A stretch of DNA of 64,000 nucleotides, from NCBI GenBank assembly GCA_937129145.1, contig CAKZMU010000009.1, positions 80,551 to 144,550 on the forward strand. Direction: 5' to 3'. The notes beneath the pieces were generated by a model. The model made no database searches and was not told the origin of the DNA. It saw only the letters and a list, made by a program, of their open reading frames with translations. The stretch is from an uncultured Lacinutrix sp. (lineage in GTDB: Bacteria > Bacteroidota > Bacteroidia > Flavobacteriales > Flavobacteriaceae). Each line of letters begins with the position of its first letter. The first letter of the stretch is position 1. The translations under genes were made by a program, and so were the position numbers. This document shows positions 1 to 64,000 of the stretch, one piece after another.

Positions 1-537
1 AGTGAGTATGGTGCTCCAGGAGTGATTATTACCACGCCTAAAGTACTCGAACGTAAACCTAACAATATTCCAGAGCATTTAAAAACCCAAATGCAGGTCG
101 CTACTTTTGGCTATGGTAATGCAAATACCAATTTCGATATATTGGTTATTTCTAAAAAAATGGCATCAACAGAGCCTCCAGGAGGTCATGACCAAGAGCA
201 AACCAAAGAAGACGAAAACAAAATAGACCTTATTCAAGTAGCAGAGGCGCACCTTAAAAACTTTGAGAGTAGAGGCGTAAAAAATATTATCATAAAAAAT
301 GAACAGTTTATAACACCAAATGGTCAAGAAGGTTTAAAAACCTACGGAACTGGCGATTTTGTTACCGAAAACGGAAACGAAGAAAGGGGTAAATATGTCA
401 TTCTTGGCTTTACAACTGAAAATTTATTGCAAGAAGTAATTTTAGTTTGGAAAGAAGACGATGTATATGCCGACCAAATTATGGAGCGTGTTTTAAATTC
501 CATAGAATTAATTAAACTAGAAGAAGACGAAGAATAA
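1..537 (+). CDS. hypothetical protein, 5'-partial (frame is open to the window edge), immediately upstream of batA
   Basis: The reading frame is open from base 1 with no stop before 537. Its stop overlaps the batA start (TAATG). I recognise no motif. Confidence 0.5.
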   Translation, partial: SEYGAPGVIITTPKVLERKPNNIPEHLKTQMQVATFGYGNANTNFDILVISKKMASTEPPGGHDQEQTKEDENKIDLIQVAEAHLKNFESRGVKNIIIKNEQFITPNGQEGLKTYGTGDFVTENGNEERGKYVILGFTTENLLQEVILVWKEDDVYADQIMERVLNSIELIKLEEDEE

Positions 538-1544
538 TGCTAGAAGGAATAGACTTTTTAAATAAACAGATGTTTTGGGCATTCTTAACAATACCCTTAG
601 CAATTCTTTGGTATGTTTTTAAGCACAAAAAACAAATAGCAGAGTTTAAAATTTCTAGTATCAAAGGGTTCAAAACAGGAAGCTCATTATTGCCAAAATT
701 AAAACATGCTTTGTTCTTTTTACGATTGCTTGCTTTAGCATTATTAATTACAGCTTTGGCAAGACCACAAACGGTTGATGTATCCACAAAAACAAAAACC
801 ACCCGAGGAATAGATATCGTTATGGCAATAGATGTATCTGCAAGTATGCTCGCCAAAGATTTAAAACCAAACCGACTGGAAGCCTTAAAAAATGTAGCTG
901 CCGAATTTATTAACGGAAGACCCAACGACAGGATTGGACTCGTAGAATACGCTGGAGAAAGCTATACAAAAACACCAATTACAAGCGATAAATCTATTGT
1001 ATTACGCTCTTTAAGAGACATTAAGTACAATACTATTATAGATGGAGGTACTGCCATTGGTATGGGATTAGCAACTGCTGTAAATAGAATTAAAGACAGT
1101 AAAGCAAAAAGTAAAATCATTATTTTATTAACAGATGGTGTCAATAATGCAGGGTTTATAGACCCAAATACTGCAAGCGAATTAGCTCTTGAATATGGCA
1201 TAAAAACTTATACTATTGGCTTGGGAACAAACGGTATGGCATTGTCGCCAATTGCTCAAAGCCAAACAACTGGACAATTTCAATATGGTAGAATTCAAGT
1301 AGAAATTGACGAAGAGCTGCTAAAAGAAATAGCAAATGTTACTGGAGGACAATATTTTAGAGCGACTGATAATAGAAAATTAAAAGAAATCTATAAGGAG
1401 ATTGACAAATTAGAAAAAACAGATGTTGAGGAGTTTAAATTCTATAATTACGAAGAAAAATATAGGCCATTGGTGCTGTTCGCTGGTATATTGTTGCTCA
1501 TAGAATTATTATTACGATTTACAATTTTTAGAAGCTTTGTATAA
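537..1544 (+). CDS. batA: VWA domain protein BatA (aerotolerance operon)
   Basis: N-terminal TM helices, a von Willebrand A MIDAS-like motif (DVSASM ... LLTDGVNN), a C-terminal TM helix, and position at the head of the batA-E gene order. Confidence 0.85.
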   Translation: MLEGIDFLNKQMFWAFLTIPLAILWYVFKHKKQIAEFKISSIKGFKTGSSLLPKLKHALFFLRLLALALLITALARPQTVDVSTKTKTTRGIDIVMAIDVSASMLAKDLKPNRLEALKNVAAEFINGRPNDRIGLVEYAGESYTKTPITSDKSIVLRSLRDIKYNTIIDGGTAIGMGLATAVNRIKDSKAKSKIIILLTDGVNNAGFIDPNTASELALEYGIKTYTIGLGTNGMALSPIAQSQTTGQFQYGRIQVEIDEELLKEIANVTGGQYFRATDNRKLKEIYKEIDKLEKTDVEEFKFYNYEEKYRPLVLFAGILLLIELLLRFTIFRSFV

Positions 1545-2582
1545 ATGTTTCAATTAGAAGAAAAAATATGGTTTTGGCTACTACTTATCATTCCTGTGAT
1601 AGTGGTTCTCTTTTTGGTGCTTCAAATTTGGAAACGACACGTGCAAAAAAAGTTTGCAAACGACCATTTATTAAAGCGATTAAGCCCAAACAAATCAACG
1701 TTTAAATCGGTATTAAAAGTTATTGTTTTATGTTTAGCTTTTGCGTGTTTAACCATTGCGATGGTAAACCCTAAAATAGGCACTAAATTAGAAACCATAA
1801 AACGTGAAGGCGTTGATATTGTGTTCGCAGTCGATGTGTCTAAAAGTATGCTAGCTGAAGATATCGCTCCAAACCGACTAGAAAAATCAAAACAATTAGT
1901 CACTCAAATAATTAACAATCTAGCGAGTGATAGAATAGGAATTATTGCATACGCAGGAAAAGCATTTCCGCAGTTACCAATTACTACCGATTACGCGTCT
2001 GCAAAAATGTTTCTACAAAGCATGAATACCGATATGCTGTCATCACAAGGAACAGCAATAGACGAAGCCATTCAACTTGCAAAAACCTATTACGATGATG
2101 AGGAGCAAACCAATAGGGTGCTTATTATTATTTCTGATGGTGAAGACCATAGCAATATTGCCACTTCAATAGCTCAAGAAGCAAGCGATGAAGGCATTAA
2201 AATATTCACGATTGGTGTAGGCGAAACCAAAGGCGCTCCAATACCTATTAAACGAAACGGCATTGTTCTTAATTATAAGAAAGACAATCAAGGAGAAACC
2301 GTTGTTACCAAGCTCAATGAAGAAACATTAATTGATATTGCGAAAGAGGCAAACGGACAATATATTAACGGAAATAATACTGCCGAAGTGGTTGAAATCA
2401 TCCGGGATATTTTAAACAATATGGATAAAAAGGAGTTTGAAGCGAAGCAATTTGCAGAGTATAAAGACCAATTTCAATGGTTTTTGGGCTTAGGAATTTT
2501 CTTTTTACTCATAGACATATTTTTACTTGAACGTAAAACAGCATGGTTAAACCGTTTAAATTTATTTAACGAAAACTTATGA
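1545..2582 (+). CDS. batB: VWA domain protein BatB
   Basis: Second VWA protein (DVSKSM ... ISDGEDH) with N- and C-terminal TM helices, abutting batA. Confidence 0.85.
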   Translation: MFQLEEKIWFWLLLIIPVIVVLFLVLQIWKRHVQKKFANDHLLKRLSPNKSTFKSVLKVIVLCLAFACLTIAMVNPKIGTKLETIKREGVDIVFAVDVSKSMLAEDIAPNRLEKSKQLVTQIINNLASDRIGIIAYAGKAFPQLPITTDYASAKMFLQSMNTDMLSSQGTAIDEAIQLAKTYYDDEEQTNRVLIIISDGEDHSNIATSIAQEASDEGIKIFTIGVGETKGAPIPIKRNGIVLNYKKDNQGETVVTKLNEETLIDIAKEANGQYINGNNTAEVVEIIRDILNNMDKKEFEAKQFAEYKDQFQWFLGLGIFFLLIDIFLLERKTAWLNRLNLFNENL

Positions 2583-2647
2583 TTTTTTCACATAAAAAAG
2601 TAGTAATATTCGGTATGATTCATCAAACAGGGTCAAATCTATTTAAT

Positions 2648-3463
2648 ATGAAATACGTATTTGCATTTTTACTAACACTATCATTTTCTGTTGTTTTTGC
2701 ACAAGAAAAAGATAAAGCATTGCAAAAGTCCAACGATTTTGTCTATCAAGGTAATAGTTTGATTGAAGACGATTTTATTTCAGCAGAAAAAGAATACAGA
2801 AAAGCCATTTCAAAAAAACCGAGTAACGCTGTAGGTGCTTACAATTTAGGAAACGCCTATTACGAAACCAAAAACTTTGACGAAGCTTTATTGCGCCACA
2901 TAGAAGCTGCTAATGTTGCTAAAACCAAAGAAGAAAAGCACAGAGCATTTCACAATATTGGCAACACCTTAATGGAGCAAAAAAAGTGTAAAGAAGCGGT
3001 TGAGGCTTATAAAAACGCTTTAAGAAATAACCCAAGTGATGAAGAGTCCCGATACAATCTCGTAGTTGCTAAAGAATGTGCTGAACAACAGCAACAAAAC
3101 GAAGACGAGAACAAGGATAAGGACAAAAAAGACGAAGAGAAAGAAGACGAGAAGAAAGAGGATGAAGAAAAGAAGGACGATGGCGAAAAAGAAGATGAAA
3201 ACAAAGACGAAGGCGACCAAGATAAAAAAGATGGTGACCAAAAAGAAGATGAAGAAGGAAAGCCTAAAGACGATGAAAATCAGAAAAAAGATAGCGACCC
3301 TAAAAACCAGAAAGAAAAGCCACAACAGCAACCTGGAAAATTATCGCCTCAGCAAGTTAAAAACTTGTTAGAAGCCATGAATAATGAAGAGAAAAAGGTG
3401 CAACAAAAAATAAATGCTAAAAAAGCCAAAGGAAAGAAAGTAAAAGCCGAAAAAGATTGGTAA
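2648..3463 (+). CDS. batC: TPR protein BatC with an acidic/lysine-rich low-complexity tail
   Basis: The signal peptide starts at the internal ATG at 2648 (MKYVFAFLLTLSF). TPR-like repeats are followed by about 90 aa of K/E/D-rich sequence. The ORF-track start at 2579 is probably too early. Confidence 0.75.
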   Translation: MKYVFAFLLTLSFSVVFAQEKDKALQKSNDFVYQGNSLIEDDFISAEKEYRKAISKKPSNAVGAYNLGNAYYETKNFDEALLRHIEAANVAKTKEEKHRAFHNIGNTLMEQKKCKEAVEAYKNALRNNPSDEESRYNLVVAKECAEQQQQNEDENKDKDKKDEEKEDEKKEDEEKKDDGEKEDENKDEGDQDKKDGDQKEDEEGKPKDDENQKKDSDPKNQKEKPQQQPGKLSPQQVKNLLEAMNNEEKKVQQKINAKKAKGKKVKAEKDW

Positions 3464-3465
3464 AA

Positions 3466-5232
3466 ATGAAGTCTAAGCTCCTTATAATTACATTCTTAAT
3501 TACCTGTTTTGCTTCAGCACAAGTTACTTTTGAAGCGAAAGTCAGCAAGAAAAAATTAGGCATAAACGAGCGTTTACGCATTGATTTTGTGATGAATAAG
3601 GATGGCGATAACTTCACGCCACCTAGTTTTGAAAATTTTACTATTGTGGGTGGACCAAGTCAAACCATAAGCACACAATGGCTAAACGGCGTTAAAAAAT
3701 CTTCAAAAACGTTTAGCTACTTCTTAGCACCAAAAAAAAGAGGAAAATTCACTATTGGTCAATCTACTATAGAAATTGATGGTGAAATCTACAAAACAGT
3801 CCCTGTTACTATAGAGGTGACTGCTGCTATAGACAAACCAAAAGACCCTAACGACCCTAATTATATTGCTTCCCAAAGCATCCATTTGGTTGCCGAAGTC
3901 TCTAAAACCAATCCTTATTTAAACGAGGCTATTACAGTAGTTTACAAGCTCTATATTTCGCCAAATACAGGCGTTGAAACATGGCGAGAACTGGACAATC
4001 CTAGATATACCGATTTTTGGAGTCAGAATATAAATGTAAAAGAATTAAAGCTAATCCCAAGTAAATATAAAGGTGAAGATTATAGATATGTAGTATTAAG
4101 AAAAACTGTGTTATACCCTCAAAAAACAGGGAAGTTAAATATTGAACCTTTAACTTTAGATGTTAAAGTACAAGTGCCAACCAATAGACGTGATATTTTT
4201 GGAAGTAGGATGGTGAAAATGGTAAGTCGTACGGTTGCAGCAGGCAATAGAACAATTAATGTAAAGCCATTACCTGAAGCTGGGAAGCCATTGGGTTTTT
4301 CAGGAGCTGTTGGGGATTTTGACTTTGAGGTATCTACAAATAAAAGTAAGTTAAAAGCGACCGAGGCATTACAAGCTACAATAAAAGTATCTGGGAAAGG
4401 GAATTTAAAATTGTTTGAGCTTCCTAAATTAACATTGCCAAGTTCATTGGAAGTGTATGAACCAGAACACAGCGAAAAAGTATCCACAAACTTATCGGGA
4501 ATGCAAGGTCAAATAGCCGATAATTATACCATAGTACCTTCCTTTCAAGGAAAATACCCAATACCAAGTGTGTCGTTTTCATATTTTGACTTAAAAACGA
4601 AAAGGTATAAAACAATCACATCAGACGAAATTGTTATAAATGTCAACGAAGGTCCAATTAACAATAGTGCTGAACGCAACGACAATAATTCAAACCTTAC
4701 AAAGCAGCCTATTACGCAATCTGGAGGACAATTTCTATCGTTTAAAACAACAACAAAGTTCATTCCTAAAGAATCTTCGTATTTCTTTAAATCACGATTA
4801 TTTTGGATATTGTTGTTAGTGCCTTTTTTAATGATACCGCTGGCAATTTTCTTAAGACATAAAAAAGAAGAAAGAGACGGTGATGTTGTTGGAAACAAGA
4901 TTAGAGCAGCCAATAAATTAGCACGCAAATACTTGGGTGAGGCTAAAAAATCTTTAGGCAATAAAGAACAGTTTTATAACGCATTGGAACGTGCTTTACA
5001 TAATTATCTAAAAGCCAAACTGAATATTGAAACGAGTGACTTTAGTAAAGATAAAATTGAAGATTTATTAGCGAATAAATCTGTAAATAAAGATTCTATA
5101 GCAGAGTTTATTGATTTATTAAAAAGTTGCGAATTGGCTAGATATACGCCATTTACAAATGTAGAAATGCAACAGGATTATACTAAGGCATCACAAGTAA
5201 TATCTATTATTGACAAACAAATAAGACGATAA
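3466..5232 (+). CDS. batD: BatD oxygen-tolerance protein
   Basis: About 588 aa with a signal peptide, a late TM helix (LFWILLLVPFLMIPLAIFL) and a position after batC, which is the typical BatD architecture. ATG at 3466 is preferred over TTG at 3457. Confidence 0.8.
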   Translation: MKSKLLIITFLITCFASAQVTFEAKVSKKKLGINERLRIDFVMNKDGDNFTPPSFENFTIVGGPSQTISTQWLNGVKKSSKTFSYFLAPKKRGKFTIGQSTIEIDGEIYKTVPVTIEVTAAIDKPKDPNDPNYIASQSIHLVAEVSKTNPYLNEAITVVYKLYISPNTGVETWRELDNPRYTDFWSQNINVKELKLIPSKYKGEDYRYVVLRKTVLYPQKTGKLNIEPLTLDVKVQVPTNRRDIFGSRMVKMVSRTVAAGNRTINVKPLPEAGKPLGFSGAVGDFDFEVSTNKSKLKATEALQATIKVSGKGNLKLFELPKLTLPSSLEVYEPEHSEKVSTNLSGMQGQIADNYTIVPSFQGKYPIPSVSFSYFDLKTKRYKTITSDEIVINVNEGPINNSAERNDNNSNLTKQPITQSGGQFLSFKTTTKFIPKESSYFFKSRLFWILLLVPFLMIPLAIFLRHKKEERDGDVVGNKIRAANKLARKYLGEAKKSLGNKEQFYNALERALHNYLKAKLNIETSDFSKDKIEDLLANKSVNKDSIAEFIDLLKSCELARYTPFTNVEMQQDYTKASQVISIIDKQIRR

Positions 5233-5233
5233 T

Positions 5234-5995
5234 ATGAAGAAGATATTATACATACTAACAATTTTATTATGTACTTCTCTAGGTGCTCAAAATAACGTAT
5301 TGTTTGATGCTGGAAACAAAGCCTATAACGAAGGTGACTATCAAGAAGCTATTAATAGTTATGAAAGAATTTTAAACCAAGGCGTACATTCAAGCGAATT
5401 GTATTTTAACCTAGGCAATGCTTACTATAAACTTAATAGAATTGCACCAAGCATTTACTATTATGAAAAAGCCCTACAACTATCACCCAAAAACAAAGAC
5501 GTTAAAGCTAATTTGAGTTTTGCTAAAAACATGACCATAGACGCTATTGAAACTGTGCCAGAAATTGGGTTGTCGAGGATAAGTAAAAGCATTATAAACG
5601 CCTTTAGTTTTGATGCTTGGGCAATGTTTTCGGTAGGATTGGTTATGGTTTTTGCAATTCTGTTTTTAGGCTATTATTTTTCAAGCGCAACCTCTAAAAA
5701 GCGACTGGCTTTTATTGTGAGTTCATCGGCTATTATATTAGCTATTGTTTGTTTGTTTTTTGCCTATCAAAAATATAAATATGTACAAAAAGATAAACCA
5801 GCCATAGTTTTTGCTAAAGAAACCGATATTAAAACAGACCCAAATTTAAGAAGTGAAGTGGCCTTTACACTTCACGAAGGCACCAAAGTTCAGGTTTTGG
5901 AAACCTATGATGAAAATTGGACCAAAATAAAACTGGCAGATGGAAAAACAGGCTGGATTCCAACGGAAGATATTAAGCTGTTGAACAATATTTAA
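5234..5995 (+). CDS. batE: BatE: TPR plus C-terminal SH3-like domain protein
   Basis: Signal peptide, TPR repeats, two TM helices and a C-terminal SH3b-like segment (WTKIKLADGKTGWIPTEDI). It is the last gene of the bat cluster. Confidence 0.75.
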   Translation: MKKILYILTILLCTSLGAQNNVLFDAGNKAYNEGDYQEAINSYERILNQGVHSSELYFNLGNAYYKLNRIAPSIYYYEKALQLSPKNKDVKANLSFAKNMTIDAIETVPEIGLSRISKSIINAFSFDAWAMFSVGLVMVFAILFLGYYFSSATSKKRLAFIVSSSAIILAIVCLFFAYQKYKYVQKDKPAIVFAKETDIKTDPNLRSEVAFTLHEGTKVQVLETYDENWTKIKLADGKTGWIPTEDIKLLNNI

Positions 5996-6055
5996 TATTT
6001 CCTTAACAATTTTAACAAAATCAAAAAGTATATTTGCTTTTCAAAATTTTTTTGG

Positions 6056-6343
6056 ATGAACAAAAGTACTATTGCGCTTCTTTTTTCTATGTTATTTGTG
6101 GCCCTAATATCTGCGCCATCAATAATTAGTGCAGTAGATGATTCTGTTGATATATCCATACTGTACAGTATAACCGAAGAGGAAAATGAAAACATTAAAC
6201 TCACACTACCAGACAGTAAGCTCAAAGAAACAGATAATTTGTTTACAAATTCAAGTGACAAGCATTTAGTATATCGCAATAAAAAATATACTAAACCTCA
6301 CCTTAATTTAACCTTACCACCTCCAGAACAAAGTATTTTATAA
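6056..6343 (+). CDS. small hypothetical secreted/membrane protein
   Basis: 95-aa ORF with an N-terminal hydrophobic signal-like segment. No recognisable domain. Confidence 0.35.
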   Translation: MNKSTIALLFSMLFVALISAPSIISAVDDSVDISILYSITEEENENIKLTLPDSKLKETDNLFTNSSDKHLVYRNKKYTKPHLNLTLPPPEQSIL

Positions 6344-6469
6344 GCGGCTACACAAGGCTTCTAAGCCTGTGGCAGTTTGTCTAATAGAGAATCTATTAGT
6401 TGAAAAATAAATTATAGCTGTGTATTTTAGATATAACAGCCATAAAATTTTTAAATAAAATACTAAGTT

Positions 6470-7150
6470 TTGAAAAAAACAAGAACACATTTAAAATCAA
6501 AAATTACATTGTTGGTCTTTGCACTAACATTGCCTTTCATTGGGTTTAGTCAGGATAGTAATTTTGGAAATTGGTTAATTTACATTGGGAATAAAAAACT
6601 AAACTCCAAATGGAATATCCATAACGAAGTTCAGTACAGAAACTATAATGCTGTAGGAGATTTAGAGCAATTATTACTTCGTACAGGATTAGGTTACAAT
6701 ATTTCTAGCAAAGACAATATCTTGTTAGGATATGGTTATATCCTATCTGAAAACTATATAGGAAATACGGATGATAAAGCATCAGTTAACGAACATCGTA
6801 TATTTCAACAATTTACAACCAAACAAAATATTGGTAAGGTAAAGTTGAGTCATCGTTACCGTTTTGAACAACGTTTTGTTGAAGACGATTTTAAATTGCG
6901 ATTCCGTTATTTTTTAAGCCTTAATGTTCCCTTAAAAACAAATGATTCAGGAACAAGTCCGTTTTACCTTTCAGCTTACAATGAAATTTTCCTAAACTCC
7001 AAAAGCAGTATTTTTGACAGAAATCGTGTCTATGGAGGATTAGGATATAATGTCAATAAAAATGTAAGGGTTGAATTAGGCTATATGAACCAATTTTTTG
7101 AAACAACTAGTAGAGACCAATTAAATTTAATAACGTTTGTTACTTTTTAA
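6470..7150 (+). CDS. DUF2490-like outer-membrane beta-barrel protein
   Basis: Signal peptide, alternating aromatic/polar beta-strand pattern and a terminal F (ITFVTF). It resembles the DUF2490 family, which is often found near anion transporters. Confidence 0.55.
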   Translation: MKKTRTHLKSKITLLVFALTLPFIGFSQDSNFGNWLIYIGNKKLNSKWNIHNEVQYRNYNAVGDLEQLLLRTGLGYNISSKDNILLGYGYILSENYIGNTDDKASVNEHRIFQQFTTKQNIGKVKLSHRYRFEQRFVEDDFKLRFRYFLSLNVPLKTNDSGTSPFYLSAYNEIFLNSKSSIFDRNRVYGGLGYNVNKNVRVELGYMNQFFETTSRDQLNLITFVTF

Positions 7151-7183
7151 AAAATGTTTAAGTAACAATAAAAACCACTAACC

Positions 7184-9046
7184 ATGAAAAATCTATTTTC
7201 GAATTTAAGAGGTGATATTTTTGGAGGTGTTACAGCAGGGATTGTAGCATTACCTTTAGCATTAGCCTTTGGTGTATCCTCAGGATTAGGTCCAAGCGCT
7301 GGATTATATGGCGCAATTTTTATTAGCTTTTTTGCTGCACTTTTTGGAGGAACAAATACTCAAATTTCTGGACCAACTGCACCTATGACAGCCGTAAGTA
7401 TGGTTGTTATTGCAGGTGTTATTGCTGTAAACGATGGCGATGTTGAAAAAGCACTTCCAGCTATATTAACAGTATTTATTTTAGCAGGATTAATGCAAAT
7501 AGGTCTTGGTGCTTTAGGGCTTGGTAAGTATATTAGGTACATCCCTTATCCTGTTGTATCTGGATTTATGACAGCTATTGGAGTCATAATTTTAGTCACT
7601 CAAATTTTACCATCTTTAGGGTATTATCCAAAAGACGATGTGGAGTTTGTTGAGAGCTTCAAACCAGTAGCTGAAGAGTTAATATTGGAAAACATCCTAA
7701 AAGAAGAAGCGGGAGAAGGCATTTTGGTGCTTGAAGATTTTAAAGAAACAATTGACAGAGCTGAAAAAGTAACACCAAACCAAATACTCAAAGAATCTCA
7801 AACTCTAGCAGCTAAGGATGCGTCTGGTGTAATGGGAGCATTTAAAGTATTACCAAGAGCCTTACAAAATATTAATTGGCTTGAACTACTACTGGCTCTC
7901 GGTACTATATTTATCATTTATGGGTTTAAACGAATCACAAAAGCAGTTCCAAGCACATTGGTCGCATTGGTTGTAATGACCTCGATTGCCATTGGATTTA
8001 GTCTTAATTATCAGCCAATCGAAAGAATACCTGAAGGATTACCAACTATTAAAACTGAAATCTTCACCCAATTTAGCTTAGGCTCTATAACACCATATAT
8101 ATTTACAGCATTGACACTAGCACTATTGGGTGCAATCGATTCTCTATTAACTAGCGTTGTTGCCGATAATATGACAAAGACTAAACACAAACCTAATAAA
8201 GAATTAGTAGGTCAAGGAATTGGAAATACCATAGGCGCATTATTTGGAGGAATTCCTGGAGCTGGAGCTACAATTCGTACTGTAGTTAATATTAATTCTG
8301 GGGGGAAAACTAAGTTGTCAGGAATGATAGCTGGAATTATGTTGTTAATAATTCTATTGGCTTTAGCACCATTGGCATCAAAAATTCCTGCAGCAGTTTT
8401 AGCTGGAATTTTAATTACTGTTGGGATAGGTGTGATGGATTATAAAGGGCTAAGGGCTATTCCTGCTTTACCAAAAGATATAAAAGTAGGGCCTCTAAAA
8501 TTAAGCTCAGAAGTAGTCGTAATGCTAATCGTATTATTATTATCTACTTTTTGGAATTTAGTATTTGCTGTTGGAATTGGATTGGTAATTGCGTCATTAA
8601 TGTTTATGAAGAAAATTGGTGATTTAACCGCCGAACGTAGTGATGTGAAACCGCTAAAAGAAGAAGCTTGGAAAGATGAAATAGGATTCCCAGAAAACCT
8701 TAAAGAAGAAGTGTTTATCAAGCACCTTAAAGGGCCTTTGTTTTTTGGTTCCACAAGTGAATTCCAAAATCTTACTTTACAAATCCCAGATACCGCAAGT
8801 ACAGTAATCATGAGATTAGGCCGTATGCAGTATATGGACCAATCTGGATTATATGCCATGGAAGATATGCTTCAGGCACTACAAACTAAAGGTGTGGAAG
8901 TGTTGTTTGTAAATCTATTACAACAACCACGCTATATGATGGAACGAATTGATATTATTCCAGATTTTATTCCAGAAGAGCACATTTTCAATAGCTTTGA
9001 TGACTGTGCAAGCTGGGTTAAAGAAAACGTAAAAGACACGCATTAA
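7184..9046 (+). CDS. SulP family anion (sulfate/bicarbonate) transporter with C-terminal STAS domain
   Basis: 620 aa. The polytopic N-terminal part has SulP-type glycine-rich helices, and the C-terminal roughly 130 aa form a soluble STAS-like domain. Confidence 0.85.
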   Translation: MKNLFSNLRGDIFGGVTAGIVALPLALAFGVSSGLGPSAGLYGAIFISFFAALFGGTNTQISGPTAPMTAVSMVVIAGVIAVNDGDVEKALPAILTVFILAGLMQIGLGALGLGKYIRYIPYPVVSGFMTAIGVIILVTQILPSLGYYPKDDVEFVESFKPVAEELILENILKEEAGEGILVLEDFKETIDRAEKVTPNQILKESQTLAAKDASGVMGAFKVLPRALQNINWLELLLALGTIFIIYGFKRITKAVPSTLVALVVMTSIAIGFSLNYQPIERIPEGLPTIKTEIFTQFSLGSITPYIFTALTLALLGAIDSLLTSVVADNMTKTKHKPNKELVGQGIGNTIGALFGGIPGAGATIRTVVNINSGGKTKLSGMIAGIMLLIILLALAPLASKIPAAVLAGILITVGIGVMDYKGLRAIPALPKDIKVGPLKLSSEVVVMLIVLLLSTFWNLVFAVGIGLVIASLMFMKKIGDLTAERSDVKPLKEEAWKDEIGFPENLKEEVFIKHLKGPLFFGSTSEFQNLTLQIPDTASTVIMRLGRMQYMDQSGLYAMEDMLQALQTKGVEVLFVNLLQQPRYMMERIDIIPDFIPEEHIFNSFDDCASWVKENVKDTH

Positions 9047-9066
9047 AAACTTAAAAAATAAAAATC

Positions 9067-9699
9067 ATGATAAAAAATCAAGCAATTACAAAAGACGTAC
9101 AAGACCAATTAACGCCACAATCAGTATTAGCTGATTTAATGGAAGGAAACCAAAGATTTACTTCAGGAAACACTCAAAATGTAGATAATAAAGCATTGGT
9201 AGAACAAACCGTTGGAGGGCAATTTCCTAAAGCAGTTGTGCTATCTTGTATTGACTCAAGAGTACCAGTTGAAACTGTTCTAGACCAAGCCATTGGTGAT
9301 GTGTTTGTAGCTCGTGTCGCTGGAAATTTTGAAAACGTAGATATTCTAGGAAGTATGGAATATTCATGTAAAGTTGCAGGAAGTAAGTTGGTACTAGTAT
9401 TAGGTCACGAGGCTTGTGGTGCTGTAAAAGCAGCTTGCGATGGTGTTGAGCTAGGAAATATTACACATTTATTAAGTAATATTACTCCTGCTGTAAAGCA
9501 ATCGGCAGTTGAGGTTGAAGGTGAAGCAAACTCATCAAACAATGCCTTTGTTGCTAAAACAGTTGAGAACAACGTAAAACTAACTATGGACAGAATTAGA
9601 GAGAAAAGCCCAATTCTTAAAGAAATGGAGGATAATGGCGAGATTTCTATTGTTGGAGGTGTTTACATGTTATCTTCAGGGAAAGTAGAATTATTATAG
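9067..9699 (+). CDS. beta-class carbonic anhydrase
   Basis: Zinc ligand motifs CIDSRV and HEACGAV are present. Size is 210 aa. It lies directly downstream of the SulP gene. Confidence 0.85.
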   Translation: MIKNQAITKDVQDQLTPQSVLADLMEGNQRFTSGNTQNVDNKALVEQTVGGQFPKAVVLSCIDSRVPVETVLDQAIGDVFVARVAGNFENVDILGSMEYSCKVAGSKLVLVLGHEACGAVKAACDGVELGNITHLLSNITPAVKQSAVEVEGEANSSNNAFVAKTVENNVKLTMDRIREKSPILKEMEDNGEISIVGGVYMLSSGKVELL

Positions 9700-9713
9700 T
9701 TATTCTATAAGAC

Positions 9714-9742
9714 TAAAAAAGCCGCTTATAGCGGCTTTTTTT
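9714..9742. terminator. bidirectional rho-independent terminator between convergent genes
   Basis: The hairpin GCCGCTTATAGCGGC is flanked by an A-run upstream and a T-run downstream. Confidence 0.75.
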
Positions 9743-9759
9743 ATTGCTTAAAACTAATG

Positions 9760-10368
9760 TTACTTAGCCTCTGCGTAACGTCTTTCGATCTCATTCCAAT
9801 TAATTACATTAAAAAAAGCTTCAATATAATCTGGTCTGCGGTTTTGGTAATTTAAATAGTATGCGTGCTCCCAAACATCCAACCCTAAAATAGGTGTGCC
9901 TCCACAAGTTACTCCTGGCATTAATGGATTGTCTTGATTTGGTGTTGAGCAAACCTCAACTTTACCTCCTTTGTGTACACACAACCAAGCCCAACCTGAA
10001 CCAAATTGAGTCGCAGCTGCTTTACTAAAAGCTTCAATAAAGGCGTCTTTAGAACCGTAAGCTGCTTCAATCGCATCTTTTAATTCTCCAGATAAATAAC
10101 CTCTGTCTTCAGGGTTCATTACTTCCCAAAATAAAGAGTGGTTATAAAACCCTCCTCCATTATTTCTAACAGCGCCATTATTCATATCAAGATTAGTAAG
10201 AATATCTTCAATAGATTTTCCTTCTAAATCTGTTCCTGCAATCGCAGCATTCAGTTTTGTGGTATATCCATTGTGGTGTTTTGAGTGATGTATTTCCATC
10301 GTGCGTGCATCAATGTGAGGCTCTAAGGCATCATACGCATATTTTAATTTCGGTAATTCGAAAGCCAT
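9760..10368 (-). CDS. sodA: Fe/Mn superoxide dismutase
   Basis: [20 protein letters not shown] ... HHSKHH ... DVWEHAYYL are canonical Fe/Mn-SOD motifs. Confidence 0.93.
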
Positions 10369-10482
10369 AATTTTAAGTTTTTATATTAATATTTATTTTC
10401 CTATCAAATTTACAATAATGCTTTAAGTTTTGTGTAATTAAGTTATTAAGTTTCCTTATTTTGGTATAAAAATTATCTTTTC

Positions 10483-13400
10483 TTGAGTACATCTTCATTT
10501 AACATCTATAATGCTTCGGCTGGAAGTGGTAAAACCTACACTCTAGTTAAAGAGTATTTAAAAATACTGTTTAAATCGTCTTACAAAGATGCTTACAAAA
10601 ACATACTCGCTATCACTTTTACCAATAAAGCAGTTGGCGAAATGAAAGAGCGAATTATTGAAATGCTTAAACTATTTTCTGCTGAATCGATTATAGAAAA
10701 CCCAAATAGTATGTTTACTGATATCTGTAAAGAATTAGATATTAGCCCAAAACAACTCTCGATAAAATCAAAAAACATCCTAGAAAACATCATCCATAAT
10801 TATGCTGCTTTTGATGTTTCAACCATAGATAAATTCACGCAAAGAGTTATTAGAACCTTTGCTTACGACTTACACCTTCCTTTAAATTTTGAAGTTGAAC
10901 TGGACACAGACACGCTTTTGGCAAAAGCTGTTGATAATTTAATTGCTCGTGCAGGAACTGATAAAGAACTCACAAAAACACTTATAGATTTTACTATTGA
11001 GAAAGCCGATGACGACAAAAGTTGGGATGTAAGCTATGATTTTAATCCGATTGCAAAATTATTGGTCAACGAAAATCATGTACCCTATATTGAATTGCTA
11101 AAAAATAAAAGCTTAAACGATTTTAAAAACTTAAAAACTCACTTAAAAGAAGCATTAACAAAAACTTCAAAAACAATACAAGAAGAATCGCAAGCGGTTT
11201 TAACTTTAATAAGTGAAGCAGGATTGGAGCATAACGATTTTAGCCGAAGTTCGCTCCCTAAGCACTTTAAAAAACTAGCGAATAAAGATTATAAAGTCTC
11301 TTTCGATTTAAATTGGCAAAAAGACCTAATTGAAGGCAACTCGCTCTACCCTAGTCGAGTTACCCAAGATATTTCAAGTATTATTGATGGTATTCAGCCT
11401 GAACTAATTTCAGCATTTCAAAACACAAAACAATTAGTGGTTGATTACAATTTTCTACAAAATTTCTATAACAACGTCACACCTCTTTCGGTGCTTAACG
11501 AGATAAACAAAGAGGTTGCAAAAATTAAGGAAGACAAAAATATATTGCTTATATCAGAGTTCAATTCAATCATCAGCCAACACATTAAAGAACAACCTGC
11601 GCCTTTTATTTACGAGCGTATTGGCGAAAAATTTAAGCACTATTTTATTGATGAGTTTCAAGACACCTCAACCATGCAATGGCATAATTTAGTGCCACTT
11701 GTTGAAAATTCCTTGGCTGCCGAAAACGGAAGCGTCATGCTGGTAGGTGATGCAAAACAAGCTATTTATAGATGGCGTGGTGGAAAAGCGGAACAGTTTA
11801 TAAATTTATATAATGGCAACAACCCTTTTCATCTAGAATCAAACATTGAGCGGTTGCCAGTAAACTACAGAAGCTACAAAGAGATAATAACATTTAATAA
11901 TGGGTTTTTCAAGCACTTATCATCTTTCGTTTTTAGTGATGCTGCTTATGCAAAACTATACCAAGATAGCCATCAAGGTGAATTTAAAACCCATCAAGGC
12001 TATGTAAACATTGACTTTTTAGAGCTTAGTAGAGAAGATGACAGGGACACGGAATACCCAAAACAAGTGTTAAAAACCATAGATAACTGTCTAGAAAATG
12101 GGTTTGAGCTAAGAGATATTTGTGTACTTGTAAGAAAGAAAAAAGAAGGTGTCGCTGTAGCCAATTATTTGTCGGAACATGGAATGGACATTATTTCTTC
12201 GGAAACCTTGCTTATTGGTAATTCGCCTGAGGTTAAATTTATAATCAACCTTTTAAAGTTTATTCTTGAACCAAAAAACCTTCAAGTAAAAATTGACGTT
12301 GTTAGTTATTTGGCTGCCCATAAACTTGAAATTGAAGATACGCATGCATTTTACAAAGAGTTTATTGATTTAGATATTAAAGATTTTTTCTTGAAATGTA
12401 ATTCCTTCGGATTTAATTTTAGTTATACCGAAGCACTTCAAACTTCTGTTTACGAAGTTATTGAAGCTATTATTTATGGATTTAAGCTTGTAGAAACATC
12501 TAATGCCTACATTCAATTTTTCTTAGATTATGCATTGGATTACGTAAACAAAAAAAATGCTAACCTTGTAGATTTCATTACTAATTTTGAAACCAAAAAA
12601 GAATCATTAACAATTGTATCTCCCGAGGGTCAAAATGCAGTTCAAATCATGACCATTCATAAATCTAAGGGACTGGAATTTCCTGTGGTTATCTTTCCTT
12701 ATGCCGATTTGGATATTTACAAAGAAAACAACCCTAAAATATGGTTCCCATTACATCCTGAAAAATTTCAAGACTTTAAAGTCGCTTATTTAAACTACAA
12801 TAAAAACATTGAGGCTATAAATGAAGAGGGTGAACAGTTATACAGTCAACACCAATCGGAATTGGAATTAGACAACATCAATCTCCTATACGTTGCCTTG
12901 ACAAGACCTGTAGAACAATTACATATAATAAGTGATAAAAAACTGCTTAAAAACGGTAGTGAAAACCTAAAAACCTTTAGTGGGTTGTTTATTAATTATT
13001 TGAAGAATATTAATGAATGGGACGACACTAAACTATCTTATTCTTTTGGTGAGCAAAAAAGAGCACCAATTTCTAACGAAAAAACCATAGCCACACAAAA
13101 ACAAGAGCAATTTATTTCCATTCCTAAAAAAAATCACGGTATTAATATTATCGCAAACTCAGGATATTTGTGGGATACAGCCCAAAAAGATGCTATAGAA
13201 AAAGGAAATCTTATTCACGATATCATGTCTCAAATAAAAACCAAAGAAGATATTGATATTACCATGCAACATTTTATATCAGCCGCAGTAATTAACTCTT
13301 CGCAAGCAGAAGAAATAAAAACTGTGGTTGAGAATATTGTTAAGCATCCTAAATTATCACACTTATTTAGTCCTGATGCAACAATTTATAACGAAAAAGA

Positions 13401-13617
13401 TATTATCACAAAACAAGGCGATATTTTACGTCCCGACAGAATCGTAGTCAACACCAACAACACCGCTACAATTGTAGATTACAAAACTGGTTTGCCAAAT
13501 AATAAGCACATAAAACAAGTAGAGAATTATAATAATGCTCTAAAAGACATGTCTTTTAAAGTTACCAAAGGAATACTTATTTACACAAACGATTCCATAG
13601 AAATAAAAGAAGTGTAA
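10483..13617 (+). CDS. UvrD/AddA-like ATP-dependent helicase with C-terminal PD-(D/E)XK nuclease
   Basis: Walker A motif ([11 protein letters not shown]), UvrD-type helicase motifs ([19 protein letters not shown]) and a C-terminal nuclease motif (RPDRIVV ... IVDYKTG). Confidence 0.8.
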
Positions 13618-13637
13618 CTTTGCAAAAAACAAACATC

Positions 13638-14831
13638 ATGTACGGAAACATAAAAGAATATTTACAAAAAGAAATTCAAGATATTAAGGACAATGGTCTT
13701 TATAAAGAAGAGCGCATTATAACCTCAGCTCAAGGTGCCGAAATCACTCTAAATACAGGCGAAACCGTGCTAAATTTTTGCGCCAACAACTATTTAGGGC
13801 TATCATCGCACCCAGAAGTAATTCAAGCAGCAAAAGACACCATGGATACCTATGGTTTTGGCATGTCCTCGGTACGTTTTATTTGCGGAACTCAAGATAT
13901 TCATAAAGAATTGGAACAAAAGATTGCCGATTTTTATGAAACCGAAGACACTATTTTATATGCAGCAGCTTTTGATGCCAATGGTGGCGTTTTTGAACCT
14001 CTTTTAACAAAAGAAGATGCCATTATTTCAGATTCTTTAAACCACGCCTCTATTATTGATGGTGTACGTTTATGTAAAGCAGCAAGATATCGTTATAAAA
14101 ATAATGATATGGCAGACCTTGAAAAACAATTACAGGATGCTAATAACAATGGTGCTCGCTTTAAAATTATTGTAACCGATGGTGTGTTTTCAATGGATGG
14201 TTTAGTAGCACCATTAGATGACATTTGTGATTTAGCTGATAAATATGATGCCTTGGTTATGATAGATGAATGTCATGCAACTGGTTTTATAGGAAAAACA
14301 GGAAGAGGAACATTAGAAGAAAAAGGTGTTATGGGTCGTATAGACATTATAACAGGCACCTTAGGAAAAGCAATGGGTGGCGCAATGGGTGGTTATACCA
14401 CCGGAAAAAAAGAAATAATCGATATGTTGCGTCAACGCTCAAGACCATATTTGTTTTCAAACTCATTAGCACCAGCAATTGTTGGCGCATCAATTAAAGT
14501 ATTTGACCTTTTATCTAACGATACGTCGTTAAGAGATAAGCTAGAATGGAACACAAATTATTTTAAAAAAGGTATTAAAGATGCTGGTTTCGATATTGTA
14601 GATGGCGATTCTGCCATTGTTCCAGTAATGTTATATGATGCAAAATTATCTCAAATAATGGCAAACAAGCTGTTAGAGGAAGGAATTTACGTGATTGGGT
14701 TCTTTTTTCCAGTAGTACCAAGAGAAAAAGCTAGAATTAGAGTGCAATTATCCGCAGCCCACGAAAAAGAGCATTTAGACAAAGCAATTGCAGCCTTTAT
14801 CAAGGTAGGAAAATCACTCGAAATTGTTTAG
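13638..14831 (+). CDS. kbl: glycine C-acetyltransferase (2-amino-3-ketobutyrate CoA ligase)
   Basis: Class-II aminotransferase fold with a PLP-lysine context (GTLGKAMGG) and kbl-like length. ATG at 13638 is preferred over the TTG at 13620. Confidence 0.85.
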
Positions 14832-14879
14832 AACCTTTATAGATACTAGCATTTTAATATAAAAAAGTCAATATTTTCC

Positions 14880-14887
14880 TATATTTG
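14880..14887 (+). promoter_or_regulatory. candidate Bacteroidota sigma-A -7 box (TAnnTTTG)
   Basis: TATATTTG lies about 70 nt upstream of the ompA-like ATG. I saw no clear -33 TTG. Confidence 0.25.
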
Positions 14888-14957
14888 TCTTTGTTAATAA
14901 ATTTTAACAACTTACTTTTGCTTACAATTAACACTTAAAAATTAAAAATTATAGAAT

Positions 14958-16325
14958 ATGAAAAATCTTAGCAGATTAATGTTCGCTTTGTTGCTAGTAT
15001 TTGGTTTAAGCAGCATAAACGCACAAGACGACAACAATCCTTGGCAATTTGGCATTGGGACTAACGCCGTTGATTTTTATCCAGTTGGAGACAGTTCTCC
15101 TCTTGGTGGTACATTTGAAAAATTCTTTGATACTAGTCACTGGAATATTGGCCCTGTGGTTAATACTTTATCAGTTTCTAGATACCTAGGAGATGATTTC
15201 TCTTTAGGAGCAATCGGATCTTTCAACAGAATTAAAAAGTTTGGAGAAGCTGATGTAGACGGTTTAAGCTACATGGGGTTAGATGGTATTATCAAATACA
15301 GTCTTGGTAATGCTTTAAATTTAGGTAAATTAGAACCTTACTTAGCAGTAGGTGGTGGTTATACTTGGGTTGATAAAATTGGAGCTGGAACAGCTAATGG
15401 ATCATTTGGAATCAACTATTGGTTAACTGAAAATGTTGGACTAAATGTTCAATCTAGCTACAAGCACTCATTCGAAGATTATTTAGCGAAGCATTTCCAA
15501 CATTCATTTGGGGTTTCAGTTAAATTTGGAGGAAAAGATACTGATGGTGATGGCATCTACGACAAAAACGATGCTTGTCCAGAAGTTCCTGGTTTAGAAG
15601 CTTTCAATGGTTGTCCAGATAGCGATGGTGATGGTATTGAAGATTCAAAAGATACATGTCCTAACGAAGCTGGTTTAGCTGAATTTAACGGTTGTCCAGA
15701 TAGTGATGGTGATGGTGTGTCTGACAACAATGATAACTGTCCTAACGTAGCTGGATTAAAATCTTTAGCTGGTTGTCCAGATGCTGATGGCGATGGTGTA
15801 ACTGATGCTAGTGATAAATGTCCTAATGAAGCTGGTCCTTCTGCAAACAACGGTTGCCCTTGGCCAGATACTGATGGTGATGGTGTGTTAGATAAAGACG
15901 ACCAATGTCCTAACGAAGCTGGTACAGTTGCAAATAATGGTTGCCCAGAAATAGTAGTTCCTACTGTTGAGGTTCAAAACCAATTAACTGAATATGCTAG
16001 AACTATTAACTTTAATACTGGTAAGTCTTCTTTTAAATCTGGTACTGAGCCAACTTTACAGGCAATTACTGCCATTTTAAAAGAATACCCTAAAGCTAAC
16101 TTTACTATTGAAGGTCATACAGACAGTACAGGCGGTAAAGCTTTAAACCAAAGGTTATCTGAAGCTAGAGCAAATGCTGTTATGGATTACTTAGTAAATA
16201 ACGGTATCTCTGCTGCAAGATTAACTGCAAAAGGATATGGTCCAGATATGCCTATCGATAATAACAGAACAAGAGCTGGTAGAGCTGCAAACAGACGTGT
16301 TGAAGTGAAGCTTGTTGATATGTAA
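14958..16325 (+). CDS. OmpA-family protein with thrombospondin type-3 (calcium-binding) repeats
   Basis: Signal peptide, an N-terminal beta-barrel-like region, about 6 repeats of D(T/S)DGDG..D..D.CP...G, and a C-terminal OmpA peptidoglycan-binding domain (NQRLSEARA ... NRRVEV). Confidence 0.88.
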
Positions 16326-16356
16326 TAAGAATATAATTTTAAATTATATACCAAAA

Positions 16357-16385
16357 AACGCTCCGAAATTTCGGAGCGTTTTTTA
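16357..16385 (+). terminator. rho-independent terminator after the ompA-like gene
   Basis: The hairpin AACGCTCCGAAATTTCGGAGCGTT is followed by a T-run. Confidence 0.8.
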
Positions 16386-16395
16386 TTTTTACACA

Positions 16396-19155
16396 ATGCC
16401 TAGTTTTATAAATGATGTTCTAAAAGACCTTGAAAACAAAAAGGTTGATGTATCTAAAGTAAGTTTTGTACTTCCCAGTAAACGTGCAGGCGTATTTTTG
16501 AAAAATGAAATCGCTTCAAATGCCTCTGAAACAGTTTTTGCACCATCTATAAATAGTATTGAAGAATTTGTTGAAGAACTTTCTCAGCTTAAAAAAACAC
16601 CTAACACTGAGCTGCTTTTTGAATTTTATAGCACTTACAAAGCTGAAACTCCAAAAGACCTAGTAGAAACCTTCGATAATTTTTCTAAATGGGCTCAAAT
16701 ACTCCTACAAGATTTTAACGAAATAGACCGTTACTTAATCGACCCAAAAGTTATTTTTAATTATTTAAGCGCTATTCAAGATGTAAATCATTGGTCGCTG
16801 GAAAAAAACCAAACATCTTTAATAAAAAACTACTTGGCTTTTTGGAAGCGGTTATTTACCTACTATTCAAACCTTCAAAATGAGCTTATAAAAAAAAATA
16901 AGGGCTATCAAGGTTTAATATATAGAGAGGCTGTTGAGAATTTAGAAAGTTATATTCAGCTTAACCCAAATAAACATCATATATTTTTAGGGTTTAATGC
17001 TTTAAATAATGCCGAGAGCATCATAATTCAAGAATTGCTACAAACAGGTTCAGCAAGTATTTATTGGGATATTGACGACGTGTTTTTAAATAATACAAAT
17101 CACGATGCTGGATATTTTATTAGACAACACAAAAAAGAATGGACGTATTTAAAAAACAACCCATTTAAATGGTCACATAATCATTACACAGCTAAAAAAA
17201 ACATAATTGCAACTGGCATTCCTAAAAATGTTGGGCAAGCAAAATATGTGGGAGAATTACTCAGTAAGTTAAAAGCCGAAAAAGGGCATCTTAATAATAC
17301 CGCAGTTGTTTTAGGAGACGAAACATTGTTGTTGCCTGTTTTAAATTCGCTCCCTGAAAATATTGATGCACTTAACATAACCATGGGCTTTCCGTTAAAA
17401 TCCATTCCTTTAGCATCGTTGTTTGACCAATTGTTTTTATTACACAAAGAGGGCGGTGCTTCATACTATTATAAAGATGTTGTTGCCATTATTTCTCATC
17501 CGTATGTTAGACCACTATTTATAGATAATAATGAAGATTGTGGACTATTTATTATTGATACTATTTATAAAAACAATTTGGTTTTTATTGCTCTTAAAGA
17601 GCTTGTTGAGTTTTCACCTCAACAGGAAATTATTTTAAATCTATTATTTAGACCTTGGTCAAATAACACACAACTTGCACTACAAAACTGTTTAACACTA
17701 ATCCTTAAGATAAAGAAACACCTATCAATACACAAAAACGATAACTTGCTTGCGCTTGAATATCTTTACAGGTTCAACGAAGTGTTTAACGCCTTAGACA
17801 GTCTTAATTACAAGTACAGCTATATTACTTCAATAAATGCTCTATACAGCATATATAATGAATTACTCTCTCTTGAAACTCTTGATTTTAAAGGAGAGCC
17901 TTTAAAAGGGTTACAAATAATGGGAATGTTGGAATCTAGGGTTTTAGATTTTGAAACCGTAATTATCACCTCTGTAAACGAAGGTGTATTGCCATCTGGA
18001 AAAAGCAATAATTCTTTTATTCCTTATGATGTAAAAATTGAGAATAAACTACCCACTTATAAAGAAAAAGATGCCGTCTATACCTATCATTTTTATAAGC
18101 TTATTCAACGCGCAAAAAATGTTCATATACTATATAATACTGAACCTGATGTTATTAATGGCGACGAGAAAAGCAGGTTCATAGCACAATTGGAAATTGA
18201 AGGCATTCACAACATACAACACAACATCGTTACACCAGTAACGCCAAAAATAACCACTGACTTAAAGGTAATCTCAAAAACGGATGAAGTTATTTCTGTT
18301 ATAAAATCAATTTCAGAAAAAGGGTTTTCTCCATCATCTTTAACCAGTTATATTAGAAATCCTTTAGACTTTTATTATAGAAAAATTCTGGGAATACAAG
18401 ATTTTAATGATGTTGAGGAAACTGTGGCATCTAACACACTTGGTACTGTCGTTCATAATACGCTAGAAGATTTTTACAAACCTTTAATTGGCAAACTTTT
18501 AACGGTTGAAATTCTTAAAGGATTAAAATCTAAAATTGAAAAAACAGTAACCTTTCATTTTAAGGATATTTACAAAGAAGGTGATATAAAAAGTGGTAAA
18601 AACCTCATCATTTTTGAAATAGCGAAACGGTATGTTTTAAATTTTATAAATCTTGAAATTACACAAGTAAAAGAAGGAAACACAATAAAAATACTGGAAA
18701 TAGAAGCAGATGACAATAGGGTGAAATTAGACATTCCAGAATTGGATTTTCCTGTGTACTTAACTGGAAAAGTGGATAGGGTTGATGAATATAATGGTGT
18801 GACGCGAATTATAGATTATAAAACTGGAAAAGTAGAGCAAGGTAAAGTGACTATTGTGGATTGGGAAGATTTAAACACCGATTACGACAAGTATAGCAAA
18901 CCGCATCAAATTTTAGCTTATGCTTATATGATGAATGCTAAAACACCTTTTACAAATCCTGTTGAAGCTGGAATAATATCGTTTAAAAATTTAAACAACG
19001 GATTTTTAAAGTTTGGCGTAAAAGAATCTTCTCATAGTAGGTCTAAAAACGAGTTGATAACCCAAGAAACACTCGACAACTATTTTCTAGAACTCAAAAA
19101 GTTGATTTTAGAAATTTGTAATCCCCAAGTGGACTTTGTAGAAAAAGAGGTATAA
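16396..19155 (+). CDS. AddB-like PD-(D/E)XK nuclease family protein
   Basis: About 919 aa with a C-terminal nuclease motif (GKVDRVDE ... RIIDYKTGK). The start is set at ATG 16396, after the terminator. The ORF-track start at 16312 overlaps ompA and its terminator. Confidence 0.7.
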   Translation: MPSFINDVLKDLENKKVDVSKVSFVLPSKRAGVFLKNEIASNASETVFAPSINSIEEFVEELSQLKKTPNTELLFEFYSTYKAETPKDLVETFDNFSKWAQILLQDFNEIDRYLIDPKVIFNYLSAIQDVNHWSLEKNQTSLIKNYLAFWKRLFTYYSNLQNELIKKNKGYQGLIYREAVENLESYIQLNPNKHHIFLGFNALNNAESIIIQELLQTGSASIYWDIDDVFLNNTNHDAGYFIRQHKKEWTYLKNNPFKWSHNHYTAKKNIIATGIPKNVGQAKYVGELLSKLKAEKGHLNNTAVVLGDETLLLPVLNSLPENIDALNITMGFPLKSIPLASLFDQLFLLHKEGGASYYYKDVVAIISHPYVRPLFIDNNEDCGLFIIDTIYKNNLVFIALKELVEFSPQQEIILNLLFRPWSNNTQLALQNCLTLILKIKKHLSIHKNDNLLALEYLYRFNEVFNALDSLNYKYSYITSINALYSIYNELLSLETLDFKGEPLKGLQIMGMLESRVLDFETVIITSVNEGVLPSGKSNNSFIPYDVKIENKLPTYKEKDAVYTYHFYKLIQRAKNVHILYNTEPDVINGDEKSRFIAQLEIEGIHNIQHNIVTPVTPKITTDLKVISKTDEVISVIKSISEKGFSPSSLTSYIRNPLDFYYRKILGIQDFNDVEETVASNTLGTVVHNTLEDFYKPLIGKLLTVEILKGLKSKIEKTVTFHFKDIYKEGDIKSGKNLIIFEIAKRYVLNFINLEITQVKEGNTIKILEIEADDNRVKLDIPELDFPVYLTGKVDRVDEYNGVTRIIDYKTGKVEQGKVTIVDWEDLNTDYDKYSKPHQILAYAYMMNAKTPFTNPVEAGIISFKNLNNGFLKFGVKESSHSRSKNELITQETLDNYFLELKKLILEICNPQVDFVEKEV

Positions 19156-19157
19156 AA

Positions 19158-19994
19158 ATGACTGTCAAAAAAAACATATTAATTCTAGGAAAACACGACA
19201 AACCCATTCTAACCGATTTATATTATTTAGAAGATGGTAAACCCAAACCCATCATAATATTTTGTCATGGGTATAAAGGTTTTAAAGATTGGGGAGCGTG
19301 GAATGTAATGGCAAAAGAATTTGCAACACAAGGATACTGTGTTATAAAATTCAATTTTGCTTATAATGGAGGAACTGTTGAGCAACCTATAGATTTTCCT
19401 AATTTAAATGCCTTTGGAAACAACAATTACACAAAAGAATTAGACGATTTAGACTCGGTACTTAATTGGGTTGAAGCTAATTTAAGTTCAAATAATAACA
19501 TAAACACTAACAATATTACACTTTTAGGTCACAGTCGAGGTGGCGGAATAGTGACCATTAAAGCTGAAGAAGATTCACGAATTTCTAACATAATTTCTCT
19601 AGCTGGAATATGCGATTTTGGTAAGCGAACTGCCACAATTGGAAACTTGGAAGAATGGAAAAAAGAGGGCGTTAAATATGTTTTAAATGGTCGTACTAAA
19701 CAGCAAATGCCACATTTTTATCAATTCTATGAAGATTTTGAGCAAAACAAAGAGCGTCTTACTATAAAAAGAGCTGCTTCAAATTTAAAAATCCCTCATT
19801 TAATCATACATGGAGACGCAGATACGTCCATAGCAATTGAAGAGGCAAAAAACCTCCATCAATGGAACCCTAAAAGTGAATTAAAAATTATTGAAGGTGC
19901 CAATCACGTGTTTAACACCAAACATCCTTGGGAAAGCAGCAAACTGTCTCCTGAACTAGAGACTGTTGTTAAATATATTTTGGATTTTTGTTAG
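19158..19994 (+). CDS. alpha/beta hydrolase
   Basis: Nucleophile elbow GHSRGG, with late D and H residues (HGDADT ... GANHVF). Confidence 0.7.
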   Translation: MTVKKNILILGKHDKPILTDLYYLEDGKPKPIIIFCHGYKGFKDWGAWNVMAKEFATQGYCVIKFNFAYNGGTVEQPIDFPNLNAFGNNNYTKELDDLDSVLNWVEANLSSNNNINTNNITLLGHSRGGGIVTIKAEEDSRISNIISLAGICDFGKRTATIGNLEEWKKEGVKYVLNGRTKQQMPHFYQFYEDFEQNKERLTIKRAASNLKIPHLIIHGDADTSIAIEEAKNLHQWNPKSELKIIEGANHVFNTKHPWESSKLSPELETVVKYILDFC

Positions 19995-20068
19995 TGGAGA
20001 AGATGGGATTCGAACCCACGACCTCTTGACTGCCAGTCAAGCGCTCTAGCCAACTGAGCTACATCCCC
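19995..20068 (-). tRNA. tRNA-Ala (anticodon GGC)
   Basis: The reverse complement folds as a cloverleaf: acceptor GGGGATG with G3:U70, D arm GCTC/GAGC, anticodon loop CTGGCAG, and T arm GTGGG-TTCGAAT-CCCAT. Stems are GC-rich. There is one T:T mismatch in the acceptor stem. Confidence 0.85.
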
Positions 20069-20072
20069 TTTT

Positions 20073-20873
20073 TTATTTCAATCCACTCAACACTAAAACA
20101 GGTCTTGGGCTATGAAAATCTTTCTTTAAAATGGTGTTTTTCTCCCATTTCTTGGTAAAAAACCCTCGCTTACGTCTTACAACACACAACATATCTGGGT
20201 CGTTAGATTTAAAATGCTCTAAAACACCTTGAAATGTTGTAGCATTTTCTGTGGTTGTCGTGTTATTGACCATGTTACTTAATTCTTCATTCACATCAAA
20301 ATCGCCTTCATTGTAATATGGTGTTTTAACCAATAATAAACTGGCTATGGCATCAAATTTACTTTGAATCGCTTTTAATGGCTCTAAAACACCTTCCTTT
20401 TTTATAATAGCCGATTTAACAGCAAATAATATTCTTGCAATAGGTCTAAAAACATACCCTTCAGGAACAATAAGTACTGGTATTTGTGTTTGCTTTACGA
20501 TTTTTCCAGAGGTTTTTCCTAAAAAGACCTCCTCTTTAATCGAGTTGGTTCTTGGCTCAACAATAATAAGATCAATCTCACCTTTTTTACAAGCTAATTC
20601 AACAGTGTCTATTAGTTTTCCTTTAAGGGTTCTAGTTTGTACATCTACATCTTTAGTATCTATTTGAGACACCAAACTGTTTAAAAACTCTTGGCTTTCT
20701 CGTTCTAAAATATGGTCTATTTTAATCATAGTCCCAGCCTTTGTATATACGTTGTACACTTGCACTATATACAATCTTGCATCAAATGCTTTAGCAAAAT
20801 CAACAGCGTATTGCAAATGGCTTTTTGCATTTTTTGAGGAACCAACAGGAACTAAAATATTCTTCATAATCAA
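20073..20873 (-). CDS. tandem universal stress protein (UspA family)
   Basis: 266 aa with two Usp-like halves (ILVPVG ... and ILFAVK ...). Confidence 0.7.
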   Translation of the reverse strand: MIMKNILVPVGSSKNAKSHLQYAVDFAKAFDARLYIVQVYNVYTKAGTMIKIDHILERESQEFLNSLVSQIDTKDVDVQTRTLKGKLIDTVELACKKGEIDLIIVEPRTNSIKEEVFLGKTSGKIVKQTQIPVLIVPEGYVFRPIARILFAVKSAIIKKEGVLEPLKAIQSKFDAIASLLLVKTPYYNEGDFDVNEELSNMVNNTTTTENATTFQGVLEHFKSNDPDMLCVVRRKRGFFTKKWEKNTILKKDFHSPRPVLVLSGLK

Positions 20874-20948
20874 AATTTTAAAGACTAAATTTACTGAAAA
20901 TTATACTGCAAAAATAAGCATTAATAATAATTAGTTTTAAAAAAGCTT

Positions 20949-22283
20949 TTGAATACAAATATATCTTTAAAACAAATAAATAAATTGGCGATTCCTGCAT
21001 TAATTTCGGGAGTGTCTGAGCCTATTTTATCTCTTACTGATGCTGCTATTGTTGGGAATATTGAGGTAAATGCCACAGAATCTTTAGCAGCTGTTGGTAT
21101 TGTGACCACATTTTTATCGATGCTTATTTGGGTTCTTGGGCAAACGCGTAGTGCTATTTCGTCATTAGTATCTCAATACTTGGGCGCTAATAACCTTGAG
21201 GCTATCAAGTCGCTTCCAGCGCAAGCTATATTTCTTATTACATCTTTAAGTATATTGATAATAATTACCACATACCCTTTTGCCGAACCTATTTTTAAAC
21301 TTTATAATGCTTCAAATTTAATATTGGATTACAGTGTAGATTACTATAAAATTCGTGTGTTTGGCTTTCCTTTCACTTTATTTACCATTGCCGTTTTTGG
21401 AACCTTTCGCGGATTGCAAAATACCTACTATCCTATGCTTATTGCTATTGTTGGTACCATAGCAAACATTATTTTAGATGTCGTTTTGGTATATGGTGTC
21501 GAAGGTTTTATTCCTGCTATGAACATAAAGGGAGCTGCCTATGCAAGTGTGTTGGCACAACTCCTTATGGCAGCTTTATCTGTGTTTTATTTATTAAGAA
21601 AAACCGAAATTTCACTCATTCCACGGCTCCCGTTTAATAAAGAAATGCGAACGTTTATACTTATGATTCTTAATTTATTTGTGAGAACTTTAGCATTGAA
21701 TGTTACCTTATATTTTGCAAGTGCTTTTTCAACAAGTTATGGTGCAGCGTACATTGCCGCTTATACTATTGCTATAAACTTATGGTTTTTAGGTGCTTTT
21801 ATTGTCGATGGTTATTCAAGTGCTGGAAACATTTTATCAGGAAAATTATATGGTCAAAAAAACTATAAAAGTTTAGTGGTTTTAAGTAATAAGCTCATTA
21901 AATATGGTATTATTCTAGGAATTGCTATTGCCATTATTGGAGGCTTTTTATATTATCCTATCGGAAATATTTTTACTAACGACCCAGAAGTACTCAATCA
22001 GTTTTATAATATTTTTTGGATTGTATTGGCAATGCAGCCTATTTGTGCGTTGGCATTTATTTTTGATGGTGTCTTTAAAGGACTTGGTAAAATGAAGTAC
22101 TTAAGAAATGTGTTGCTGTTTTCAACATTTATCGTTTTTGTACCAATTCTTTTTTGGTTAGATTCCCTAGACTACAAACTGTATGCTATTTTTATAGCTA
22201 TAACTTTCTGGATGATTGCACGAGGCGTTCCTTTAATTATAAAATTTAGACGACAATTTTTGCGGCTTTCACAAAAGACGTAA
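20949..22283 (+). CDS. MATE family efflux transporter
   Basis: 444 aa with about 12 TM helices and a MATE-like N-terminus (INKLAIPALISGVSEPILSLTD). Confidence 0.8.
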   Translation: MNTNISLKQINKLAIPALISGVSEPILSLTDAAIVGNIEVNATESLAAVGIVTTFLSMLIWVLGQTRSAISSLVSQYLGANNLEAIKSLPAQAIFLITSLSILIIITTYPFAEPIFKLYNASNLILDYSVDYYKIRVFGFPFTLFTIAVFGTFRGLQNTYYPMLIAIVGTIANIILDVVLVYGVEGFIPAMNIKGAAYASVLAQLLMAALSVFYLLRKTEISLIPRLPFNKEMRTFILMILNLFVRTLALNVTLYFASAFSTSYGAAYIAAYTIAINLWFLGAFIVDGYSSAGNILSGKLYGQKNYKSLVVLSNKLIKYGIILGIAIAIIGGFLYYPIGNIFTNDPEVLNQFYNIFWIVLAMQPICALAFIFDGVFKGLGKMKYLRNVLLFSTFIVFVPILFWLDSLDYKLYAIFIAITFWMIARGVPLIIKFRRQFLRLSQKT

Positions 22284-22305
22284 CTTTGGCTTAATAATAT
22301 GGTTT

Positions 22306-22479
22306 ATGATGTTAGCAACAATACTTCAAGAGGTAAACATTGAAGAAAAAATAAAGAATGCTCCCGATAGTGGATATGAAATTGGTGTATTTATTGGCTC
22401 AATGCTACCTTTTGTGATTCTAGCTATCATCGCATATACTATATATTACTACAATAAAAAACGTATAAATAAAGAATAA
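22306..22479 (+). CDS. possible small single-TM protein (57 aa)
   Basis: My own translation gives MMLATILQEVNIEEKIKNAPDSGYEIGVFIGSMLPFVILAIIAYTIYYYNKKRINKE: one hydrophobic helix and a basic tail. It is below the ORF-track length cutoff. Confidence 0.3.
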   Translation: MMLATILQEVNIEEKIKNAPDSGYEIGVFIGSMLPFVILAIIAYTIYYYNKKRINKE

Positions 22480-22560
22480 GATGGTAGGAAATATGCTTTT
22501 TTTGACTTTAGCAATAATATTAATTGTTGTTTATTTTATTAACCGAAACAAGCGACGTTA

Positions 22561-23013
22561 ATGAGTAATATTCGAATTACAAAACAGTTTTCATTTGAAA
22601 CAGGTCATGCGCTTTATGGTTATGACGGAAAGTGCAAAAATGTTCATGGTCACAGCTATAGACTATTTGTGACGGTTATTGGTAAACCTATTTCAGATAG
22701 CTCAAATGTGAAATTTGGAATGGTTATCGACTTTGGTGACCTTAAAAAAATAGTAAAAGAAGACATTGTTGATGTGTTTGACCACGCCACAGTTTTTAAT
22801 GAAAATACACCTCATGTAGAATTAGCAAAAGAACTTGAAGATAGAGGTCATAATGTATTATTGGTGGATTACCAACCTACAAGCGAAATGATGGTGATAG
22901 ATTTTGCATCTAAAATAAAAAAGCGTTTGCCTCATAATATTGAATTATTCTCATTAAAACTCCAAGAAACAGCAACCAGTTTTGCCGAATGGTTTGCAAG
23001 CGATAATGAATAA
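22561..23013 (+). CDS. queD: 6-carboxy-5,6,7,8-tetrahydropterin synthase
   Basis: 150 aa with zinc/catalytic motifs (ETGHAL ... CKNVHGHSY). Confidence 0.85.
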   Translation: MSNIRITKQFSFETGHALYGYDGKCKNVHGHSYRLFVTVIGKPISDSSNVKFGMVIDFGDLKKIVKEDIVDVFDHATVFNENTPHVELAKELEDRGHNVLLVDYQPTSEMMVIDFASKIKKRLPHNIELFSLKLQETATSFAEWFASDNE

Positions 23014-23776
23014 AGCTACGCACATAACAATTCCTCAAGGAAAGAAAATTTATTTTTCGTCCGACAATCATTTAGGTGCACCAACACAAGAATCTTCATT
23101 GCCTCGTGAGAAAAAATTTGTGGCTTGGTTAGACGAGATTAAAGAAGATGCGGCTGCTATTTTTTTGTTAGGCGATTTGTTCGATTTTTGGTTTGAATAC
23201 AAAAAAGTAGTGCCAAAAGGCTTTACAAGAACCTTAGGGAAACTTGCCGAAATATCAGATTCTGGTATTCCTATTTACTATTTTGTTGGCAATCATGATT
23301 TATGGATGAATGGCTATTTTGAAGAAGAGTTAGGTATTCCTGTCTTTCATAAACCACAAGAGTTTTTCTTTAATCAAACCTCTTTTTTAATTGGTCATGG
23401 CGATGGTTTAGGGCCTGGAGACAAAGGCTATAAGCGCATGAAAAAAGTATTTACCAATTCATTTAGTAAATGGCTGTTTCGTTGGCTACATCCAGACTTG
23501 GGTGTGCGATTAGCACAATATATGTCTGTGAAGAACAAATTGATTTCAGGTGATGAAGACGCTAAGTTTTTAGGAGAAGACAACGAGTGGTTAGTGCAAT
23601 ATTGCAAACGAAAGCTTGAAGAAAGTCATCGTGATTATTTTGTGTTTGGTCATCGACATTTGCCTTTGGAAATTGATTTAAAGCCCAATTCAAAATACAT
23701 CAATCTTGGTGATTGGATACGATATTATACGTATGGAGAATTTGATGGTGAAAAAATGAGTTTAAAGAAGTATTAA
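23006..23776 (+). CDS. lpxH: UDP-2,3-diacylglucosamine diphosphatase-like metallophosphoesterase
   Basis: Calcineurin-like motifs SDNHLG, GDLFDFW, GNHD and GHRH. The ATG at 23006 overlaps the queD stop. Confidence 0.7.
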   Translation: MNKATHITIPQGKKIYFSSDNHLGAPTQESSLPREKKFVAWLDEIKEDAAAIFLLGDLFDFWFEYKKVVPKGFTRTLGKLAEISDSGIPIYYFVGNHDLWMNGYFEEELGIPVFHKPQEFFFNQTSFLIGHGDGLGPGDKGYKRMKKVFTNSFSKWLFRWLHPDLGVRLAQYMSVKNKLISGDEDAKFLGEDNEWLVQYCKRKLEESHRDYFVFGHRHLPLEIDLKPNSKYINLGDWIRYYTYGEFDGEKMSLKKY

Positions 23777-24162
23777 TAACTGTTTTTTAAGCGGTATTTT
23801 AAAACCCAAACAACATAACTTCCTAAAACTAGTTCGCCAATAACTCCTATAATATAAGGTGATGTTGGTGTTCCGTCAAAAAACAGACTTAATAATCTTC
23901 CAATACCTAAACCCAACATGAAAACGATGTTAGATACAATTGCTATACGAAGATATTTAGATTTTATAATGCCTAAAATCCAAAGTAAAGAAAAGCCCAA
24001 ATATAAACCCATGAAAGCTTTAAAAGCATTTTTCTCATCGATTGTATCTAAATAGATATCAAATTCTAAATCAGGTTGAAAACCATAAATAATTGCTACT
24101 GGAATTACAATTATTAAAGAGATAATTAAATGAATCTTATTTATTATATCAGATTTTTTCAT
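23773..24162 (-). CDS. small 4-TM membrane protein (DUF4345-like)
   Basis: 129 aa with four hydrophobic helices. Confidence 0.5.
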   Translation of the reverse strand: MKKSDIINKIHLIISLIIVIPVAIIYGFQPDLEFDIYLDTIDEKNAFKAFMGLYLGFSLLWILGIIKSKYLRIAIVSNIVFMLGLGIGRLLSLFFDGTPTSPYIIGVIGELVLGSYVVWVLKYRLKNSY

Positions 24163-24164
24163 AA

Positions 24165-25433
24165 CTAATCCTCTTCTTCGTGTGCTTCTATATCCTTAGT
24201 CAAGTCTAGTTTTCTAAACGATGGCATAGCAATTCCTGTGGTAACAACCGTTAAAAGTGTCATTGTGCCGCCAAAAACCACAGCATTCACTGTTCCCATG
24301 AGTTTTGCTGTCAACCCACTTTCAAAAGCACCCAATTCATTTGAAGAGCCAACAAACATAGAATTAACCGACGACACACGACCACGCATATTGTCTGGTG
24401 TTTTTAATTGTAAAATTGTTTGCCTTATTACCATAGATACGCCATCAGTTACACCGCTAAAAAATAATGCTGCCACCGAAAGCCAAAATGAGGTGGACAA
24501 TCCAAATACAATGATGCTAATACCAAACCCAAAAATAGCGACAAGCAGTTTCATCCCTGCGTTTTTGCTTATTGGAATATAAGCTGTTACCAACATGGTT
24601 AAAAATGCACCAACGGATGGAGCTGCAACCAAAATACCAAAACCTTTGGGGCCTACTTTTAAAATATCTTCAGCAAATACCGCTAATAACGCAACTGCTC
24701 CTCCAAATAGCACCGAAACCATATCTAACGTAAGAGCGCCCAAAATGGCTTTCGTTTTAAAGACGAAGGACACGCCTTCCTTTAGACTTTTCATAATAGG
24801 TTCGCCTATTTTTGGGTTAAGAATAGGTTTCTTTTTTATTCTAAACACCACGAGAAAAGCAAAAACCACCAAGGCAAAAACAATACATAACGACCAGTGT
24901 ACACCAATCCAACTAATAGAAAACCCCGCAAAAGCGACACCTAAAACACGAGATATTTGCCAAGTAGAGCTGCTCCACGTTGCTGCATTTGGATATAATT
25001 TTTTTGGAACAATTAAAGCTACTAATGAAAAAACCGTAGGGCTAAAAAAAGCTCTTAAAATTCCACCAAAAAAAACTAGAGCATATATAGAGTACAAAAT
25101 AACCTGTTTAGACCAGGTTGCTTCAATTTTAGATGTAGTTAACCAAAACAATCCAAAACTTATTAATGAAAATGCAGCAATACACCTTGCTAATAAATTT
25201 CGCTTTTCTTGCTGATCTACAATATGTCCTGCAAAAGGAGCCATTAAAAACGCAGGTATAAATTCACAAGCCCCAATTATACCCAAAGACAAGGGATCTT
25301 TTGTAAGTGCATAAACTTGCCATTCAATAACTACAAATTGCATTGACCATCCAAAAATTAATGCAAACCTAATTACAAGAAAAATATTAAATTCTTTAAA
25401 TCGAAGTGACGCATAAGGGTCTTTTTTTGCCAT
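24165..25433 (-). CDS. MFS transporter
   Basis: 422 aa with about 12 TM helices and an MFS-like loop motif. Confidence 0.8.
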   Translation of the reverse strand: MAKKDPYASLRFKEFNIFLVIRFALIFGWSMQFVVIEWQVYALTKDPLSLGIIGACEFIPAFLMAPFAGHIVDQQEKRNLLARCIAAFSLISFGLFWLTTSKIEATWSKQVILYSIYALVFFGGILRAFFSPTVFSLVALIVPKKLYPNAATWSSSTWQISRVLGVAFAGFSISWIGVHWSLCIVFALVVFAFLVVFRIKKKPILNPKIGEPIMKSLKEGVSFVFKTKAILGALTLDMVSVLFGGAVALLAVFAEDILKVGPKGFGILVAAPSVGAFLTMLVTAYIPISKNAGMKLLVAIFGFGISIIVFGLSTSFWLSVAALFFSGVTDGVSMVIRQTILQLKTPDNMRGRVSSVNSMFVGSSNELGAFESGLTAKLMGTVNAVVFGGTMTLLTVVTTGIAMPSFRKLDLTKDIEAHEEED

Positions 25434-25434
25434 A

Positions 25435-27126
25435 TTAAGATTTAATATCTCTCAATTTTAATTGTAACGATACTTTGCCGTTCCAATGGTTTTCATCAAC
25501 AGAATATACCGCTTTAAACAGTTTTCTGTTTTTTATCAAGCTCAGCTTGTCGCCTAACCCAAATCCTATACAGACTATTTTTTCTTTTCCTGATTGCGTA
25601 ACAGTAATTCGTAAATGTTTATCGTCTTCGCCAACACATTTGCCATAACCTGTATCTTTTAAATTATCTGTCATAAAAATCGGTGTCATATTTCCTGGAC
25701 CGAAAGGTGCAAATTGGTGCATAATGCGCATTAATTTATTATCAACTTGATGAAGATTAATTTTTAAGTCTATTTTAATCTCTGGAGTTAATAATGATTT
25801 GTTAATGGTTTTGGACACCTCATCTTCAAACGCTTGTTTAAAAGCATCGTAGTTTTCTTCCTTAAGTGTTAATCCAGCGGCATATTTATGTCCTCCAAAT
25901 TGTTCGATATGTTCACTACAAGCATCCAAAGCGTTATACACATCAAACCCTGACACCGAACGTGCCGAAGCTGCTAGCTTATCGCCGCTTTTGGTAAATA
26001 CCAAGGTTGGCCTATAATAAGTTTCGGTTAGCCTTGAAGCCACAATACCAATTACGCCTTTATGCCAAGTGTCTTGATAGACAACTGTTGTAAAGCGGTC
26101 TTGTTCATTGTTGTCTTCAATTTGTTGAAGAGCTTCAACAGTAATTTCTCTGTCTGCTTCTCGTCTATCTGTGTTGAATTCTTCTATTTCGGCAGCATAT
26201 TCTTCAGCTAATTTATAATCCATTTCAGTTAATAACGTCACCGCATAATTCCCATGTTTCATACGTCCAGCAGCGTTTATTCTTGGAGCGACAATAAACA
26301 CGACATCAGTAATCGTAAGTTCTTCCTTTTTAACCTGGTTGATAATAGCTTTAATGCCTGGTCTTGGATTGGAGTTAATCACTTGTATACCAAAATAGGC
26401 CAAAGCTCTGTTTTCACCAGTAATAGGAACAATATCGGCTCCAATTGCTGTGGCAACCAAATCTAAGTATTCAGCTAAATCTTCAACTTCTTTTCCTTCA
26501 TTTGAAGCCAAAGCTTGAATCAGCTTAAATCCAACACCACAACCACACAATTCTTTATATGGATACTCACAATCCTCACGTTTTGGGTCTAAAACTGCAA
26601 TTGCTACAGGCAATTTATTTCCTGGTCTGTGGTGGTCGCAAATAATAAAATCAATTCCTTTTTCTTTAGCATAAGCCACCTTATCTATGGCTTTTACGCC
26701 ACAGTCTAAGGCAATAATAAGTGTAAAATCGTTATCGTGAGCAAAATCAATACCTTTGAAGGAAACGCCATAACCTTCGTCATACCTATCAGGAATATAG
26801 GTGGCAATATTTTCTGACCGCGTTTTTAAGTAGGAGGACATTAAGGCTACAGACGACGTTCCATCCACATCATAATCGCCATATACTAAAATATTTTCGC
26901 CTTGAAGAAGTGCTACTTCAATTCTAGAAACAGCCAAATCCATATCCTTCATCAAAAAGGGATTGTGTAAATCGCTGAAGCTTGGTCTAAAAAACGTTTT
27001 GGCATCCTCGTAAGTTTCAATGCCTCGTTGTAGCAATAAAGTTGCCACCACATCATCTACTTGAAGTGCCTCTTTTAATGCTGCTACTTTGGCAGCTTCA
27101 GGTTTTGGTTTGAGCGTCCAGCGCAT
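25435..27126 (-). CDS. recJ: single-stranded-DNA-specific exonuclease RecJ
   Basis: DHH family motifs (GDYDVDG, DCGV, CDHHRP) plus a DHHA1 domain (GGHKYAAG). Confidence 0.92.
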   Translation of the reverse strand: MRWTLKPKPEAAKVAALKEALQVDDVVATLLLQRGIETYEDAKTFFRPSFSDLHNPFLMKDMDLAVSRIEVALLQGENILVYGDYDVDGTSSVALMSSYLKTRSENIATYIPDRYDEGYGVSFKGIDFAHDNDFTLIIALDCGVKAIDKVAYAKEKGIDFIICDHHRPGNKLPVAIAVLDPKREDCEYPYKELCGCGVGFKLIQALASNEGKEVEDLAEYLDLVATAIGADIVPITGENRALAYFGIQVINSNPRPGIKAIINQVKKEELTITDVVFIVAPRINAAGRMKHGNYAVTLLTEMDYKLAEEYAAEIEEFNTDRREADREITVEALQQIEDNNEQDRFTTVVYQDTWHKGVIGIVASRLTETYYRPTLVFTKSGDKLAASARSVSGFDVYNALDACSEHIEQFGGHKYAAGLTLKEENYDAFKQAFEDEVSKTINKSLLTPEIKIDLKINLHQVDNKLMRIMHQFAPFGPGNMTPIFMTDNLKDTGYGKCVGEDDKHLRITVTQSGKEKIVCIGFGLGDKLSLIKNRKLFKAVYSVDENHWNGKVSLQLKLRDIKS

Positions 27127-27147
27127 GAATTGATTTTGAGTAAATTC

Positions 27148-27570
27148 CTATTTATCGTGGTAATGTATTTCTATGTCTAATTTTGAAAACTGACGAAACA
27201 TTTCCATCACGCCACAGTATTTTTCAACCGAAAGATCAACGGCTTTTTTTATTTTCTTCTCGTTTAAATCCTTTCCGTAAAAGTGATAATCTAGTTTCAC
27301 TTTGTGAAAATATTTAGGGTGTTCTTGCGTTAATTCGCCTTCTACATCCATTTTAAACTCATAGTCAGTAACTTTCATTTTTTCTAAAACCGAGACCACA
27401 TCCAATCCTGAACATCCTGCAAGCGCAGACAACATCATGGATTTGGGAGATACTCCAAATCGTTCGTCTGAACCTTCAACTTCCGTATCCATTATAACTG
27501 AATTTCCTCCTGGATCATCAGATTCAAAAGTCATTCCTCCATTCCATTCAGCAGTGATTTTTCTAAACAT
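27148..27570 (-). CDS. OsmC family peroxiredoxin-like protein
   Basis: 140 aa with the two conserved Cys contexts (LAGCSG ... KYCGV). Confidence 0.75.
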   Translation of the reverse strand: MFRKITAEWNGGMTFESDDPGGNSVIMDTEVEGSDERFGVSPKSMMLSALAGCSGLDVVSVLEKMKVTDYEFKMDVEGELTQEHPKYFHKVKLDYHFYGKDLNEKKIKKAVDLSVEKYCGVMEMFRQFSKLDIEIHYHDK

Positions 27571-27637
27571 ATCTAAATAATTTTTCGTTTATTGTTAGTT
27601 CAAAAATACTACTTAAAAACTAAAATAAATTAAGAAT

Positions 27638-28240
27638 ATGGCATTAGTAACACCACTTAACCCTAATCATGATGAGGAAACCAAAAAACTTTCAGATTTC
27701 TACAATGAAACGCTTGGGTTTTGTCCAAATTCGGTACTCACAATGCAACGTCGTCCAGCCATTTCAAAAGCATTTATTAATTTGAATAAAGCGGTAATGG
27801 CAAATGAAGGTCGTGTGACTTCTGCCTTAAAACGCATGATTGCTTGGGTGAGTAGTAACTCAACTGGTTGCAGATATTGTCAAGCGCATGCCATAAGAGC
27901 TGCAGAACGTTATGGCGCTGAACAAGAACAATTAGATAATATTTGGGAATACCGAACACATCCTGCTTTTAACGAAGCTGAACGTGCTGCGCTCGATTTT
28001 AGTTTAGCAGCTTCTATGGTGCCTAATGCTGTTAATGAAGATATTAAAGCGAGATTACATGAACATTGGGATGATGGTGAAATTGTAGAAATGCTCGGTG
28101 TTATAGCGCTCTTTGGTTATCTCAATCGTTGGAATGATAGTATGGGAACCAATATTGAAGAAGGTGCTGTTGAAAGTGGCGAACAGTACTTAGGCAAACA
28201 CGGTTGGAATGAAGGCAAGCATGATGGGTCACAATATTAA
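27638..28240 (+). CDS. AhpD-like / carboxymuconolactone decarboxylase family peroxidase-related protein
   Basis: A CxxC motif in the context GCRYCQAH, which is typical of the AhpD core domain. Confidence 0.7.
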   Translation: MALVTPLNPNHDEETKKLSDFYNETLGFCPNSVLTMQRRPAISKAFINLNKAVMANEGRVTSALKRMIAWVSSNSTGCRYCQAHAIRAAERYGAEQEQLDNIWEYRTHPAFNEAERAALDFSLAASMVPNAVNEDIKARLHEHWDDGEIVEMLGVIALFGYLNRWNDSMGTNIEEGAVESGEQYLGKHGWNEGKHDGSQY

Positions 28241-28440
28241 ATTTGCATCGTATAGTATAAAAATCACATATTTGCACCTAGAAATGAAAAACACAATAGT
28301 ACATAACGCACCTAAATCACTGTTTTGCCAGTGGGATTATCGAGGAATAAGAGAATTATTCCTTCGGTCAAGGACGTTTTGTAGTTGTTTTAACTGATTT
28401 TTTATATACGATATAACTAAGAAAATCTATAATTATAACA

Positions 28441-28469
28441 AGCGTCCAAGAAATTGGGCGCTTTTTTTA
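28441..28469 (+). terminator. rho-independent terminator in an otherwise gene-free region
   Basis: The hairpin AGCGTCCAA-GAAA-TTGGGCGCT (9 bp) is followed by T7. Confidence 0.7.
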
Positions 28470-28835
28470 TTAAAAAAATCGAAGAATTTGAAAATAAATT
28501 TTAAAAACTAAAATATTAAGCATTGAAGAGTAAGCAATTGGGAGACAAACACTTGCACATAAACTCAAGTATCTGTTAAAAAACGGACAGGAATATCTTT
28601 GCTTAAACCCAACACAACTATTTGATTATCAATAAATTAAATTGAAGTTTTGCTTGTTTTTTAAAACATAGATTCTCATCTTTGCATCGCAGTTTTAAAT
28701 AACTACTGCAATACATATTAATAATTAAAAACAAGAAGCCATGCTAAAGTATATGATAGCATTACAACCCTTAGGTTATGATCTTGAGTCATTTACAAGG
28801 CTTCGGTATTTTCTGTAGATAATTTCCTAGAGAAG

Positions 28836-28869
28836 AATCCGAAGCAAACAAACTGTTTCGGATTTTTTT
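28836..28869 (+). terminator. rho-independent terminator in an otherwise gene-free region
   Basis: The hairpin AATCCGAAGCA-AACAAAC-TGTTTCGGATT (11 bp including one G:U) is followed by a T-run. Confidence 0.7.
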
Positions 28870-28951
28870 ATTCCAAAATTTTAAGAGTACATCAATCTGG
28901 CAGTTTTAAGAGCATCATAAAAAATGGTGCATTTAAGACAATAATAAACTA

Positions 28952-29497
28952 TTGAATAAAACAAACATGGAAAATAATTTACACAACAACTATGTCTTTA
29001 AAGCTATGGACGCATATCCATACGAGCTTGAAGAAACATTGGAAGCATTAAACTATGCTTTATCATATAACAATAAAGATGCGCAAGCATTATGCTTAAT
29101 GGGACGTGTTTATGCTGAACAATTAAAAGATTACGAAACAGCTAAACAATATTTTGCTGAAGCTATTGCGCAACACATGGAAATGCCAAAAACATATCCA
29201 TTTTATATCCAAACTTTATTATGGAATGGTGATTATGAAGAAGCAGATAAATTAATAACATTTGGACTAACTGTAAAGGGTACTGACAAAGCTTTATTAC
29301 AATTATTACAAGGTATTCTTTTTGAAAAACAGGGGGATTTTAAGGCTGCTATCAAGGCATATAAAAAAGCTAATAAAACAGCAACAAACAACTGCTTTAT
29401 TGAATATGTGAATAATGAAATATCTAGGGTTAAAAAGAAAATGGACCCCAGAAAGAAGAAGAAAAAGAAGTCTAACAAAAAAAGAAAGGGGAAATAA
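28952..29497 (+). CDS. TPR-like protein with poly-lysine C-terminal tail
   Basis: 181 aa with TPR-like helical repeats and the C-terminus PRKKKKKKSNKKRKGK. It is followed by the hairpin ATCGGCAA-TCTTGTC-TTGCCGAT. Confidence 0.55.
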   Translation: MNKTNMENNLHNNYVFKAMDAYPYELEETLEALNYALSYNNKDAQALCLMGRVYAEQLKDYETAKQYFAEAIAQHMEMPKTYPFYIQTLLWNGDYEEADKLITFGLTVKGTDKALLQLLQGILFEKQGDFKAAIKAYKKANKTATNNCFIEYVNNEISRVKKKMDPRKKKKKKSNKKRKGK

Positions 29498-29529
29498 AAA
29501 AATCGGCAATCTTGTCTTGCCGATTTAAT

Positions 29530-29613
29530 GGGAACTCGTCAACGTTGGAGAGTTGGTGCAGATTGTAAACCTGTTGCTTAAATGCTAAGAAAGTTCGAAT
29601 CTTTCAGTTCCCA
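29530..29613 (+). tRNA. tRNA-Tyr-like (anticodon GTA), class II, slightly non-canonical
   Basis: Acceptor GGGAACT/AGTTCCC, anticodon loop TTGTAAA, variable arm CTTA-AATGC-TAAG, and T arm GAAAG-TTCGAAT-CTTTC. Anomalies are C at position 8 and an A.C pair closing the anticodon stem. Confidence 0.7.
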
Positions 29614-29627
29614 CAAATAAATAGATT

Positions 29628-29700
29628 GACAAGGTGGCTGAACGGTTAAGGCAACAGACTGCAAATCTGTTTTTTGTGAGTTCAAATCTCACCCTTGTCT
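29628..29700 (+). tRNA. tRNA-Cys (anticodon GCA)
   Basis: Acceptor GACAAGG/CCTTGTC, anticodon arm ACAGA-CTGCAAA-TCTGT, T arm GTGAG-TTCAAAT-CTCAC, and discriminator U as expected for Cys. Confidence 0.85.
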
Positions 29701-29706
29701 CAAAAT

Positions 29707-29779
29707 AGTATCGTAGCTCAATGGCTAGAGCGCTCGGTTGTCTCCCGAGAAGTTGCGGGTTCGAATCTCGTCGGTACTG
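29707..29779 (+). tRNA. tRNA-Asp (anticodon GTC)
   Basis: Acceptor AGTATCG/CGGTACT, D arm GCTC/GAGC, anticodon arm CTCGG-TTGTCTC-CCGAG, T arm GCGGG-TTCGAAT-CTCGT, and discriminator G. Confidence 0.85.
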
Positions 29780-29780
29780 C

Positions 29781-29844
29781 GAAGCAGTTTAAGAGATGAG
29801 AAGTTTACCCTGAGCGTAGTCGAAGGGAATCTTGTCGGTACTGC
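29781..29844 (+). repeat. conserved 46-nt tRNA-trailer element (copy A) plus an 18-nt duplicate of the tRNA-Asp 3' end
   Basis: 29781-29826 is GAAGCAGTTTAAGAGATGAGAAGTTTACCCTGAGCGTAGTCGAAGG. 29827-29844 (GAATCTTGTCGGTACTGC) repeats 29763-29780 with 1 mismatch. The core matches copy B at 30181-30226. Confidence 0.8.
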
Positions 29845-29848
29845 AAAT

Positions 29849-29931
29849 CTGGGAGGATAATCCCGAAGGTTCGGGAGTGGTTTACTCGCTTTGGAAGCGA
29901 GAGGTTGTAGGTTCAAATCCTACCTCTCAGA
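29849..29931 (+). tRNA. tRNA-Pro-like (anticodon TGG) with a hairpin insertion in the D-loop
   Basis: Acceptor CTGGGAG/CTCTCAG (C1:G72 and A73, as in bacterial tRNA-Pro), anticodon arm CTCGC-TTTGGAA-GCGAG, and T arm GTAGG-TTCAAAT-CCTAC. The D region is about 10 nt too long because of the hairpin TCCCGAAGGTTCGGGA (29861-29876). Confidence 0.6.
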
Positions 29932-29937
29932 CAAAAT

Positions 29938-30009
29938 ACTCCGTTAGTCAAATGGCTAAGACGCCTGACTTTCTATCAGGAATTAAGGGTTCAATTCCCT
30001 TACGGAGTA
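29938..30009 (+). tRNA. tRNA-Glu (anticodon TTC)
   Basis: Acceptor ACTCCGT/ACGGAGT, anticodon arm CCTGA-CTTTCTA-TCAGG, and T arm AAGGG-TTCAATT-CCCTT. Confidence 0.8.
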
Positions 30010-30014
30010 CACAT

Positions 30015-30100
30015 TGAGATATAGCTTAATTGGTAGAGCGTCGCTCTCATAAGGCGAATGGTTTAGGTTCTCCCGATAGTTATCGGGACTAATATCTCAA
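30015..30100 (+). tRNA. tRNA-Met/Ile2-like (anticodon CAT) with a hairpin insertion in the T-loop
   Basis: Acceptor TGAGATA/TATCTCA, D arm GCTT/GAGC, and anticodon arm TCGCT-CTCATAA-GGCGA. The T-stem is TTAG(G)/(A)CTAA, but the T-loop is TTC followed by the 18-nt hairpin TCCCGATAGTTATCGGGA (30071-30088). Confidence 0.55.
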
Positions 30101-30106
30101 CAACAC

Positions 30107-30179
30107 GCAGGAATGGCGAAACGGCAAACGCACTCGACTTAGAATCGAGAAACTGGGAGTTCGAATCTCTCTTCCTGTA
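30107..30179 (+). tRNA. tRNA-Leu-like (anticodon TAG) with a short (5-nt) variable loop
   Basis: Acceptor GCAGGAA/TTCCTGT, a class-II-like D arm (TGGCGAAACGGCAAACGC), anticodon arm CTCGA-CTTAGAA-TCGAG, variable region of only AAACT, and T arm GGGAG-TTCGAAT-CTCTC. Confidence 0.65.
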
Positions 30180-30180
30180 C

Positions 30181-30246
30181 GAAGTAAGGAAAGAGATGAG
30201 AAGTTTATGCTGAGCGAAGTCGAAGTGAATCTCTCTTCCTGTACGA
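30181..30246 (+). repeat. conserved 46-nt tRNA-trailer element (copy B) plus a 20-nt duplicate of the tRNA-Leu(TAG) 3' end
   Basis: 30181-30226 is GAAGTAAGGAAAGAGATGAGAAGTTTATGCTGAGCGAAGTCGAAGT. 30227-30246 (GAATCTCTCTTCCTGTACGA) exactly repeats 30163-30182. Confidence 0.8.
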
Positions 30247-30247
30247 T

Positions 30248-30321
30248 GCTCCACTAGCCCAAATGGAAGAGGCAACAGTTTTAAGCGCTGTTAAGTCCAA
30301 GTTCGAATCTTGGGTGGAGTA
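30248..30321 (+). tRNA. tRNA-Leu-like (anticodon TAA) with a short variable loop
   Basis: Acceptor GCTCCAC/GTGGAGT (G1:U72), anticodon arm ACAGT-TTTAAGC-GCTGT (alternatively AACAG/CTGTT with a 9-nt loop), variable TAAGT, and T arm CCAAG-TTCGAAT-CTTGG. Confidence 0.6.
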
Positions 30322-30327
30322 CAAAAT

Positions 30328-30451
30328 AAGCTTATGGTGTAATGGAAAGCACACAAGGTTTAGCTCATGCATATCTATTTCAAGAAATAGGTATTCGTGA
30401 ATGCAAAGCATTTCGAACCTTGGAGTATGGGTTCAAGTCCTATTAAGCTTA
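30328..30451 (+). tRNA. tRNA-like gene (probably Arg, anticodon TCG) with a 52-nt insertion in the anticodon loop
   Basis: Acceptor AAGCTTA/TAAGCTT, D arm GTGT/GCAC, anticodon stem CAAGG (30354-58) / CCTTG (30418-22) enclosing 59 nt, and T arm ATGGG-TTCAAGT-CCTAT. The last 7 loop nt, TTTCGAA, form a canonical loop. The insert at 30359-30410 contains the hairpin CTATTTC-AAG-GAAATAG. Confidence 0.55.
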
Positions 30452-30456
30452 CAAAA

Positions 30457-30527
30457 TAACCTGTGGTGTAACGGTAACACTCAAGATTTTGATTCTTGTA
30501 TTATAGGTTCGAATCCTATCAGGTTAT
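30457..30527 (+). tRNA. tRNA-Gln (anticodon TTG)
   Basis: Acceptor TAACCTG/CAGGTTA, D arm GTGT/ACAC, anticodon arm CAAGA-TTTTGAT-TCTTG, and T arm ATAGG-TTCGAAT-CCTAT. Confidence 0.8.
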
Positions 30528-30535
30528 CAAAAAAT

Positions 30536-30608
30536 GGAACAGTAGCAAAGTTGGTCAATGCGTCGGACTGAAAATCTGAAAATACAGGTTCAATTCCTGT
30601 CTGTTCCA
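30536..30608 (+). tRNA. tRNA-Phe (anticodon GAA)
   Basis: Acceptor GGAACAG/CTGTTCC, anticodon arm TCGGA-CTGAAAA-TCTGA, and T arm ACAGG-TTCAATT-CCTGT. Confidence 0.82.
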
Positions 30609-30768
30609 CTAAAATTAAAGATTCCTGCCTATGCAGGAAATAATATCAAGCTGGTCTTGTTGAGTGTTTCGGTATAGCACTATTGTATAAATCGTTGCAG
30701 AAATGCATCATGAGTTTATGTTCAACTAGACTTGAAGGTTTTGACTGTTAACCAAAAAATGGTCTCCC

Positions 30769-30803
30769 CCTATAGGTCGTGGGTTCGACTCCCACTTATC
30801 CCA
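30769..30803 (+). pseudogene. orphan tRNA 3' half (anticodon-stem 3' strand, variable loop, T arm, acceptor 3' strand)
   Basis: CCTAT-AGGTC-GTGGG-TTCGACT-CCCAC-TTATCCC-A. No matching 5' half lies upstream. The complementary 5' half lies 3 nt downstream. Confidence 0.6.
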
Positions 30804-30806
30804 ATT

Positions 30807-30873
30807 GGGATAGTAGTTCAGTGGTTAGAACAATAGGATGTAGGTGTTGCTGGTTCGATTCCAGTCGTTTGCT
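30807..30873 (+). pseudogene. tRNA 5' half (acceptor 5' strand, D arm, anticodon-stem 5' strand) fused to an unrelated T arm and acceptor 3' strand
   Basis: GGGATAG-TA-GTTC-AGTGGTTA-GAAC-A-ATAGG is followed by ATGTAGGTGTT, then GCTGG-TTCGATT-CCAGT-CGTTTGC. The acceptor strands within this unit do not pair. GGGATAG and ATAGG pair perfectly with the upstream fragment at 30769-30803. Confidence 0.55.
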
Positions 30874-30888
30874 TGGAGAAATTCCTTG

Positions 30889-30950
30889 GCAATAGTAGCT
30901 CAATTGGTAGAGCACTGCACTTTTAATGCAGGTTTGGACTCAAAATCCAC
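30889..30950 (+). pseudogene. tRNA-Lys-like (anticodon TTT) fragment lacking a matching acceptor 3' strand
   Basis: GCAATAG-TA-GCTC-AATTGGTA-GAGC-A-CTGCA-CTTTTAA-TGCAG is followed by a degenerate T arm (TGGA-CTCAAAA-TCCA). No CTATTGC-like 3' strand lies downstream. Confidence 0.5.
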
Positions 30951-31450
30951 AATCAAAAGCCCATCATCTTTTAAAACTGATGACCAACGCAGATTGTCAT
31001 TCTGCTCAACAAAAATGACAAAAATAGTAGATTGCAAGTCGGCTTTAGATTCCTGCATTACTGACGCATCGGTCAACACTGGTCGTGGGAATGACAAAAC
31101 TAGAGCAGTCTTGAAAGTGCCTTGAAATACTGATTTTTAATAGTAGAAGTGGTTACTGTTTTGTAATAAGAAATTATATAAATCTGATTATCGATTCATA
31201 TAGTTGTCACAATACTCAGCACTAATTACAGGCACTATTAATATGAGTATTTCCGCACCAGAAAAATGATTTGCTTTCTGCTATTTTTAACAATGAAGAG
31301 ATATAAAAATATACTTCAATTAATGATGAACTCGTCATTGTTTTTTGAAGTTGGTAAGCCTTCCGTTACAAGAATTGCCGCCACGCTCAAAAATGGGCAA
31401 CAATAAATGTTTAATCTTCCTGAAATAAATTCAGGATAAAAAAATTAGAA

Positions 31451-32551
31451 ATGATGAAACGAGTAAGAATTAATGTTGGAGAAGTAGGATTGGTTTTCAA
31501 AAGAGGTGATTACAAAAGAGTAATTACTCAAGGAAAAAACTGGTTAGGGTTTGGCGAGCGTGTTTTAACCTATAACTTAGCTCATGCTTTCGTTGCTCCA
31601 AAAACACTAGAACTCTTGCTAAAAGACGAGGTGTTGGAGGCAATGTTAGACATTATTGAAGTAAAGGATGGTGAACTTGTATTGGTTTACGAAAAAGGGA
31701 GCTTTAAAACTGTTTTAACTGCTGGTCGTTATGTGTACTGGAAGGGTTTGATTAATCGTGAATATACACGCGTTGATTTAAGCAAAATTTATATTACTGA
31801 AAACATTGACAAAGCATTGTTTAGTAACTATGAATTAAGCAAATACATTCGAGTTTTTGAAGTAGCTGCTTACGAAAAAGCTATCCTTTTGGTAGATGAT
31901 GTATATACAAAGACGCTTGACGGCGGTACATACCGATTCTGGAGAAATGATACCACAATTAAAATTGCTAAGGCTGATTTACGTCAGTTACAACTAGAAA
32001 TTGCTGGACAAGAATTGTTAACTAAAGATAAAGCAGCTATTCGTATCAACTTTTACACACAGTATAAAGTAACAGATATTGAAAAGGCTTTACTAGGAAA
32101 CAAAGATTATGAAAAGCAATTATACATTGCTATGCAATTGGTATTGCGCGCTTACATTGGTACTTACACACTAGATGAATTGCTAGAGCGTAAAGAAAAC
32201 ATTGCAGAAGCTGTATTTGAAGATGTTAAAGCAAGTGCATCAAAATTAGGTGTAAGCGTTTTAAGCTGCGGTATTAGAGATGTGATTTTAACCGGAGATA
32301 TGAAAGAGATTATGAACCAGGTTTTAGTTGCACAAAAGAAAGCGCAAGCAAATACAATTACAAGACGTGAAGAAACAGCTTCTACTCGTAGCTTGCTAAA
32401 TACGGCAAAGTTGATGGAAGAGAATAACATGCTGTACAAGCTAAAAGAAATGGAGTATGTTGAAAAAATCGCTGAGAAAATTGGTGAAATCACAGTCTCA
32501 GGTAATGGTGGAATGGTAACACAATTGAAAGAGATTTTCTCTGGAAAATAA
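31451..32551 (+). CDS. slipin/SPFH (band-7) family protein
   Basis: 366 aa. The C-terminal half has an SPFH-like core and a coiled-coil (QKKAQANTITRREETASTR). Confidence 0.7.
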   Translation: MMKRVRINVGEVGLVFKRGDYKRVITQGKNWLGFGERVLTYNLAHAFVAPKTLELLLKDEVLEAMLDIIEVKDGELVLVYEKGSFKTVLTAGRYVYWKGLINREYTRVDLSKIYITENIDKALFSNYELSKYIRVFEVAAYEKAILLVDDVYTKTLDGGTYRFWRNDTTIKIAKADLRQLQLEIAGQELLTKDKAAIRINFYTQYKVTDIEKALLGNKDYEKQLYIAMQLVLRAYIGTYTLDELLERKENIAEAVFEDVKASASKLGVSVLSCGIRDVILTGDMKEIMNQVLVAQKKAQANTITRREETASTRSLLNTAKLMEENNMLYKLKEMEYVEKIAEKIGEITVSGNGGMVTQLKEIFSGK

Positions 32552-32560
32552 GTGGGTGTA

Positions 32561-32587
32561 AATGCGCTAGTTTTTAACTAGCGCATT
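32561..32587. terminator. terminator hairpin between convergent genes
   Basis: AATGCGCTAGTT-TTT-AACTAGCGCATT followed by a T-run. Confidence 0.75.
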
Positions 32588-32589
32588 TT

Positions 32590-34311
32590 TTATTTTGCTC
32601 CTAAAATATTTTTAACTTCCAAAGCCTTATCGCTAATAGCCTTTTGAGTCGCTTCAATATCAGCTTTAATTAAACTCGCATCATTTACCATATCGTTAGT
32701 AGTATTGACGGCTTTTAAATACCAATCTTCCCAAGTGCTGATAATTTCGATTTGTTCTTCAAGTGTATCTCCATTTTCCATGGCTAGCTTACTTTGTTTT
32801 TGCTCTTCTTCTAAACGGCTAATAGCTGCTTTCTCAATGCTTTTTAACACGCGTTTTGCAGTGTTTTCACCTGAGTTTACTAATTCAATAGCAGACACTA
32901 ATGCGCCTGTAGCTACATTCTTTAAAGTGCTTTTCGATACTTTGTCTATTCTATCATTATCTGTGTGGTAAAACTGGTCGGTAAAATGCCAAAACAACAC
33001 ACTTGGAATATCACCTCTTAAAAAAGGCACGTGGTCACTTCCGCCTTCATAAGGATTGGTGTTTACTTCCCAATTGGCACGTTTCCCTTGTTCTTTAAAC
33101 TTTTCGATGACGAAATCGTTTAGATAATGAGGTGTCATGTCTTCAATTTTTAGGGGTCTTCCTCCCCATTCGGTATGCTTATCGTTCCCTCTGGTCCAAA
33201 TCGCACTAGGGTCTGGCATTTTTTCTATTAGAAAAGAGCCTCCTGTTTTTTCGGTATCTTCTCCAACCATATCCAAAGATATTCCCCATTTAATATCCTT
33301 AGCTCTTATGCTATCTTCTTGAACATAGCGTCTGGTGGATACAATCTCGTCTCCCCAAAGAAAGGTAAGAGTTCTTTTTGGTAGAAATCTTCCGTCTTTG
33401 AACAATTTAGCAGCCACCGATGCCATTTCTAAAGTGGCTCCAACTCCTGAAGCATTATCGTTTGCTCCTGGTTCTTGAATATGAGCGCTAAAAGCCAATC
33501 GCTCTTTAGGTAATTCATTTCCTTTAATATCGGCAACAATGGTTAATTCTTCTGAAGGATAAATATTGGTTTTAACCTTTACGTTTAAAGTCGTTTTTCC
33601 TTTTGATAAGCTATTTTTTAGTCGCTCTTTAGCTTCAAAAGACATAGCAATTCCAAAAGATTTACTCACAGAATCCAATGGAACAGAACGAAATTGAATG
33701 GAGGTTATGTTTTTCTCTGGTTGCAAATAATCTGGATTATTATAAGTAATGATTCCGAATGCTCCACCTTCAGTTACAGCAGTTTTAAAAATTCGTCCTG
33801 GATGTGTTTCGGCAAAAACAATTTTATCTTTTACATCTGTTTCAGCTAATTTTTTAATGTCTTCTATGTAAATTACCTCAGCAGTCACGCCTTCTTCAGC
33901 TGTGCTGTAAGAGTTTATTGCAATCATGTTTCTATTGGTAGCATGACTAAGTAACGGCGTTTCTTCGCCATTAATAGTGACGGTTGCATCAACCGATTCC
34001 CATGTTGGTCTTTTTAACGGTCTTGTTTCAATGCGATACGTTAAAAAGTCTTCTCCTGTAGCATTTTCTTCTAAAACATAACCATCTTTTTCAAGCTGTT
34101 CAGCAATTTTGTAAACACTTTTGTTGAATCCTGTGTTCCCAACAACACGCCAATATTTTTCAACAAATGCTGTGGTTTCGTAAGCTAAATCTCCTGTAAG
34201 TTCTTGATTAACAACATCAAAATATTCTTCGGTAGTTATTTCATTGGTTTGCTTACATGAAACAAAAGTGATTACAAGTATTGTAAAAAAGTAAAAGATT
34301 TTTTTTGACAT
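32590..34311 (-). CDS. M28 family metallopeptidase with PA domain
   Basis: Lipoprotein-like signal (FVSC) and M28 zinc-ligand contexts (EPGANDNASG, GDEIVSTRRY, GGSDHVPF). Confidence 0.8.
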   Translation of the reverse strand: MSKKIFYFFTILVITFVSCKQTNEITTEEYFDVVNQELTGDLAYETTAFVEKYWRVVGNTGFNKSVYKIAEQLEKDGYVLEENATGEDFLTYRIETRPLKRPTWESVDATVTINGEETPLLSHATNRNMIAINSYSTAEEGVTAEVIYIEDIKKLAETDVKDKIVFAETHPGRIFKTAVTEGGAFGIITYNNPDYLQPEKNITSIQFRSVPLDSVSKSFGIAMSFEAKERLKNSLSKGKTTLNVKVKTNIYPSEELTIVADIKGNELPKERLAFSAHIQEPGANDNASGVGATLEMASVAAKLFKDGRFLPKRTLTFLWGDEIVSTRRYVQEDSIRAKDIKWGISLDMVGEDTEKTGGSFLIEKMPDPSAIWTRGNDKHTEWGGRPLKIEDMTPHYLNDFVIEKFKEQGKRANWEVNTNPYEGGSDHVPFLRGDIPSVLFWHFTDQFYHTDNDRIDKVSKSTLKNVATGALVSAIELVNSGENTAKRVLKSIEKAAISRLEEEQKQSKLAMENGDTLEEQIEIISTWEDWYLKAVNTTNDMVNDASLIKADIEATQKAISDKALEVKNILGAK

Positions 34312-34344
34312 AACGTGGTGTGTTTAGACTATAATATTACAACT

Positions 34345-34917
34345 TTATGAGATAATTTCAGCAACTTTATTTTTAAGCATCGGAATAACCTCTGCTTCAA
34401 ACCATGAATTTTTAGTTAACCAAAATCTATTTCGAGGTGAAGGATGTGGCAACACAAAATATTTTGGCAAATACTCTGTATAATTGGCAACCGTTTCTGT
34501 GAGTGTTTTTTTAGCTTCTTTTTTTAAATAATACTTCTGCGCATACATACCAATAAGAATAATCAGTTCTAAATTTGGCATAAAATCAAACAACGGTTGG
34601 TGCCATTGCGGTGCACATTCTGGTCGTGGAGGTAAATCGCCACTTTTACCTTTTCCAGGGTAGCAAAACCCCATTGGCACAATGGCAAATTTAGTTTCGT
34701 CATAAAAATCTTCATTAGACACATTTAGCCATTTACGTAATTGTTTACCGCTAGCATCATCCCAAGGGATTCCGGAATTATGAACTTTTGTTCCTGGCGC
34801 TTGACCAATAATGACAATTTTTGACTCTGGATGCCCAGAAACTACAGGTCGTGGACCAAATTGTAAATGTTTAGAACAAATGGTGCATTGGCCTATTTCG
34901 TGAAGTAACTCTTGCAT
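34345..34917 (-). CDS. uracil-DNA glycosylase superfamily protein
   Basis: Motifs GQAPG and HPSPRN. Size is 190 aa. Confidence 0.75.
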   Translation of the reverse strand: MQELLHEIGQCTICSKHLQFGPRPVVSGHPESKIVIIGQAPGTKVHNSGIPWDDASGKQLRKWLNVSNEDFYDETKFAIVPMGFCYPGKGKSGDLPPRPECAPQWHQPLFDFMPNLELIILIGMYAQKYYLKKEAKKTLTETVANYTEYLPKYFVLPHPSPRNRFWLTKNSWFEAEVIPMLKNKVAEIIS

Positions 34918-34950
34918 TAGTTAGATGTTTCAACTGCGCTTAACATGACA

Positions 34951-35622
34951 TTATTTTTTCCCAGACACAACAATTACAATTTCACCCTTAGGAGGTTTAT
35001 TGGTGTAATACTCCAATACTTCTTTGGCAGTACCTCGAATGGTTTCTTCATAAAGCTTCGTCAATTCTCTTGATACTGAAACTTGTCTGTCTTCGCCAAA
35101 ATAGTCGCAGAAATGCCCTAAAGTTTTCAATAATTTATGAGGGCTTTCATAAAAAATCATGGTTCTGGTTTCTTCAGCAAGTAGTTTTAGTCTTGTTTGA
35201 CGCCCTTTTTTTACAGGAAGAAATCCTTCAAATACAAATCTATCGTTTGGTAGTCCAGAATTCACCAATGCTGGCACAAATGCTGTTGCTCCTGGTAAAC
35301 ATTCTACATCTATATTATTTTCCAAGCAAGCTCTAGTAAGCAAAAAACCAGGGTCTGAAATTGCTGGTGTTCCAGCATCGCTAATTAAAGCAATGGTCAT
35401 TCCTGAATTGATTTTTTGAACAATGGCATTCACGGTTTTATGCTCATTGTGCATATGGTGAGACTGTGAGGGCGTATTAATCTCGAAATGTTTTAAAAGC
35501 TTTCCTGAAGTTCGCGTGTCTTCGGCTAAAATTAAGTCAGATTCTTTTAAAACCTCAATAGCTCTTAAAGTAATATCCTTTAAATTTCCTATTGGTGTTG
35601 GAACAATATAAAGTTTGCTCAT
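34951..35622 (-). CDS. rsmI: 16S rRNA (cytidine1402-2'-O)-methyltransferase
   Basis: The N-terminus LYIVPTPIGNLKDITLRA and the tetrapyrrole-methylase-like fold are typical of RsmI. Confidence 0.88.
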   Translation of the reverse strand: MSKLYIVPTPIGNLKDITLRAIEVLKESDLILAEDTRTSGKLLKHFEINTPSQSHHMHNEHKTVNAIVQKINSGMTIALISDAGTPAISDPGFLLTRACLENNIDVECLPGATAFVPALVNSGLPNDRFVFEGFLPVKKGRQTRLKLLAEETRTMIFYESPHKLLKTLGHFCDYFGEDRQVSVSRELTKLYEETIRGTAKEVLEYYTNKPPKGEIVIVVSGKK

Positions 35623-36363
35623 TTACTCAAACTTACTTTGAATAATTCCCATAAAACGCTCTTCAAACTCTTCCTTTCCTTCCCAATGGTTGTAATCTGG
35701 TTTTACGATGTTTTGAATTAAAGTGTTTACTTCCTCAAAAGATTGAGATGTATTAATTTGTGACACCACGCGCTCAAAATCTTCATTATTGCCATCAAAC
35801 AAATGCTTTATAAAAGCGATTTTATCGTTTAATCCAAACGTGAGTGCCTTCCCCTTTAAGGCATCGTTTAGCGTTTTTTTGGTGTCTTCTTTTGGTTTTG
35901 TTTCGGTAACAGCTTCAAAAACTGGCATATCTTTAAAACCAGCTGTCAGCTCTTCAAAATCATTTTCTGAATTATCTTCAGGAGGAATAACAGATTTTAG
36001 AAAATCGTCAACACCATGTGTTTCTTGAGGCATTTGAGCAACCATATCTTTAATTTTCTCAATCGCTGGTTCCATAATACCATCATCTTCTATCTCATCT
36101 AGATTTACATAAATTCTATCGCCAACCTCAACATTATCACTTACTTTATTGTTGAAAGCTTGGTCTAACATGCCAAAGAAAGACGAATCGCTGCCAATTG
36201 TTGGTATATCGTCTTCAAAATTTTCGTGAGCGAATTTCAAAACGGTTAACTTTTCATACAACGCTTCTACTTCTGCATGCATTTTTAAAACATCTTCTTT
36301 ACCTTTTAATTTTAGAATTCTATGTGCTATACTAATTAAATCTGATTCTAGCTTCTTCTTCAT
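35623..36363 (-). CDS. acidic hypothetical protein
   Basis: 246-aa ORF tightly abutting rsmI. No recognisable motif. Confidence 0.5.
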   Translation of the reverse strand: MKKKLESDLISIAHRILKLKGKEDVLKMHAEVEALYEKLTVLKFAHENFEDDIPTIGSDSSFFGMLDQAFNNKVSDNVEVGDRIYVNLDEIEDDGIMEPAIEKIKDMVAQMPQETHGVDDFLKSVIPPEDNSENDFEELTAGFKDMPVFEAVTETKPKEDTKKTLNDALKGKALTFGLNDKIAFIKHLFDGNNEDFERVVSQINTSQSFEEVNTLIQNIVKPDYNHWEGKEEFEERFMGIIQSKFE

Positions 36364-36464
36364 AACTTTTAAATTTAATGCGCTTTTGGTTTTTGATTTT
36401 TAATAAATTTACGCCACCTTTATGCAAACGAATATTTGCATTATTTTAGTGTTAAAATTACAAA

Positions 36465-37112
36465 ATGTTTCTTGAAAATACAGTAAATCATAAAGAACAA
36501 TTTGGTTGGATTGAGGTTATTTGTGGCTCCATGTTCTCTGGAAAAACAGAAGAATTGATTCGCAGGCTCAAACGTGCGCAATTTGCAAGGCAAAAAGTAG
36601 AAATTTTTAAGCCAGCTGTTGATGTGCGTTATGATGACGAAATGGTAGTATCTCACGACTCCAACGAAATCCGTTCAACTCCTGTTCCTGCAGCTGCAAA
36701 CATCCCTATTTTAGCGGATGGATGTGACGTTGTTGGTATTGACGAGGCGCAATTTTTTGATGATGAAATTGTAAGGGTTTGCAATGATTTAGCCAATAAA
36801 GGTATTCGTGTAATTGTTGCTGGATTGGATATGGATTTTAAAGGAAACCCCTTTGGGCCAATGCCAAATTTAATGGCAACTGCCGAATATGTAACTAAAG
36901 TGCATGCGGTTTGCACCAGAACAGGAAACTTAGCACAATACAGTTACAGAAAAGCCAAAAGTGATGATTTAGTACTTTTAGGTGAAGTTGACGAATACGA
37001 ACCTTTAAGTAGAGCTGCATATTACAAAGCCATGTTAAGAGACAAGGTGCGTAACATGAAGGTTAATGAAGCTGAAGAAATTTCTCCAAAATTAAAAACA
37101 GGAAATGGCTAA
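36465..37112 (+). CDS. tdk: thymidine kinase
   Basis: P-loop [11 protein letters not shown], the DEAQFF motif and a C-terminal zinc-ribbon-like region. Confidence 0.9.
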
Positions 37113-38211
37113 AGCTCAAGAAACGGTTCTTGAAATAGACCTTAATGCGCTTACGCATAATTTTGAATACCTCAAGTCGAAACTTAAAGAAAACACCAAG
37201 TTTTTAGCGGTTGTAAAAGCATTTGCTTATGGTAGCGATGCCGAAAAAATTGCACTCCATCTTCAAAATTTAGATGTAGATTATTTTGCAGTTGCTTATA
37301 CTTCAGAAGGTGTTGCGTTGCGAGATGCTGGCATAACAAAGCCTATTTTGGTATTGCATCCACAGCCAGTAAACTTTAAAACCATTATTGACCGCTGTTT
37401 GGAACCTAGTTTATATAATGCTAGAGTTTTGAGGAGTTTTATTTCTTGTGCAGAAAAAGAAAAACAGTCAAACTATCCTGTACACATAAAATTCAATACG
37501 GGCTTAAACAGACTTGGTTTTTGGGAAAATGATGTGGATTATATTTCATCACAATTAAAAAGCAACCACTCCATTAAAGCTGCATCTATTTTTTCTCACC
37601 TTGCTGCTAGTGAAGACTTAAATGAAAAAGAATTTACTCAAACTCAAATATCAAGTTTTAAAAATTCTGCAAAAGAGTTAATTGACGCCTTGGGTTACAG
37701 TGCCATGCTTCATCTTTGTAATACTTCAGGAATATTAAACTATCCCGAAGCACATTTTGATATGGTTAGAAGCGGCATAGCGTTATATGGTTTCGGAAAT
37801 TCTGCCAAAGAAAACAAAAATTTAAAACCCATAGCCTCTTTAAAGTCGGTTGTTTCACAAATACACTTAATAGAAAAAGGTGAAACGGTAGGCTATAATA
37901 GAGCTTATAAAAGTGAAGGTTTCAAAAAAATAGCAACTATTCCAATTGGTCATGCTGATGGGATTGGCAGACATTTTGGAAATGGTAAAGGATTTGTATT
38001 CATTAATAAAGAAAAAGCCAACATTATTGGAAATGTTTGTATGGACATGATTATGGTTGATATTACCCATATAGAATGTCATGAAGGTGACGAAGTAATT
38101 ATCTTTGATAATCAATTTACAGCCGAAAATTTAGCGGAATCTGCCAATACTATTTCTTACGAGTTAATTACTTCTATTTCTAGACGTGTAAAGCGAAAAA
38201 TTATAAAATAG
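37105..38211 (+). CDS. alr: alanine racemase
   Basis: PLP-lysine context (AVVKAFAYG), length of 368 aa, and a C-terminal beta domain. Confidence 0.88.
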
Positions 38212-38280
38212 TTTTAAGATTATTTTAACATTTGATTTTTTTGTATTTTGGGCATTAATTAACTAAAACATTAAACTATT

Positions 38281-38685
38281 ATGCTTAAAGAATTTAAGAA
38301 TTTTATTATGACTGGCAATGTAATTGATTTTGCAGTTGCAGTTATTATGGCAGGCGCTCTAGGTGCTGTAATTAATGGCTTTGTATCTAATATTGCAATG
38401 CCTTTTGTTGGTTACTTTGCAGGCGGAATGAATTTTGAAGACCTTCATTATGCAATGGACGGAAATGAATATGCATCATTAGCCGCAGCAAAAGAAGCAG
38501 GGGCTGCAGTTATTGCTTATGGAGCATGGATAAACACAATAATTAACTTATTAATTGTTGGATTAGTAATGTTTATGATAGTAAAAGCATACAATAAAAC
38601 TAAAAAACCAGCTGAAGAGGCTGCTCCAGCAGGACCTTCAGATAACGACTTACTTACAGAAATTCGTGATTTGTTAAAGAAATAA
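38281..38685 (+). CDS. mscL: large-conductance mechanosensitive channel
   Basis: MLKEFKNFIMTGNVIDFAVAVIMAGA is a canonical MscL N-terminus. Two TM helices. Confidence 0.92.
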   Translation: MLKEFKNFIMTGNVIDFAVAVIMAGALGAVINGFVSNIAMPFVGYFAGGMNFEDLHYAMDGNEYASLAAAKEAGAAVIAYGAWINTIINLLIVGLVMFMIVKAYNKTKKPAEEAAPAGPSDNDLLTEIRDLLKK

Positions 38686-38709
38686 CATTTAAAAATAAAC
38701 TTGTTAAAA

Positions 38710-38741
38710 AGAGGCGATTCTTAAGAATCGCCTCTTTTTTT
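38710..38741 (+). terminator. rho-independent terminator after mscL
   Basis: AGAGGCGATTCTTAAGAATCGCCTCT followed by a T-run. Confidence 0.85.
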
Positions 38742-38801
38742 GTTGGTCAATATTAACATCAAAATAAATTATTGCCTACTTTTGTTTCCTAAATTTTACT
38801 T

Positions 38802-39791
38802 ATGAAAGTAGCTGTTGTTGGTGCCACTGGAATGGTTGGCAATGTCATATTAAAAGTTCTTGAAGAACGTAATTTTCCTGTGTCTGAGCTAATTCCTGTA
38901 GCTTCTGAAAGAAGTGTAGGAAAAACAATTGAGTTTAGAGGAAAACCTTATAAAATAGTTGGACTTACTGATGCTGTAAATATGAAACCTGATGTGGCGT
39001 TATTTTCAGCTGGAGGGAATACCTCATTAGAATGGGCTACTAAATTTGCAAAAATTGGTACAACAGTCATCGATAATTCTTCGGCTTTTAGAATGGATCA
39101 GGACAAAAAATTAGTAGTCCCAGAAATTAACGCAAAAGCACTCACTAAAGAAGATAAAATTATTGCAAACCCAAATTGCTCAACCATTCAATTGGTTTTG
39201 ACTTTAGCGCCTTTACACAAAGCATACAAGATGAGGCGTGTGGTTGTGTCAACATATCAGTCTGTTTCAGGAACTGGTGTAAAAGCAGTTGAGCAACTTG
39301 AAAATGAAATTAATGGTATTGAGGGCGATATGGCATATCCTTATCCAATTGGACGAAACGCTTTACCGCATTGCGATGTATTTCTTGAAAATGGGTACAC
39401 TAAAGAGGAAATGAAATTAGCTAGAGAGCCTCAAAAAATATTGGATGATAGAACTTTTTCGGTGACTGCAACTGCCGTGAGAATTCCAACAGCTGGAGGG
39501 CATTCTGAGTCTGTAAACGTTCAGTTTGAAAATGATTTCAACCTACAAGAAGTGCGTGAATTATTAGCAAAAACCGAAGGCATTATTGTACAAGATAATC
39601 CAAATACAAACACCTATCCTATGCCGATTTTAGCACATGGAAAAGATGAGGTTTTTGTTGGTAGAATTAGACGCGACGAAACCCAACCAAACACTCTAAA
39701 TATGTGGATTGTTGCCGATAATTTACGAAAAGGTGCTGCTACCAATGCCGTACAAATAGCCGAATACTTAGTAACCAACCAATTATTATAG
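38802..39791 (+). CDS. asd: aspartate-semialdehyde dehydrogenase
   Basis: NAD-binding N-terminus VAVVGATGMVG and active-site context NPNCSTI. Confidence 0.92.
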   Translation: MKVAVVGATGMVGNVILKVLEERNFPVSELIPVASERSVGKTIEFRGKPYKIVGLTDAVNMKPDVALFSAGGNTSLEWATKFAKIGTTVIDNSSAFRMDQDKKLVVPEINAKALTKEDKIIANPNCSTIQLVLTLAPLHKAYKMRRVVVSTYQSVSGTGVKAVEQLENEINGIEGDMAYPYPIGRNALPHCDVFLENGYTKEEMKLAREPQKILDDRTFSVTATAVRIPTAGGHSESVNVQFENDFNLQEVRELLAKTEGIIVQDNPNTNTYPMPILAHGKDEVFVGRIRRDETQPNTLNMWIVADNLRKGAATNAVQIAEYLVTNQLL

Positions 39792-39918
39792 TGTAAGCCT
39801 TGTCGTTTATAGGGAAAATCTGCCTTTTAACATATCGTATGGAAATTTTGGTATTATAACTAATTAATTACTAGCAACTTTACCTTTTAGTTAAATTAGC
39901 TATCCAAATTTTCTATAA

Positions 39919-41004
39919 ATGACAAAAAATTACTCCTGTTTAATAGGGCTTTTGCTATTTGTATTTGCTTGTACATCGTGTTCGGAAGATGATAACTATG
40001 TACAGGTTCAACCTACGCCAACTTCTCCTGTGTCTTTAAACCTAGAGAATGTTCCTTATTCTAATCTTTCAGAATATAATTTTTTTGAAGGTAATATGGC
40101 AGATTTAACACCTGTTTACGGTGTTTTACCATACAAAATTACTAGCGGACTATTTATAGATTATGCCAAAGCACAAACATTTGTTTGGATGCCTAAAGGC
40201 TCTAAAGCCAATTATGTTAATGACCACAGTATATTAGATTTTCCTGATGGCGCCGTATTAATTACCACGCACTATTTTGAAAATGTCTTGCCTGAAAAGA
40301 ATAGAAAAATGATTGAAACACGCCTTATCATAAAAAAAGAAGGCGAGTGGGTATTGGTAAATTATAAGTGGAACAATGAACAAACAGAAGCAGTCTATAC
40401 TACCGAAGGTAGTTTTGTTAACGTAAAGATTGAAGACAATAACGAAGCTAAAGCTGTTAATTATAAAATCCCATCATATAACGAGTGCTTTACTTGTCAC
40501 AATAAATACGATGAGATTTTGCCAATAGGTCTAAAGCCACAAAATATTAATGCCGATTTTACTTTTAAAGACGGTGTAAAAAACCAATTAAAGAAATGGG
40601 CAGAATTTGGGTACTTAGAAACCTCCAATATTCCTGCTGAAATTGTTTCGGTAGTGGACTGGGCAGATGTTTCACAACCATTAGACTTAAGAGTTAGGTC
40701 GTATCTAGATATAAATTGTGCGCATTGCCATTCAGATAAAGGATACTGTGAGTATGCACCAATGAGATTTTCTTTTAAAGATACCGAAGACTTTGCAAAC
40801 ATGGGTGTTGATGTTGAGCATAATTTTGAACTTGAAGGAGACTTATCACACATTATAGCTCCAGGAAAACCAGAAGAATCAGCTTTGCTGTTTAGGCTTA
40901 AATCAACCTTAGACGAATATAAAATGCCAATTATGGGAAGAAACCTTCAGCATAAAGAAGGTGTACAACTTATAGAACAATGGATTAACTCATTAGAAAA
41001 ATAA
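39919..41004 (+). CDS. lipoprotein with two CxxCH heme-c binding motifs
   Basis: Lipobox (FACTSC) and the motifs CFTCH and CAHCH in the C-terminal half. Confidence 0.6.
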   Translation: MTKNYSCLIGLLLFVFACTSCSEDDNYVQVQPTPTSPVSLNLENVPYSNLSEYNFFEGNMADLTPVYGVLPYKITSGLFIDYAKAQTFVWMPKGSKANYVNDHSILDFPDGAVLITTHYFENVLPEKNRKMIETRLIIKKEGEWVLVNYKWNNEQTEAVYTTEGSFVNVKIEDNNEAKAVNYKIPSYNECFTCHNKYDEILPIGLKPQNINADFTFKDGVKNQLKKWAEFGYLETSNIPAEIVSVVDWADVSQPLDLRVRSYLDINCAHCHSDKGYCEYAPMRFSFKDTEDFANMGVDVEHNFELEGDLSHIIAPGKPEESALLFRLKSTLDEYKMPIMGRNLQHKEGVQLIEQWINSLEK

Positions 41005-41037
41005 AATTGAATAAAATATTATAATATCCCAATCAAT

Positions 41038-43098
41038 ATGAAAACAAAATTACTCTTTTTAATTATTTGCTTAATGCCTTTTGCTATTAAGGCGCAAAGC
41101 AGTTCAAACACTTGTTCAGCAGCAGATGCTGCAACACATATAACAAGCGGTGGAACATACTCAATAACCTCGTTTGATGGAACAGCACCAGCTCCTGGTT
41201 GCTCTCCTGGAAGTATCGCAAGCAATGGAGAATGGTTTGCATATACACCAGCTAACGATTATCAAGTTACTATTTCGTCTGATATTGCTGGAAACGATGG
41301 AAAAGACACTAAACTTCAGGTTTATAATGGGACTTGCGCTGCTTTAAACTGTTTCGCAAATAGTGATGATGATGGTGTAGATGTTTACAGTCGTCTATCC
41401 GTCGTACAATTTGTAGCTCAAGCAAATACAACCTATTATATTGCTTGGGATAATAGATATGATTCATCTGCCTTCGATTTTGAATTAACCGAAACCACAC
41501 TACAACCAATTAGCTTTACTGAGCAATCAAGGTCTGGTGGCGGAACTTTAAGGGGTGCCGTAGATATGAATAATGATGGGTTAGACGATATTGTCTCTAT
41601 TGTTCCAAAAAACGTAAACGATAGTAATGTTTACGATATAAATATTCAAGAGCAAGAGCCTAATGGCAGTTTTACTGGTCACGATTACCCAGTTTCTGCG
41701 CCTTACAGTGCATCGTGGAGTTTAGCTGCTGGTGACTATAATGGTGATGGATACAATGACCTTGTTTGGGGAAATGGTTCTGGTGTAAACATTATTAAAG
41801 CAACTAACAGCGGAACTGATTATGCCATTGCTGAAACGCAAAGTGGCATATTTACTCAGCGTACAAATTTTGTGGATATCAACGAAGATGGTCGTTTAGA
41901 CGTTTTTATTTGCCACGATATTGCACCAAACATATACTATATGAATGAACCAAGTGGGTTAGAATATTATCAAGGAGCCGATCCAAATGGTGTTCCCGAA
42001 GGATTAGGTATTTACCCTTCTGGAGGTAATTATGGTTCTGTTTGGGTAGATTACGATAATGATGGTGACATCGATATGTTTATGGCAAAATGTGGTGGTG
42101 GTACAGCTAGACGTACAAATCAGTTATTTAGAAACAATGGAAATGGGTCTTTTACCGAAGTTGCTGCGGCAGCAAATTTAGCCGACCCAATTCAAACATG
42201 GTCTGGAGCATGGGGAGATTATGATAATGATGGAGATATGGATGTTTTTATTGGTGGTTACAATGGTACGTCTCACAAAATGATGCGTAACAATGGGGAT
42301 GGTACTTTTACCGATATTACGGCAACTACAAATTTAGGATTCTTTACTTATACAGGTATTGATAATGTAACTGCAGATTTTAATAATGATGGGTTTATAG
42401 ACATTCTTTCTAATGGTAATATTTTAGTTAACGACGGTAATCCAGCAAATATGTCGTTTACAGCTTACACTACAGATGTGCCTCCTCAAGGTGCTATTGG
42501 AGATTTAGATAATGATGGCTTTTTAGATGTTGCCAGCGGTTCTAAAATATATTATAATAACGGAAGCCCTAACAATTATTTTAAAATAAAATTAAACGGA
42601 AGTGGTCTTAATAAGGCTGGAATTGGAGCTCGTATAGAAATTACTACTAGTTCTGGAACTCAAATACGTGATGTTAGAAGTGGTGAAGGATTTAGATACA
42701 TGAATAGTTTAACAACGCACTTTGGTCTAGGTGTTGACACAAATATTACATCTGTTAAAGTGTATTGGCCTTCTAATACAGTAGATATCATGAACAATGT
42801 TGGTGTAAATCAAACCATTACTTTGTCTGAAGGTTCTACATTAAGCACACAAACTGAAGTATTTGCCGAGGATTTAACATTGTTCCCTAATCCAGCAAAA
42901 AGCACCTTATATGTTCGTACAAAATACAACCTGAGCGATGCCATTTATACCGTTTTTGATATTTCTGGTAAGCGTGTGTTAAACAGTAAATTTGGAAGAG
43001 AAAATACTGTTAATGTATCATCGTTAAGTACTGGAACTTACTTTTTAAGAGTGATGCAAGATGGTTTATCTCACACACAAAAATTTATTAAAGAGTAA
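41038..43098 (+). CDS. FG-GAP/VCBS repeat protein with ASPIC/UnbV-like region and T9SS C-terminal sorting domain (CRTAC1-like)
   Basis: Repeated D.N.DG..D motifs, a GARIEI...RDVRSGEGF segment, and a C-terminal roughly 80 aa of LFPNPAKSTLYV...GTYFLRV type. Confidence 0.75.
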   Translation: MKTKLLFLIICLMPFAIKAQSSSNTCSAADAATHITSGGTYSITSFDGTAPAPGCSPGSIASNGEWFAYTPANDYQVTISSDIAGNDGKDTKLQVYNGTCAALNCFANSDDDGVDVYSRLSVVQFVAQANTTYYIAWDNRYDSSAFDFELTETTLQPISFTEQSRSGGGTLRGAVDMNNDGLDDIVSIVPKNVNDSNVYDINIQEQEPNGSFTGHDYPVSAPYSASWSLAAGDYNGDGYNDLVWGNGSGVNIIKATNSGTDYAIAETQSGIFTQRTNFVDINEDGRLDVFICHDIAPNIYYMNEPSGLEYYQGADPNGVPEGLGIYPSGGNYGSVWVDYDNDGDIDMFMAKCGGGTARRTNQLFRNNGNGSFTEVAAAANLADPIQTWSGAWGDYDNDGDMDVFIGGYNGTSHKMMRNNGDGTFTDITATTNLGFFTYTGIDNVTADFNNDGFIDILSNGNILVNDGNPANMSFTAYTTDVPPQGAIGDLDNDGFLDVASGSKIYYNNGSPNNYFKIKLNGSGLNKAGIGARIEITTSSGTQIRDVRSGEGFRYMNSLTTHFGLGVDTNITSVKVYWPSNTVDIMNNVGVNQTITLSEGSTLSTQTEVFAEDLTLFPNPAKSTLYVRTKYNLSDAIYTVFDISGKRVLNSKFGRENTVNVSSLSTGTYFLRVMQDGLSHTQKFIKE

Positions 43099-43122
43099 AA
43101 AACTAACTAATATATAATACTA

Positions 43123-43149
43123 AGCCATCTCAATTGAGATGGCTTTTTA
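43123..43149 (+). terminator. rho-independent terminator
   Basis: AGCCATCTCAATTGAGATGGCT followed by T5. Confidence 0.8.
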
Positions 43150-43175
43150 TGTTATTTTTGCAGTTAACTATTTAT

Positions 43176-44093
43176 ATGCTTAAGGTTAAAAATATTTCTT
43201 TTGGTTATAAAAAAAGCAAGGTTTTAAAAACTGTTGACTTTTCGGTATTGCCTAGTGAAAATGTTTCAATTATTGGTGAAAGTGGCTCAGGAAAAAGCAC
43301 TTTGTTGAAGTTAATATATGGTGAATATGATTTAGATGAAGGTTCTATAAGTTGGAAAAATCAATCCATATTAGGTCCAAGTCACAACTTGGTAGTTGGT
43401 TATGATTTTATGAAATATGTAGCTCAAGAATTTAACTTAATGCCTTATATAACCGTTGAGGAAAATATTGGCAAATTCTTGTCGAATTTCTTTCCTGAAG
43501 AAAAACAAACACGCATCAATGAACTTATTGAAATTGTTGAGTTAATTGAGTTTGCAAACGTAAAAGTGAAATATTTAAGTGGAGGTCAAAAACAGCGAGT
43601 GGCTTTGGCTAGAGCCATAGCGTTACAGCCAGAAATTATTTTGTTGGACGAACCTTTTAGCCATATTGACAATTTTAAAAAACAATCACTACGTCGAAAC
43701 CTATTTGGCTATTTAAAAAAACACAATATTGCCTGCATTGTTGCAACGCACGATAAAAATGATGTACTCCCTTTTTCTGATAAAATAATTGTACTTCATA
43801 AAGGAGTAATTCTAGCAAATGACGCACCACAAGTATTATACAAAAACCCTAAATCACCTTTAGTTGCTTCGTTTTTTGGTGAGTTTAGTGTTCTAGAACC
43901 TTACGGAATTTTATACGCACATCAGCTTAAATTAGTTGAACATTCTAGCCTAAAAGCAACTGTGTTAGAAAGCTATTACAACGGCAATCATTACTTAGTT
44001 AAAGCAACGGTAGATGATGCCATTGTTTTTTTTGAATCTAAATCTGCCATTAAAACTAACGACGTGGTGTGTTTAGAAGTTTCTAAAAGCTAA
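43176..44093 (+). CDS. ABC transporter ATP-binding protein
   Basis: Walker A GESGSGKST, signature LSGGQKQR and Walker B ILLDEP. The start is placed after the terminator, at ATG 43176. Confidence 0.85.
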   Translation: MLKVKNISFGYKKSKVLKTVDFSVLPSENVSIIGESGSGKSTLLKLIYGEYDLDEGSISWKNQSILGPSHNLVVGYDFMKYVAQEFNLMPYITVEENIGKFLSNFFPEEKQTRINELIEIVELIEFANVKVKYLSGGQKQRVALARAIALQPEIILLDEPFSHIDNFKKQSLRRNLFGYLKKHNIACIVATHDKNDVLPFSDKIIVLHKGVILANDAPQVLYKNPKSPLVASFFGEFSVLEPYGILYAHQLKLVEHSSLKATVLESYYNGNHYLVKATVDDAIVFFESKSAIKTNDVVCLEVSKS

Positions 44094-44543
44094 TTATTCA
44101 ATTTTTTGAATCAATATATTTTTCCCATTAAAAACAACCATATCATTAATACTTTTGCCCAGTAATAGTTTTCCAATGGGTGAAATAGATGAAATGGCAT
44201 AAAACGATTGACCGTTCACTTCTAATTTTCCTGCGCTTACAGCAATAAAATAGTTTAACTGGTTGGTGTAAACCAACGACCCAAGCGCCACCACGGTAGC
44301 GCTTTTATCAACTTGAACCCTATTTAAAACAGCCCGCATTTTATTGATTTCAGCTAATTGATTTCCTGTTTTTTCGCGTTCAAGTTGTAGCATTGCTCTA
44401 CCTGTTTCATGTTTATCTCCTGCGCTGCTTTTGGTTTCGGACAATAAGGATTCTTGAATTTCTAAAATAGTATTTTGAATAATTAACAAACGATTATCTA
44501 TAAACTCAATACACTTGTTGTATAATTTTTCCTTAATAGACAT
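44094..44543 (-). CDS. GreA/GreB C-terminal-domain-like protein
   Basis: 149 aa with an N-terminal coiled-coil and a C-terminal FKBP-like segment (ISPIGKLLLGKSINDMV). Confidence 0.5.
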   Translation of the reverse strand: MSIKEKLYNKCIEFIDNRLLIIQNTILEIQESLLSETKSSAGDKHETGRAMLQLEREKTGNQLAEINKMRAVLNRVQVDKSATVVALGSLVYTNQLNYFIAVSAGKLEVNGQSFYAISSISPIGKLLLGKSINDMVVFNGKNILIQKIE

Positions 44544-45652
44544 TACACTAAATCAGCTAATTCCTTACCAACCAAACTTCCTATGGCAACTCCCATTCCG
44601 CCAAGTCGGACGCCGCAAAAAACATGATTGGACACTTGTTTTACAATTGCTTTTTTCTGGCTTCCAACTCCCATAATTCCACTCCATCTATGGTCAATTT
44701 CAAAAGGTGTTTCTGGTAAAATTGTAGTTTTAAGTAGTTGTTCTAATTTGTTTTGGATGGTTTTTGTTTGTCCAAAATCCGTGGTTTCTTCAGTTTTATA
44801 GTCAAGGTTTCGACCTCCTCCAAACAATATTCTATTATCAATATTTCTGAAATAATAGTACCCTCTTTCTAAGTGAAAAGTACCCTTTATTTGTAAATTT
44901 TTTATTGGCTTAGTAATTAATACTTGTGCTCTTGCTGGCTTTACGCCTTCTATATTTAGTTGAGAAGAAAACCCATTGGTGGCTATTAGTAATTTTGAGG
45001 ATGAAAATTCAAAATGATTTGTGTCTATTTTAACCGAATTATTGTCTTCAAAAAAACCTGTTACAGTTGTATTGTTTAAAATTTTAATTCCTTTTGATAA
45101 CACTTTCTTAAGTAAGGTTTCCATCATTTTGCCTGTGTCCAATTGCCCTTCAAACTTATTGAAAATATACTTCTGTTTTATATTTATAAATTGAAAAACA
45201 TTGTCGCTAACACTATACACATTATCATTAAAAATTGGTTTAAGCAACCTATTTATAGCTTCCTTTTTCTCTAAACATTCTTCTAATAAGTTGTCTTGAT
45301 TGGAAAACAACTCAAACCCTCCCAATGCTTTATAGTTAATAGCCTTATCGCTTAGGGTTTTTCTTAGTAATTGCAAACCATCAATACGTTTTTTTACGAG
45401 CTCTAAGACTTCTTCTTTTGTGTGTGATTTTAAGTCGTCCAAAATTTCACTTAAACTACCAAAACATGCAAAGCCAGCATTTTTTGTGCTAGCTCCTTGT
45501 GGCAATATGCCTTTTTCGAGTATTAAAATTTTAGCTTCTGGAAAACGTCCTTTTAAATGCAATGCACAGTTAAGTCCAACTATTCCACTACCAATTATAG
45601 TATAATCAACATCTGTTAACCACGATTTTATTTCCCAATACGACAATTTCAT
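44543..45652 (-). CDS. FAD-dependent oxidoreductase (DAO family)
   Basis: N-terminal dinucleotide-binding motif IIGSGIVGL. Size is 369 aa. Confidence 0.75.
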   Translation of the reverse strand: MKLSYWEIKSWLTDVDYTIIGSGIVGLNCALHLKGRFPEAKILILEKGILPQGASTKNAGFACFGSLSEILDDLKSHTKEEVLELVKKRIDGLQLLRKTLSDKAINYKALGGFELFSNQDNLLEECLEKKEAINRLLKPIFNDNVYSVSDNVFQFINIKQKYIFNKFEGQLDTGKMMETLLKKVLSKGIKILNNTTVTGFFEDNNSVKIDTNHFEFSSSKLLIATNGFSSQLNIEGVKPARAQVLITKPIKNLQIKGTFHLERGYYYFRNIDNRILFGGGRNLDYKTEETTDFGQTKTIQNKLEQLLKTTILPETPFEIDHRWSGIMGVGSQKKAIVKQVSNHVFCGVRLGGMGVAIGSLVGKELADLV

Positions 45653-45692
45653 AGAGTAAAAATAGTGGTTTTGATTGATTATGTGTTAAAAA

Positions 45693-45720
45693 CAAAAAAA
45701 CCTGAATTTTCATTCAGGTT
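45693..45720 (-). terminator. rho-independent terminator downstream of accC
   Basis: On the minus strand, the hairpin AACCTGAATGAAAATTCAGGTT is followed by a T-run. Confidence 0.8.
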
Positions 45721-45727
45721 TCTTTAA

Positions 45728-47080
45728 TTAATCTTTATACTGTTCATCCATTTCAAAATCTTCCATGAATTTAGTAGTATAATTACCTGCTAAATAATCT
45801 GGATGGTCCATTAATTGTCTGTGAAACGGAATGGTTGTTTTTATCCCTTCAATAATAAATTCATCTAAGGCACGCTTCATTTTATTGATGGCCTCTTCAC
45901 GAGTTTGCGCAGTTGTAATTAACTTGGCAATCATTGAATCGTAATTTGGCGGAATAGAATACCCTGCATATACATGCGTATCTAAACGCACGCCATGACC
46001 TCCAGGAGCGTGTAATGTTGTAATTTTTCCTGGTGATGGTCTAAAGTCGTTAAATGGGTCTTCGGCGTTAATTCTACACTCAATTGAATGTAAATTTGGA
46101 GAATAATGCTTTCCAGAAATTGGCACACCAGCAGCTACTAATATTTGCTCACGAATCAAATCGAAATCTATTACTTGTTCCGTAATAGGGTGCTCTACTT
46201 GAATACGTGTGTTCATTTCCATGAAATAGAAATTTCTATGCTTATCAACCAAGAATTCTACCGTCCCAGCGCCTTCATACTTAATATATTCGGCAGCTTT
46301 TACAGCAGCTTCACCCATTTTTTTACGTAAGGCTTTGGTCATAAATGGAGAAGGAACTTCTTCCGTTAGCTTTTGATGGCGTCGTTGCACCGAACAATCT
46401 CTTTCAGATAAATGGCAAGCAACACCTCGAGAATCTCCAACAATTTGAATTTCAATATGTCTAGGTTCTTCAATGAGTTTTTCCATGTACATATCGTCAT
46501 TTCCAAAGGCTGCTTTCGATTCTTGTCTTGCAGAATCCCAAGCTTCTTTTAAATCTTCAGGTTTCCAAACGGCACGCATCCCTTTTCCACCACCTCCTGC
46601 AGAGGCTTTAAGCATTACAGGATAGCCTGTTTCTACAGCAAGCTTTTCACATTCTTCAAAATCTTCTATCACACCTTCACTTCCTGGAACACATGGCACT
46701 CCTGCTGCTTTCATCGTAGCTTTTGCGTTGGCCTTGTCTCCCATTCTATCAATCATTTCAGAAGATGCTCCAATAAATTTAATGTCGTGTTCCCCACATA
46801 TTTTTGAGAATTTGGCATTTTCAGATAAGAATCCATATCCAGGATGTATCGCATCGGCGTTAGTAATTTCTGCCGCTGCAATAATGTTAGACATTTTTAA
46901 ATACGATTCGTTACTAGGTGCTGGACCTATACAAACCGCTTCGTCAGCAAATTTTACGTGAAGACTTTCGGCATCAGCTGTAGAATATACTGCAACTGTT
47001 TTAATTCCCATTTCTTTACAGGTTCTAATAACACGTAATGCTATTTCCCCTCGATTGGCTACTAATATTTTTTTAAACAT
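45728..47080 (-). CDS. accC: acetyl-CoA carboxylase biotin carboxylase subunit
   Basis: [20 protein letters not shown] plus ATP-grasp motifs. The start is set at the internal ATG at 47080. The ORF-track start adds 24 non-conserved residues. Confidence 0.93.
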
Positions 47081-47179
47081 AACTCTTGTTTTAAAAATTT
47101 CAAATTCCTTACTCCAAATTCCAAATATTGGATTTTGAGTCCCGATAATCATCGAGATGTGTTTTGGAATTTTTAATTG

Positions 47180-47656
47180 TTATGATGGGTCCACCAAAAA
47201 TAATGGTTGGTCAAATTCTACTGGAGAAGAGTCGTCAACTAGTATTTTAACTATTTTACCAGAAACTTCAGATTCTATCTCATTAAAAAGTTTCATTGCC
47301 TCAATAATACAAAGTACATCCCCTTCTGAAATATTTTGTCCTACCTCAACAAATAATGGTTTATCTGGTGATGGTTTTCTGTAGAAGGTTCCTATAATAG
47401 GTGATTTTATTGTAATATATTTTGAGTCGTCCTCAGCTGGAGCTGCTGGTGTAGCTGTTGGTGCAGGCGCGGAAGCAACTGGTTGAGCAGCGGCTTGTGG
47501 CATTTGCGCTTGTACTGGAACTTGCTGTACTATTGTGGTTTCAGAATCTGATCCTGTTTTAATGGTGATTTTTACATCATCCATCTCCAATTTAACCTCG
47601 TTAGCACCAGACTTGGCAACAAACTTGATTAAGTTTTGAATCTCTTTTAAATCCAT
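47180..47656 (-). CDS. accB: biotin carboxyl carrier protein
   Basis: Biotinylation motif [10 protein letters not shown] and an Ala/Pro-rich linker. Confidence 0.92.
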
Positions 47657-47685
47657 AATTTGCTATTTTTAATTTAGTTAGTTTG

Positions 47686-48681
47686 TTAAGAATTATAGGC
47701 CCATTTTAAATAAATGGAACCCCAAGTAAATCCGCCTCCAAAAGCGGCAAAAATTATATTATCTCCTTTTTTAAGGTGTGATTCGTAATCGTGTAATAAT
47801 AACGGAAGCGTTGCCGACGTAGTATTACCATATTTTTCAATATTCATCATTACCTTGTCTTTGTCGAGCTCTATCCTGTTGGCGGTTGCATCAATAATTC
47901 GTTTATTGGCTTGATGAGCAGCTAACCAAGCAACATCATCTTTTGTTAAATTATTGCGCTCTAATATTTTTACTGCTACATCTGCCATATTAAATACAGC
48001 ATTTTTAAATACTGTTTTTCCGTCTTGAAAAACATAATGCTTACCATCGTTAAAAGCCTCTTGAGTCATAGGGTAAGATGAGCCACCATAAGTTGCTTGT
48101 AAAAACTCCCTTCCAGAGCCATCGCTTCTAAGGTATTCGTCTTGAAGTCCTAAACCCTCTTCATTAGGTTCAAATAAAACAGCTCCTGCGCCATCTCCAA
48201 AAATGATACACGTTGCTCTATCTTCATAATTAATAAATGATGAATTTTTATCAGCGCCTATTAATAACACATTTTTATATCTTCCTGATTCAATATATTT
48301 TGCAGCTGTAGACATTCCAAACAAAAAGCTTGAACAGGCTGCCTCCAAGTCAAAAGAAAATGCGTTTGTAGCACCAATTTGTGTTGCTGTATAAGCAGCT
48401 GTTGACGCTGCCTTCATATCTGGAGTTGCGGTTGCAACTATAACGAGTTCTATATTTTTTGGGTCAATTCCTTTTTTCTTTATTAAATCTTCTGCCGCTT
48501 TAATAGCCAAAAAAGAGGTTCCTTTCCCTTCATCTTTAAGGATTCTACGTTCCTTAATTCCTGTTCTAGTTGTAATCCATTCATCATTAGTATCAACCAT
48601 GGTTTCCAATATTTGGTTGGTTAATACATATTCTGGCACATATGCGCCAACAGCTGTAATCGCTGCTGTGATTTTACTCAT
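47686..48681 (-). CDS. fabH: 3-oxoacyl-ACP synthase III
   Basis: Active-site context AACSSF, HQANKRI and the GNTSA motif. Confidence 0.9.
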   Translation of the reverse strand: MSKITAAITAVGAYVPEYVLTNQILETMVDTNDEWITTRTGIKERRILKDEGKGTSFLAIKAAEDLIKKKGIDPKNIELVIVATATPDMKAASTAAYTATQIGATNAFSFDLEAACSSFLFGMSTAAKYIESGRYKNVLLIGADKNSSFINYEDRATCIIFGDGAGAVLFEPNEEGLGLQDEYLRSDGSGREFLQATYGGSSYPMTQEAFNDGKHYVFQDGKTVFKNAVFNMADVAVKILERNNLTKDDVAWLAAHQANKRIIDATANRIELDKDKVMMNIEKYGNTTSATLPLLLHDYESHLKKGDNIIFAAFGGGFTWGSIYLKWAYNS

Positions 48682-48811
48682 AGTTATAGTTTAGTTTTGA
48701 ACAAAAAGTCGCAAAATTGACGTAAAACGCCAAAAAAGTGATGAAAAATACCACTTTTTACACAAATATGGTGCAAAATAGGTGTTTTTGGCTTCAAAAA
48801 AAATTTATCAT

Positions 48812-48838
48812 AAAAAAAACGCTCACAAGTGAGCGCTT
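48812..48838 (-). terminator. rho-independent terminator after rpmF
   Basis: On the minus strand, the hairpin AGCGCTCAC-TTGT-GAGCGTT is followed by T8. Confidence 0.75.
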
Positions 48839-48860
48839 AATTATATTGTTAGCAATGTGC

Positions 48861-49061
48861 TTATGCTATATTTTCTTCTTGAGAATTATCTACCAACACT
48901 TGACCTCTGTAGTAAAGTTTTCCTTCGTGCCAATGAGCTCTGTGGTATAAGTGTGCTTCTCCTGTAGTAGGACACGTAGCAATTTGTGGTACTGTTGCCT
49001 TGTAATGTGTTCTTCTCTTATCTCTTCTTGTTTTCGAGATTTTTCTTTTAGGATGTGCCAT
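48861..49061 (-). CDS. rpmF: 50S ribosomal protein L32
   Basis: [19 protein letters not shown] is a canonical L32 N-terminus. Confidence 0.92.
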
Positions 49062-49069
49062 TTTCTATA

Positions 49070-49615
49070 TTATTTATCCGTTAATAATTTTTTTAATGTA
49101 TTCCAACGAGGGTCAATATCCTCATTTTCTGTTTTTTCTTCTAAGCTTTTTGGGCTTAATTCTTCTAATTTATTGAGTATTTCTGAGCTTAAAGACCCGT
49201 CTATTACGCCTGGGTGCACTCTTTTATGCGGAACTGATAACACAATTAATTCGTAAATATATTGCGAAATATCCACTTCATATTCTGAATGAGGTATGAT
49301 TAAAATTTCCTCATTTTCATCATTATACTCATTTCCGAACTTTACAACCAAATTAAAATCGTTTTCGATAGCTTGGTCAAAAGGTTCGTTTGTTAAATCA
49401 CAGTTTACATTAACTGCTCCAGACACTATAAAATGCCATTCTAATAACGTTGTTTTTTTATTTAAAACAACTTTTACATCTAGATTAGCATCGTTAAATT
49501 CGTCGTACTCAAAATGGTTAAAGAACTTATTGTCAATTTTATACTCGAAATGATGTTCTCCTTGTTTTAATCCTATAAATTGAATTACAAACTCTTTCAT
49601 TTTCTTCATCTCCAC
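49070..49615 (-). CDS. DUF177 (YceD-like) protein
   Basis: Conserved position upstream of rpmF, an acidic sequence, about 175 aa. Confidence 0.7.
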   Translation of the reverse strand: MEMKKMKEFVIQFIGLKQGEHHFEYKIDNKFFNHFEYDEFNDANLDVKVVLNKKTTLLEWHFIVSGAVNVNCDLTNEPFDQAIENDFNLVVKFGNEYNDENEEILIIPHSEYEVDISQYIYELIVLSVPHKRVHPGVIDGSLSSEILNKLEELSPKSLEEKTENEDIDPRWNTLKKLLTDK

Positions 49616-49682
49616 ATTTATTTCGAGCGTGCAAATATATAAAATAATATTTACCTATTTGTGGTTATAAACATTTTTTTGT

Positions 49683-50729
49683 TTATATCTTTTTTCTTTG
49701 TTTTTTTAAGGGATTGCTACTTATTTTTTGAAATTCTTCTCGGTTTTTAAAAATTTGAATTCCTGTAAACAGTGCTTCTTTAAACGAACTGTTATCGGCT
49801 TGTCCTTTTCCTGCTATTTCATAAGCTGTTCCGTGGTCTGGAGAGGTTCTCACACCACTAAGTCCAGCAGTGAAATTTACACCTTGACCAAAAGATAGTG
49901 TTTTAAATGGGATGAGTCCTTGGTCGTGATATGCAGCAATAATAGCGTCGAAATTGTTATAATTGTTGGAGCCAAAAAAACTATCGGCCGAATAAGGTCC
50001 AAAAACCAATTTCCCAGTGTCACGTATCTCTACCAATGTTGGTTTTAAAATGTCATCATCTTCGGTTCCAATAACACCATTGTCTCCTGTATGAGGGTTA
50101 ATGCCTAAAACAGCTATTTTTGGCTTTCTAATACCAAAATCTATTTTTAATGTTTTATTAATGGTTTCTATTTTTGATGTAATCAATTCTTTGGTGATTT
50201 TTGATGACACTTCACTCACAGGAACATGGTCCGTTAAAAGTCCCACCTTTAAACTATTGGTAATCATAAACATGAGGCCTTCGCCTTCTAGTTCTTGAGA
50301 TAAATAGTCGGTGTGCCCTGGAAAATTAAAAGAACTTGACTGAATGTTGTGTTTGTTAATTGGTGCTGTTACTAAAACATCAATTTTATTGTTTTTTAAA
50401 TCATTTGTTGCTGTCTTAAAAGATTTTATGGCATACTCACCTATTTTCATATCCTCGTTGCCAAAATTAATGGCCACGTTTTCTTTCCAAACGTTCAGTA
50501 CATTAACTTTACCATGTATAGCCTGTTCTGGTTTATGAATTCCGTTAAAACTTATATCACTTTTAAAATGTGTTTTAAAAAACGCAAATGCTTTATTTGA
50601 CGCGTAAATAATTGGTGTGCAAAAATCAAGAATTCTATTATCCTCAAAAGTTTTAAGAATTATTTCGCCACCAATGCCATTTAAATCCCCAACAGAGATA
50701 CCCACTAAAACTTTTTCCTCTTTTCTCAT
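49683..50729 (-). CDS. pdxA: 4-hydroxythreonine-4-phosphate dehydrogenase
   Basis: Motifs GHTDYL, AAYHDQGLIP and RTSPDHGTA. Confidence 0.9.
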   Translation of the reverse strand: MRKEEKVLVGISVGDLNGIGGEIILKTFEDNRILDFCTPIIYASNKAFAFFKTHFKSDISFNGIHKPEQAIHGKVNVLNVWKENVAINFGNEDMKIGEYAIKSFKTATNDLKNNKIDVLVTAPINKHNIQSSSFNFPGHTDYLSQELEGEGLMFMITNSLKVGLLTDHVPVSEVSSKITKELITSKIETINKTLKIDFGIRKPKIAVLGINPHTGDNGVIGTEDDDILKPTLVEIRDTGKLVFGPYSADSFFGSNNYNNFDAIIAAYHDQGLIPFKTLSFGQGVNFTAGLSGVRTSPDHGTAYEIAGKGQADNSSFKEALFTGIQIFKNREEFQKISSNPLKKQRKKI

Positions 50730-50791
50730 TAATAATGATGACTTTTGTTTGTAATTTTGATGTTACAAATTTAACTAAATAAAACCGTTAT

Positions 50792-51382
50792 ATGTTTACT
50801 GGTATTATAGAAGATATTGGAATAGTTACAAATTTAAAGAAAGAAGGAGATAATATTAGTATAACTATTGAAAGTAGTATAACCAACGAATTAAAAATTG
50901 ACCAAAGTGTTGCCCATAACGGTGTTTGTTTAACTGTTGTAAACATAAAAGATAAAGAATATACAGTAACTGCCATTAAGGAAACCATTGATAAATCTAA
51001 CATAGGTGGTCTAATGGTTGGTGGTTTGGTAAACCTAGAAAGAGCCATGAAGCTTGGTGATAGACTCGACGGACATATAGTTCAAGGGCATGTAGACCAA
51101 GTTGCAACTTGTATAGACGCAAAAGAGCTTGATGGAAGTTGGGAATACACTTTTAGGTATGACGCTTCACTAGAAAACATTACCATCGAAAAAGGTTCTA
51201 TCACTGTTAATGGCGTAAGCCTAACTGTGGTTAATTCTAAAAAAGACACTTTTAGCGTCGCTATTATACCTTATACTCACGAGCACACAAATTTTAATAC
51301 TCTAGCAAATGGAACTATTGTTAATTTGGAATTTGATGTAATAGGGAAATACGTGAGCAAGCTTCAGAAAAAGACAGCTTAA
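50792..51382 (+). CDS. ribE: riboflavin synthase
   Basis: MFTGIIE N-terminus and the duplicated lumazine-binding repeat (GVCLTV / GVSLTV). Confidence 0.92.
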   Translation: MFTGIIEDIGIVTNLKKEGDNISITIESSITNELKIDQSVAHNGVCLTVVNIKDKEYTVTAIKETIDKSNIGGLMVGGLVNLERAMKLGDRLDGHIVQGHVDQVATCIDAKELDGSWEYTFRYDASLENITIEKGSITVNGVSLTVVNSKKDTFSVAIIPYTHEHTNFNTLANGTIVNLEFDVIGKYVSKLQKKTA

Positions 51383-51576
51383 CGTTTAGATTTTGATTTA
51401 ATAAAACCTAAATGTTTTATCGCTCCGTAAACAAGTGCTAAGACAAACACAAAAACTACAGCACCGTCAATAGGCAGTCCAACTGGTGGTGGTCCCGAAG
51501 GCGGCGGCGGTACAGGTCCTCCCTGATAGGCGTAAGCCATATTAGAAAAAACAAATAAGATTTGGGTTATTTTCAT
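51379..51576 (-). CDS. 65-aa protein made of a signal peptide plus a PID-type C-terminal sorting-like domain
   Basis: MKITQILFVFSNMAYA (signal), a Pro/Gly-rich linker, then the motif LPIDG followed by a hydrophobic helix and a basic tail (KSKSKR). Confidence 0.5.
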   Translation of the reverse strand: MKITQILFVFSNMAYAYQGGPVPPPPSGPPPVGLPIDGAVVFVFVLALVYGAIKHLGFIKSKSKR

Positions 51577-51935
51577 ATTGTTTTATGAATCATTTTGCTG
51601 TAAAAGTATGAAAAAAAGCGAGTTATCAAAATTTTTACTACAAAAAACACCTATGAAATGCTCAAAAACATCGATTAAGTGCATTCTAGGTTACAATTGA
51701 CACTAACTAATTGACTAAATATTAAAAGAATTAACTGTGTTTATAATCCCTTTGTTATCCCTTAATATGGCAAAAATAAATATTTTGTATGTATTTTCTG
51801 AAATATTTTTGGGTTTATTGATATCGTTTCAAAAAACGATAGGTTAAAATTTGACACTTACTTGTTTGTTAAGTCACTCCTATTTCTGTGAAAACAAAAA
51901 GGTTTTAGTAAAAAAACTAAAACCTTGCTTTTGTT

Positions 51936-51949
51936 GTGGTCCCACTTGG
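51936..51949. repeat. 14-bp direct repeat of the tRNA(CAT) 3' end (candidate distal att site of an island)
   Basis: GTGGTCCCACTTGG is identical to 61699-61712. On the minus strand it is followed by its own terminator hairpin (GGTTTTAG-TTTTTTTA-CTAAAACC plus a T-run). Confidence 0.6.
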
Positions 51950-52254
51950 AATACTACTAATTACAATTATAGAGAGTGTTGTGGAGTAATACGGAGTTTC
52001 GAATAGATTTATTGTTTACTGAAAGAGTAATAAAGAATACTATAGATGTATAAAGGTTTGAGCATCGATTGATTTTTTTATCCTTTTTGTCAAAATTAGA
52101 AAGGCCATTCCTACAAAAGAATAGCCTTTTCATTTTTATATTATATCTATGTCTTTCATAATTTCTAAAGAAACAGGTGCTACTGGGTTAGAAATCATTT
52201 TAAATACTTGATAGAATTTTGCTAATTGCCCCATAGCTATATATAATTTCACTT

Positions 52255-53379
52255 TTAATTGCTTACTAAAAATCCAGAGTTAAATGCATACTGATTCCAT
52301 TTTGGCAATGGATGAAATTCACTCGCCTGCACATCTCTAAACAAACGTTCTAATTCATTTTTACTGTAATAACTTCCACCTCCAATAAGCTCCATGGCAT
52401 ATTTAACTGTGTCAATACAAGCCTCGCTTACATTTGTTTTTAAGCTTAGAATTTCTGATGATAGTTGTTTGGAAGGTGAGAATTCGAGTTCATCTGTACG
52501 TTCATACATGGCTTTCCATTGTACTTTGGCGCTTAAAAATGCATTGTCCAATTTACCTAATACATAAGGCATATGACCTTGATTTGATGTGTTGTTCTTA
52601 GCAAAATTGATGGCAATTTCTCTAGCACGTTCAGCAATACCAATATAAGCAGACATTATTAATGGCATAGCCACTGTGATTACAATATTCCAAACATTAT
52701 GAAACTCATCTTGTGGTCTTTCTAAAGCAATCGCGCTATCTGGAACAAACACGTCTTTTAAAACTACGGTTTGAGAACCTGTTGCTCTCATTCCCATAAC
52801 ATGCCAATCGTCTAATAGACTTAATCCTTCTGTTTTAAAAGGCACTCCAAAATGCAATACTTTGCGCTCACCTCTTTCATTTTCATAAGGTGCTGAAGTC
52901 ACTAATATGTTTCCTGTAGCTGACTGACTCGCAAATGCCTTTTTTGCATTTACCAAATAACCACCCTCTACTTTAGTCATTTCTCCATTAGAACCCAACC
53001 AATCTCTTGCACCTGTACTTACAAGTACTAATTGATTATCTGCAACATTAGCCAATAATGGTTTGCCTGTGTTTTTATGTTTGTATTTCCAAACTGTAGC
53101 AGCCACAAGGTGTTGATGCATTGAAAACGCTAAAGCTGTTGAACCACAATTATTTCCAAATAGTCTAATAATATTACATACTTCAGAGTAAGGCAAACCT
53201 GCTCCTCCTAATTCTTCTGGAACCATTAAAGAGAAAAACTCATTCGCTTTTAACTTCTCGTAATTTTCATAAATGAATTCACCTGTTTTATCTTTTTCTG
53301 ATGCATATTCTGCAAAAGATTGTGCTAAATCATTAGCTATTTTATTCCAATCTGTATTATTTGATGTTACTGTATTCAT
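52255..53379 (-). CDS. acyl-CoA dehydrogenase-fold flavoprotein (possibly an oxygenase rather than a dehydrogenase)
   Basis: 374 aa with ACAD-like three-domain organisation. The C-terminal ERLFRDVQASEFHPLP aligns with the ACAD ERLYRDARITEIYEGT motif, but P replaces the MCAD-type catalytic Glu. Confidence 0.65.
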   Translation of the reverse strand: MNTVTSNNTDWNKIANDLAQSFAEYASEKDKTGEFIYENYEKLKANEFFSLMVPEELGGAGLPYSEVCNIIRLFGNNCGSTALAFSMHQHLVAATVWKYKHKNTGKPLLANVADNQLVLVSTGARDWLGSNGEMTKVEGGYLVNAKKAFASQSATGNILVTSAPYENERGERKVLHFGVPFKTEGLSLLDDWHVMGMRATGSQTVVLKDVFVPDSAIALERPQDEFHNVWNIVITVAMPLIMSAYIGIAERAREIAINFAKNNTSNQGHMPYVLGKLDNAFLSAKVQWKAMYERTDELEFSPSKQLSSEILSLKTNVSEACIDTVKYAMELIGGGSYYSKNELERLFRDVQASEFHPLPKWNQYAFNSGFLVSN

Positions 53380-53414
53380 TATTTCTTGTTTTTTATGATT
53401 AATCCTTTTGATGT

Positions 53415-54923
53415 TTATTGGTTTTGTAATTGTAATACGCTGTCGGTTAGCATCTGTTGATGCACTTTATTACCTTCTTCTTCAACAATATCAATGATCT
53501 CTTCAATGTCTTTTTTAGACGTTCTAAAATTGACGATGCAGCTTCTTAAGCAATAATTTTCGTTGATAATAGCATTAGAAATAAACACTTCTCCGCTTTT
53601 TTGTAATCGCGTTGTTAGTTTTTCGTTTAACTCATTTAAGTACACTTGTTTATTTTCTAAATGTTGAGGTATTTCTGAAGGTATATACCTAAACGTCGCG
53701 ATACTTAAACTTTGGGTTACTGCATCAAGGTTTGGGTGTTGATCTGCTAATTCAAATAATAATTTAGACAACTTTATATCTTCAGATATCATTTCTTGAT
53801 AACCTTGTCTTCCTACTTGCTGAAGCATTAACCATACTTTTAATGCTCTAAATCCTCTAGAATTTTGAAGTCCGTATTCATAATAATTTTGTTCAGCATC
53901 TTCTGTATCAAAATTGAAATACTCTGGATGTGAACTATATGCATCAGTTAAATGTTTTGGGTTTTTAACCAAAGTACAACCAGCTTCTAACGGACTATAC
54001 AACCATTTGTGTGGGTCGATCGCAATAGAGTCTGCTTCTTTTATACCTTTAAAAGTTGCTTCTAATTCTGGAATAATATTGGCTGGTGCACCATAAGCTC
54101 CATCAACGTGAAACCACATATGATACAATTTACAAATGGCCGAAATACCTTCTAAATTATCGACTGTTCCTGTGCTTACATCACCAGCAGTACCAACTAC
54201 AAAAAAGGGTTCATTGCCTTCAATAATATCTGTTGTGATTGCGTTTTCTAATGCTTCTAAATTCATTTTATTATCCGCATCAGTTTCTATCCATCTAATT
54301 GCATTTGTTCCGTGTCCAAATAAAATGGCAGCTTTATCTATCCATGTATGTGTTGACTTTGAACAATACATGATTAGTTTTTTCTTCAAAGAACCAAGGC
54401 CTTCTTCTTTAATATTGGCTGGTGCTTTAGCTGTTCGTGCCGCAAGAAATGCTGTGAAATTTGCCATGTTCCCACCACTAACTAACACACCTCCATAATT
54501 AGATTCTACTCCAATAAATTGTGCTAGCCATTGTATGGTTTGCTTTTCAATTTCTGTTGCCATTGGTGATAATGCAAATGCGCCAACGTTAGGGTTTACC
54601 GAAGCTGCTAACAAATCTCCTAATGCTCCAATTGGTGCTGCTGAACCTGTGATATAACCCATAAATTTTGGGTGGCCATTAAATAATGAATGGTTATACA
54701 ATAAATCTGTAGCTTTCTCTAATAAAACTGATGCAGAGGTTCCGTTTTCTGGAAATGATTGATTACCTAATAGCGACTGTAACTGCTTTGGTGTTTCGCC
54801 AGTCGTAACTGGTCGCTCCGAAATAGTTTCGTTAAAACCAGAGATACTATCTATTAAGTTATGTCCTAAAGATTTAAATTCTTTAGCTGTTAATTCTAAT
54901 GGTGCTTTTCTATTATTCTCCAT
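53415..54923 (-). CDS. PLP-dependent group II amino-acid decarboxylase
   Basis: 502 aa with PLP-lysine motif SIAIDPHKW and HVDGAYGA, typical of the aromatic-amino-acid, glutamate and DABA decarboxylase family. Confidence 0.85.
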   Translation of the reverse strand: MENNRKAPLELTAKEFKSLGHNLIDSISGFNETISERPVTTGETPKQLQSLLGNQSFPENGTSASVLLEKATDLLYNHSLFNGHPKFMGYITGSAAPIGALGDLLAASVNPNVGAFALSPMATEIEKQTIQWLAQFIGVESNYGGVLVSGGNMANFTAFLAARTAKAPANIKEEGLGSLKKKLIMYCSKSTHTWIDKAAILFGHGTNAIRWIETDADNKMNLEALENAITTDIIEGNEPFFVVGTAGDVSTGTVDNLEGISAICKLYHMWFHVDGAYGAPANIIPELEATFKGIKEADSIAIDPHKWLYSPLEAGCTLVKNPKHLTDAYSSHPEYFNFDTEDAEQNYYEYGLQNSRGFRALKVWLMLQQVGRQGYQEMISEDIKLSKLLFELADQHPNLDAVTQSLSIATFRYIPSEIPQHLENKQVYLNELNEKLTTRLQKSGEVFISNAIINENYCLRSCIVNFRTSKKDIEEIIDIVEEEGNKVHQQMLTDSVLQLQNQ

Positions 54924-54950
54924 GATGTTTTGTTTTAAAACGTTTAATTA

Positions 54951-55295
54951 TTAAGCCGCTGTTATTAAAATGCGTTCTATACCAGCAAAGCAATTATTCA
55001 TTATAATCCTGTGTTCTTTTTTTGCTCTTACTAGAAGATTTTTTACTTCAAAAAGAAATGCTTGTAATTGATTTTTTGAGTAGTTTTTATCTTCTATTGC
55101 TTTGCATATTTTCTGAATGCCTTGATAATCATTATCAGCATTAAACTCGGTTTGCATTTTATTAATTTCAGTTTCACTAATATGAATAGAGGTGAAATCG
55201 ATATGATTCTTTTTTGTGAAATTTGAATGCATTAAAAATAAAAGCAGATACACTTTTAGTTCTTCTGTTGTCCATGTTGGTTTATGATTTTTCAT
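54951..55295 (-). CDS. hypothetical protein
   Basis: 114-aa ORF between the LRR gene and the decarboxylase gene. No recognisable motif. Confidence 0.45.
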   Translation of the reverse strand: MKNHKPTWTTEELKVYLLLFLMHSNFTKKNHIDFTSIHISETEINKMQTEFNADNDYQGIQKICKAIEDKNYSKNQLQAFLFEVKNLLVRAKKEHRIIMNNCFAGIERILITAA

Positions 55296-55315
55296 GACTT
55301 TGGTACTTTTAAATT

Positions 55316-56170
55316 TTAATTACAGTTTTCGCCAAAAGCTGAGAAACCATCAATACCTGATGACCAGTTTGCATTACTATAAATAGCATCATCTACTTCA
55401 ATACAATAAAGGTTAGAATTAGACCTTGCTTCAAAATCGGTTAAGCTTCCATTGTTTCCATTCTTTACACTTAGGTTTGTTAGTTGATTATTAGAGACGT
55501 CTAAGTCTTCTAATAAACTGTTTTGGCTTAAATCTAATTCTGTAAGTTGATTATGAGCTACTTTAAACCAATACAAATTCGCACTATTCGTAACATCTAT
55601 ACTGGTTAAAAGGTTATTAGAAGTACCTAATCTTACAAGATTTATATTATTTGCTACATCTAAATCTGTTAATTGGTTATTATCGCAGATTAATACCTCT
55701 AAATTTATGTTGCTTCTAACGTCAATACTCGTTAGACTATTTATATAAGCACTAACAGTTTTCAATTCTAAATTGTTACTTAAATCTAAACTTGTAAGCT
55801 GATTGTCTTCTGTATTTAAATTACTTAACTTTAGATTATCGCTTACATCTAAATTGGTTAAACTATTACCATAACATTCTAACACTTCAAGGTTTGTAAA
55901 TGCATCTATACCTTGTAAACTACTAATGTTTTTCTCTGAAACATCTAACTGAATTACAGCTTCGGCATCTGTGATTAAAATGGTTCCGTTTAAGCCATTG
56001 GTATCTATCCCTAAATCGATTAGGGCTTGTTCAAAATTTGAGTCTGGAATGTTGACTTCCGTTCTTTCTGTTTTTTCTACATCATCATCGTTTTTACTGC
56101 ATGATGAGAACATTGTTAGAGCCATTAATAGGCTTAAAATTGTACGATTTGTTGTATTAAGTGATTTCAT
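55316..56170 (-). CDS. leucine-rich repeat lipoprotein (single LRR module)
   Basis: Lipobox (MFSSC), an IPDSNFEQALIDLGID head, about 22-aa LRRs (LT.LD.S.N..L) and a CIEVDD..YSNANW...F.ENC cap. The module is the same as in the neighbouring 1133-aa ORF. Confidence 0.8.
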   Translation of the reverse strand: MKSLNTTNRTILSLLMALTMFSSCSKNDDDVEKTERTEVNIPDSNFEQALIDLGIDTNGLNGTILITDAEAVIQLDVSEKNISSLQGIDAFTNLEVLECYGNSLTNLDVSDNLKLSNLNTEDNQLTSLDLSNNLELKTVSAYINSLTSIDVRSNINLEVLICDNNQLTDLDVANNINLVRLGTSNNLLTSIDVTNSANLYWFKVAHNQLTELDLSQNSLLEDLDVSNNQLTNLSVKNGNNGSLTDFEARSNSNLYCIEVDDAIYSNANWSSGIDGFSAFGENCN

Positions 56171-56255
56171 TATTTATTGTTTTAAATTTGATTTTTGAGT
56201 ATAGGAAGCCACCAAACCTATGACGGCTTCCAAAATTTTTAATATGTGATTTGAA

Positions 56256-59200
56256 TTAGTTTACGACCAGTTTCTTTACTGTTTCGCCTAAATTATTTTT
56301 GATATTTACTAAATATATTCCCGAAGGGATTTGACTAACATTAACAGATTGATTGTTGTTAATTGTTGTTGCCAAAATGCTCCTTCCGTTGAAATCATAG
56401 ATTTTTATTTGCGAATCTTCTTGAAGCCCTTTTACATAAAATACCTCTGATGATGGGTTTGGATATAGACTTACAGTATCAAATATGGATTCTTCATTTA
56501 CTCCTAATGATTCACAATTTTCATCAAAACTTGTTTGCGCATCTATATAACTACTCCAAAGTGCGGTACTGTAAGGTGCGTTATCTACTTGAATACAATA
56601 CAGATTGGGATTATTATCTGCTTCAAAATCAGTAATGATAGTGTTATTGCCATTTTTAACATTAAAACTTGTTAGTTGGTTATTGGCAGCATATATTTCA
56701 ATTAGCACTGTATGATTATTTAAATCCATACTTGTTATTTGATTACTTGCAAAACTTAATTCCTCTAAATCAAGATTGTTACTAATATCTAATGTTGTTA
56801 GTTGATTTTCATACAACTCCAGATATGTTAAATCTGGATTATTACTTACATTTATATTTGTAAGTTGACATGTAGAACATGTTAATGATTCTAATAAAAT
56901 GTTGTTAGATACATCTAAACTACCAATTGCATTTCCGCCTGCGTGCAATTCTTTTAATGCTATATTATTTGATATATTTAAACTTGTTAAATCATTATTA
57001 TTACATATTAATATTTCCAAATCTTCAAGACTATTAATGCCTTCCAGATCTTCAATATCATTATTTCCAATTCGTAATTCTATTAAATTTATAAAGCCTT
57101 CTATTCCTGTTGCATTTGAAATATTTTCATTACCTACATCTAGACTTATTACTGCTTCTGCTTCCGACTGAAGAATATTTCCTGTTAAACCATTATTATC
57201 ATATCCTAAATCGATTAAGGCTTGTTCAAAATTTACATCTGGAATAGCAATAGTTGGAAACGGAACGCTACAGTCTTCGCTAAAATTTGTTTGTGGGTCT
57301 ATAAAGGCACTCCAATTTGCATTACTATAGGCAACATCATCTACTTCAATACAGTATAGACTTGGGTTGTTTGTTGCATAGACTCCATCTATATTAACAT
57401 TATTTCCATTTTTTACATTAAGGTTGGTAAGTTGATTATTAGTTATTGATAATTCAAACAATTGAAGATTATTACTAGCATCCATATTTGTAATTTGGTT
57501 ATAACCAATAAGTATTGAAGATAATGCTGTATTGTTTTCAATATTTAAAACTGTTAGTTGATTATTATCTGCTAGCAACTCGTACATGACCATATTGTTC
57601 CCAAGCAATAGTGTTGTTAATTGATTATGACTGCAATCCAATTGTGCAAGCGCTAAATTATTACTTACATCTAAGCTCGTAAGATTATTGTTTTCACATT
57701 GTAGGGCGCTTAAATTTGTAAAGCCTTCAATTCCTAAAAGACTAGAAATATTTTTATTGTTAACATTAAGATTTGTTACCGCTTCGGCTTCACTTTGTAA
57801 AATATCACCTGTAAATCCATTAGTGTCTATACCTAAATCTATGAGTGCTGTTTCAAAATTATCATCTGGAATAGCAATGGTTGGCGCAGATGCATTACAA
57901 TCTTCACTAAAACTAGTTTGTGCATCAATATTCGTCCAATTCGTATTACTATACGCAACATTATCTACATCAATACAAGTTAAATTAGAATTATTTGTTG
58001 TGCTTATACTCGTAAGCATCGTGTTGTTTCCATTTTTTAAGTTTAAACTTGTTAAATTATTATTAGCACAACTAAAAACTGCTAATGCAGGATTATTACT
58101 CAAATCTAAACTTGCTAATTGGTTTCCCCAAACCCTAAAATCTTCTAACAATATGTTATTGCTAACATCTATACTTAAAATTTCTCCATCAGAACAACGT
58201 AATTCTTTTAAATTAATATTCGTATTTACGTTTAAACTGGTGAATAAATTGCTATAACATTGAAGGTATTCTAATGCAGTTGCATTGCTAACATTCAAAT
58301 TAGTAATATCGTTACTATAGCAATACAATGTTTGTAATAAAGAAAGGTTACTTACATCTAAACTTGTGAGTTCATTAGAATGTACATACATAGTTTCTAA
58401 TACAGTATTGTTGCTTACATTTAGATTAGTTAACTGATTAAAAGGCACACTCAAATAAGTTAATAGTGTATTACTACTTATATCTAAACTCGTTAATTGA
58501 CTATTTATGGCTATTAAATATGTTAAGGATGTATTATTGCTAATATCTATACTTGACAGGTTATTGTTACTACAATCTAACGTTTGCAAAGCAGTATTAC
58601 TGCTTAAATTTAAACTCGTCAAATTGTTGTTACTACAAACAATACTAGTAACATTAACAAAACCTTCTATACCTTGTAGAGAATTGATGCCTTTATTATT
58701 TAGTGCTAACGTGTTTACAGCCTCGGCATCAGATTGTAAAATAAGACCATTTATTGTTCCATCACTGTCTTGACCAGCGTCTATAAGTGCTTGTTCAAAA
58801 TTAGAATCTGGAATAGCGACTGTTTGTGCAGTTGTTGCTGCTATAGAAAACATAGTAAATAACATCCAAAACATAGTTTTGCTTTTCAACTTATTCACAC
58901 GTTTTAAATACTCTTTTTTTGTATTGCTTTTTTTAGGAAATGGAACATACATAGGTGTATTTTCTACATAATGCTTATAAAGGTTTCCAAATTCTTTTCG
59001 TAAATCTTTTTCTTCAAAAAAGGTTCCTATAATGAAATATGCCGATAAGAAAATGGCAAAAACAAGATGAGTTCCTGTCATAACTGGTGTAGCCCAAAGT
59101 CCCAACATGCCTCCAAAATAAATTGGATGTCTCATGTACTTATAAAACCCAACCACTTCAAAATTTAATGGTTTATAAGGTTTTTTCATGATCTCGAAAT

Positions 59201-59657
59201 ACACTTGTCTCAAACCAAAGAAATCTAAGTGGTTAATTAAAAATGTACTGATAAATAGAATAGACCATCCAATAAAAAAAAGAGCATACATAAAGTAATT
59301 TAGAGTAATATTAGAAGACACGTCCCATAATAAACCGCCTAATGGTTGCCATTGTATAACCAAAAAGAATAGCAATAAACCAGAGACTAAAATAAAAGTG
59401 CTGCGTTCTATAGCTCTTGGAAAATAGCTAGAGAAAAAATCTTTGAACCATGGTCTTGCCATGATGCTGTGCTGCACTCCAAAAAGAGCAACTAAAACTA
59501 AGTTGTTAAGTAGTGCTAATAAGAATGGCACTCTTGGTTCTTGGTCGATAGATATTTCAGGTATTAAATGACTTACTGATAATATCCAGTATACGATAGA
59601 GGCAAAGCCAACTAAATAGGCCGCGATTGAATAGATTAACATTGTAAAACTTTTCAT
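56256..59657 (-). CDS. in-frame fusion ORF: ICMT/MddA-like membrane methyltransferase (aa 1-245), then an internal signal peptide, three LRR modules and a T9SS C-terminal sorting domain
   Basis: The N-terminal domain is polytopic and has the RHPIYFGG...EEKDL motif of the isoprenylcysteine/phospholipid methyltransferase family. There is an internal ATG at 58874 (MFWMLFTMFSIAATTAQT). LRR modules cover aa 281-588, 592-797 and 801-1048. The C-terminus is SLYPNPSSEVFYV...GIYLVNI. Confidence 0.75.
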   Translation of the reverse strand: MKSFTMLIYSIAAYLVGFASIVYWILSVSHLIPEISIDQEPRVPFLLALLNNLVLVALFGVQHSIMARPWFKDFFSSYFPRAIERSTFILVSGLLLFFLVIQWQPLGGLLWDVSSNITLNYFMYALFFIGWSILFISTFLINHLDFFGLRQVYFEIMKKPYKPLNFEVVGFYKYMRHPIYFGGMLGLWATPVMTGTHLVFAIFLSAYFIIGTFFEEKDLRKEFGNLYKHYVENTPMYVPFPKKSNTKKEYLKRVNKLKSKTMFWMLFTMFSIAATTAQTVAIPDSNFEQALIDAGQDSDGTINGLILQSDAEAVNTLALNNKGINSLQGIEGFVNVTSIVCSNNNLTSLNLSSNTALQTLDCSNNNLSSIDISNNTSLTYLIAINSQLTSLDISSNTLLTYLSVPFNQLTNLNVSNNTVLETMYVHSNELTSLDVSNLSLLQTLYCYSNDITNLNVSNATALEYLQCYSNLFTSLNVNTNINLKELRCSDGEILSIDVSNNILLEDFRVWGNQLASLDLSNNPALAVFSCANNNLTSLNLKNGNNTMLTSISTTNNSNLTCIDVDNVAYSNTNWTNIDAQTSFSEDCNASAPTIAIPDDNFETALIDLGIDTNGFTGDILQSEAEAVTNLNVNNKNISSLLGIEGFTNLSALQCENNNLTSLDVSNNLALAQLDCSHNQLTTLLLGNNMVMYELLADNNQLTVLNIENNTALSSILIGYNQITNMDASNNLQLFELSITNNQLTNLNVKNGNNVNIDGVYATNNPSLYCIEVDDVAYSNANWSAFIDPQTNFSEDCSVPFPTIAIPDVNFEQALIDLGYDNNGLTGNILQSEAEAVISLDVGNENISNATGIEGFINLIELRIGNNDIEDLEGINSLEDLEILICNNNDLTSLNISNNIALKELHAGGNAIGSLDVSNNILLESLTCSTCQLTNINVSNNPDLTYLELYENQLTTLDISNNLDLEELSFASNQITSMDLNNHTVLIEIYAANNQLTSFNVKNGNNTIITDFEADNNPNLYCIQVDNAPYSTALWSSYIDAQTSFDENCESLGVNEESIFDTVSLYPNPSSEVFYVKGLQEDSQIKIYDFNGRSILATTINNNQSVNVSQIPSGIYLVNIKNNLGETVKKLVVN

Positions 59658-59826
59658 GATTATTTATTTTTAAGTTCGAGACAAACATATTCACGAAAAG
59701 AGTGGATAGCACAAAATTTAATGGATACAAATGGGTGACAAGCGCCTAATTTACGGATGACAAATGGGTGACGAAAAGAAAAATAAATTTATTAACTAAT
59801 TAGTAATCAGTATTTTAATAAATTAA

Positions 59827-61596
59827 TTAAAATGTTTTTAAAAAAGCGTCTAAATCTTCTTCAGGTGACAGATTAAGTTTTTTTCTGAGCCTGTTTCGGC
59901 TCTTTTTTACGGAAGAAGGGTTGATATTTTGAAGTGCTGCTATCTGTTTTGTATCTAAATCTAGTTTGATTAATGAACATAATCTTATTTCCGTTTTGGT
60001 TAAACCTTCAAATTGAGTGGTTAACTTATCATAGAACGAACTGCTTAACGCATCTATTTTGGTATAAAAGTCATCTGCACTTTTATCAACCCAAATTTTG
60101 TTTTTTATTTCGGTATCTAATTCCTCTAACTCTTTGGCGCGTTTTCTGCCTGTTGAGGTTTTTAGATTCTCCATACGTTCTGCTAAAGACAAAGCCCATT
60201 CTTGGTTATTAGATATATTAACAGCAAAATTGGTAAGGTCTTTTTTCTTATATTCTATTTCTGAGTTTAATAATTTATTCTGTAAGTCTTTATATTTCAC
60301 ACGTTGTTTATATCGATAGTATAGTAAACTCATTAAGAAAATAGCAGCTAGACTTCCAAAAATTATCCATTGGCTTTTTGCTCTGTTTTTTGTGTTAAGT
60401 AATGAAATCTCTGATTCTTGAGTTTTAAGTTTTTCCTCTGCAATACGCGCTTCTTTAGCTTTAACAATACTGTCTAATCGCATGGTTTTAGCAAATTCCA
60501 TTTGCTGCAACTGCTTACCAACTTCATCTTTTTTTAAGCTATCATTTAAAGTGGCCATTTCTTCATGATATTCTAAAGCTTTAACTTTATTACCTAAAGC
60601 TTTGTATCCACGATATAGACAATCACAAGCGTTTTTCTTTTGTATTAGACTATTTAATTCGAATGCAATTTTGTAACTTCTTGTACAAGTTTCAATACTT
60701 TTTGAATATGCTTTTTGCTCGAGATAAAGTTCACCTAAGTCGATAACAGTTTCGGATATTAATGGTAGACTCCCTATTTTTTCACGAAGCGCTAAGCTTC
60801 TATTGTAATAATTTAATGCCTCCTTAAGACTTCCTTTTTTTTGATAAACATCACCAATATAACCTAGTGATATTGCTTTATTTCTTGCCAATTTAAGTTC
60901 GCTTGTTCGCTTTAAACTTCTATTAAAATAGTCAAGAGCCAAATTATAATCTGCTTGTTTTAAGTAGGACTTCCCTATATTATTGAGAGTTAATGAATTA
61001 TTCTTATCAATTTCCAAACAACGTTGAAAATAGGTTATTGCTTTCTCACTATTACCTTGATCATAATATAAATCACCAATGGTATTTAAAGTAAAAAATG
61101 TTCTGTTGTTATCTCCTAGTTCTTCACGGATTTTCAGGCTTTTTTGTAAGTAATTTAAAGCTTTTATACCATTGCCTATATCACTATAAACGATTCCAAA
61201 TTTATTGTAAGTTGCTGCTATACCTTCTTTATCTCCTAGTTCTTTTTCAATAACAAGTTCTTTTTCAAAATGTCTAAGCGATTCTATATAATTTCCCTTA
61301 ACCCAATTTGCTGTCCCTAAAGCTTTGTGTGCATGAGCAATGTGCTTTTTAGACTTGATATTTGTCGCATAATCGTATTCTATTTTTCCATAGTATATTG
61401 TACTGTCTGGTTCGGTAAATACTATATTCCAAGAGTACTCTCCTAAGGCATTTAACCTTAAACTATCTTGCTTAGTTATATCGTTCCAAACGGATAAAAG
61501 AGAATCCATCTCTATGTCAAAATCAGTTTTATTTTCTTGACCAAAAGAAGAATAGCTAATCAAAAGAAGAAAAAAAAGTATGGCTCGTTTAAACAT
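59827..61596 (-). CDS. TPR-repeat, single-TM, LuxR-type HTH transcriptional regulator
   Basis: Signal peptide, multiple TPR repeats, a TM helix (WIIFGSLAAIFLMSLLYY) and a C-terminal HTH (TEIRLCSLIKLDLDTKQIAALQNINPSSVKKSRNRLRKKL). Confidence 0.8.
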   Translation of the reverse strand: MFKRAILFFLLLISYSSFGQENKTDFDIEMDSLLSVWNDITKQDSLRLNALGEYSWNIVFTEPDSTIYYGKIEYDYATNIKSKKHIAHAHKALGTANWVKGNYIESLRHFEKELVIEKELGDKEGIAATYNKFGIVYSDIGNGIKALNYLQKSLKIREELGDNNRTFFTLNTIGDLYYDQGNSEKAITYFQRCLEIDKNNSLTLNNIGKSYLKQADYNLALDYFNRSLKRTSELKLARNKAISLGYIGDVYQKKGSLKEALNYYNRSLALREKIGSLPLISETVIDLGELYLEQKAYSKSIETCTRSYKIAFELNSLIQKKNACDCLYRGYKALGNKVKALEYHEEMATLNDSLKKDEVGKQLQQMEFAKTMRLDSIVKAKEARIAEEKLKTQESEISLLNTKNRAKSQWIIFGSLAAIFLMSLLYYRYKQRVKYKDLQNKLLNSEIEYKKKDLTNFAVNISNNQEWALSLAERMENLKTSTGRKRAKELEELDTEIKNKIWVDKSADDFYTKIDALSSSFYDKLTTQFEGLTKTEIRLCSLIKLDLDTKQIAALQNINPSSVKKSRNRLRKKLNLSPEEDLDAFLKTF

Positions 61597-61698
61597 TATG
61601 AATTTTAGTTGGTTGTGATTGAAAAATACTTGCTCTAAGGTAAAGAAAAATATAACGAAGAAAAAAGCCTCTCATTTCTGAAAGGCTTGTGTTTAAAA

Positions 61699-61712
61699 GT
61701 GGTCCCACTTGG
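61699..61712. repeat. 14-bp repeat (tRNA-proximal copy) overlapping the tRNA(CAT) 3' end
   Basis: GTGGTCCCACTTGG is identical to 51936-51949. Confidence 0.6.
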
Positions 61713-61773
61713 GCTCGAACCAAGGACCCTCTGATTATGAGTCAGATGCTCTAACCAACTGAGCTATGGGACC
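61700..61773 (-). tRNA. tRNA with anticodon CAT (elongator Met or Ile2/lysidine type)
   Basis: The reverse complement reads GGTCCCA-TA-GCTC-AGTTGGTTA-GAGC-A-TCTGA-CTCATAA-TCAGA-GGGTC-CTTGG-TTCGAGC-CCAAG-TGGGACC-A. The cloverleaf is GC-rich and canonical, and is followed on the minus strand by a terminator hairpin. Confidence 0.88.
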
Positions 61774-61820
61774 AATTAAGGCTGCAATATTACTACTTAT
61801 TTTATTTCTTAGCAAGGAAA

Positions 61821-62234
61821 TTATTCTTTATTAGTACGCTCTTGGCACAGCTCAATTAACACACCGTTTGTCGATTTTGGATGTAAAAAAGCGACCAACT
61901 TATTATCGGCTCCTTTTTTAGGTTTATTGTTTAAAATAGTAAAGCCTTCTTCTTTTAATCGTTTTATTTCTTTTTCAATATCATCTACATCAAACGCTAT
62001 GTGGTGTATGCCTTCGCCCTTTTTCTCAATAAATTTTGCAATTGGGCTGTCTTCGTTAGTCGCTTCTAAAAGCTCAATTTTATTCTCTCCTACCTTAAAA
62101 AATGATGTTTTAACGCCTTCGCTTTCTACCGATTCTGTTTTATAATGTGGTTCACCAAAAAGTTTTTCAAACAACTCATTGGACGTTTCAATGTTTTTTA
62201 CCGCAATTCCTATATGTTCAATTTTATTCATCAT
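61821..62234 (-). CDS. mce: methylmalonyl-CoA epimerase (VOC/glyoxalase family)
   Basis: 137 aa with IEHIGIAV ... GIHHIAF ... LIEL metal-ligand contexts. Confidence 0.8.
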   Translation of the reverse strand: MMNKIEHIGIAVKNIETSNELFEKLFGEPHYKTESVESEGVKTSFFKVGENKIELLEATNEDSPIAKFIEKKGEGIHHIAFDVDDIEKEIKRLKEEGFTILNNKPKKGADNKLVAFLHPKSTNGVLIELCQERTNKE

Positions 62235-62302
62235 GCTACAAATTTAATTTAAAACACTAACGTTTTAAAGCATTAACTAACGAAATGTATTATTTTTGTG
62301 GC

Positions 62303-62695
62303 ATGGAAAGTAATAGACAGAAAAAAATAGCATCGGTTTTACAACGAGATTTAGTAGATGTGCTGCAAAATGCAGCAACGCAAGGTGGTATGAAAGGTGT
62401 AATTATTTCGGTAACAAAAGTAAATGTAACTGTTGACCTTTCCATTGCGAAAGTGTATTTAAGTATTTTTCCTGTTGAAAAAGGCGCAGAATTATTAGAG
62501 GGCATCACATCCAACGCTGCACTTATAAAACATGAATTGGCGCAACGCACCAAACACCAGCTAAGACGCATGCCTCAGCTGTCTTTTTATATTGATGATT
62601 CGTTGGAATATATTGATAAAATTGACCGTTCTTTAAAAGGGTTGGACAACCCATTGAATGACCCTGATTTATTAGAAAAAAGAAAGAAAAAATAG
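62303..62695 (+). CDS. rbfA: ribosome-binding factor A
   Basis: MESNRQKKIASVLQRDL is an RbfA-type N-terminus. ATG at 62303 is preferred. Confidence 0.88.
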   Translation: MESNRQKKIASVLQRDLVDVLQNAATQGGMKGVIISVTKVNVTVDLSIAKVYLSIFPVEKGAELLEGITSNAALIKHELAQRTKHQLRRMPQLSFYIDDSLEYIDKIDRSLKGLDNPLNDPDLLEKRKKK

Positions 62696-63898
62696 TTGAG
62701 TTTTCCTTTTTATATAGCTAAACGTTATCTGTTTTCTAAAAGCAGTAATAATGCCATTAATTTTATTACGATAATTGCTGCTATCGGAATTATTATTGGT
62801 AGTGCTTCGCTGTTTATTGTGTTGTCTGGTTTTGCTGGTTTAAAGGATTTTAGCCTTCAGTTTACATCTTTTGTGGACCCCGACCTTAAGGCAATTCCAA
62901 CTCAAGGAAAATCATTTACACTTTCTGAAGATATTGTAAATAAGATTAATAACGTTGAAGGCATCGCTTCTTACACTAAAATTATTGAAGAACGCGCAGT
63001 ACTCAATTTTAAGGATAAACAGCTTATCGTAACCCTAAAAGGTGTTGACCAAAATTACCCGCAAACTACCATTGATTCTCTTGATGTTATTGGCCAATGG
63101 TTTGAGCATGGAACAGACCAAATAGTTGCTGGCTCTGGTGTTTCAAATTATTTGTCCTTTGGAATTTTTGATTATGGAGAAAGTATTAAGGTTTCGGTGC
63201 CTAAGCCTGGAAAAGGGCAGCCAACATCTGTAAATTCAATCTTTAAATCGGTTAATGCGGTAAATTCAGGGATTTTTGTGGTTAACGAAGACCTTGATAA
63301 CTCACTTATATATGCCAATTTAGAAACCGCACAATACTTGCTCAATTATAATGAAAACCAAGTAAGTGGCATTGAATTTGTACTCGAAGACATCGAAAAT
63401 ATTGAAACTGTACAAGAAGAACTAAAGTTAGCACTAGAAAATTCTTTTGCCTTAAAAACCAGAGAACAACTAAACGATGCGCTTTATAAAATGTTAAATA
63501 CCGAAAATCTTGCCGTATATTTAATATTTACGTTAGTGTTAATTATTGCACTTTTTAATGTTATTGGTTCAATAATTATGATGATTCTAGACAAGAAGAA
63601 AAACCTAAACACCCTGTTTAATATTGGTGCTACCGTAAAAGATATTAGAAAAATCTTTTTTCTTCAAGGAAGTTTAATGAGTGTGTTGGGCGGAAGTGTT
63701 GGATTGTTTTTGGGTTATCTTATTGTTGTGCTACAAAAACAATTTTCGCTTGTTATGATAACTGCCAGCTTCCCATATCCTGTAGCGATAGACCTGAAAA
63801 ATATTTTTATAGTATTTGTTACTATAACCATTTTAGGAATCTTAGCTTCTAAATTAGCATCGTCAAGAATCACAAAGCGATTAATCGTTGAGGCTTAA
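62696..63898 (+). CDS. FtsX-like ABC transporter permease (LolC/E family)
   Basis: 400 aa: one N-terminal TM helix, a large periplasmic domain and three C-terminal TM helices. Confidence 0.8.
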   Translation: MSFPFYIAKRYLFSKSSNNAINFITIIAAIGIIIGSASLFIVLSGFAGLKDFSLQFTSFVDPDLKAIPTQGKSFTLSEDIVNKINNVEGIASYTKIIEERAVLNFKDKQLIVTLKGVDQNYPQTTIDSLDVIGQWFEHGTDQIVAGSGVSNYLSFGIFDYGESIKVSVPKPGKGQPTSVNSIFKSVNAVNSGIFVVNEDLDNSLIYANLETAQYLLNYNENQVSGIEFVLEDIENIETVQEELKLALENSFALKTREQLNDALYKMLNTENLAVYLIFTLVLIIALFNVIGSIIMMILDKKKNLNTLFNIGATVKDIRKIFFLQGSLMSVLGGSVGLFLGYLIVVLQKQFSLVMITASFPYPVAIDLKNIFIVFVTITILGILASKLASSRITKRLIVEA

Positions 63899-64000
63899 GC
63901 AAATTGAAAATCTGAAAACTTATCTTCCACCTCATCAAAAGCTGCAAACACATCTTTCGCGTCGTCGCTGGTAACCATTTTCATTCGGTAGTCTTTAAAA
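63895..64000 (-). CDS. 3' end of an unidentified minus-strand gene (partial)
   Basis: My translation of the reverse strand gives ...FKDYRMKMVTSDDAKDVFAAFDEVEDKFSDFQFA-stop, open to the window edge. The stop overlaps the plus-strand stop (TTAA). Confidence 0.4.
   Translation of the reverse strand, partial: FKDYRMKMVTSDDAKDVFAAFDEVEDKFSDFQFA

Follow-up and report, generated by a model that had tools for sequence, protein, structure and literature searches.

An apparently phage-type tRNA array in a conserved cassette with a large structured RNA and an SPFH gene in marine Flavobacteriaceae

The trn operon, or L-array, of Anabaena PCC 7120 is a dense set of co-oriented, supernumerary tRNA genes that adds isodecoder redundancy and not new anticodons, is patchy in content, is probably of foreign origin and is likely to be little expressed except under stress (PMC8421152; PMC4758250). 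Much the same description would fit a tRNA array in the window, by which we mean the whole 64,000-nt stretch of an uncultured Lacinutrix sp. that was analysed here (all features discussed below lie on its + strand). Unlike the sporadic L-arrays, which by the array-unit definition hold at least 20 units, this array has 11 (3-18 in relatives), occupies a fixed syntenic site in several genera, and is tied to a structured RNA and an SPFH gene, with no homing endonuclease or rtcB gene seen near it.

A second likeness is to the tRNA clusters of T5-like phages (Demerecviridae), with which the array shares homologous tRNAs. In the array of Vibrio phage VspSw_1, a Leu(TAG)-Leu(TAA) pair with short variable arms stands in the same order as in the window; Leu(TAG) is 83% identical overall to its phage counterpart, with an identical acceptor stem, and Leu(TAA) aligns with the phage Leu(TAA) that adjoins it. 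In both cases a large structured RNA lies in or beside the array, which in the phage is GOLLD, embedded directly upstream of the homologous Leu pair. The phage copies, however, encode CCA and sit among phage genes, whereas none of the 11 units described here encodes CCA and the array belongs to a chromosomal cassette.

The structured RNA of this cassette resembles GOLLD and ROOL in being a conserved RNA of more than 500 nt that lies beside a tRNA array and has tRNA or tRNA-like elements inside it (PMC12286853), but it shows no sequence or covariance-model similarity to either (Rfam; nhmmer), is chromosomal and not part of a prophage, and is always followed by the SPFH gene. With the YrlA-type Y RNAs (RF02553; PMC4201824) it shares a permuted tRNA mimic in which T arm, capped acceptor-like stem-loop and D arm follow one another and are closed by a stem in place of the anticodon arm, and whose T- and D-loop sequences are conserved. 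It departs from them in that the Rfam match is sub-threshold (30771-30835, model positions 23-85; 32.9 bits against a gathering score of 69), that no Ro60/rsr (TROVE) gene lies within 4-5 kb, that the mimic makes up a single domain of a roughly 650-nt RNA, which also has a distinct domain at its 5' end and another tRNA-like module, and that the partner gene of this RNA encodes an SPFH protein.

Units of the array and their ancestry

ARAGORN, its intron option and the Rfam tRNA model together place 11 tRNA-type units between 29530 and 30608, with the same anticodons as the original prediction had listed. Seven are called by ARAGORN by default (29628-30609) and score 50-73 bits with the Rfam model: tRNA-Cys(GCA) (29628-29700; 65.5 bits), tRNA-Asp(GTC) (29707-29779; 58.3 bits), tRNA-Glu(TTC) (29938-30009; 65 bits), tRNA-Leu(TAG) (30107-30179; 66.6 bits), tRNA-Leu(TAA) (30248-30321; 49.9 bits), tRNA-Gln(TTG) (30457-30527; 64.4 bits) and tRNA-Phe(GAA) (30536-30608; 72.6 bits), the last of which also closes the array in most relatives. 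The other four are damaged or atypical, and are either weaker Rfam matches or found with the intron option only. A type II Tyr(GTA)-like unit (29530-29613) folds into a cloverleaf that has C8 and whose anticodon stem contains an A.C mismatch (29547-29613; 15.6 bits). The Pro(TGG)-like unit (29851-29931) carries in its D-loop the 14-nt palindrome CCCGAAGGTTCGGG, a hairpin that starts at 29862 in the hairpin search, and its Rfam match skips the D arm (29871-29931; 36.3 bits). In the unit with a CAT anticodon (30016-30099) an 18-nt palindrome, TCCCGATAGTTATCGGGA, is inserted in the T-loop (hairpin at 30072) and the match is partial (30020-30078; 30.6 bits). Finally, a 52-nt AT-rich hairpin interrupts the anticodon loop of an Arg-like unit (TCG; 30328-30452), which ARAGORN calls with the intron option, which folds as a cloverleaf plus insert hairpin (z = -2.8), and in which an Rfam scan found no group I intron.

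Relatives, given here by our locus numbers, hold counterparts of these four units. Orthologues of the Tyr-like unit are tRNA-Tyr by ARAGORN in L125, L126 and L129; the Pro(TGG) unit of L126, which has no D-loop hairpin, is 73 nt long and is called by ARAGORN (Rfam 42.6 bits); and the Arg unit corresponds in L126 and L127 to an intact Arg(ACG) with the identical acceptor AAGCTTA. The CAT unit, when read by eye against the Lys units in L063 and L125, shows an acceptor and D arm that match the relatives' Lys(TTT) gene.

Deviation had been noted in at least seven of the 11 units. For the two Leu units and for Tyr, Pro, CAT and Arg it is borne out, but the "extra hairpins" that had been taken as tRNA parts are not tRNA arms; they are separate, widespread 64-nt elements, discussed below. 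Nor would every deviation be a sign of decay. Both Leu units lack the long variable arm, keeping a short variable loop, and both have G1.U72; these short arms and the C8 of Tyr are conserved and kept through compensatory changes, which speaks against reading them as decay. In Leu(TAG), compensatory changes preserve the pairing of the cloverleaf across nine copies. The host LeuRS may nevertheless fail to charge short-arm Leu tRNAs with G1.U72.

The spacing is as tight as had been described, with CAAAAT-like spacers of 4-14 nt, and the GC content of the units is 0.35-0.55, where the two isolated tRNAs have 0.55 and 0.53 and the window has 0.34. Across loci, CCA is encoded in 12 of 139 array tRNAs and the modal spacer is 4-5 nt. 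A BLAST search of the locus, the check proposed for a phage connection, matched 234 phage records through single tRNAs of 76-83% identity and one plasmid record, and the core Leu(TAG) of Flavobacteriaceae is an 85-nt type II tRNA. The phage records and the Leu pair indicate that the array tRNAs are of phage type rather than core type. The original prediction of a phage- or mobile-element-type array holds for the supernumerary, phage-type tRNAs, but not for a loose mobile island.

The cassette and its structured RNA

The array sits in a cassette whose order, all in one direction, is TPR gene, array, structured RNA and SPFH gene. It is syntenic in six genomes, those of the window, L063, L125, L126, L127 and L129, that is, in at least five other Flavobacteriaceae genomes, and the genes outside it differ; several marine Flavobacteriaceae hold the array in this one fixed cassette. 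Among its cultured carriers are Jejuia spongiicola, Winogradskyella sp. R77965 and Flaviramulus sp. BrNp1-15. The TPR-repeat protein gene (28952-29497; Pfam and NCBIfam TPR repeats) is the upstream member in the closer relatives, and in L063 and L125-L129 an orthologue of 79-89% identity immediately precedes the array. Its product ends in a poly-Lys/Arg tail, and in all close relatives 60-72% of the last 25 residues are K/R. The SPFH/Band_7 (stomatin-like) protein gene (31451-32551) is recognized by Pfam Band_7 and, over residues 136-342, by matches to stomatin in the PDB. In 43 of 52 metagenome contigs the RNA motif is followed at 550-750 nt, on the same strand, by a homologue, and the remaining nine contigs end within about 730 nt of the motif.

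The tRNAs are far less constant. Their number is 3-14 among the syntenic loci and 0-18 among the 52 metagenome loci, and many loci have the structured RNA and the SPFH gene but no tRNA at all. Counts of 0-18 tRNAs at this site in relatives make the array supernumerary; what stays constant in the cassette is the structured RNA together with the SPFH gene. The comparison among Flavobacteriaceae that had been suggested for the array thus gives a divided answer, the cassette being syntenic and its tRNA content variable. As the original prediction had stated, no phage or recombinase gene flanks the array (within about 5 kb on either side; Pfam, NCBIfam), and the surroundings revealed no toxin or defence gene directed at tRNA. 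Of five proteins submitted to PADLOC, four gave nothing and the fifth, the TPR protein, gave a weak match (E = 0.0003).

The RNA that follows the array, at about 30640-31290, is a conserved structured RNA of about 650 nt, previously undescribed. RNAalifold on 46 sequences gives its 5' domain (30640-30768) a long-range helix H1 (30646-30655 with 30725-30735), an invariant hairpin H2 (30663-30681), a hairpin H3 (30685-30721) and a hairpin H5 with a conserved A-rich loop (30743-30764), and an nhmmer profile of this domain matches cassette loci only. The circularly permuted tRNA-like domain comes next (30769-30837), in the YrlA-type order of closing stem, T arm, capped acceptor-like hairpin, D arm and closing stem; its helices H6-H9 all covary, H8 in six of six pairs. 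It is followed at 30849-30955 by a second T arm (30849-30865), a hairpin, and a D arm with an anticodon-like arm (30889-30955), where H10 covaries, the Rfam tRNA scores are 26.2 and 30.5 bits and an alignment of the 3' half supports the D arm. In the consensus pairs 96.3% of cells are paired, as against 82.7% in shuffles (none of 500 reaches 96.3%) and only 39-45% in slid controls, and 38 of 62 pairs have changed on both sides. So far, the strong covariation supports the structure of the 5' 240 nt only. The 3' part (30956-31290) has sequence blocks conserved among relatives (alignments A2 and A3) and gave no supported consensus in local RNAalifold; it ends in a hairpin and then a T-run, CAGAAA..TTTCTG CTATTTTT.

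Three "tRNA fragments" had been described at 30771-30955. These are conserved, covarying tRNA-like modules of the larger structured RNA, functional in appearance, and not decayed tRNA genes.

Modules behind tRNA-Asp and tRNA-Leu(TAG)

Integrases that target the 3' ends of tRNA genes leave attL/attR repeats behind (P4-type integrase sites). The 64-nt elements of the array recall such sites in that a direct repeat runs from the tRNA T-loop to the 3' end, with the intact tRNA upstream and a displaced partial copy downstream. Module 1 (29780-29848), which was delimited by the direct repeats D4 and D14 and by alignment, follows tRNA-Asp. It opens with CGAA, which is followed by a strand complementary to the 3' end of tRNA-Asp and then by GAG-AAGUUUA; next come the hairpin CCC-UGAGCGUAGUCGAA-GGG, a single A and tRNA-Asp sequence copied from T-loop to discriminator. 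Module 2 (30180-30246) has the same core between strands that match tRNA-Leu(TAG). Both close by repeating exactly the 3' part of the tRNA that precedes them, and a search for the module pattern gave two matches against none expected. Unlike attL/attR, however, the modules leave only 47 to about 95 nt between the repeats, have no integrase or cargo, repeat the same 30-nt core at 13 tRNA identities in many phyla, and have a repeat of variable length that may include the terminator. The core matched no Rfam family.

A small non-autonomous DNA element, inserting into tRNA T-loops and similar TTCGA-containing hairpins and duplicating its target from T-loop position 57/58 onward, is a serious candidate explanation for the modules, and for the modules only, though we would rate it somewhat short of even; they would then be no functional RNA parts of the operon. 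It would explain why orthologous junctions differ, the insertion after Asp being found also in L131 (as two tandem copies) and L144, and the Leu(TAG) junction carrying the insertion in L063 and L131 but not in L125, L126 and L127. It is likewise consistent with tandem arrays of period 64-116 nt, and with the presence of the core in at least 119 genome stretches from many phyla, in several and even nested copies per genome. Moreover, in long forms the duplicated block takes in the tRNA's own terminator, and would thus have been generated in situ, much like a target-site duplication. Against it, no transposase, integrase or autonomous partner was identified, and the module is absent from the phage and plasmid collections searched. 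Simple insertion also leaves unexplained why each tRNA has its own matching strand 5' of the core. The P2 pairing, moreover, is strand-specific, with 68 G.U-type against two A.C-type pairs, always in the tRNA sense, a bias that would fit either an RNA under selection or the folding of a single DNA strand.

Readings of the locus as a whole

For the locus as a whole, we see about an even chance of an accessory tRNA operon that descends from phages, is fixed in the chromosome and has partly decayed, and whose function we infer as follows. The seven intact CCA-less tRNAs, namely Cys, Asp, Glu, the two short-arm Leu, Gln and Phe, would be freed by RNase P and an RNase Z-type cut and then receive their CCA, as in standard tRNA processing. 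These would duplicate isoacceptors that the cell must also encode elsewhere and could, by analogy, form a reserve pool for times when housekeeping tRNAs are depleted or translation is stressed. There is precedent in the Anabaena L-array, supernumerary and silent, which is induced by translational stress (PMC8421152), and in phage tRNAs, including those of T5, which rescue cells from the tRNA-cleaving PARIS and retron tRNases (PMC11464382, PMC11555353). The array is at the same time evolutionarily fluid, its units being gained, lost, or hit by small palindromic hairpins or the 52-nt insert, with the 64-nt element added to two of them, and four of the 11 are therefore probably inactive in this genome. 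The permuted mimic in the structured RNA would offer a tRNA elbow to enzymes that bind tRNA. In L127 the orthologue of the Gln(TTG) unit has the anticodon TTA and is an ochre suppressor, and the fact that it is tolerated would argue for low or conditional expression. Against the operon stand the four disrupted units and the conservation in relatives of units implausible as decoders, a "Tyr(ATA)" unit with a 5-nt loop and a unit of 207 nt. Furthermore, since loci with the RNA and the SPFH gene exist without tRNAs, decoding capacity may not be the selected function.

It is from this point that a rather unlikely alternative sets out, in which the selected product would be tRNA-shaped RNAs, not decoding tRNA. 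The permuted tRNA-like domains, the atypical array units and the modules as 3'-end minihelices would, together with a cage-forming SPFH protein and a polybasic TPR protein, bind, sequester or decoy tRNA-recognizing enzymes (tRNases, RNase P/Z, modification or repair enzymes), in parallel to Ro60-Y RNA particles or to GOLLD/ROOL RNA cages beside phage tRNA islands. Such a ribonucleoprotein system would account for an invariant link of RNA and SPFH gene with optional tRNAs, for the full covariation of the permuted domain, for the relatives' non-decoding units and for the poly-K/R tail. It would also sit well with the GOLLD RNA directly upstream of the Leu pair in the homologous phage array, GOLLD and ROOL forming cages that have been proposed to hold tRNAs (PMC12286853), and with a palindromic hairpin, CCCGA..TCGGG, that occurs at elbow loops in 36 copies inside the loci and one outside, about 17 of the 36 being natural Asp or Glu anticodon arms and not insertions. 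The lack of an adjacent Ro60/TROVE gene tells against it, as does the SPFH protein, whose detected similarity is only to stomatin-type SPFH proteins with no sign of RNA binding. Seven of the units, moreover, look like ordinary decoders, with purifying selection on the cloverleaf and standard anticodon loops.

Less probable again is a relic, an old tRNA cluster from a phage or mobile element that a common ancestor of these Flavobacteriaceae acquired a single time and that is now eroding neutrally, so that atypical units, insertions and variable content would all be pseudogenisation. The disrupted units, the range of tRNA content, the suppressor anticodon of L127 and the anticodon-loop inserts present both in the window and in L063 point this way. 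Yet compensatory changes preserve the cloverleaves of intact units across genera, array order and 4-5 nt spacers are conserved although the flanking protein is only 79-89% identical between genomes, the adjoining RNA is under strong structural selection, and neutral DNA of 1-2 kb would not stay at a fixed site across genera.

As for the expression of the accessory operon, a scan of 28200-31460 found only two Bacteroidetes-type -7 boxes, at 28238 and 28594, both upstream of the TPR ORF, and none between the TPR and SPFH genes; a + strand terminator scan found none inside the cassette. The hairpin and T-run at the end of the structured RNA stand at about 31260-31290. Since no recognizable promoter or strong terminator separates its parts, the cassette is probably transcribed into a single precursor, starting at a promoter that precedes the TPR gene, a conclusion drawn from absent motifs only. 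In a further reading, array and structured RNA would form a long 5' leader of the SPFH mRNA, with RNase P/Z drawn to its tRNA-like modules and SPFH expression set by processing or by how the tRNA pool stands. This seems to us the least probable reading, for although the RNA always lies upstream of the gene at 550-750 nt on the same strand, with no strong terminator between them except that hairpin and T-run, and although an element just before the start codon is conserved in close relatives, the RNA-terminal hairpin and T-run looks terminator-like and would separate RNA from mRNA, some relatives have a Flavo-1 motif in the interval from RNA to gene, and we found no precedent for a leader of 650 nt to 2 kb with up to 18 tRNAs.

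Two smaller hairpins, neither of them followed by a T-run on the + strand, mark the borders of the array. The one between the TPR stop codon and the first tRNA (29500-29526) is a weak terminator on the + strand, has a terminator-like score on the minus strand only, and is conserved in all six syntenic loci. The other, between the array and the structured RNA (30622-30639), has a stem that varies in sequence among the six syntenic tails and keeps its self-complementarity (alignment A2, by eye).

The tRNA array and its cassette

The tRNA array at window positions 29530-30608 is real and far beyond chance expectation by ARAGORN and Rfam, which between them reproduced the eleven units and the anticodons of the original prediction. 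The ARAGORN scoring it had recommended returned seven tRNAs on the plus strand at 29628-30609 (Cys GCA, Asp GTC, Glu TTC, Leu TAG, Leu TAA, Gln TTG and Phe GAA), to which the Arg(TCG) unit, bearing a 52-nt insert, was added only with the intron option. If a canonical bacterial tRNA is taken to be one that a tRNA finder detects and that matches the Rfam tRNA model at full length above its gathering score, these same seven qualify, at 50-73 bits. The Pro(TGG) unit reaches 36 bits only by skipping the D arm, the CAT unit gives 30.6 bits in a partial match with an arm skipped, and the Tyr(GTA) unit, at 15.6 bits, is not canonical by this measure. None of the eleven units encodes CCA, the spacers of 4-14 nt are CAAAAT-like, and unit GC content is 0.35-0.55 as compared with 0.55 and 0.53 in the window's two isolated tRNAs. 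With 11 units in 1.08 kb, all on the plus strand, the array exceeds the density used to define L-arrays (at least two tRNA genes per kb in the same orientation); an array unit, on the other hand, has been defined by at least 20 tRNA genes (PMC4758250), against 11 here and 18 in the largest array seen among relatives. Three metagenome contigs (L122-L124) that carry an identical TPR gene span the array and contain the same seven tRNAs; two others (L001 and L002) carry an identical SPFH gene but end before the array.

Upstream of the array lie genes for RecJ, OsmC, a CMD-family protein and the TPR protein (28952..29497), and downstream those for the SPFH protein (31451..32551), an M28 peptidase, UDG and RsmI. 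The identified neighbour proteins are all ordinary bacterial ones, with no phage or recombinase gene product among them, just as had been predicted. Relatives were located through homologues of the TPR protein, which led to Jejuia spongiicola, Hyunsoonleella flava, Seonamhaeicola maritimus, Winogradskyella sp. R77965 and Flaviramulus sp. BrNp1-15. In all five of these genomes the TPR and SPFH genes enclose 1.1-2.4 kb of non-coding DNA with a homologous array of 3 to 14 units, in the shared order Tyr, (Arg/Cys/Asn), Asp, Ser, Pro, Glu, Val, Lys, Leu TAG, Leu TAA, Arg ACG, Gln, His, an atypical 'Tyr(ATA)' and Phe, and the genes outside the TPR-SPFH pair differ from genome to genome. The original prediction had named, as the outcome that would speak against it, an array of ordinary high-confidence tRNAs conserved in synteny as the only isoacceptor copies; the cassette is indeed syntenic in six genomes, the window included, but not all of the window's units score as ordinary tRNAs. 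L-arrays are sporadic in distribution, a sign of horizontal transfer; the present array seems not to be, given its synteny, though its tRNAs are phage-like and each of the six genomes has other genes around the cassette.

Searching with a motif taken from the sequence that follows the array retrieved 52 metagenome contigs, 43 of which have an SPFH homologue (44-85% identical) 550-750 nt downstream of the motif; the remaining nine end within about 730 nt of it. Judged from the sequences, the invariant pair of the cassette is the downstream structured RNA together with the SPFH gene. Only closer relatives have the TPR protein, whose tail is poly-K/R, and the number of tRNAs upstream of the motif varies from 0 to 18 per contig. 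For Asp, Glu, Leu, Gln and Cys tRNAs, relatives whose array comprises 0-3 tRNAs must rely on genes elsewhere, so that the array, to go by these relatives, would not be the sole isoacceptor source; a canonical CAT tRNA is present elsewhere within the window. Searched with PADLOC, the TPR protein gave one weak match (E = 0.0003) and the SPFH protein none, which does not amount to a defence system, and a PHROGs search of the two proteins returned nothing useful.

The non-canonical units, which had been noted as deviating from the bacterial consensus, proved on locus comparison to be of two sorts, some of their oddities being lineage-specific damage and others being conserved in relatives. Conserved are C8 of the Tyr unit and, in both Leu units, the lack of a long variable arm and a G1.U72 pair. 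At 73-74 nt with a variable loop of 4-5 nt, the Leu units are not type II tRNAs, as compared with the core Leu(TAG) of Olleya, which has 85 nt and a long variable arm; in nine copies of Leu(TAG), a phage copy included, the cloverleaf is preserved by compensatory substitutions in the anticodon stem. Lineage-specific are a 14-nt palindrome in the D-loop of the Pro unit, an 18-nt palindrome in the T-loop of the CAT unit, whose acceptor and D arm match the relatives' Lys(TTT) gene, and a 52-nt AT-rich hairpin that breaks the Arg unit, an orthologue of Arg(ACG). Sequence comparison thus marks the Pro, CAT and Arg insertions as lineage-specific damage. The Arg insert is too short for a group I intron, for which we required at least 200 nt with a core detectable by Rfam, and does not match Intron_gpI; archaeal-type tRNA introns are ruled out by the plainly bacterial neighbours (RecJ, RsmI and others).

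Comparable insertions were seen in other loci. The Phe unit of J. spongiicola (L063 2492-2619, minus strand) has a 57-nt AT-rich hairpin in its anticodon loop, in a style (CTATTT..AAATAG) that resembles the insert of the window's Arg unit. A palindrome (T)CCCGA-N2-8-TCGGG(A) sits in D- or T-loops, at other positions, or in place of the anticodon arm in units of several loci (window 29862-29875 and 30072-30087; L130, L139, L146, L157, L166, L167 and, in Winogradskyella, L127 4605). Its CCCGA-N2-8-TCGGG core occurs 36 times inside related loci against once outside, about 17 of the 36 copies being the natural anticodon arms of Asp or Glu units.

Two conserved units of the relatives are absent from the window. 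One, 207 nt long and 3' of tRNA-Phe (L063 2280-2486, minus strand; L125 5571-5777; L126 5791-5997), has a tRNA-like acceptor, D arm and T arm with an insert of about 125 nt at the position of the anticodon arm, and matches neither a group I intron nor any other Rfam family. The other is the 'Tyr(ATA)' unit (L125 5413-5483, L126 5636-5706, L127 5378-5449, L129 4671-4742), in which the anticodon arm GAGG-UAUAU-CCUC has a 5-nt loop and no normal decoding loop. In addition, an array tRNA of Winogradskyella sp. R77965 (L127 5305-5376; 66 bits with Rfam) has the anticodon UUA of an ochre suppressor and departs from the window's Gln(TTG) at two bases, one in the anticodon and the other in the D-loop. 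That such a variant is tolerated would agree with an array expressed weakly or only under certain conditions.

The structured RNA 3' of the array

The three tRNA fragments that had been described after the array are not decayed genes; alignment and covariation identify them as tRNA-like parts of a conserved structured RNA of about 650 nt (~30640-31290). The 800 nt that follow tRNA-Phe are conserved in all six genomes, with a mean column identity of 71%. For the first 240 nt (window 30640-30878), RNAalifold on 46 distinct sequences gave 55 pairs, 34 of them with compensatory changes. When pairs were counted on this structure together with an extra hairpin, H5, and two GG/CC pairs, both sides had changed in 38 of 62 pairs, and 96.3% of cells were paired against 82.7% in shuffles, not one of 500 reaching the observed value; with partners slid by one to three columns, 39-45% were paired.

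The 5' domain comprises a long-range helix (30646-30655 with 30725-30735), an invariant hairpin, a third hairpin and a hairpin with a conserved A-rich loop. It is followed by a circularly permuted tRNA (30769-30837) made of a closing stem, a T arm, a capped acceptor-like hairpin and a D arm, whose helices H6-H9 covary in the 46 sequences, and beyond this by a second T arm, a hairpin, a D arm and an anticodon-like arm. In some relatives the capped acceptor-like hairpin is itself formed by the CCCGA..TCGGG palindrome. The 3' half is conserved block by block up to a hairpin and T-run at about 31260-31290, and RNAalifold found no consensus for it. With an nhmmer profile the 5' domain was found only in cassette loci; outside them, the matches were solely of the tRNA-like part to ordinary tRNAs.

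YrlA-type bacterial Y RNAs share this permuted tRNA architecture (PMC4201824), which explains the sub-threshold matches to the Rfam YrlA model. Tandem tRNAs are a known source of artefactual YrlA matches (PMC4201824); as the acceptor-like hairpin covaries, such an artefact is excluded here. The match to RF02553 (32.9 bits against a gathering threshold of 69; 39.6 and 37.4 bits in J. spongiicola) covers only model positions 23-85, and neither the window's flanking proteins nor the called genes of the related loci L125-L129 include Ro60/TROVE, so that no rsr gene on the same strand lies within the approximately 4 kb used as a criterion. By its score and the absence of a nearby Ro60 gene, the structured RNA fails to be a YrlA member; the likeness is confined to one domain. 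As a YrlA-type tRNA mimic without Ro60, it widens the contexts in which tRNA mimicry is found. To GOLLD and ROOL it is alike in size and neighbourhood, but their Rfam models had no match up to E = 10 in 29400-31300, the GOLLD model giving 185 bits on its positive control in a Vibrio phage. A tmRNA or permuted tmRNA at 30584-30815 was dismissed, with only 16-23 bits at the tRNA-like ends and no ARAGORN call.

Two further elements were noted close by. Some relatives have the Flavo-1 RNA motif (RF01705) in the interval from the structured RNA to the SPFH gene, others just downstream of SPFH (L129 5470-5545; L063 1549-1628; L125 7794-7939 and L126 8005-8088, minus strand); nothing in the window reaches its gathering threshold. 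Just upstream of the SPFH start codon (window ~31330-31400), close relatives share an element AACTCGT..GAAGTTGGTAAnCCTTCCGTTACAGGnnTTACC, which has the potential to fold into a hairpin and might serve as a leader or in regulation.

Phage kinship, expression and possible roles

A BLAST search of the locus matched 234 phage records against one plasmid record, every match being to a single tRNA at 76-83% identity. The best case is the T5-like Vibrio phage VspSw_1 (Demerecviridae), in whose tRNA array Leu(TAG) and Leu(TAA) genes stand side by side, both with a short variable arm, the acceptor stem of Leu(TAG) being identical to that of the window's Leu(TAG). Motifs of the array and tail found no match in the viral contigs searched. 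The view of the array as phage-type is thus borne out by the homology of its tRNAs but not by its setting, a fixed chromosomal cassette. The same phage array contains an unannotated GOLLD RNA (185 bits; L182 1978-2398, that is 44407-44827 of the phage record), which stands directly upstream of the Leu(TAG)-Leu(TAA) pair.

All parts of the cassette are co-oriented, the only two Bacteroidetes-type -7 boxes in the scanned 28200-31460 (at 28238 and 28594) are both upstream of the TPR ORF, and the hairpins at 29500-29526 and 30622-30639 lack a subsequent T-run on the plus strand, from which we infer a single precursor. This would be processed by RNase P, RNase Z and the CCA-adding enzyme, and up to seven usable tRNAs duplicating core isoacceptors would be released. 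The AT-rich (27-30% GC) non-coding spacer of 700 nt upstream of the TPR gene (28241-28951), which has a counterpart of similar size in relatives, is the likely promoter region of the cassette; a terminator-like hairpin (28440-28463) lies inside it.

The most likely role of the array, by analogy, is that of a reserve tRNA pool, working as L-arrays and phage tRNA clusters do. The Anabaena L-array is silent until it is induced under translational stress (PMC8421152), and the tRNAs of phage T5 rescue cells from tRNA-cleaving defences (PMC11464382, PMC11555353); it is these two cases that suggest a reserve pool here. The main rival to this reading is that the tRNA-shaped RNAs are themselves the product, serving as decoys or scaffolding in concert with the SPFH and TPR proteins. 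It gains from the invariance of the RNA-SPFH pair, from the conservation of non-decoding tRNA-like units in relatives, and from the parallel arrangement of GOLLD in a phage array (PMC12286853). The RNA with its permuted tRNA-like domains may act together with a soluble, cage-forming SPFH protein and the polybasic TPR protein, in what could be a chromosomal counterpart of the phage arrangement of GOLLD or ROOL plus a tRNA island, and such a system might store, guard or decoy tRNAs under attack by tRNA-cleaving toxins. We found no paper that ties SPFH proteins to a tRNA-like RNA.

Accessory tRNA arrays and large structured RNAs next to them are known kinds of element whose function is obscure. 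In the present case an array of phage type is part of a bacterial chromosome, within a fixed and compact cassette. Cultured marine Flavobacteriaceae allow this cassette to be compared, and in these tractable strains one can directly test whether such tRNAs are a reserve against tRNA-targeting toxins or translational stress, what role the tRNA-mimic RNA has and why SPFH is its constant partner.

The 64-nt modules

Two 64-nt segments lie directly 3' of tRNA-Asp (29780..29848) and of tRNA-Leu(TAG) (30180..30246). They share the core AAGAGAUGAG-AAGUUUA-NN-CUGAGCG-N-AGUCGAAG-N-GAAUCU, and each ends as a copy of its own tRNA from T-loop to discriminator. The pattern matches twice in the window, with no match expected. 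In an exact-pattern scan of one genome per GTDB species the core was found in at least 119 stretches; among the matches listed the majority are from Flavobacteriaceae, and other carriers include Chitinophagaceae, Cyanobacteria, Gammaproteobacteria, Dehalococcoidia, Patescibacteria, Omnitrophota and more. Among the same matches, 52 of 137 copies have a tRNA no more than 600 nt upstream, the last 10-20 nt of which are repeated directly after the core, and these tRNA-linked copies involve at least 13 amino-acid identities. Tandem arrays are common, with periods of 64-116 nt. The scan undercounts the family, given that a 91-nt variant 3' of tRNA-Pro (L126 4967-5057) falls outside the exact pattern: its AAGTTTAC start is retained, its loop is enlarged (CTGAGGCG...CGAAG), and it closes, like the others, with a copy of the 3' end of its tRNA.

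The modules can be modelled as P1, GAGAAGUUUA, P2 and a loop or, in general form, as the P1 5' strand, GAG, AAGUUUA, P2, the loop UGAGCGNAGUCGAA, P2', A and the P1 3' strand. Where the module is linked to a tRNA, the copy of that tRNA serves as the P1 3' strand, and the sequence of the P1 5' strand is fitted to the copy. Both P1 and P2 covary, and P2 has 68 pairs of G.U type against two of A.C type, so that the fold is strand-specific, in the tRNA sense. Minimum free energy folds of single modules are no better than those of shuffles (z = -1.0 to -1.7), hence the structural support comes from comparison, not energy. At the Leu TAG/Leu TAA junction a module is present in the window, in J. spongiicola and in L131, and the site is empty in the related loci L125-L127. 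In long forms the duplicated block takes in the tRNA's own terminator, which argues that the repeat was made in situ.

The module could be a small duplicative DNA element that is anchored in the T-loop and duplicates its target, or it could be a selected, processed RNA minihelix of acceptor and T arm. An att remnant, a CRISPR-like repeat-spacer, an IS200/IS605-type hairpin element and a guide RNA each leave either the tailored 5' strand or the in-situ duplication unexplained. To the att-site repeats of tRNA genes it is alike only in the direct repeat, and an integrative att site is rejected, with the repeats a mere 47 nt apart and neither integrase nor cargo. Known self-cleaving ribozymes (hammerhead, HDV-like/theta, hairpin, twister, pistol and hatchet) gave no Rfam match up to E = 10, and by eye the hammerhead CUGANGA...GAAA core and other catalytic cores are absent. 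The module has no Rfam match and no associated gene was found for it; its core was absent from the viral contigs searched and its consensus from plasmid and phage collections. The full-text papers searched contained neither its sequence nor an account of small elements that target the T-loop.

The module, found at core tRNA genes in many phyla, may represent a novel class of element, its template being the 3' part of the preceding tRNA. The RNA-SPFH pair and the tRNA-3'-copy module could each be a new kind; the joint proposition, namely that the structured RNA with SPFH and TPR forms an unrecognised tRNA-centred RNP system and that the module is a new element class, is one we would sooner bet against than for. 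This copier of tRNA 3' ends adjoins ordinary tRNA genes from Cyanobacteria to Patescibacteria and has no entry in Rfam, and its source bears on the integrity and annotation of tRNA genes across bacteria.

The module loop includes GUCGAAG, a match, possibly by chance, to the short motif GNCGAAN0-1G that has been proposed to bind Ro60. Modules with no tRNA link are nested inside the reverse complement of their own motif (CCTTCGACT/AAGTTTA.../ACTCAGG) or flanked by CACCCT/AGGGTG, in Flavobacterium and relatives (L020, L064, L084, L114) and in the Dehalococcoidia MAG OZ240221.1 and similar (L022, L030, L036, L072, L082, L102, L104, L105), one Dehalococcoidia genome holding many copies. These unlinked modules look like a REP- or MITE-like repeat family of CTGAGC..GTCGAAG units.

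What the first reader, a model, noticed from the sequence alone, without database searches (positions are those of the whole stretch)
29763..29844. Conserved 46-nt element plus duplicated tRNA 3' end after tRNA-Asp (copy A)
The last 18 nt of tRNA-Asp (GAATCTCGTCGGTACTGC, from the T-loop to one nt past the discriminator) recur 46 nt downstream with one mismatch. The intervening 46 nt share a conserved core, AAGAGATGAGAAGTTTA..CTGAGCG.AGTCGAAG, with a second element behind an unrelated tRNA (copy B). The 5' part of the insert (GCAGT ... AGAGAT) is complementary to the duplicated tRNA 3' end (ATCTT ... ACTGC). The insert and duplicate can therefore fold into an acceptor/T-stem-like minihelix capped by a purine-rich loop of about 30 nt. 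The same segment could instead pair with the genuine tRNA 3' end. I can think of four explanations: a miniature tRNA-targeting insertion with target duplication, cassette-type recombination scars, a processing or regulatory trailer, or a primer-binding-site-like sequence. I do not recognise it as a known motif.
Basis: seen in the sequence. Interest (0 to 1): 0.8.

Follow-up and report, generated by a model that had tools for sequence, protein, structure and literature searches.

The report
tRNA-linked repeat with conserved hairpin
The 46-nt insert plus duplicated tRNA end is real and is a miniature relative of the E. coli "tRNA-linked repeats", a puzzle of unknown function since 1978; it is built around a small hairpin found almost unchanged across many bacterial phyla.

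Summary
After tRNA-Asp (copy A) and tRNA-Leu(TAG) (copy B) lies a 64-nt unit: GAA, an arm X' complementary to the tRNA 3' end, GAGAAG, UUUA, a 20-nt hairpin with loop UGAGCGNAGUCGAA, then a copy of tRNA positions A58-C74.

The window is a Flavobacteriaceae chromosome, not a phage. Two sister genera carry the same tRNA array with tRNA-Leu(TAG) directly followed by the next tRNA. The 64 nt, arm and duplicate included, are therefore a lineage-specific gain.

The hairpin occurs in at least 15 phyla. The GAGAAG form is always tRNA-linked: 121 of 155 copies have a same-strand tRNA upstream, none an opposite-strand one, across 24 anticodon classes. The duplicate starts at A58 in about 95% of copies. 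Tandem arrays reach at least 8 units. The arm covaries with the preceding tRNA.

There is no Rfam match, and the HDV-like theta ribozyme layout does not fit. The E. coli tyrT tRNA-linked repeats (TLRs) share the plan X'-GAGAAG-core-A58..CCA, and the annotated sRNA RttR ends exactly at the duplicate's last base.

Best reading: a minimal TLR, co-transcribed and probably trimmed like a tRNA end. How it spreads is unresolved. It is a new variant of a known but unexplained kind.

The parts
29707..29779 (+). tRNA-Asp(GTC), the gene to which copy A is attached; C74 lies at 29780
   Evidence: ARAGORN; Rfam tRNA model, 58.3 bits
29764..29780 (+). X1 of copy A: tRNA positions A58-C74 (AATCTCGTCGGTACTGC), the original of the duplicate
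   Evidence: Sequence; direct-repeat family D5
29781..29783 (+). GAA linker. It forms the loop of the alternative X1:X' hairpin
   Evidence: Sequence; fold with X1 included
29784..29797 (+). X' arm of copy A (GCAGTTTAAGAGAT). GCAGT pairs with N70-74 and GAGAT with N59-63 of X
   Evidence: Sequence; arm/tRNA covariation in 76 distinct elements; duplex energies against cross-paired controls
29798..29807 (+). Junction GAGAAG plus UUUA. GAGAAG is also present in the E. coli tyrT TLR units
29808..29827 (+). Conserved hairpin CCC-UGAGCGUAGUCGAA-GGG. The predicted fold is 4 Watson-Crick pairs, tandem G.A/A.G, one G-C pair and a hexaloop
   Evidence: Stem covariation: 56 G.U versus 2 A.C in 141 copies; 100% paired in alignment A1; found in at least 15 phyla
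29828..29844 (+). X2 of copy A: duplicate of A58-C74, with C63 changed to U
   Evidence: The same C-to-T change is in the related metagenome copy L178
30107..30179 (+). tRNA-Leu(TAG), 73 nt, without the long variable arm; the gene to which copy B is attached
30181..30244 (+). Copy B, the whole 64-nt unit. GAA is 30181-30183, X' GTAAGGAAAGAGAT is 30184-30197, GAGAAG is 30198-30203, TTTA is 30204-30207, the hairpin is 30208-30227, and X2 is 30228-30244
   Evidence: It is absent from the orthologous sites in L135 and L136

Best explanation
Both copies are minimal tRNA-linked repeats (TLRs). A TLR is a non-coding unit appended to a tRNA gene. Here the unit is a short linker, an arm X' complementary to the tRNA T-stem/3' strand, GAGAAG-UUUA, a near-invariant tandem-G.A hairpin, and a copy of the tRNA from A58 to its last encoded base.

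The unit was gained in this lineage. It is presumably transcribed with the tRNA array. X' pairs with the duplicate, so the unit ends in a tRNA-like terminus. In the window this terminus is a 10-14 bp acceptor/T-stem-like helix. The tRNA 3'-end machinery would then trim the unit like a tRNA and release a roughly 64-nt RNA, as E. coli does for RttR.

I regard it as a selfish or neutral passenger built on a mobile hairpin module. It expands by recombination between the duplicated tRNA ends.

Shown: anatomy, family, distribution, the A58 boundary, covariation, gain versus sister genera, and the shared plan with the E. coli tyrT TLR.

Inferred: transcription, processing, and the mode of spread.
For: Gain in this lineage:
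- The unit is absent at the orthologous tRNA-Leu(TAG)/tRNA-Leu(TAA) junction of Hyunsoonleella flava (L135) and Seonamhaeicola maritimus (L136).

tRNA linkage:
- Of 155 GAGAAG-type elements, 121 have a same-strand tRNA within 400 nt upstream and none an opposite-strand one. They follow 24 anticodon classes.
- The duplicate starts at the ARAGORN-end offset that corresponds to A58 in 92 of 108 unique elements. In 11 more it starts at -18/-19, most of them tRNAs with a longer encoded 3' end such as CCA.
- Tandem arrays have 2 to at least 8 units.

Structure:
- X':X2 is 82% paired and 6 of 7 pairs covary. There are 182 double-sided changes against 68 +/- 6 in shuffles (0 of 500 shuffles reach the observed value). 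Register slides give at most 59% paired.
- Duplex energy is -10.1 against -6.6 kcal/mol for cross-paired controls, p = 4e-16.
- The hairpin stem has 56 G.U against 2 A.C, so it folds on this strand.

E. coli precedent:
- The tyrT units read GGGGAAGGAT-GAGAAG-core-AATCCTTCCCCCACCACCA. The annotated sRNA RttR ends at the last A of that duplicate, and the unit folds with the same X':X2 helix.
- The TLR definition is in PMC8144298.
Against: - No expression or end-mapping data exist for this organism.
- The isolated units are not unusually stable (z = -1.3 and -1.1).
- When X1 is included, the competing X1:X' hairpin is predicted instead.
- In the long class only N59-65 are paired, so the 'tRNA-like terminus' is weak there.
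- Mismatches in X':X2 are as often A.C as G.U. This suggests complementarity made by copying and then decaying, not RNA-level selection.
- Generic copies of the hairpin show no orientation bias relative to neighbouring genes: 23 sense, 22 antisense, by crude ORF calls. This favours a DNA-level life for the hairpin module.
- Beyond X'-GAGAAG and the A58 boundary, the E. coli core is not alignable to this one. Homology as opposed to convergence is therefore not proven.
- The model does not explain how X' and X are re-specified for each new tRNA.
Confidence: 0.5

Rival explanations
1. It is a DNA-level miniature mobile element, REP-, SDR- or MITE-like. The hairpin folds in single-stranded DNA and is handled by a host or element-encoded enzyme, for example an HUH/Y1 transposase or a recombinase. 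That enzyme inserts it next to tRNA genes. X' and X2 are by-products of the insertion chemistry, and the RNA has no role.
For: - The roughly 24-nt unit TTTA-hairpin sits inside heptamer tandem repeats, in the loops of other hairpins, and nested in inverted copies of itself.
- Generic copies show no orientation bias relative to genes.
- The site is filled in the window and empty in sister genera.
- Tandem arrays exist.
- A.C mismatches are about as common as G.U in X':X2, which fits templated origin followed by neutral decay.
Against: - No transposase or recombinase domain was found among the ten ORFs scanned between 24.2 and 36.4 kb.
- Near-identical loop sequence across at least 15 phyla is unlike REPs, which are lineage-specific.
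- The duplication is set by tRNA landmarks (A58 to the gene end, 17-19 nt), not by a fixed stagger.
- No known transposition chemistry makes both an inverted and a direct copy of the target.
- The window copies have no terminal inverted repeats.
Confidence: 0.22
2. It is the scar of site-specific integration. A tyrosine-integrase element entered the tRNA T-loop and duplicated the 3' end (attL/attR), then lost almost all of its interior.
For: - Integrative elements classically leave a partial tRNA copy running from the T-loop to the 3' end (PMC9897764).
- The A58-to-end boundary resembles such att cores (my recollection of Williams 2002).
Against: - Only 46 nt lie between the repeats.
- The same conserved core follows 24 different anticodon classes in many phyla.
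- No integrase domain was found among the neighbouring ORFs, and the orthologous arrays keep the same flanking genes.
- Tandem arrays reach 8 units.
- The X' arm is unexplained.
Confidence: 0.04
3. It is a small self-cleaving ribozyme that matures the CCA-less tRNA 3' end, like the HDV-like theta ribozymes of gut phages.
For: - It lies immediately 3' of tRNAs that lack an encoded CCA, in Bacteroidota.
- The 14-nt loop is nearly invariant across phyla, as in ribozyme cores.
- tRNA-adjacent ribozymes have a precedent (PMC10879173).
Against: - No Rfam family matches, even at E <= 10.
There is no P1/P1' pair after the tRNA end and no GG/CC P1.1.
- Core strings are absent from the theta supplementary tables.
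- Most copies sit 50-75 nt past the tRNA, often beyond a terminator-like hairpin.
- The hairpin also occurs far from any tRNA.
Confidence: 0.06
4. It is a cis-regulatory switch. X' pairs either with the genuine tRNA 3' end, which blocks folding or maturation, or with the decoy X2, which allows them. This would tune output of the array tRNA.
For: With X1 present, the X1:X' hairpin closed by C-GAA-G is the predicted fold. In the whole-precursor minimum-free-energy fold, the acceptor 5' strand pairs with X2.
Against: - In the majority long class X' is only 5-7 nt and lies 50-70 nt from X1, so the switch geometry is not conserved.
- No ligand or protein sensor is evident.
- Minimum-free-energy folds ignore tRNA tertiary structure.
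Confidence: 0.06

Closest known systems
tRNA-linked repeats (TLRs) of Escherichia coli (Egan & Landy 1978; Rudd 1999; summarised in PMC8144298), in particular the 178-nt tyrT/tyrV units that give the sRNA RttR
   Same: - They lie directly downstream of a tRNA on the same strand.
- The unit ends with a copy of the tRNA 3' end that begins at A58.
- There are one to several tandem units.
- An arm complementary to N59 onward is followed by GAGAAG and precedes the core.
- The arm and the duplicate form the closing helix.
- No function is known.
   Different: - The E. coli core is about 95 nt and multi-helix, and is not alignable to the 24-nt UUUA-hairpin core here.
- The E. coli duplicate is 19 nt because CCA is encoded.
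- Other E. coli TLRs (rrnB type, recalled from memory) lack the X'-GAGAAG signature.
- To my knowledge TLRs have been described only in enterobacteria. This form is in Flavobacteriaceae, cyanobacterial and gammaproteobacterial genomes, and in many metagenome contigs.
Small dispersed repeats (SDR1-8) of Nostoc (Elhai et al. 2008; paper not held, known to me from memory and from PMC4390886 and PMC5861425)
   Same: - They are 21-27 nt hairpin-forming units with mobile-like behaviour.
- They insert in tandem heptamer repeats, are nested in each other, and insert precisely at short sites.
- The generic TTTA-hairpin unit shows the same contexts.
   Different: - SDRs were reported only in Nostocaceae. 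This hairpin is in at least 15 phyla.
- I could not compare sequences.
- To my knowledge no tRNA-end duplication or complementary arm has been described for SDRs.
HDV-like theta ribozymes next to phage tRNAs (PMC10879173)
   Same: They are elements of about 55 nt immediately 3' of CCA-less tRNAs, mostly in Bacteroidota-associated genomes.
   Different: They have a different fold and sequence. Theta ribozymes are phage-borne, whereas this element has no exact-pattern match in 2.9 million viral contigs. Theta ribozymes have no tRNA-end duplicate.
attL/attR partial tRNA duplications left by integrative elements (PMC9897764)
   Same: They are direct repeats of the tRNA 3' part that begin in the T-loop region.
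   Different: Those repeats flank kilobases of DNA carrying an integrase. Here they flank 46 nt with a conserved hairpin.
REP/REPIN elements mobilised by RAYT transposases (PMC3116915)
   Same: They are short strand-specific hairpins with G.T wobbles, intergenic and multi-copy.
   Different: REPs are genome-specific in sequence, act as inverted doublets, and are linked to a RAYT gene. None of this is seen here.

Membership tests
tRNA-linked repeats (TLR) | Located immediately downstream of a tRNA or rRNA gene, in the same orientation and in the same operon | tested here: met
   Both window copies start 1 nt after C74 of a same-strand tRNA. Across all loci the ratio of same-strand to opposite-strand upstream tRNAs is 121 to 0.
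tRNA-linked repeats (TLR) | The last 18-19 bp of the unit are identical to the 3' end of the upstream tRNA | tested here: met
   17 of 18 positions in copy A and 18 of 18 in copy B. The duplicate starts at A58, as in E. coli tyrT.
tRNA-linked repeats (TLR) | One to five units per locus, often in tandem | tested here: met
   The window has single units at two tRNAs. Relatives of both copies occur as tandem pairs (L154, L140, L161). L250 has at least 8 units.
tRNA-linked repeats (TLR) | Sequence relatedness to the E. coli TLR units | tested here: inconclusive
   The shared plan is X'(complement of N59 onward)-GAGAAG-core-A58. The cores are not alignable by eye, and no statistical comparison was run.
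tRNA-linked repeats (TLR) | Transcribed by read-through and processed to a discrete RNA that ends at the repeated 3' end (RttR, RrB) | not testable with these tools
   Only the E. coli annotation supports this: rttR ends at the last A of X2.
HDV-like / theta ribozyme | Nested double pseudoknot: a 7-bp P1 that starts at the cleavage site, P1.1 CC/GG, a 3-bp P3, and a catalytic C in J4/2 before P2' | tested here: not met
   I laid the segment order from the paper's table on both copies by hand. There is no P1/P1' pair and no GG after P1'. Rfam HDV families give no hit at E <= 10.
Any Rfam 15 family | A covariance-model match | tested here: not met
   Only tRNA hits and chance-level hits appear in 29500-30700 at E <= 10. 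Eleven other loci that carry the hairpin give nothing.
Integrative-element att scar | An integrase gene and a kb-sized island between the direct repeats | tested here: not met
   46 nt lie between the repeats. Nine of the ten neighbouring ORFs scanned carry housekeeping-type domains (RecJ, MFS, OsmC, CMD, TPR, SPFH, M28, UDG, methylase); one had no Pfam hit; none carries an integrase domain.
MITE | Terminal inverted repeats and a short target-site duplication of fixed length | tested here: not met
   The window units have no terminal inverted repeats. The duplication is 17-19 nt and is set by tRNA landmarks. Some proteobacterial-type units do begin with an inverted hairpin-like motif.
Small dispersed repeats (Elhai 2008) | 21-27 nt units, nested, inserted in heptamer repeats or HIP1, confined to Nostocaceae | tested here: inconclusive
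   The contexts match. The taxonomic range does not.
REP/REPIN | Inverted doublets, genome-specific sequence, an associated RAYT gene | not tested
   I did not search for a RAYT gene. Cross-phylum sequence constancy argues against membership.

The most novel reading that the evidence does not exclude
TLRs would be a pan-bacterial class of tiny structured elements that program themselves to a tRNA. On arrival they copy the tRNA from A58 to its end and acquire a matching complementary arm. That implies a templated, base-pair-guided insertion mechanism carried by a 24-nt hairpin module with no gene of its own. It would be the smallest guide-bearing mobile element known, possibly moving through the RNA that tRNA-processing enzymes cut out.
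Probability: 0.15. Interest if true: 0.85.

Novelty: new variant of a known kind. Interest (0 to 1): 0.6.

Why it matters
E. coli TLRs have lacked an explanation since 1978 and have been treated as an enterobacterial oddity.

This work shows that the same plan exists in a 64-nt minimal form. The plan is arm, GAGAAG, core, and a tRNA copy from A58. It occurs in Flavobacteriaceae, cyanobacterial and gammaproteobacterial genomes and in many metagenome contigs. It is built on a hairpin whose loop is almost invariant in at least 15 phyla.

That gives a small, comparable and mutable object with which to ask how the tRNA end and its complement are copied, and whether the RNA does anything.

There is also a practical point. 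The duplicated 3' ends and odd trailers can mislead tRNA annotation and the prediction of genomic-island att sites.

Tried and rejected
- Phage origin. There is no similarity to cultured phages beyond tRNAs, and the neighbouring genes are chromosomal.
- Theta/HDV-like ribozyme. I read the paper and its supplements. The layout does not fit and the core strings are absent.
- By eye I compared the core with hammerhead, pistol, hairpin-ribozyme, K-turn and T-loop consensus sequences recalled from memory. None fits. The tandem G.A flanked by Watson-Crick pairs has no 3-nt bulge and no CUGANGA.
- A resemblance of GAGUUUAUCCUGAG to the 16S rRNA 5' end. I judged this coincidental.
- Literal sequence searches in the paper library. 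There were no hits.
- Elhai 2008. The paper is not held.
- X' as a copy of the tRNA's own 5' strands. Rejected, because X' has A opposite U72 and U64, where the tRNA has G.U. X' is the Watson-Crick complement of X.
- Reverse-transcriptase stop at m1A58 as the cause of the boundary. Rejected, because A58 itself is duplicated.
- C74 as a special mark. Rejected, because 279 of 280 tRNA genes in these loci encode C74.
- X'-GAGAAG as native trailer sequence. Rejected, because the empty sites lack it.
- Snap-back, P-nucleotide-like, Campbell-circle and rolling-circle schemes for making X' and X together. None accounts for all the forms seen.

Full report
**1. Observation**

- tRNA-Asp(GTC) lies at 29707-29779 and is followed by C74.
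- A 46-nt insert lies at 29781-29826.
- A copy of the last 18 nt of the tRNA gene lies at 29827-29844 and matches at 17 of 18 positions.
- A second unit with the same internal layout lies exactly 400 nt downstream, behind tRNA-Leu(TAG) (30107-30179). Its duplicate is perfect.

The repeat finder recovers the shared 53-nt element (83% identity) and both 64-nt-spaced duplicates. The core pattern occurs twice in the window, against 0.00 expected.

**2. Context**

The window is not a phage.

- It has no nucleotide similarity to cultured phages apart from tRNAs.
- Nine of the ten flanking ORFs scanned carry housekeeping-type domains: RecJ, an MFS transporter, OsmC, CMD, a TPR protein, SPFH, an M28 peptidase, UDG and a methylase. 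One had no Pfam hit.
- The closest named homologues of the TPR protein (83% identity) are from Hyunsoonleella, Seonamhaeicola and Winogradskyella, all Flavobacteriaceae.

The element lies in an array of about 13 tRNA genes, several of them aberrant, between the TPR gene and the SPFH gene.

**3. Anatomy**

Each 64-nt unit has these parts, in order:

- GAA.
- X', 14 nt, complementary to the tRNA 3' part.
- GAGAAG.
- UUUA.
- A 20-nt hairpin, NNC-UGAGCGNAGUCGAA-GNN.
- X2, a copy of tRNA positions A58-C74.

By inspection, the hairpin reads as C-G and U-A pairs, tandem G.A/A.G, a G-C pair, and the hexaloop CGNAGU. This detail is a prediction from sequence.

**4. Known RNA families**

No Rfam 15 family matches, even at E <= 10. 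Eleven other loci that carry the hairpin also give nothing.

The obvious candidate was the HDV-like theta ribozyme that follows phage tRNAs (PMC10879173). Its segment order is given in the paper's data table.

**5. The hairpin is widespread**

The pattern TTTANNCTGAGCGNAGTCGAA found 12 viral contigs. The genomes include Bacteroidota, Patescibacteria, Cyanobacteria, Acidobacteriota, Chloroflexota, Planctomycetota, Verrucomicrobiota, Omnitrophota, Nitrospira and several proteobacterial classes.

The flanks show three contexts:

- The roughly 24-nt unit sits inside heptamer tandem repeats.
- It sits in the loops of other hairpins.
- It is nested in inverted copies of itself.

In 141 unique copies the two variable stem pairs covary. 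They give 56 G.U wobbles and only 2 A.C. The structure therefore forms on this strand, as RNA or as single-stranded DNA. 'AG' precedes UUUA in most copies.

Generic copies show no orientation bias relative to neighbouring genes: 23 sense and 22 antisense, by crude ORF calls.

**6. The GAGAAG form is tRNA-linked**

- Of 155 such elements in all loci held, 121 have a tRNA within 400 nt upstream on the same strand, and none has one on the opposite strand. Most of the rest lie at contig ends.
- They follow 24 anticodon classes.
- In 108 unique cases the duplicate starts at the ARAGORN-end offset that corresponds to A58 in 92. In 11 more it starts at -18/-19, most of them tRNAs with a longer encoded 3' end such as CCA.
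- The duplicate usually ends within a few nt of C74. C74 is encoded in 279 of 280 tRNA genes of these loci.

There are two spacing classes:

- X' lies directly after the tRNA, as in the window.
- X' lies 50-75 nt downstream, after a lineage-specific trailer that is often a terminator-like hairpin.

Tandem arrays are common (L019, L054, L154, L165, L167) and reach at least 8 units in L250. Close relatives of copy A (L154, L178) and of copy B (L140, L161) exist in metagenomes. The exact pattern is absent from 2.9 million viral contigs.

**7. Gain in this lineage**

The orthologous arrays of Hyunsoonleella flava (L135) and Seonamhaeicola maritimus (L136) lie between the same two genes. In both, tRNA-Leu(TAG) ends ...CCTGTAC and the next tRNA begins 4 nt later.

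The 64 nt of copy B, including both X' and X2, are therefore an insertion or duplication specific to the window's lineage. L136 carries a variant unit behind tRNA-Pro.

**8. Covariation of the arm**

- RNAduplex energies of each X' with its own X2 average -10.1 kcal/mol. When paired with the X2 of another tRNA type they average -6.6 (p = 4e-16).
- On an ungapped alignment of 76 distinct elements, the two-helix structure is 89.7% paired, against 76.3% in shuffles (0 of 500 shuffles reach the observed value).
- It has 182 double-sided changes against 68 +/- 6. Every register slide gives at most 59% paired.
- 6 of the 7 X':N59-65 pairs covary.

Pairing with N66-74 exceeds the control only in the short class. 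Mismatches in this helix are about as often A.C as G.U, unlike in the hairpin. I read this as complementarity created by copying and then decaying, rather than maintained by RNA selection.

In copy B, X' has A opposite U72 and U64, where the tRNA itself has G.U. X' is therefore the complement of X, not a copy of the tRNA's 5' strands.

**9. Link to E. coli**

A literature search led to the 'tRNA-linked repeats' (PMC8144298). That paper describes 22 units at ten E. coli loci, one to five per locus. Each ends with 18-19 bp identical to the 3' end of the upstream tRNA or rRNA. Apart from the three rrn-linked units (RrA, RrB, RrF), which that paper shows bind Hfq and CsrA in vitro, no function is known.

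I fetched the tyrT-tyrV locus. Each 178-nt unit reads: trailer, GGGGAAGGAT, GAGAAG, a core of about 95 nt, then AATCCTTCCCCCACCACCA.

- GGGGAAGGAT is the complement of ATCCTTCCCC, that is N59-68.
- AATCCTTCCCCCACCACCA is A58-A76.

This is the plan of the window element with a larger core. The annotated sRNA RttR ends exactly at the last A of that duplicate. The unit folds with the same closing helix.

**10. How it probably works**

The parts that are shown are the anatomy, the gain, the tRNA linkage, the A58 boundary, the covariation and the shared plan with the tyrT TLR.

From the RttR precedent I infer the following.

- The unit is transcribed with the array.
- X':X2 rebuilds a tRNA-like terminus.
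- The tRNA 3'-end enzymes trim it and release a roughly 64-nt RNA.

Folding of the isolated units gives the expected hairpin (-15.4 and -14.0 kcal/mol), but without unusual stability (z about -1.2). The X1:X' alternative competes when X1 is present.

Expansion by recombination between the X repeats explains the arrays. What I cannot explain is how X' and X are re-specified together when the element appears behind a new tRNA. That is the most interesting open point.

**11. Rivals**

- A DNA-level mobile hairpin is the strongest rival. It fits the generic contexts and the lack of orientation bias. However, no enzyme is in view, and no known chemistry makes both copies of the target.
- An integrase scar is the conventional source of partial tRNA copies (PMC9897764). 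It is contradicted by the size of the insert, the conserved core, the 24 target anticodon classes, and the absence of an integrase domain among the ORFs scanned.
- A ribozyme is not excluded by computation alone, but it has no positive support.
- A pairing switch fits only the short class.

**12. Verdict**

The finding is real and non-random. It belongs with a known but unexplained kind, the TLRs, of which it is a minimal and phylogenetically widespread variant. Its function is unknown, and I consider it most likely a passenger.

Noticed in passing
window 29530-30960: The tRNA array is unusual. It holds about 13 tRNA or tRNA-like genes with 4-10 nt spacers. tRNA-Leu(TAG) and tRNA-Leu(TAA) lack the long variable arm. 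A tRNA-Tyr-like gene at about 29530-29614 is missed by ARAGORN in the window but called in the sister arrays. Orthologous arrays in L135 and L136 differ in gene content.
   Followed up: partly
window 29848-29935 and 30013-30095; also L137 3300-3395: Hairpins of the form TCCCGA..TCGGGA sit inside tRNA-like genes. One lies in the D region of a tRNA-Pro(UGG)-like gene (tcccgaaggttcggga). One lies in the T-loop of a CAT-anticodon tRNA (tcccgatagttatcggga). In L137 a tRNA-Phe-like gene has similar TCCCG..CGGGA stems in its D- and anticodon-arm positions. This may be a second family of mini-inserts.
   Followed up: no
window 30326-30445: A tRNA-Arg-like gene carries an insert of about 52 nt in its anticodon loop. 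The ortholog in L136 (tRNA-Arg ACG) has none. The insert is too short for a group I intron.
   Followed up: no
window 30610-30800; L135 about 5790-6000; L136 about 6010-6210: A non-coding stretch of about 190 nt is conserved across the three genera and ends in a tRNA-like T-arm/acceptor (..ggtcgtgggttcgactcccac). The only Rfam hit is a chance-level match to permuted tmRNA.
   Followed up: no
L136 about 4945-5045: A variant unit follows tRNA-Pro(TGG). X1 is aatcctgcttctcagac. The insert is about 65 nt, starts with GAAG, and contains CTGAG..CGAAG with a different interior. X2 is aatcccgcttctcagac.
   Followed up: partly
L135 about 4735-4820; L137 about 3040-3125: A different conserved insert of about 85 nt follows tRNA-Asp in sister taxa (aaaagtactctgtgaacaacgcgaatggtgctgggttctataagagaag...). 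It is not related to the element studied here.
   Followed up: no
L137 3418-5215: In one relative the tRNA array is followed by HIRAN and RtcB (RNA ligase) genes instead of the SPFH gene.
   Followed up: no
L047, L169, L180, L158, L146, L164, L183, L186: In this set of units (L047 is from a gammaproteobacterial MAG; the others are unclassified metagenome contigs), an inverted hairpin-like motif (ACTTCGACAAGCTCAGTG) lies directly after the tRNA end. This gives the unit terminal inverted repeats.
   Followed up: no
L005 5111-5131, L010 7182-7202 (viral contigs): In two unrelated phage contigs the hairpin, with loop base N = G, lies between genes. Its GGAG lies 8 nt before the next ATG, so it may serve as the ribosome-binding site there.
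   Followed up: no
all loci: 279 of 280 distinct tRNA genes in the fetched loci encode C at position 74, but only 28 encode the full CCA.
   Followed up: partly
L104 5743-6100, L187: In two loci the second copy of the duplicated block includes the trailer, X' and GAGAAG, but no hairpin or third X follows it. No simple insertion model explains this arrangement.
   Followed up: partly

What the first reader, a model, noticed from the sequence alone, without database searches (positions are those of the whole stretch)
29849..30100. A shared TCCCGA-N(4-6)-TCGGGA hairpin inserted into the D-loop of tRNA-Pro-like and the T-loop of tRNA-Met-like
The hairpin TCCCGAAGGTTCGGGA (29861-29876) interrupts the D-loop of an otherwise good tRNA-Pro (C1:G72, A73, anticodon TGG). 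TCCCGATAGTTATCGGGA (30071-30088) follows T54-T55-C56 in the T-loop of a CAT-anticodon tRNA. Both inserts have the same stem sequence, and both sit in the two loops that normally form the tRNA elbow. Bacterial tRNA introns described so far are group I introns in the anticodon loop. Short hairpin insertions in the D- and T-loops are not a described bacterial feature. They could be mini-introns or intervening sequences, a small palindromic mobile repeat, or a protein-recognition tag on tRNA-like RNAs.
Basis: seen in the sequence. Interest (0 to 1): 0.7.

Follow-up and report, generated by a model that had tools for sequence, protein, structure and literature searches.

The report
Conserved hairpin grafted onto tRNA elbows
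Two tRNA genes in a marine flavobacterial tRNA cluster have part of their D-loop or T-loop replaced by the same small hairpin, which recurs at the same loop positions in other tRNAs of related species and looks like a deliberately kept RNA module, not an intron or random damage.

Summary
TCCCGA-AGGT-TCGGGA (29861-29876) sits in the D-arm of a Pro(TGG) tRNA gene (29849-29931). TCCCGAT-AGTT-ATCGGGA (30071-30088) follows GGTTC in a CAT tRNA gene (30015-30100). These are the only two copies in 64 kb (none expected by chance).

The window is a Flavobacteriaceae chromosome, not a phage. The genes belong to a variable tRNA array between a TPR-like gene and a Band_7 gene, a locus shared by many genera. 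Across 162 such loci the exact hairpin occurs 32 times inside this interval and once in 1.06 Mb outside it.

About ten copies are loop grafts in five tRNA types. Those in T-loops have identical boundaries, and all have an invariant stem and AGNN loops. Orthologues without the hairpin have normal loops. The hairpin replaces loop nucleotides, so excising it would not restore a tRNA. It is therefore not an intron.

The same hairpin closes the acceptor-like stem of a neighbouring YrlA-like tRNA mimic. Stems are more conserved than the host genes (P about 0.01).

Best reading: a copied, selectively retained RNA hairpin that remodels the tRNA elbow. The main rival is a selfish DNA palindrome. Function is unknown.

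The parts
29849..29931 (+). Pro(TGG) tRNA gene whose D-arm carries the hairpin. It belongs to a family conserved across genera.
   Evidence: Sequence. Rfam tRNA 36.3 bits with the D-arm skipped. Cloverleaf fold, z = -3.0. About 49 family members. Covariation: 98.8% of cells paired and 12 of 20 pairs with double changes; the window copy keeps all pairs. ARAGORN called 38 Pro(TGG) tRNAs in these loci, which I take to be the hairpin-free orthologues.
29861..29876 (+). Hairpin 1: TCCCGA-AGGT-TCGGGA, 6 bp plus an AGNN tetraloop. It replaces the 5' part of the D-loop; GTGG (the G18 G19 equivalent) remains as a 3' bulge.
   Evidence: -8.2 kcal/mol on its own. Alignment to orthologues. The same graft occurs in L138 (Hyunsoonleella pacifica) with loop AGTT.
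30015..30100 (+). CAT-anticodon tRNA gene whose T-loop is destroyed by the hairpin.
   Evidence: Sequence. Rfam tRNA 30.6 bits, model positions 6-65 only. Fold z = -2.7. Seven orthologues (L123, L125, L129, L139, L145, L151, L202) have the normal T-arm TTAGG-TTCGATT-CCTAA.
30071..30088 (+). Hairpin 2: TCCCGAT-AGTT-ATCGGGA (7 bp, or 6 bp with loop TAGTTA). It follows GGTTC and replaces G57-C61; the T-stem 3' strand CTAA follows.
   Evidence: -9.1 kcal/mol. Identical boundaries in L144, L180, L267 and L272, and one base later in L275.
29530..30609 (+). The tRNA array that holds both genes: Tyr-like, Cys, Asp, sp1, Pro-like, Glu, CAT, Leu(TAG), sp2, Leu(TAA), interrupted Arg(TCG)-like, Gln, Phe.
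   Evidence: Homologous arrays lie between the TPR-like gene and Band_7 in many genera.
30769..30837 (+). YrlA-like permuted tRNA module: T-arm, closed acceptor-like hairpin TTATCCC-AATT-GGGATAG, D-arm. In other species the closed hairpin at this position is TCCCGA-NNNN-TCGGGA.
   Evidence: Rfam YrlA 32.9 bits, below the gathering score of 69. L126 alignment to the YrlA consensus. Hairpin instances in L126, L165, L193, L244 and L251.

Best explanation
The hairpin is a discrete, sequence-conserved RNA module: UCCCGA(U)-AGNN-(A)UCGGGA. It has been copied into the elbow-forming loops of individual tRNA genes in a variable, probably accessory, tRNA array of Flavobacteriaceae.

It replaces the outer part of the loop. 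As a result the D-stem or T-stem is prolonged by a stable 6-7 bp helix. Only a short bulge remains: GUGG in the D-arm case and GUUC in the T-arm case, that is, the G18 G19 or U54 U55 C56 equivalents.

The product is a remodelled tRNA-like RNA that keeps its acceptor, anticodon and other arms. In the CAT gene it lacks a canonical T-loop, so it is unlikely to work as a normal translating tRNA.

The same hairpin sequence is the closed acceptor-like stem of a conserved YrlA-type tRNA mimic within about 2 kb of the tRNA genes in several species. The most economical origin is therefore copy-and-paste within the locus (ectopic conversion or template switching), followed by retention under selection. 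That selection is most likely for recognition by a factor that reads this hairpin, or for blocking enzymes that read the tRNA elbow.

Shown: recurrence, identical T-loop boundaries, replacement rather than interruption, stem conservation, and an intact host cloverleaf.
Inferred: retention in the RNA, the copying mechanism, and the existence of a binding partner.
For: 1. The motif is non-random and confined to the array. There are 2 copies in the window with 0 expected. Across 162 loci there are 32 in 404 kb of TPR-to-Band_7 interval against 1 in 1.06 Mb of flanks and 0 in shuffles; 15 remain after removing ordinary 7-nt-loop anticodon arms.
2. Loop grafts recur in different tRNA types and genera. 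T-loop grafts share the boundaries GGTTC | hairpin | C + T-stem 3' strand: CAT (window), Arg-ACG (L144, L180), Pro (L267, L272), Leu-TAG (L275, one base later). D-loop grafts occur in Pro (window, L138).
3. Hairpin-free orthologues have normal loops, including the closest relatives by Band_7 (L125, L205).
4. The host gene is under structural selection. In the Pro family 98.8% of cells are paired, 12 of 20 pairs show compensatory double changes, and 0 of 500 shuffles reach this. The window copy keeps every pair.
5. In three orthologous hairpin-bearing pairs, stems changed at 1 of 36 positions while gene bodies differ at 34 of 206 (16.5%), P = 0.012.
6. All nine loop-graft loops are AGNN (AGGT, AGTT, AGCA, AGCT). 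Variation is only in the last two positions, an asymmetry that a symmetric DNA palindrome would not show.
7. The same hairpin forms the closed acceptor-like stem of YrlA-like modules, at the position where Rfam's YrlA consensus has a 6-bp closed stem.
8. Predicted folds keep the cloverleaf plus the hairpin.
Against: - There are no expression data. Whether the RNAs are made, processed, CCA-tailed or charged is unknown.
- Several copies are perfect 18-nt DNA palindromes (TCCCGATAGCTATCGGGA), and presence or absence varies among close relatives. This also fits a selfish DNA element.
- The stem-conservation test rests on only three pairs and assumes the insertions are orthologous. Recent horizontal spread or homogenisation by conversion would give the same result.
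- The arrays also carry other small insertions with DNA-level signatures, so they may simply tolerate junk.
- No binding protein or copying enzyme was identified, and none is encoded inside the arrays examined.
- The D-loop and T-loop target sequences are not alike, so one site-specific mechanism does not obviously explain both.
- Loop grafts are rare: about 10 among roughly 770 array tRNAs.
Confidence: 0.45

Rival explanations
1. Selfish DNA palindrome. A miniature palindromic element, or the end product of a DNA-level hairpin-forming process, inserts into stem-loop DNA of tRNA genes and inactivates them. The stem is conserved because an enzyme acting in trans needs it. The array tolerates it because the genes are redundant.
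For: - Perfect palindromes exist in L148, L267 and L275, and all loops lie within one change of the palindromic AGCT.
- Presence or absence differs among close relatives, and there are two copies in one array.
- The same arrays hold a 52-nt insert that targets a stem plus TTCGAA loop in either orientation, a DNA-level signature. They also hold the sp element, with duplicated tRNA 3' ends and tandem copies.
- The window locus is a recombination mosaic.
Against: - Only 1 of 33 copies lies outside the array interval in 1.06 Mb, and there is none elsewhere in the 64-kb window.
- No transposase was found in or beside the arrays.
- The hairpin replaces host nucleotides and is not a clean insertion.
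- The stem is identical across genera whose Band_7 proteins are only 55-90% identical, whereas from my own knowledge (not checked here) REP-type repeats usually differ between species.
- Loop variation is strand-asymmetric (AG fixed).
- Hairpin-bearing genes keep compensated cloverleaf pairs.
Confidence: 0.3
2. Mini-intron or intervening sequence. The hairpin is cut out of the transcript. Either the halves are rejoined to give a working tRNA, or they are left as a split tRNA.
For: - The position in exposed loops and the compact, stable stem superficially resemble archaeal non-canonical introns and rRNA intervening sequences.
- The array does contain a clean T-loop insert of another kind whose removal would restore TTCGAAT.
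Against: - Compared with orthologues, G57-C61 of the T-loop and about five D-loop nucleotides are missing. Precise removal would leave GGTTC|CTAA and GATAA|GTGG, which are not functional loops.
- There is no bulge-helix-bulge geometry: the helix is perfect, with a bulge on one side only.
- No group I intron or ribozyme family matched even at E up to 10.
- A 6-7 bp stem is far shorter than known RNase III substrates (established knowledge).
Confidence: 0.05
3. Inert pseudogenes. The two genes are dead copies in a decaying array, and the shared hairpin has no role at either the RNA or the DNA level beyond shared ancestry or local conversion.
For: - The array varies in content. Some species have no recognisable tRNA units between the TPR-like gene and the conserved downstream RNA (for example L128, L131, L134, L136), while 83 loci carry three or more ARAGORN tRNAs.
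- Relatives show chimeric and truncated units.
- The CAT gene has lost its T-loop, and a canonical tRNA-Met exists elsewhere in the window (61699-61773).
Against: - The same graft recurs, with identical boundaries at the T-loop, in at least five tRNA types.
- Stems are conserved above the level of the gene body.
- The Pro-like copy carries private compensatory changes (T-A in the T-stem, G-C at pair 7-66) that keep pairing.
Confidence: 0.12
4. DNA operator. The 16-18 bp inverted repeat is a binding site for a dimeric DNA-binding protein that controls transcription through the array.
For: The inverted-repeat architecture is perfect or near-perfect, and the copies lie inside a probable polycistronic unit.
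Against: - Exact placement in the D- and T-loops of several different tRNA genes, and use as an RNA helix in the YrlA-like module with compensatory variants (TCCCAA/TTGGGA, TCCCGT/ACGGGA, TCCTGA/TCAGGA), point to RNA pairing.
- Loop conservation is asymmetric.
- There is no adjacent regulator gene.
Confidence: 0.03

Closest known systems
YrlA-type bacterial Y RNA tRNA-like module (Rfam RF02553; Chen et al. 2014, PMC4201824)
   Same: The identical hairpin sequence occupies the closed acceptor-like stem between a T-arm and a D-arm in modules next to the array (L126, L165, L193, L244). Rfam's YrlA consensus has a 6-bp closed stem at exactly that position. Both are tRNA mimics that are not expected to be aminoacylated.
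   Different: The two genes in the finding have the normal tRNA arm order, and the hairpin is in the D- or T-loop, not in the acceptor position. Scores are below the family threshold (32.9-39.6 against 69 bits). No Ro60 gene appears in the neighbourhoods examined.
Archaeal tRNA introns at non-canonical positions, including D- and T-loops (bulge-helix-bulge, EndA; for example PMC3241643)
   Same: Short extra sequence in the D- or T-loop of a tRNA gene.
   Different: There is no bulge-helix-bulge motif, removal does not restore a canonical loop, and the host is a bacterium.
Bacterial group I introns in tRNA anticodon loops
   Same: An interruption of a bacterial tRNA gene.
   Different: The hairpin is 16-18 nt against more than 200 nt, lies in the D/T-loop and not the anticodon loop, has no catalytic core, and gives no Rfam match.
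REP/BIME and other small palindromic repeats (RAYT-mobilised)
   Same: A short GC-rich palindrome whose presence or absence varies between relatives.
   Different: The hairpin is confined to one locus, is much shorter, has the same sequence across genera, and replaces host bases. No RAYT or other transposase was seen.
Naturally non-canonical tRNAs (tRNA-Sec with a 6-bp D-stem and 4-nt loop; armless mitochondrial tRNAs; review PMC7609411)
   Same: Remodelled D- or T-arms that alter the elbow. A 6-bp helix with a tetraloop in the D-arm resembles the tRNA-Sec D-arm.
   Different: The anticodons are TGG and CAT, the acceptor is 7 bp, and the helix sits on top of a 3-bp D-stem with a GUGG bulge. 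The review lists no bacterial tRNA with a hairpin in place of the T-loop.
Accessory tRNA gene arrays of bacteria (cyanobacterial, Firmicutes and mycobacterial arrays; from my own knowledge, not checked here)
   Same: A long, variable cluster of extra tRNA genes that includes aberrant members.
   Different: This array has a fixed chromosomal position across a whole family, next to a multi-module tRNA mimic. It carries three recurrent kinds of small insert.

Membership tests
Group I intron in a bacterial tRNA | Located in the anticodon loop | tested here: not met
   The hairpins lie in the D-loop (29861-29876) and the T-loop (30071-30088).
Group I intron in a bacterial tRNA | Conserved catalytic core of at least about 200 nt, detectable with the Rfam intron models | tested here: not met
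   The inserts are 16 and 18 nt. No intron or ribozyme family matched at E up to 10 in 29300-31300.
Archaeal-type (bulge-helix-bulge) tRNA intron | Two 3-nt bulges separated by a 4-bp helix at the exon-intron boundaries | tested here: not met
   The folds show an uninterrupted 6-7 bp helix with a bulge on one side only (GUGG or GUUC).
Archaeal-type (bulge-helix-bulge) tRNA intron | Removal restores a canonical tRNA | tested here: not met
   Orthologues show that GATTC (57-61) and about 5 D-loop nucleotides are absent from the window genes.
Archaeal-type (bulge-helix-bulge) tRNA intron | Splicing endonuclease (EndA) encoded by the organism | not tested
   Only a 64-kb window of the genome was available.
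REP/MITE-like palindromic repeat | Many copies dispersed in intergenic DNA of the genome | tested here: not met
   There are 2 copies in 64 kb, both in tRNA genes. In related loci there is 1 copy in 1.06 Mb outside the array interval against 32 inside. The whole genome was not scanned.
REP/MITE-like palindromic repeat | Cognate transposase (for example a RAYT) in the genome | not testable with these tools
   None was seen in or beside the arrays.
YrlA (Y RNA-like) tRNA mimic | Permuted order: T-arm, closed acceptor-like stem, D-arm | tested here: not met
   This applies to the two genes of the finding, which have the normal tRNA order. The feature is met by the neighbouring module 30769-30837 and by L126 4289-4355.
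YrlA (Y RNA-like) tRNA mimic | Score at or above the Rfam gathering threshold (69 bits) | tested here: not met
   32.9 bits (window), and 39.6 and 37.4 bits (L126).
YrlA (Y RNA-like) tRNA mimic | Encoded next to a Ro60 (TROVE) gene | tested here: not met
   There is no TROVE domain among the called genes within about 10 kb in L121, L123 or L124. The flanking window genes that were scanned are TPR, Band_7 and CMD.
Canonical elongator or initiator tRNA | 7-nt T-loop with the T54-A58 pair and a G53-C61 closing pair | tested here: not met
   CAT gene: positions 57-61 are replaced by the hairpin. The Pro-like gene keeps a normal T-arm but has an altered D-arm.
tRNA pseudogene (decaying) | Loss of stem complementarity relative to functional orthologues | tested here: not met
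   The Pro-like copy pairs at all 20 cloverleaf pairs, with private compensatory changes. The acceptor, D and anticodon stems of the CAT gene are intact.

The most novel reading that the evidence does not exclude
Flavobacteriaceae maintain, at a fixed locus, a system of tRNA-derived RNAs: a variable tRNA array plus a multi-module YrlA-like mimic. In this system a specific hairpin, UCCCGA-AGNN-UCGGGA, serves as a portable recognition handle. Grafting it onto the D- or T-loop converts an ordinary tRNA into a non-translating, elbow-modified RNA. That RNA would be read by a dedicated, still unknown protein or RNA partner, for example as a decoy for, or regulator of, enzymes that recognise the tRNA elbow.
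Probability: 0.25. Interest if true: 0.8.

Novelty: new variant of a known kind. Interest (0 to 1): 0.62.

Why it matters
Bacterial tRNA genes are thought to be interrupted only by group I introns in the anticodon loop, and the D-loop/T-loop elbow is among the most conserved RNA structures known. This locus shows a recurrent, sequence-defined hairpin that rebuilds the elbow arms of otherwise well-kept tRNA genes in several genera. The same hairpin is used in a neighbouring Y-RNA-like tRNA mimic.

If the RNAs are expressed, this would be a natural route by which tRNAs are converted into tRNA-like RNAs with new partners. It would also give a defined bait for finding the factor that reads the hairpin.

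If the hairpin is instead selfish DNA, it would be an unusually small element with specificity for tRNA loops. It sits alongside a 52-nt element that targets the TTCGAA loop in either orientation, which makes the array a compact model for how structured-RNA genes are colonised. Either outcome can be tested directly in cultured strains that carry the hairpin.

Tried and rejected
1. Phage origin. The dense, odd tRNA cluster suggested a phage. Phage-database BLAST gave only short generic tRNA hits. Two IMG/VR protein-anchored scans found nothing. RecJ homologues then showed a Flavobacteriaceae chromosome.
2. A loose hairpin pattern in IMG/VR returned 120 loci, none of them related to the window's tRNA cluster. 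The T-loop-specific pattern gave two hits, both in coding sequence. The 52-nt insert pattern gave none.
3. Ribozyme readings. I compared the sp element by eye with the hammerhead core and it does not fit. I also considered HDV-like and other self-cleaving ribozymes for the sp element and the hairpins. No Rfam ribozyme matched at E up to 10.
4. A larger element bounded by TCCCGA...TCGGGA arms: none within 1.5 kb.
5. An origin of the hairpin arms from a tRNA acceptor stem: no array tRNA has TCGGGA/TCCCGA acceptor strands. An origin from T60 plus the T-stem 3' strand is possible but weak (59 of 761 begin TCCCG).
6. An enzyme encoded inside the arrays: only an SBF transporter and one RNaseH-like ORF were found.
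7. An exact-protein lookup to find other assemblies of the same species returned only a 1.5-kb contig.
8. The sigma-70 promoter scan was uninformative: 6 sites against 7.4 expected. From my own knowledge, Bacteroidota promoters differ from that consensus.
Full report
**1. The observation**

The sequence shows TCCCGAAGGTTCGGGA at 29861-29876 and TCCCGATAGTTATCGGGA at 30071-30088. A search for TCCCGA-N(2-10)-TCGGGA on both strands of the 64-kb window finds only these two sites, with none in 100 dinucleotide-preserving shuffles.

- The first site lies in a gene at 29849-29931. It has acceptor CTGGGAG/CTCTCAG, discriminator A, anticodon arm CTCGC-TTTGGAA-GCGAG and a normal T-arm.
- The second lies in a gene at 30015-30100. 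It has acceptor TGAGATA/TATCTCA, a normal D-arm, anticodon arm TCGCT-CTCATAA-GGCGA, and then TTAGG-TTC-[hairpin]-CTAA.
- ARAGORN calls neither gene. Rfam's tRNA model matches them only at 36.3 and 30.6 bits, by skipping the D-arm or stopping at the T-arm.
- Predicted folds keep the cloverleaf with the extra hairpin (z = -3.0 and -2.7).

The second hairpin can also be drawn as 7 bp with an AGTT loop.

**2. Where this is**

I first suspected a phage tRNA cluster. The phage database gave only short generic tRNA hits, and viral-contig scans anchored on neighbouring proteins found nothing.

The RecJ gene at 25435-27126 is 85-90% identical to RecJ of Pontimicrobium, Lacinutrix, Aquaticitalea and other Flavobacteriaceae. 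The neighbours are ordinary chromosomal genes. The window is therefore a flavobacterial chromosome.

The two genes belong to a tRNA array at 29530-30609. It lies between a TPR-like gene (28952-29497) and a region of conserved non-coding sequence, followed by a Band_7/SPFH gene (31451-32551).

Anchoring on Band_7 retrieved 80 reference-genome loci and 80 metagenome loci.
- The TPR-like gene is found upstream in 70 of them.
- Recognisable array units are present in most of them, and 83 loci carry three or more ARAGORN tRNAs.
- The TPR-to-Band_7 interval ranges from 833 to 4,879 nt.
- Some species have no recognisable tRNA units there at all (for example L128, L131, L134, L136).

The array is thus old in position but variable in content, which suggests that it is accessory. 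A canonical tRNA-Met and a tRNA-Ala lie elsewhere in the window.

**3. Orthologues without the hairpin**

In Pontimicrobium sp. SW4 (L123) and Gaetbulibacter sp. S0825 (L125, the closest by Band_7 at 92%), the CAT tRNA reads ...GGTTTAGGTTCGATTCCTAATATCTCAAC, a normal T-arm. The same holds in L129, L139, L145, L151 and L202.

The Pro(TGG) gene is a family found in about 49 copies, with D region GATAAC-GGTGG-TTGTTTA. ARAGORN called 38 Pro(TGG) tRNAs in these loci, which I take to be its hairpin-free members.

Alignment shows that the window copy has TCCCGAAGGTT-CGGGAG where the others have CGGTGG. In the CAT gene, GATTC (positions 57-61) is missing and the hairpin stands in its place.

So the hairpin replaces loop nucleotides. 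Cutting it out would leave GGTTC|CTAA or GATAA|GTGG, neither of which is a functional loop. This removes the mini-intron reading. So do the absence of a bulge-helix-bulge geometry and the absence of any intron or ribozyme match at E up to 10.

**4. The hairpin recurs, and only in this locus**

In 1.46 Mb from 162 loci, the exact motif (loop of 3-8 nt) occurs 32 times in the 404 kb between the TPR-like gene and Band_7. It occurs once in the remaining 1.06 Mb, and never in shuffles. Fifteen copies remain after setting aside 7-nt-loop cases, which are ordinary anticodon arms of a second Asp(GTC) tRNA type.

The informative copies fall into these classes:
- **(a) D-loop of the Pro gene:** window and L138 (Hyunsoonleella pacifica).
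- **(b) T-loop, directly after GGTTC and followed by C plus the T-stem 3' strand:** CAT (window), Arg-ACG (L144 and L180), Pro (L267 and L272), Leu-TAG (L275, one base later).
- **(c) Replacement of the T-arm** in Asp and Pro genes: TCCCGA-TAGCTA-TCGGGA in L148, and TCCCGC with CTTG, CTAG, TTTG, TTAG or CATA loops in L147, L154, L164, L199 and L159.
- **(d) The closed acceptor-like stem of a permuted tRNA module** downstream of the array: L126, L165, L193, L244 and L251.
- **(e) A few copies in spacers.**

Loop grafts are rare, about 10 among 772 ARAGORN-called array tRNAs. Within the T-loop class their boundaries are the same in different tRNA types from different genera. Chance or ordinary decay cannot explain that.

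**5. Signs of constraint**

- The Pro family is a well-constrained RNA. 98.8% of cells are paired and 12 of 20 pairs have compensatory double changes. No shuffle reaches this, and slid registers drop to about 45% paired.
- The window copy pairs at every position. It has private changes that improve pairing (T-A in the T-stem, G-C at pair 7-66). It does not look like a decaying pseudogene.
- In three pairs of hairpin-bearing orthologues from different genera, gene bodies differ at 34 of 206 aligned positions but hairpin stems at 1 of 36 (P = 0.012). This test assumes that the insertions are orthologous.
- All nine loop-graft loops are AGNN (AGGT, AGTT, AGCA, AGCT). They differ only at the last two positions. 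A symmetric DNA palindrome would be expected to vary symmetrically, so the asymmetry points to a strand-specific, RNA-level constraint (inference).
- In class (d) the stem does covary (TCCCAA/TTGGGA, TCCCGT/ACGGGA, TCCTGA/TCAGGA, TTCCGA/TCGGAA). This shows that it is an RNA helix there.

**6. Link to a Y-RNA-like tRNA mimic**

Downstream of the array, nearly all loci share conserved sequence (window about 30610-30760). It is followed by one or more modules with the order T-arm, closed hairpin, D-arm (window 30769-30837).

Rfam's YrlA model aligns to these modules at 33-40 bits, below its threshold of 69. Its consensus has a 6-bp closed stem exactly where L126 has UCCCGA-AAAU-UCGGGA. Chen et al. 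[quoted passage not shown] No Ro60 gene is near.

So a native copy of the hairpin exists within about 2 kb of the tRNA genes in several species. That makes it a plausible donor for copying, and a hint that one factor may read the hairpin in both contexts. Both points are inference.

**7. How it most likely works**

Shown:
- The hairpin is a discrete module that recurs, at the T-loop with fixed boundaries.
- It replaces the outer loop.
- It prolongs the D- or T-stem.
- It leaves GUGG or GUUC as a one-sided bulge.

Inferred:
- The RNA is made and keeps the hairpin.
- The remaining bulge may still offer the G19-C56-type contact to the intact partner loop.
- The canonical T-loop of the CAT RNA is lost, so it should be a poor substrate for elbow-reading enzymes and for translation.
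- The module was copied within the locus and is retained for recognition or for blocking such enzymes.

I put this at 0.45.

The main rival (0.30) is a selfish DNA palindrome. It is supported by perfect 18-nt palindromes, by presence/absence polymorphism, and by the company the hairpin keeps (see section 8). It is weakened by confinement to one locus, replacement of host bases, identity of the stem across genera, loop asymmetry, and the lack of any transposase.

Inert pseudogenes (0.12), an intron or intervening sequence (0.05) and a DNA operator (0.03) fit worse.

**8. Other things in the array**

- **A 52-nt insert.** An insert of typically 49-54 nt (52 in the window) has the form ATGCnnnGCATTCAYGA...GAGCTAA. 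It sits after TTCGAA in the T-loop of many tRNA types, with 26 sense copies. Its removal restores TTCGAAT. In the window (30360-30411) and in L166 it lies inverted in the TTTCGAA anticodon loop of two unrelated Arg(TCG)-like genes. TTCGAA is a palindrome, so the flip argues for DNA-level targeting of a stem plus TTCGAA loop.
- **The sp element.** The tRNA-Asp and tRNA-Leu(TAG) genes are each followed by a conserved 45-nt spacer plus a copy of their own last 17-20 nt (29781-29848 and 30181-30245; 83% identity between spacers). There are 20 copies in 14 loci, tandemly duplicated in L208, L198 and L160. The spacer's 5' part covaries with the T-stem.
- **Mosaic ancestry.** The window's TPR-like gene is closest to L126 and L127 (about 90%), whereas its Band_7 is closest to L125 and L205 (about 91%). 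The array therefore sits at a recombination junction. That may explain why the D-loop graft is shared with Hyunsoonleella but absent from Gaetbulibacter.

**9. Comparison with what is known, and novelty**

The hairpin fails the tests for group I introns, archaeal-type introns, REP-like repeats and, for the two genes themselves, YrlA membership. It works most like a structural graft on a tRNA-like RNA.

My searches of the held literature and a review of non-canonical tRNAs found no bacterial example of a hairpin replacing part of the D- or T-loop, and no description of this flavobacterial locus. These searches are not exhaustive.

I rate it a new variant of a known kind (non-canonical tRNA or tRNA mimic), with interest 0.62. 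The pattern is real, recurrent and unexpected for the tRNA elbow, but function and expression are unproven.

Noticed in passing
window 30327-30451 (insert 30360-30411, minus orientation); also L166, and 26 sense copies such as L127:2978, L137:3187, L149:3177, L193:2493: A conserved insert of typically 49-54 nt (52 in the window; ATGCnnnGCATTCAYGA...GAGCTAA) sits after TTCGAA in the T-loop of many different array tRNAs, and removing it restores TTCGAAT. In the window and in L166 it lies inverted in the TTTCGAA anticodon loop of two unrelated Arg(TCG)-like genes. That suggests a DNA-level element targeting a stem plus the palindromic TTCGAA loop. It is absent from viral contigs.
   Followed up: partly
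window 29781-29848 and 30181-30245; L208:1800-1935 (tandem); 20 copies in 14 loci: The 'sp' element: a conserved core of about 45 nt (GATGAGAAGTTTAYSCTGAGCGNAGTCGAAGG) followed by a direct copy of the last 17-20 nt of the tRNA it follows (Asp or Leu-TAG). The spacer's 5' part covaries with that tRNA's T-stem (GAGAT/ATCTC against GGGAT/ATCCC). It is sometimes tandemly duplicated and has no Rfam match. It may form a minihelix-like structure or an alternative 3' half.
   Followed up: partly
window 30610-31450 (modules at 30769-30837 and about 30845-30955); L126:4160-4560; L165:4370-4730: Conserved non-coding region between the array and Band_7 in nearly all loci. It has a strongly conserved 5' segment (ATCAAGCTGGTCTTGTTGNGTGTTTCGGTATAGCAC...), then one or two YrlA-like permuted tRNA modules, a tRNA-like 5' part and a conserved hairpin (CATCATCTTTTAAAACTGATG). 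Only sub-threshold Rfam hits were found (YrlA, tRNA, tmRNA fragments). It may be an undescribed multi-module tRNA-mimic RNA without a nearby Ro60 gene.
   Followed up: partly
window 30107-30180 and 30248-30322: The two 'Leu' tRNAs (anticodons TAG and TAA) are 74-75 nt class I molecules without the long variable arm that bacterial tRNA-Leu normally has. Yet they are 93-99% identical across several genera, which is unusual for leucine tRNAs.
   Followed up: no
L147:2634, L154:734, L164:3320, L199:3001, L148:1621, L159:1538: In Aquimarina and relatives, Asp(GTC)-like genes and one Pro-like gene have the T-arm position occupied by a 6-bp tetraloop hairpin, preceded in the Asp-like genes by GTTCG/GTTCA/GTTGA (TCCCGC-CTTG/CTAG/TTTG/TTAG/CATA-GCGGGA, or TCCCGA-TAGCTA-TCGGGA). 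Its 5' arm resembles the sequence that ordinarily forms T60 plus the T-stem 3' strand.
   Followed up: partly
window 28952-29497 versus 31451-32551: Mosaic ancestry across the array. The TPR-like gene is about 90% identical to L126 and L127 (Jejuia, Wocania) but only 54-56% to L125 and L205. Band_7 is 91-92% identical to L125 and L205 (Gaetbulibacter-like). This implies recombination within or beside the array.
   Followed up: partly
L208:2455-2505: A further kind of insertion, about 50 nt in the D-arm region of a Leu(TAA) tRNA (GAAGAG-ATTGGCAAGTAAAAACTATAGTTTTTACGAAGGCACCGAGCGTAGCTCT-GG). It was not seen in the window.
   Followed up: no
L124 (JGI metagenome contig, RecJ 90% identical): This close relative by RecJ goes directly from the UDG gene to the CMD gene. 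It lacks the whole block of peptidase M28, Band_7, the tRNA array and the TPR-like gene at this position.
   Followed up: no
L179:3413-3898: An RNaseH-like (PF04308) ORF of 161 aa is embedded within the tRNA array of a Tenacibaculum genome. It is not present in most arrays.
   Followed up: no
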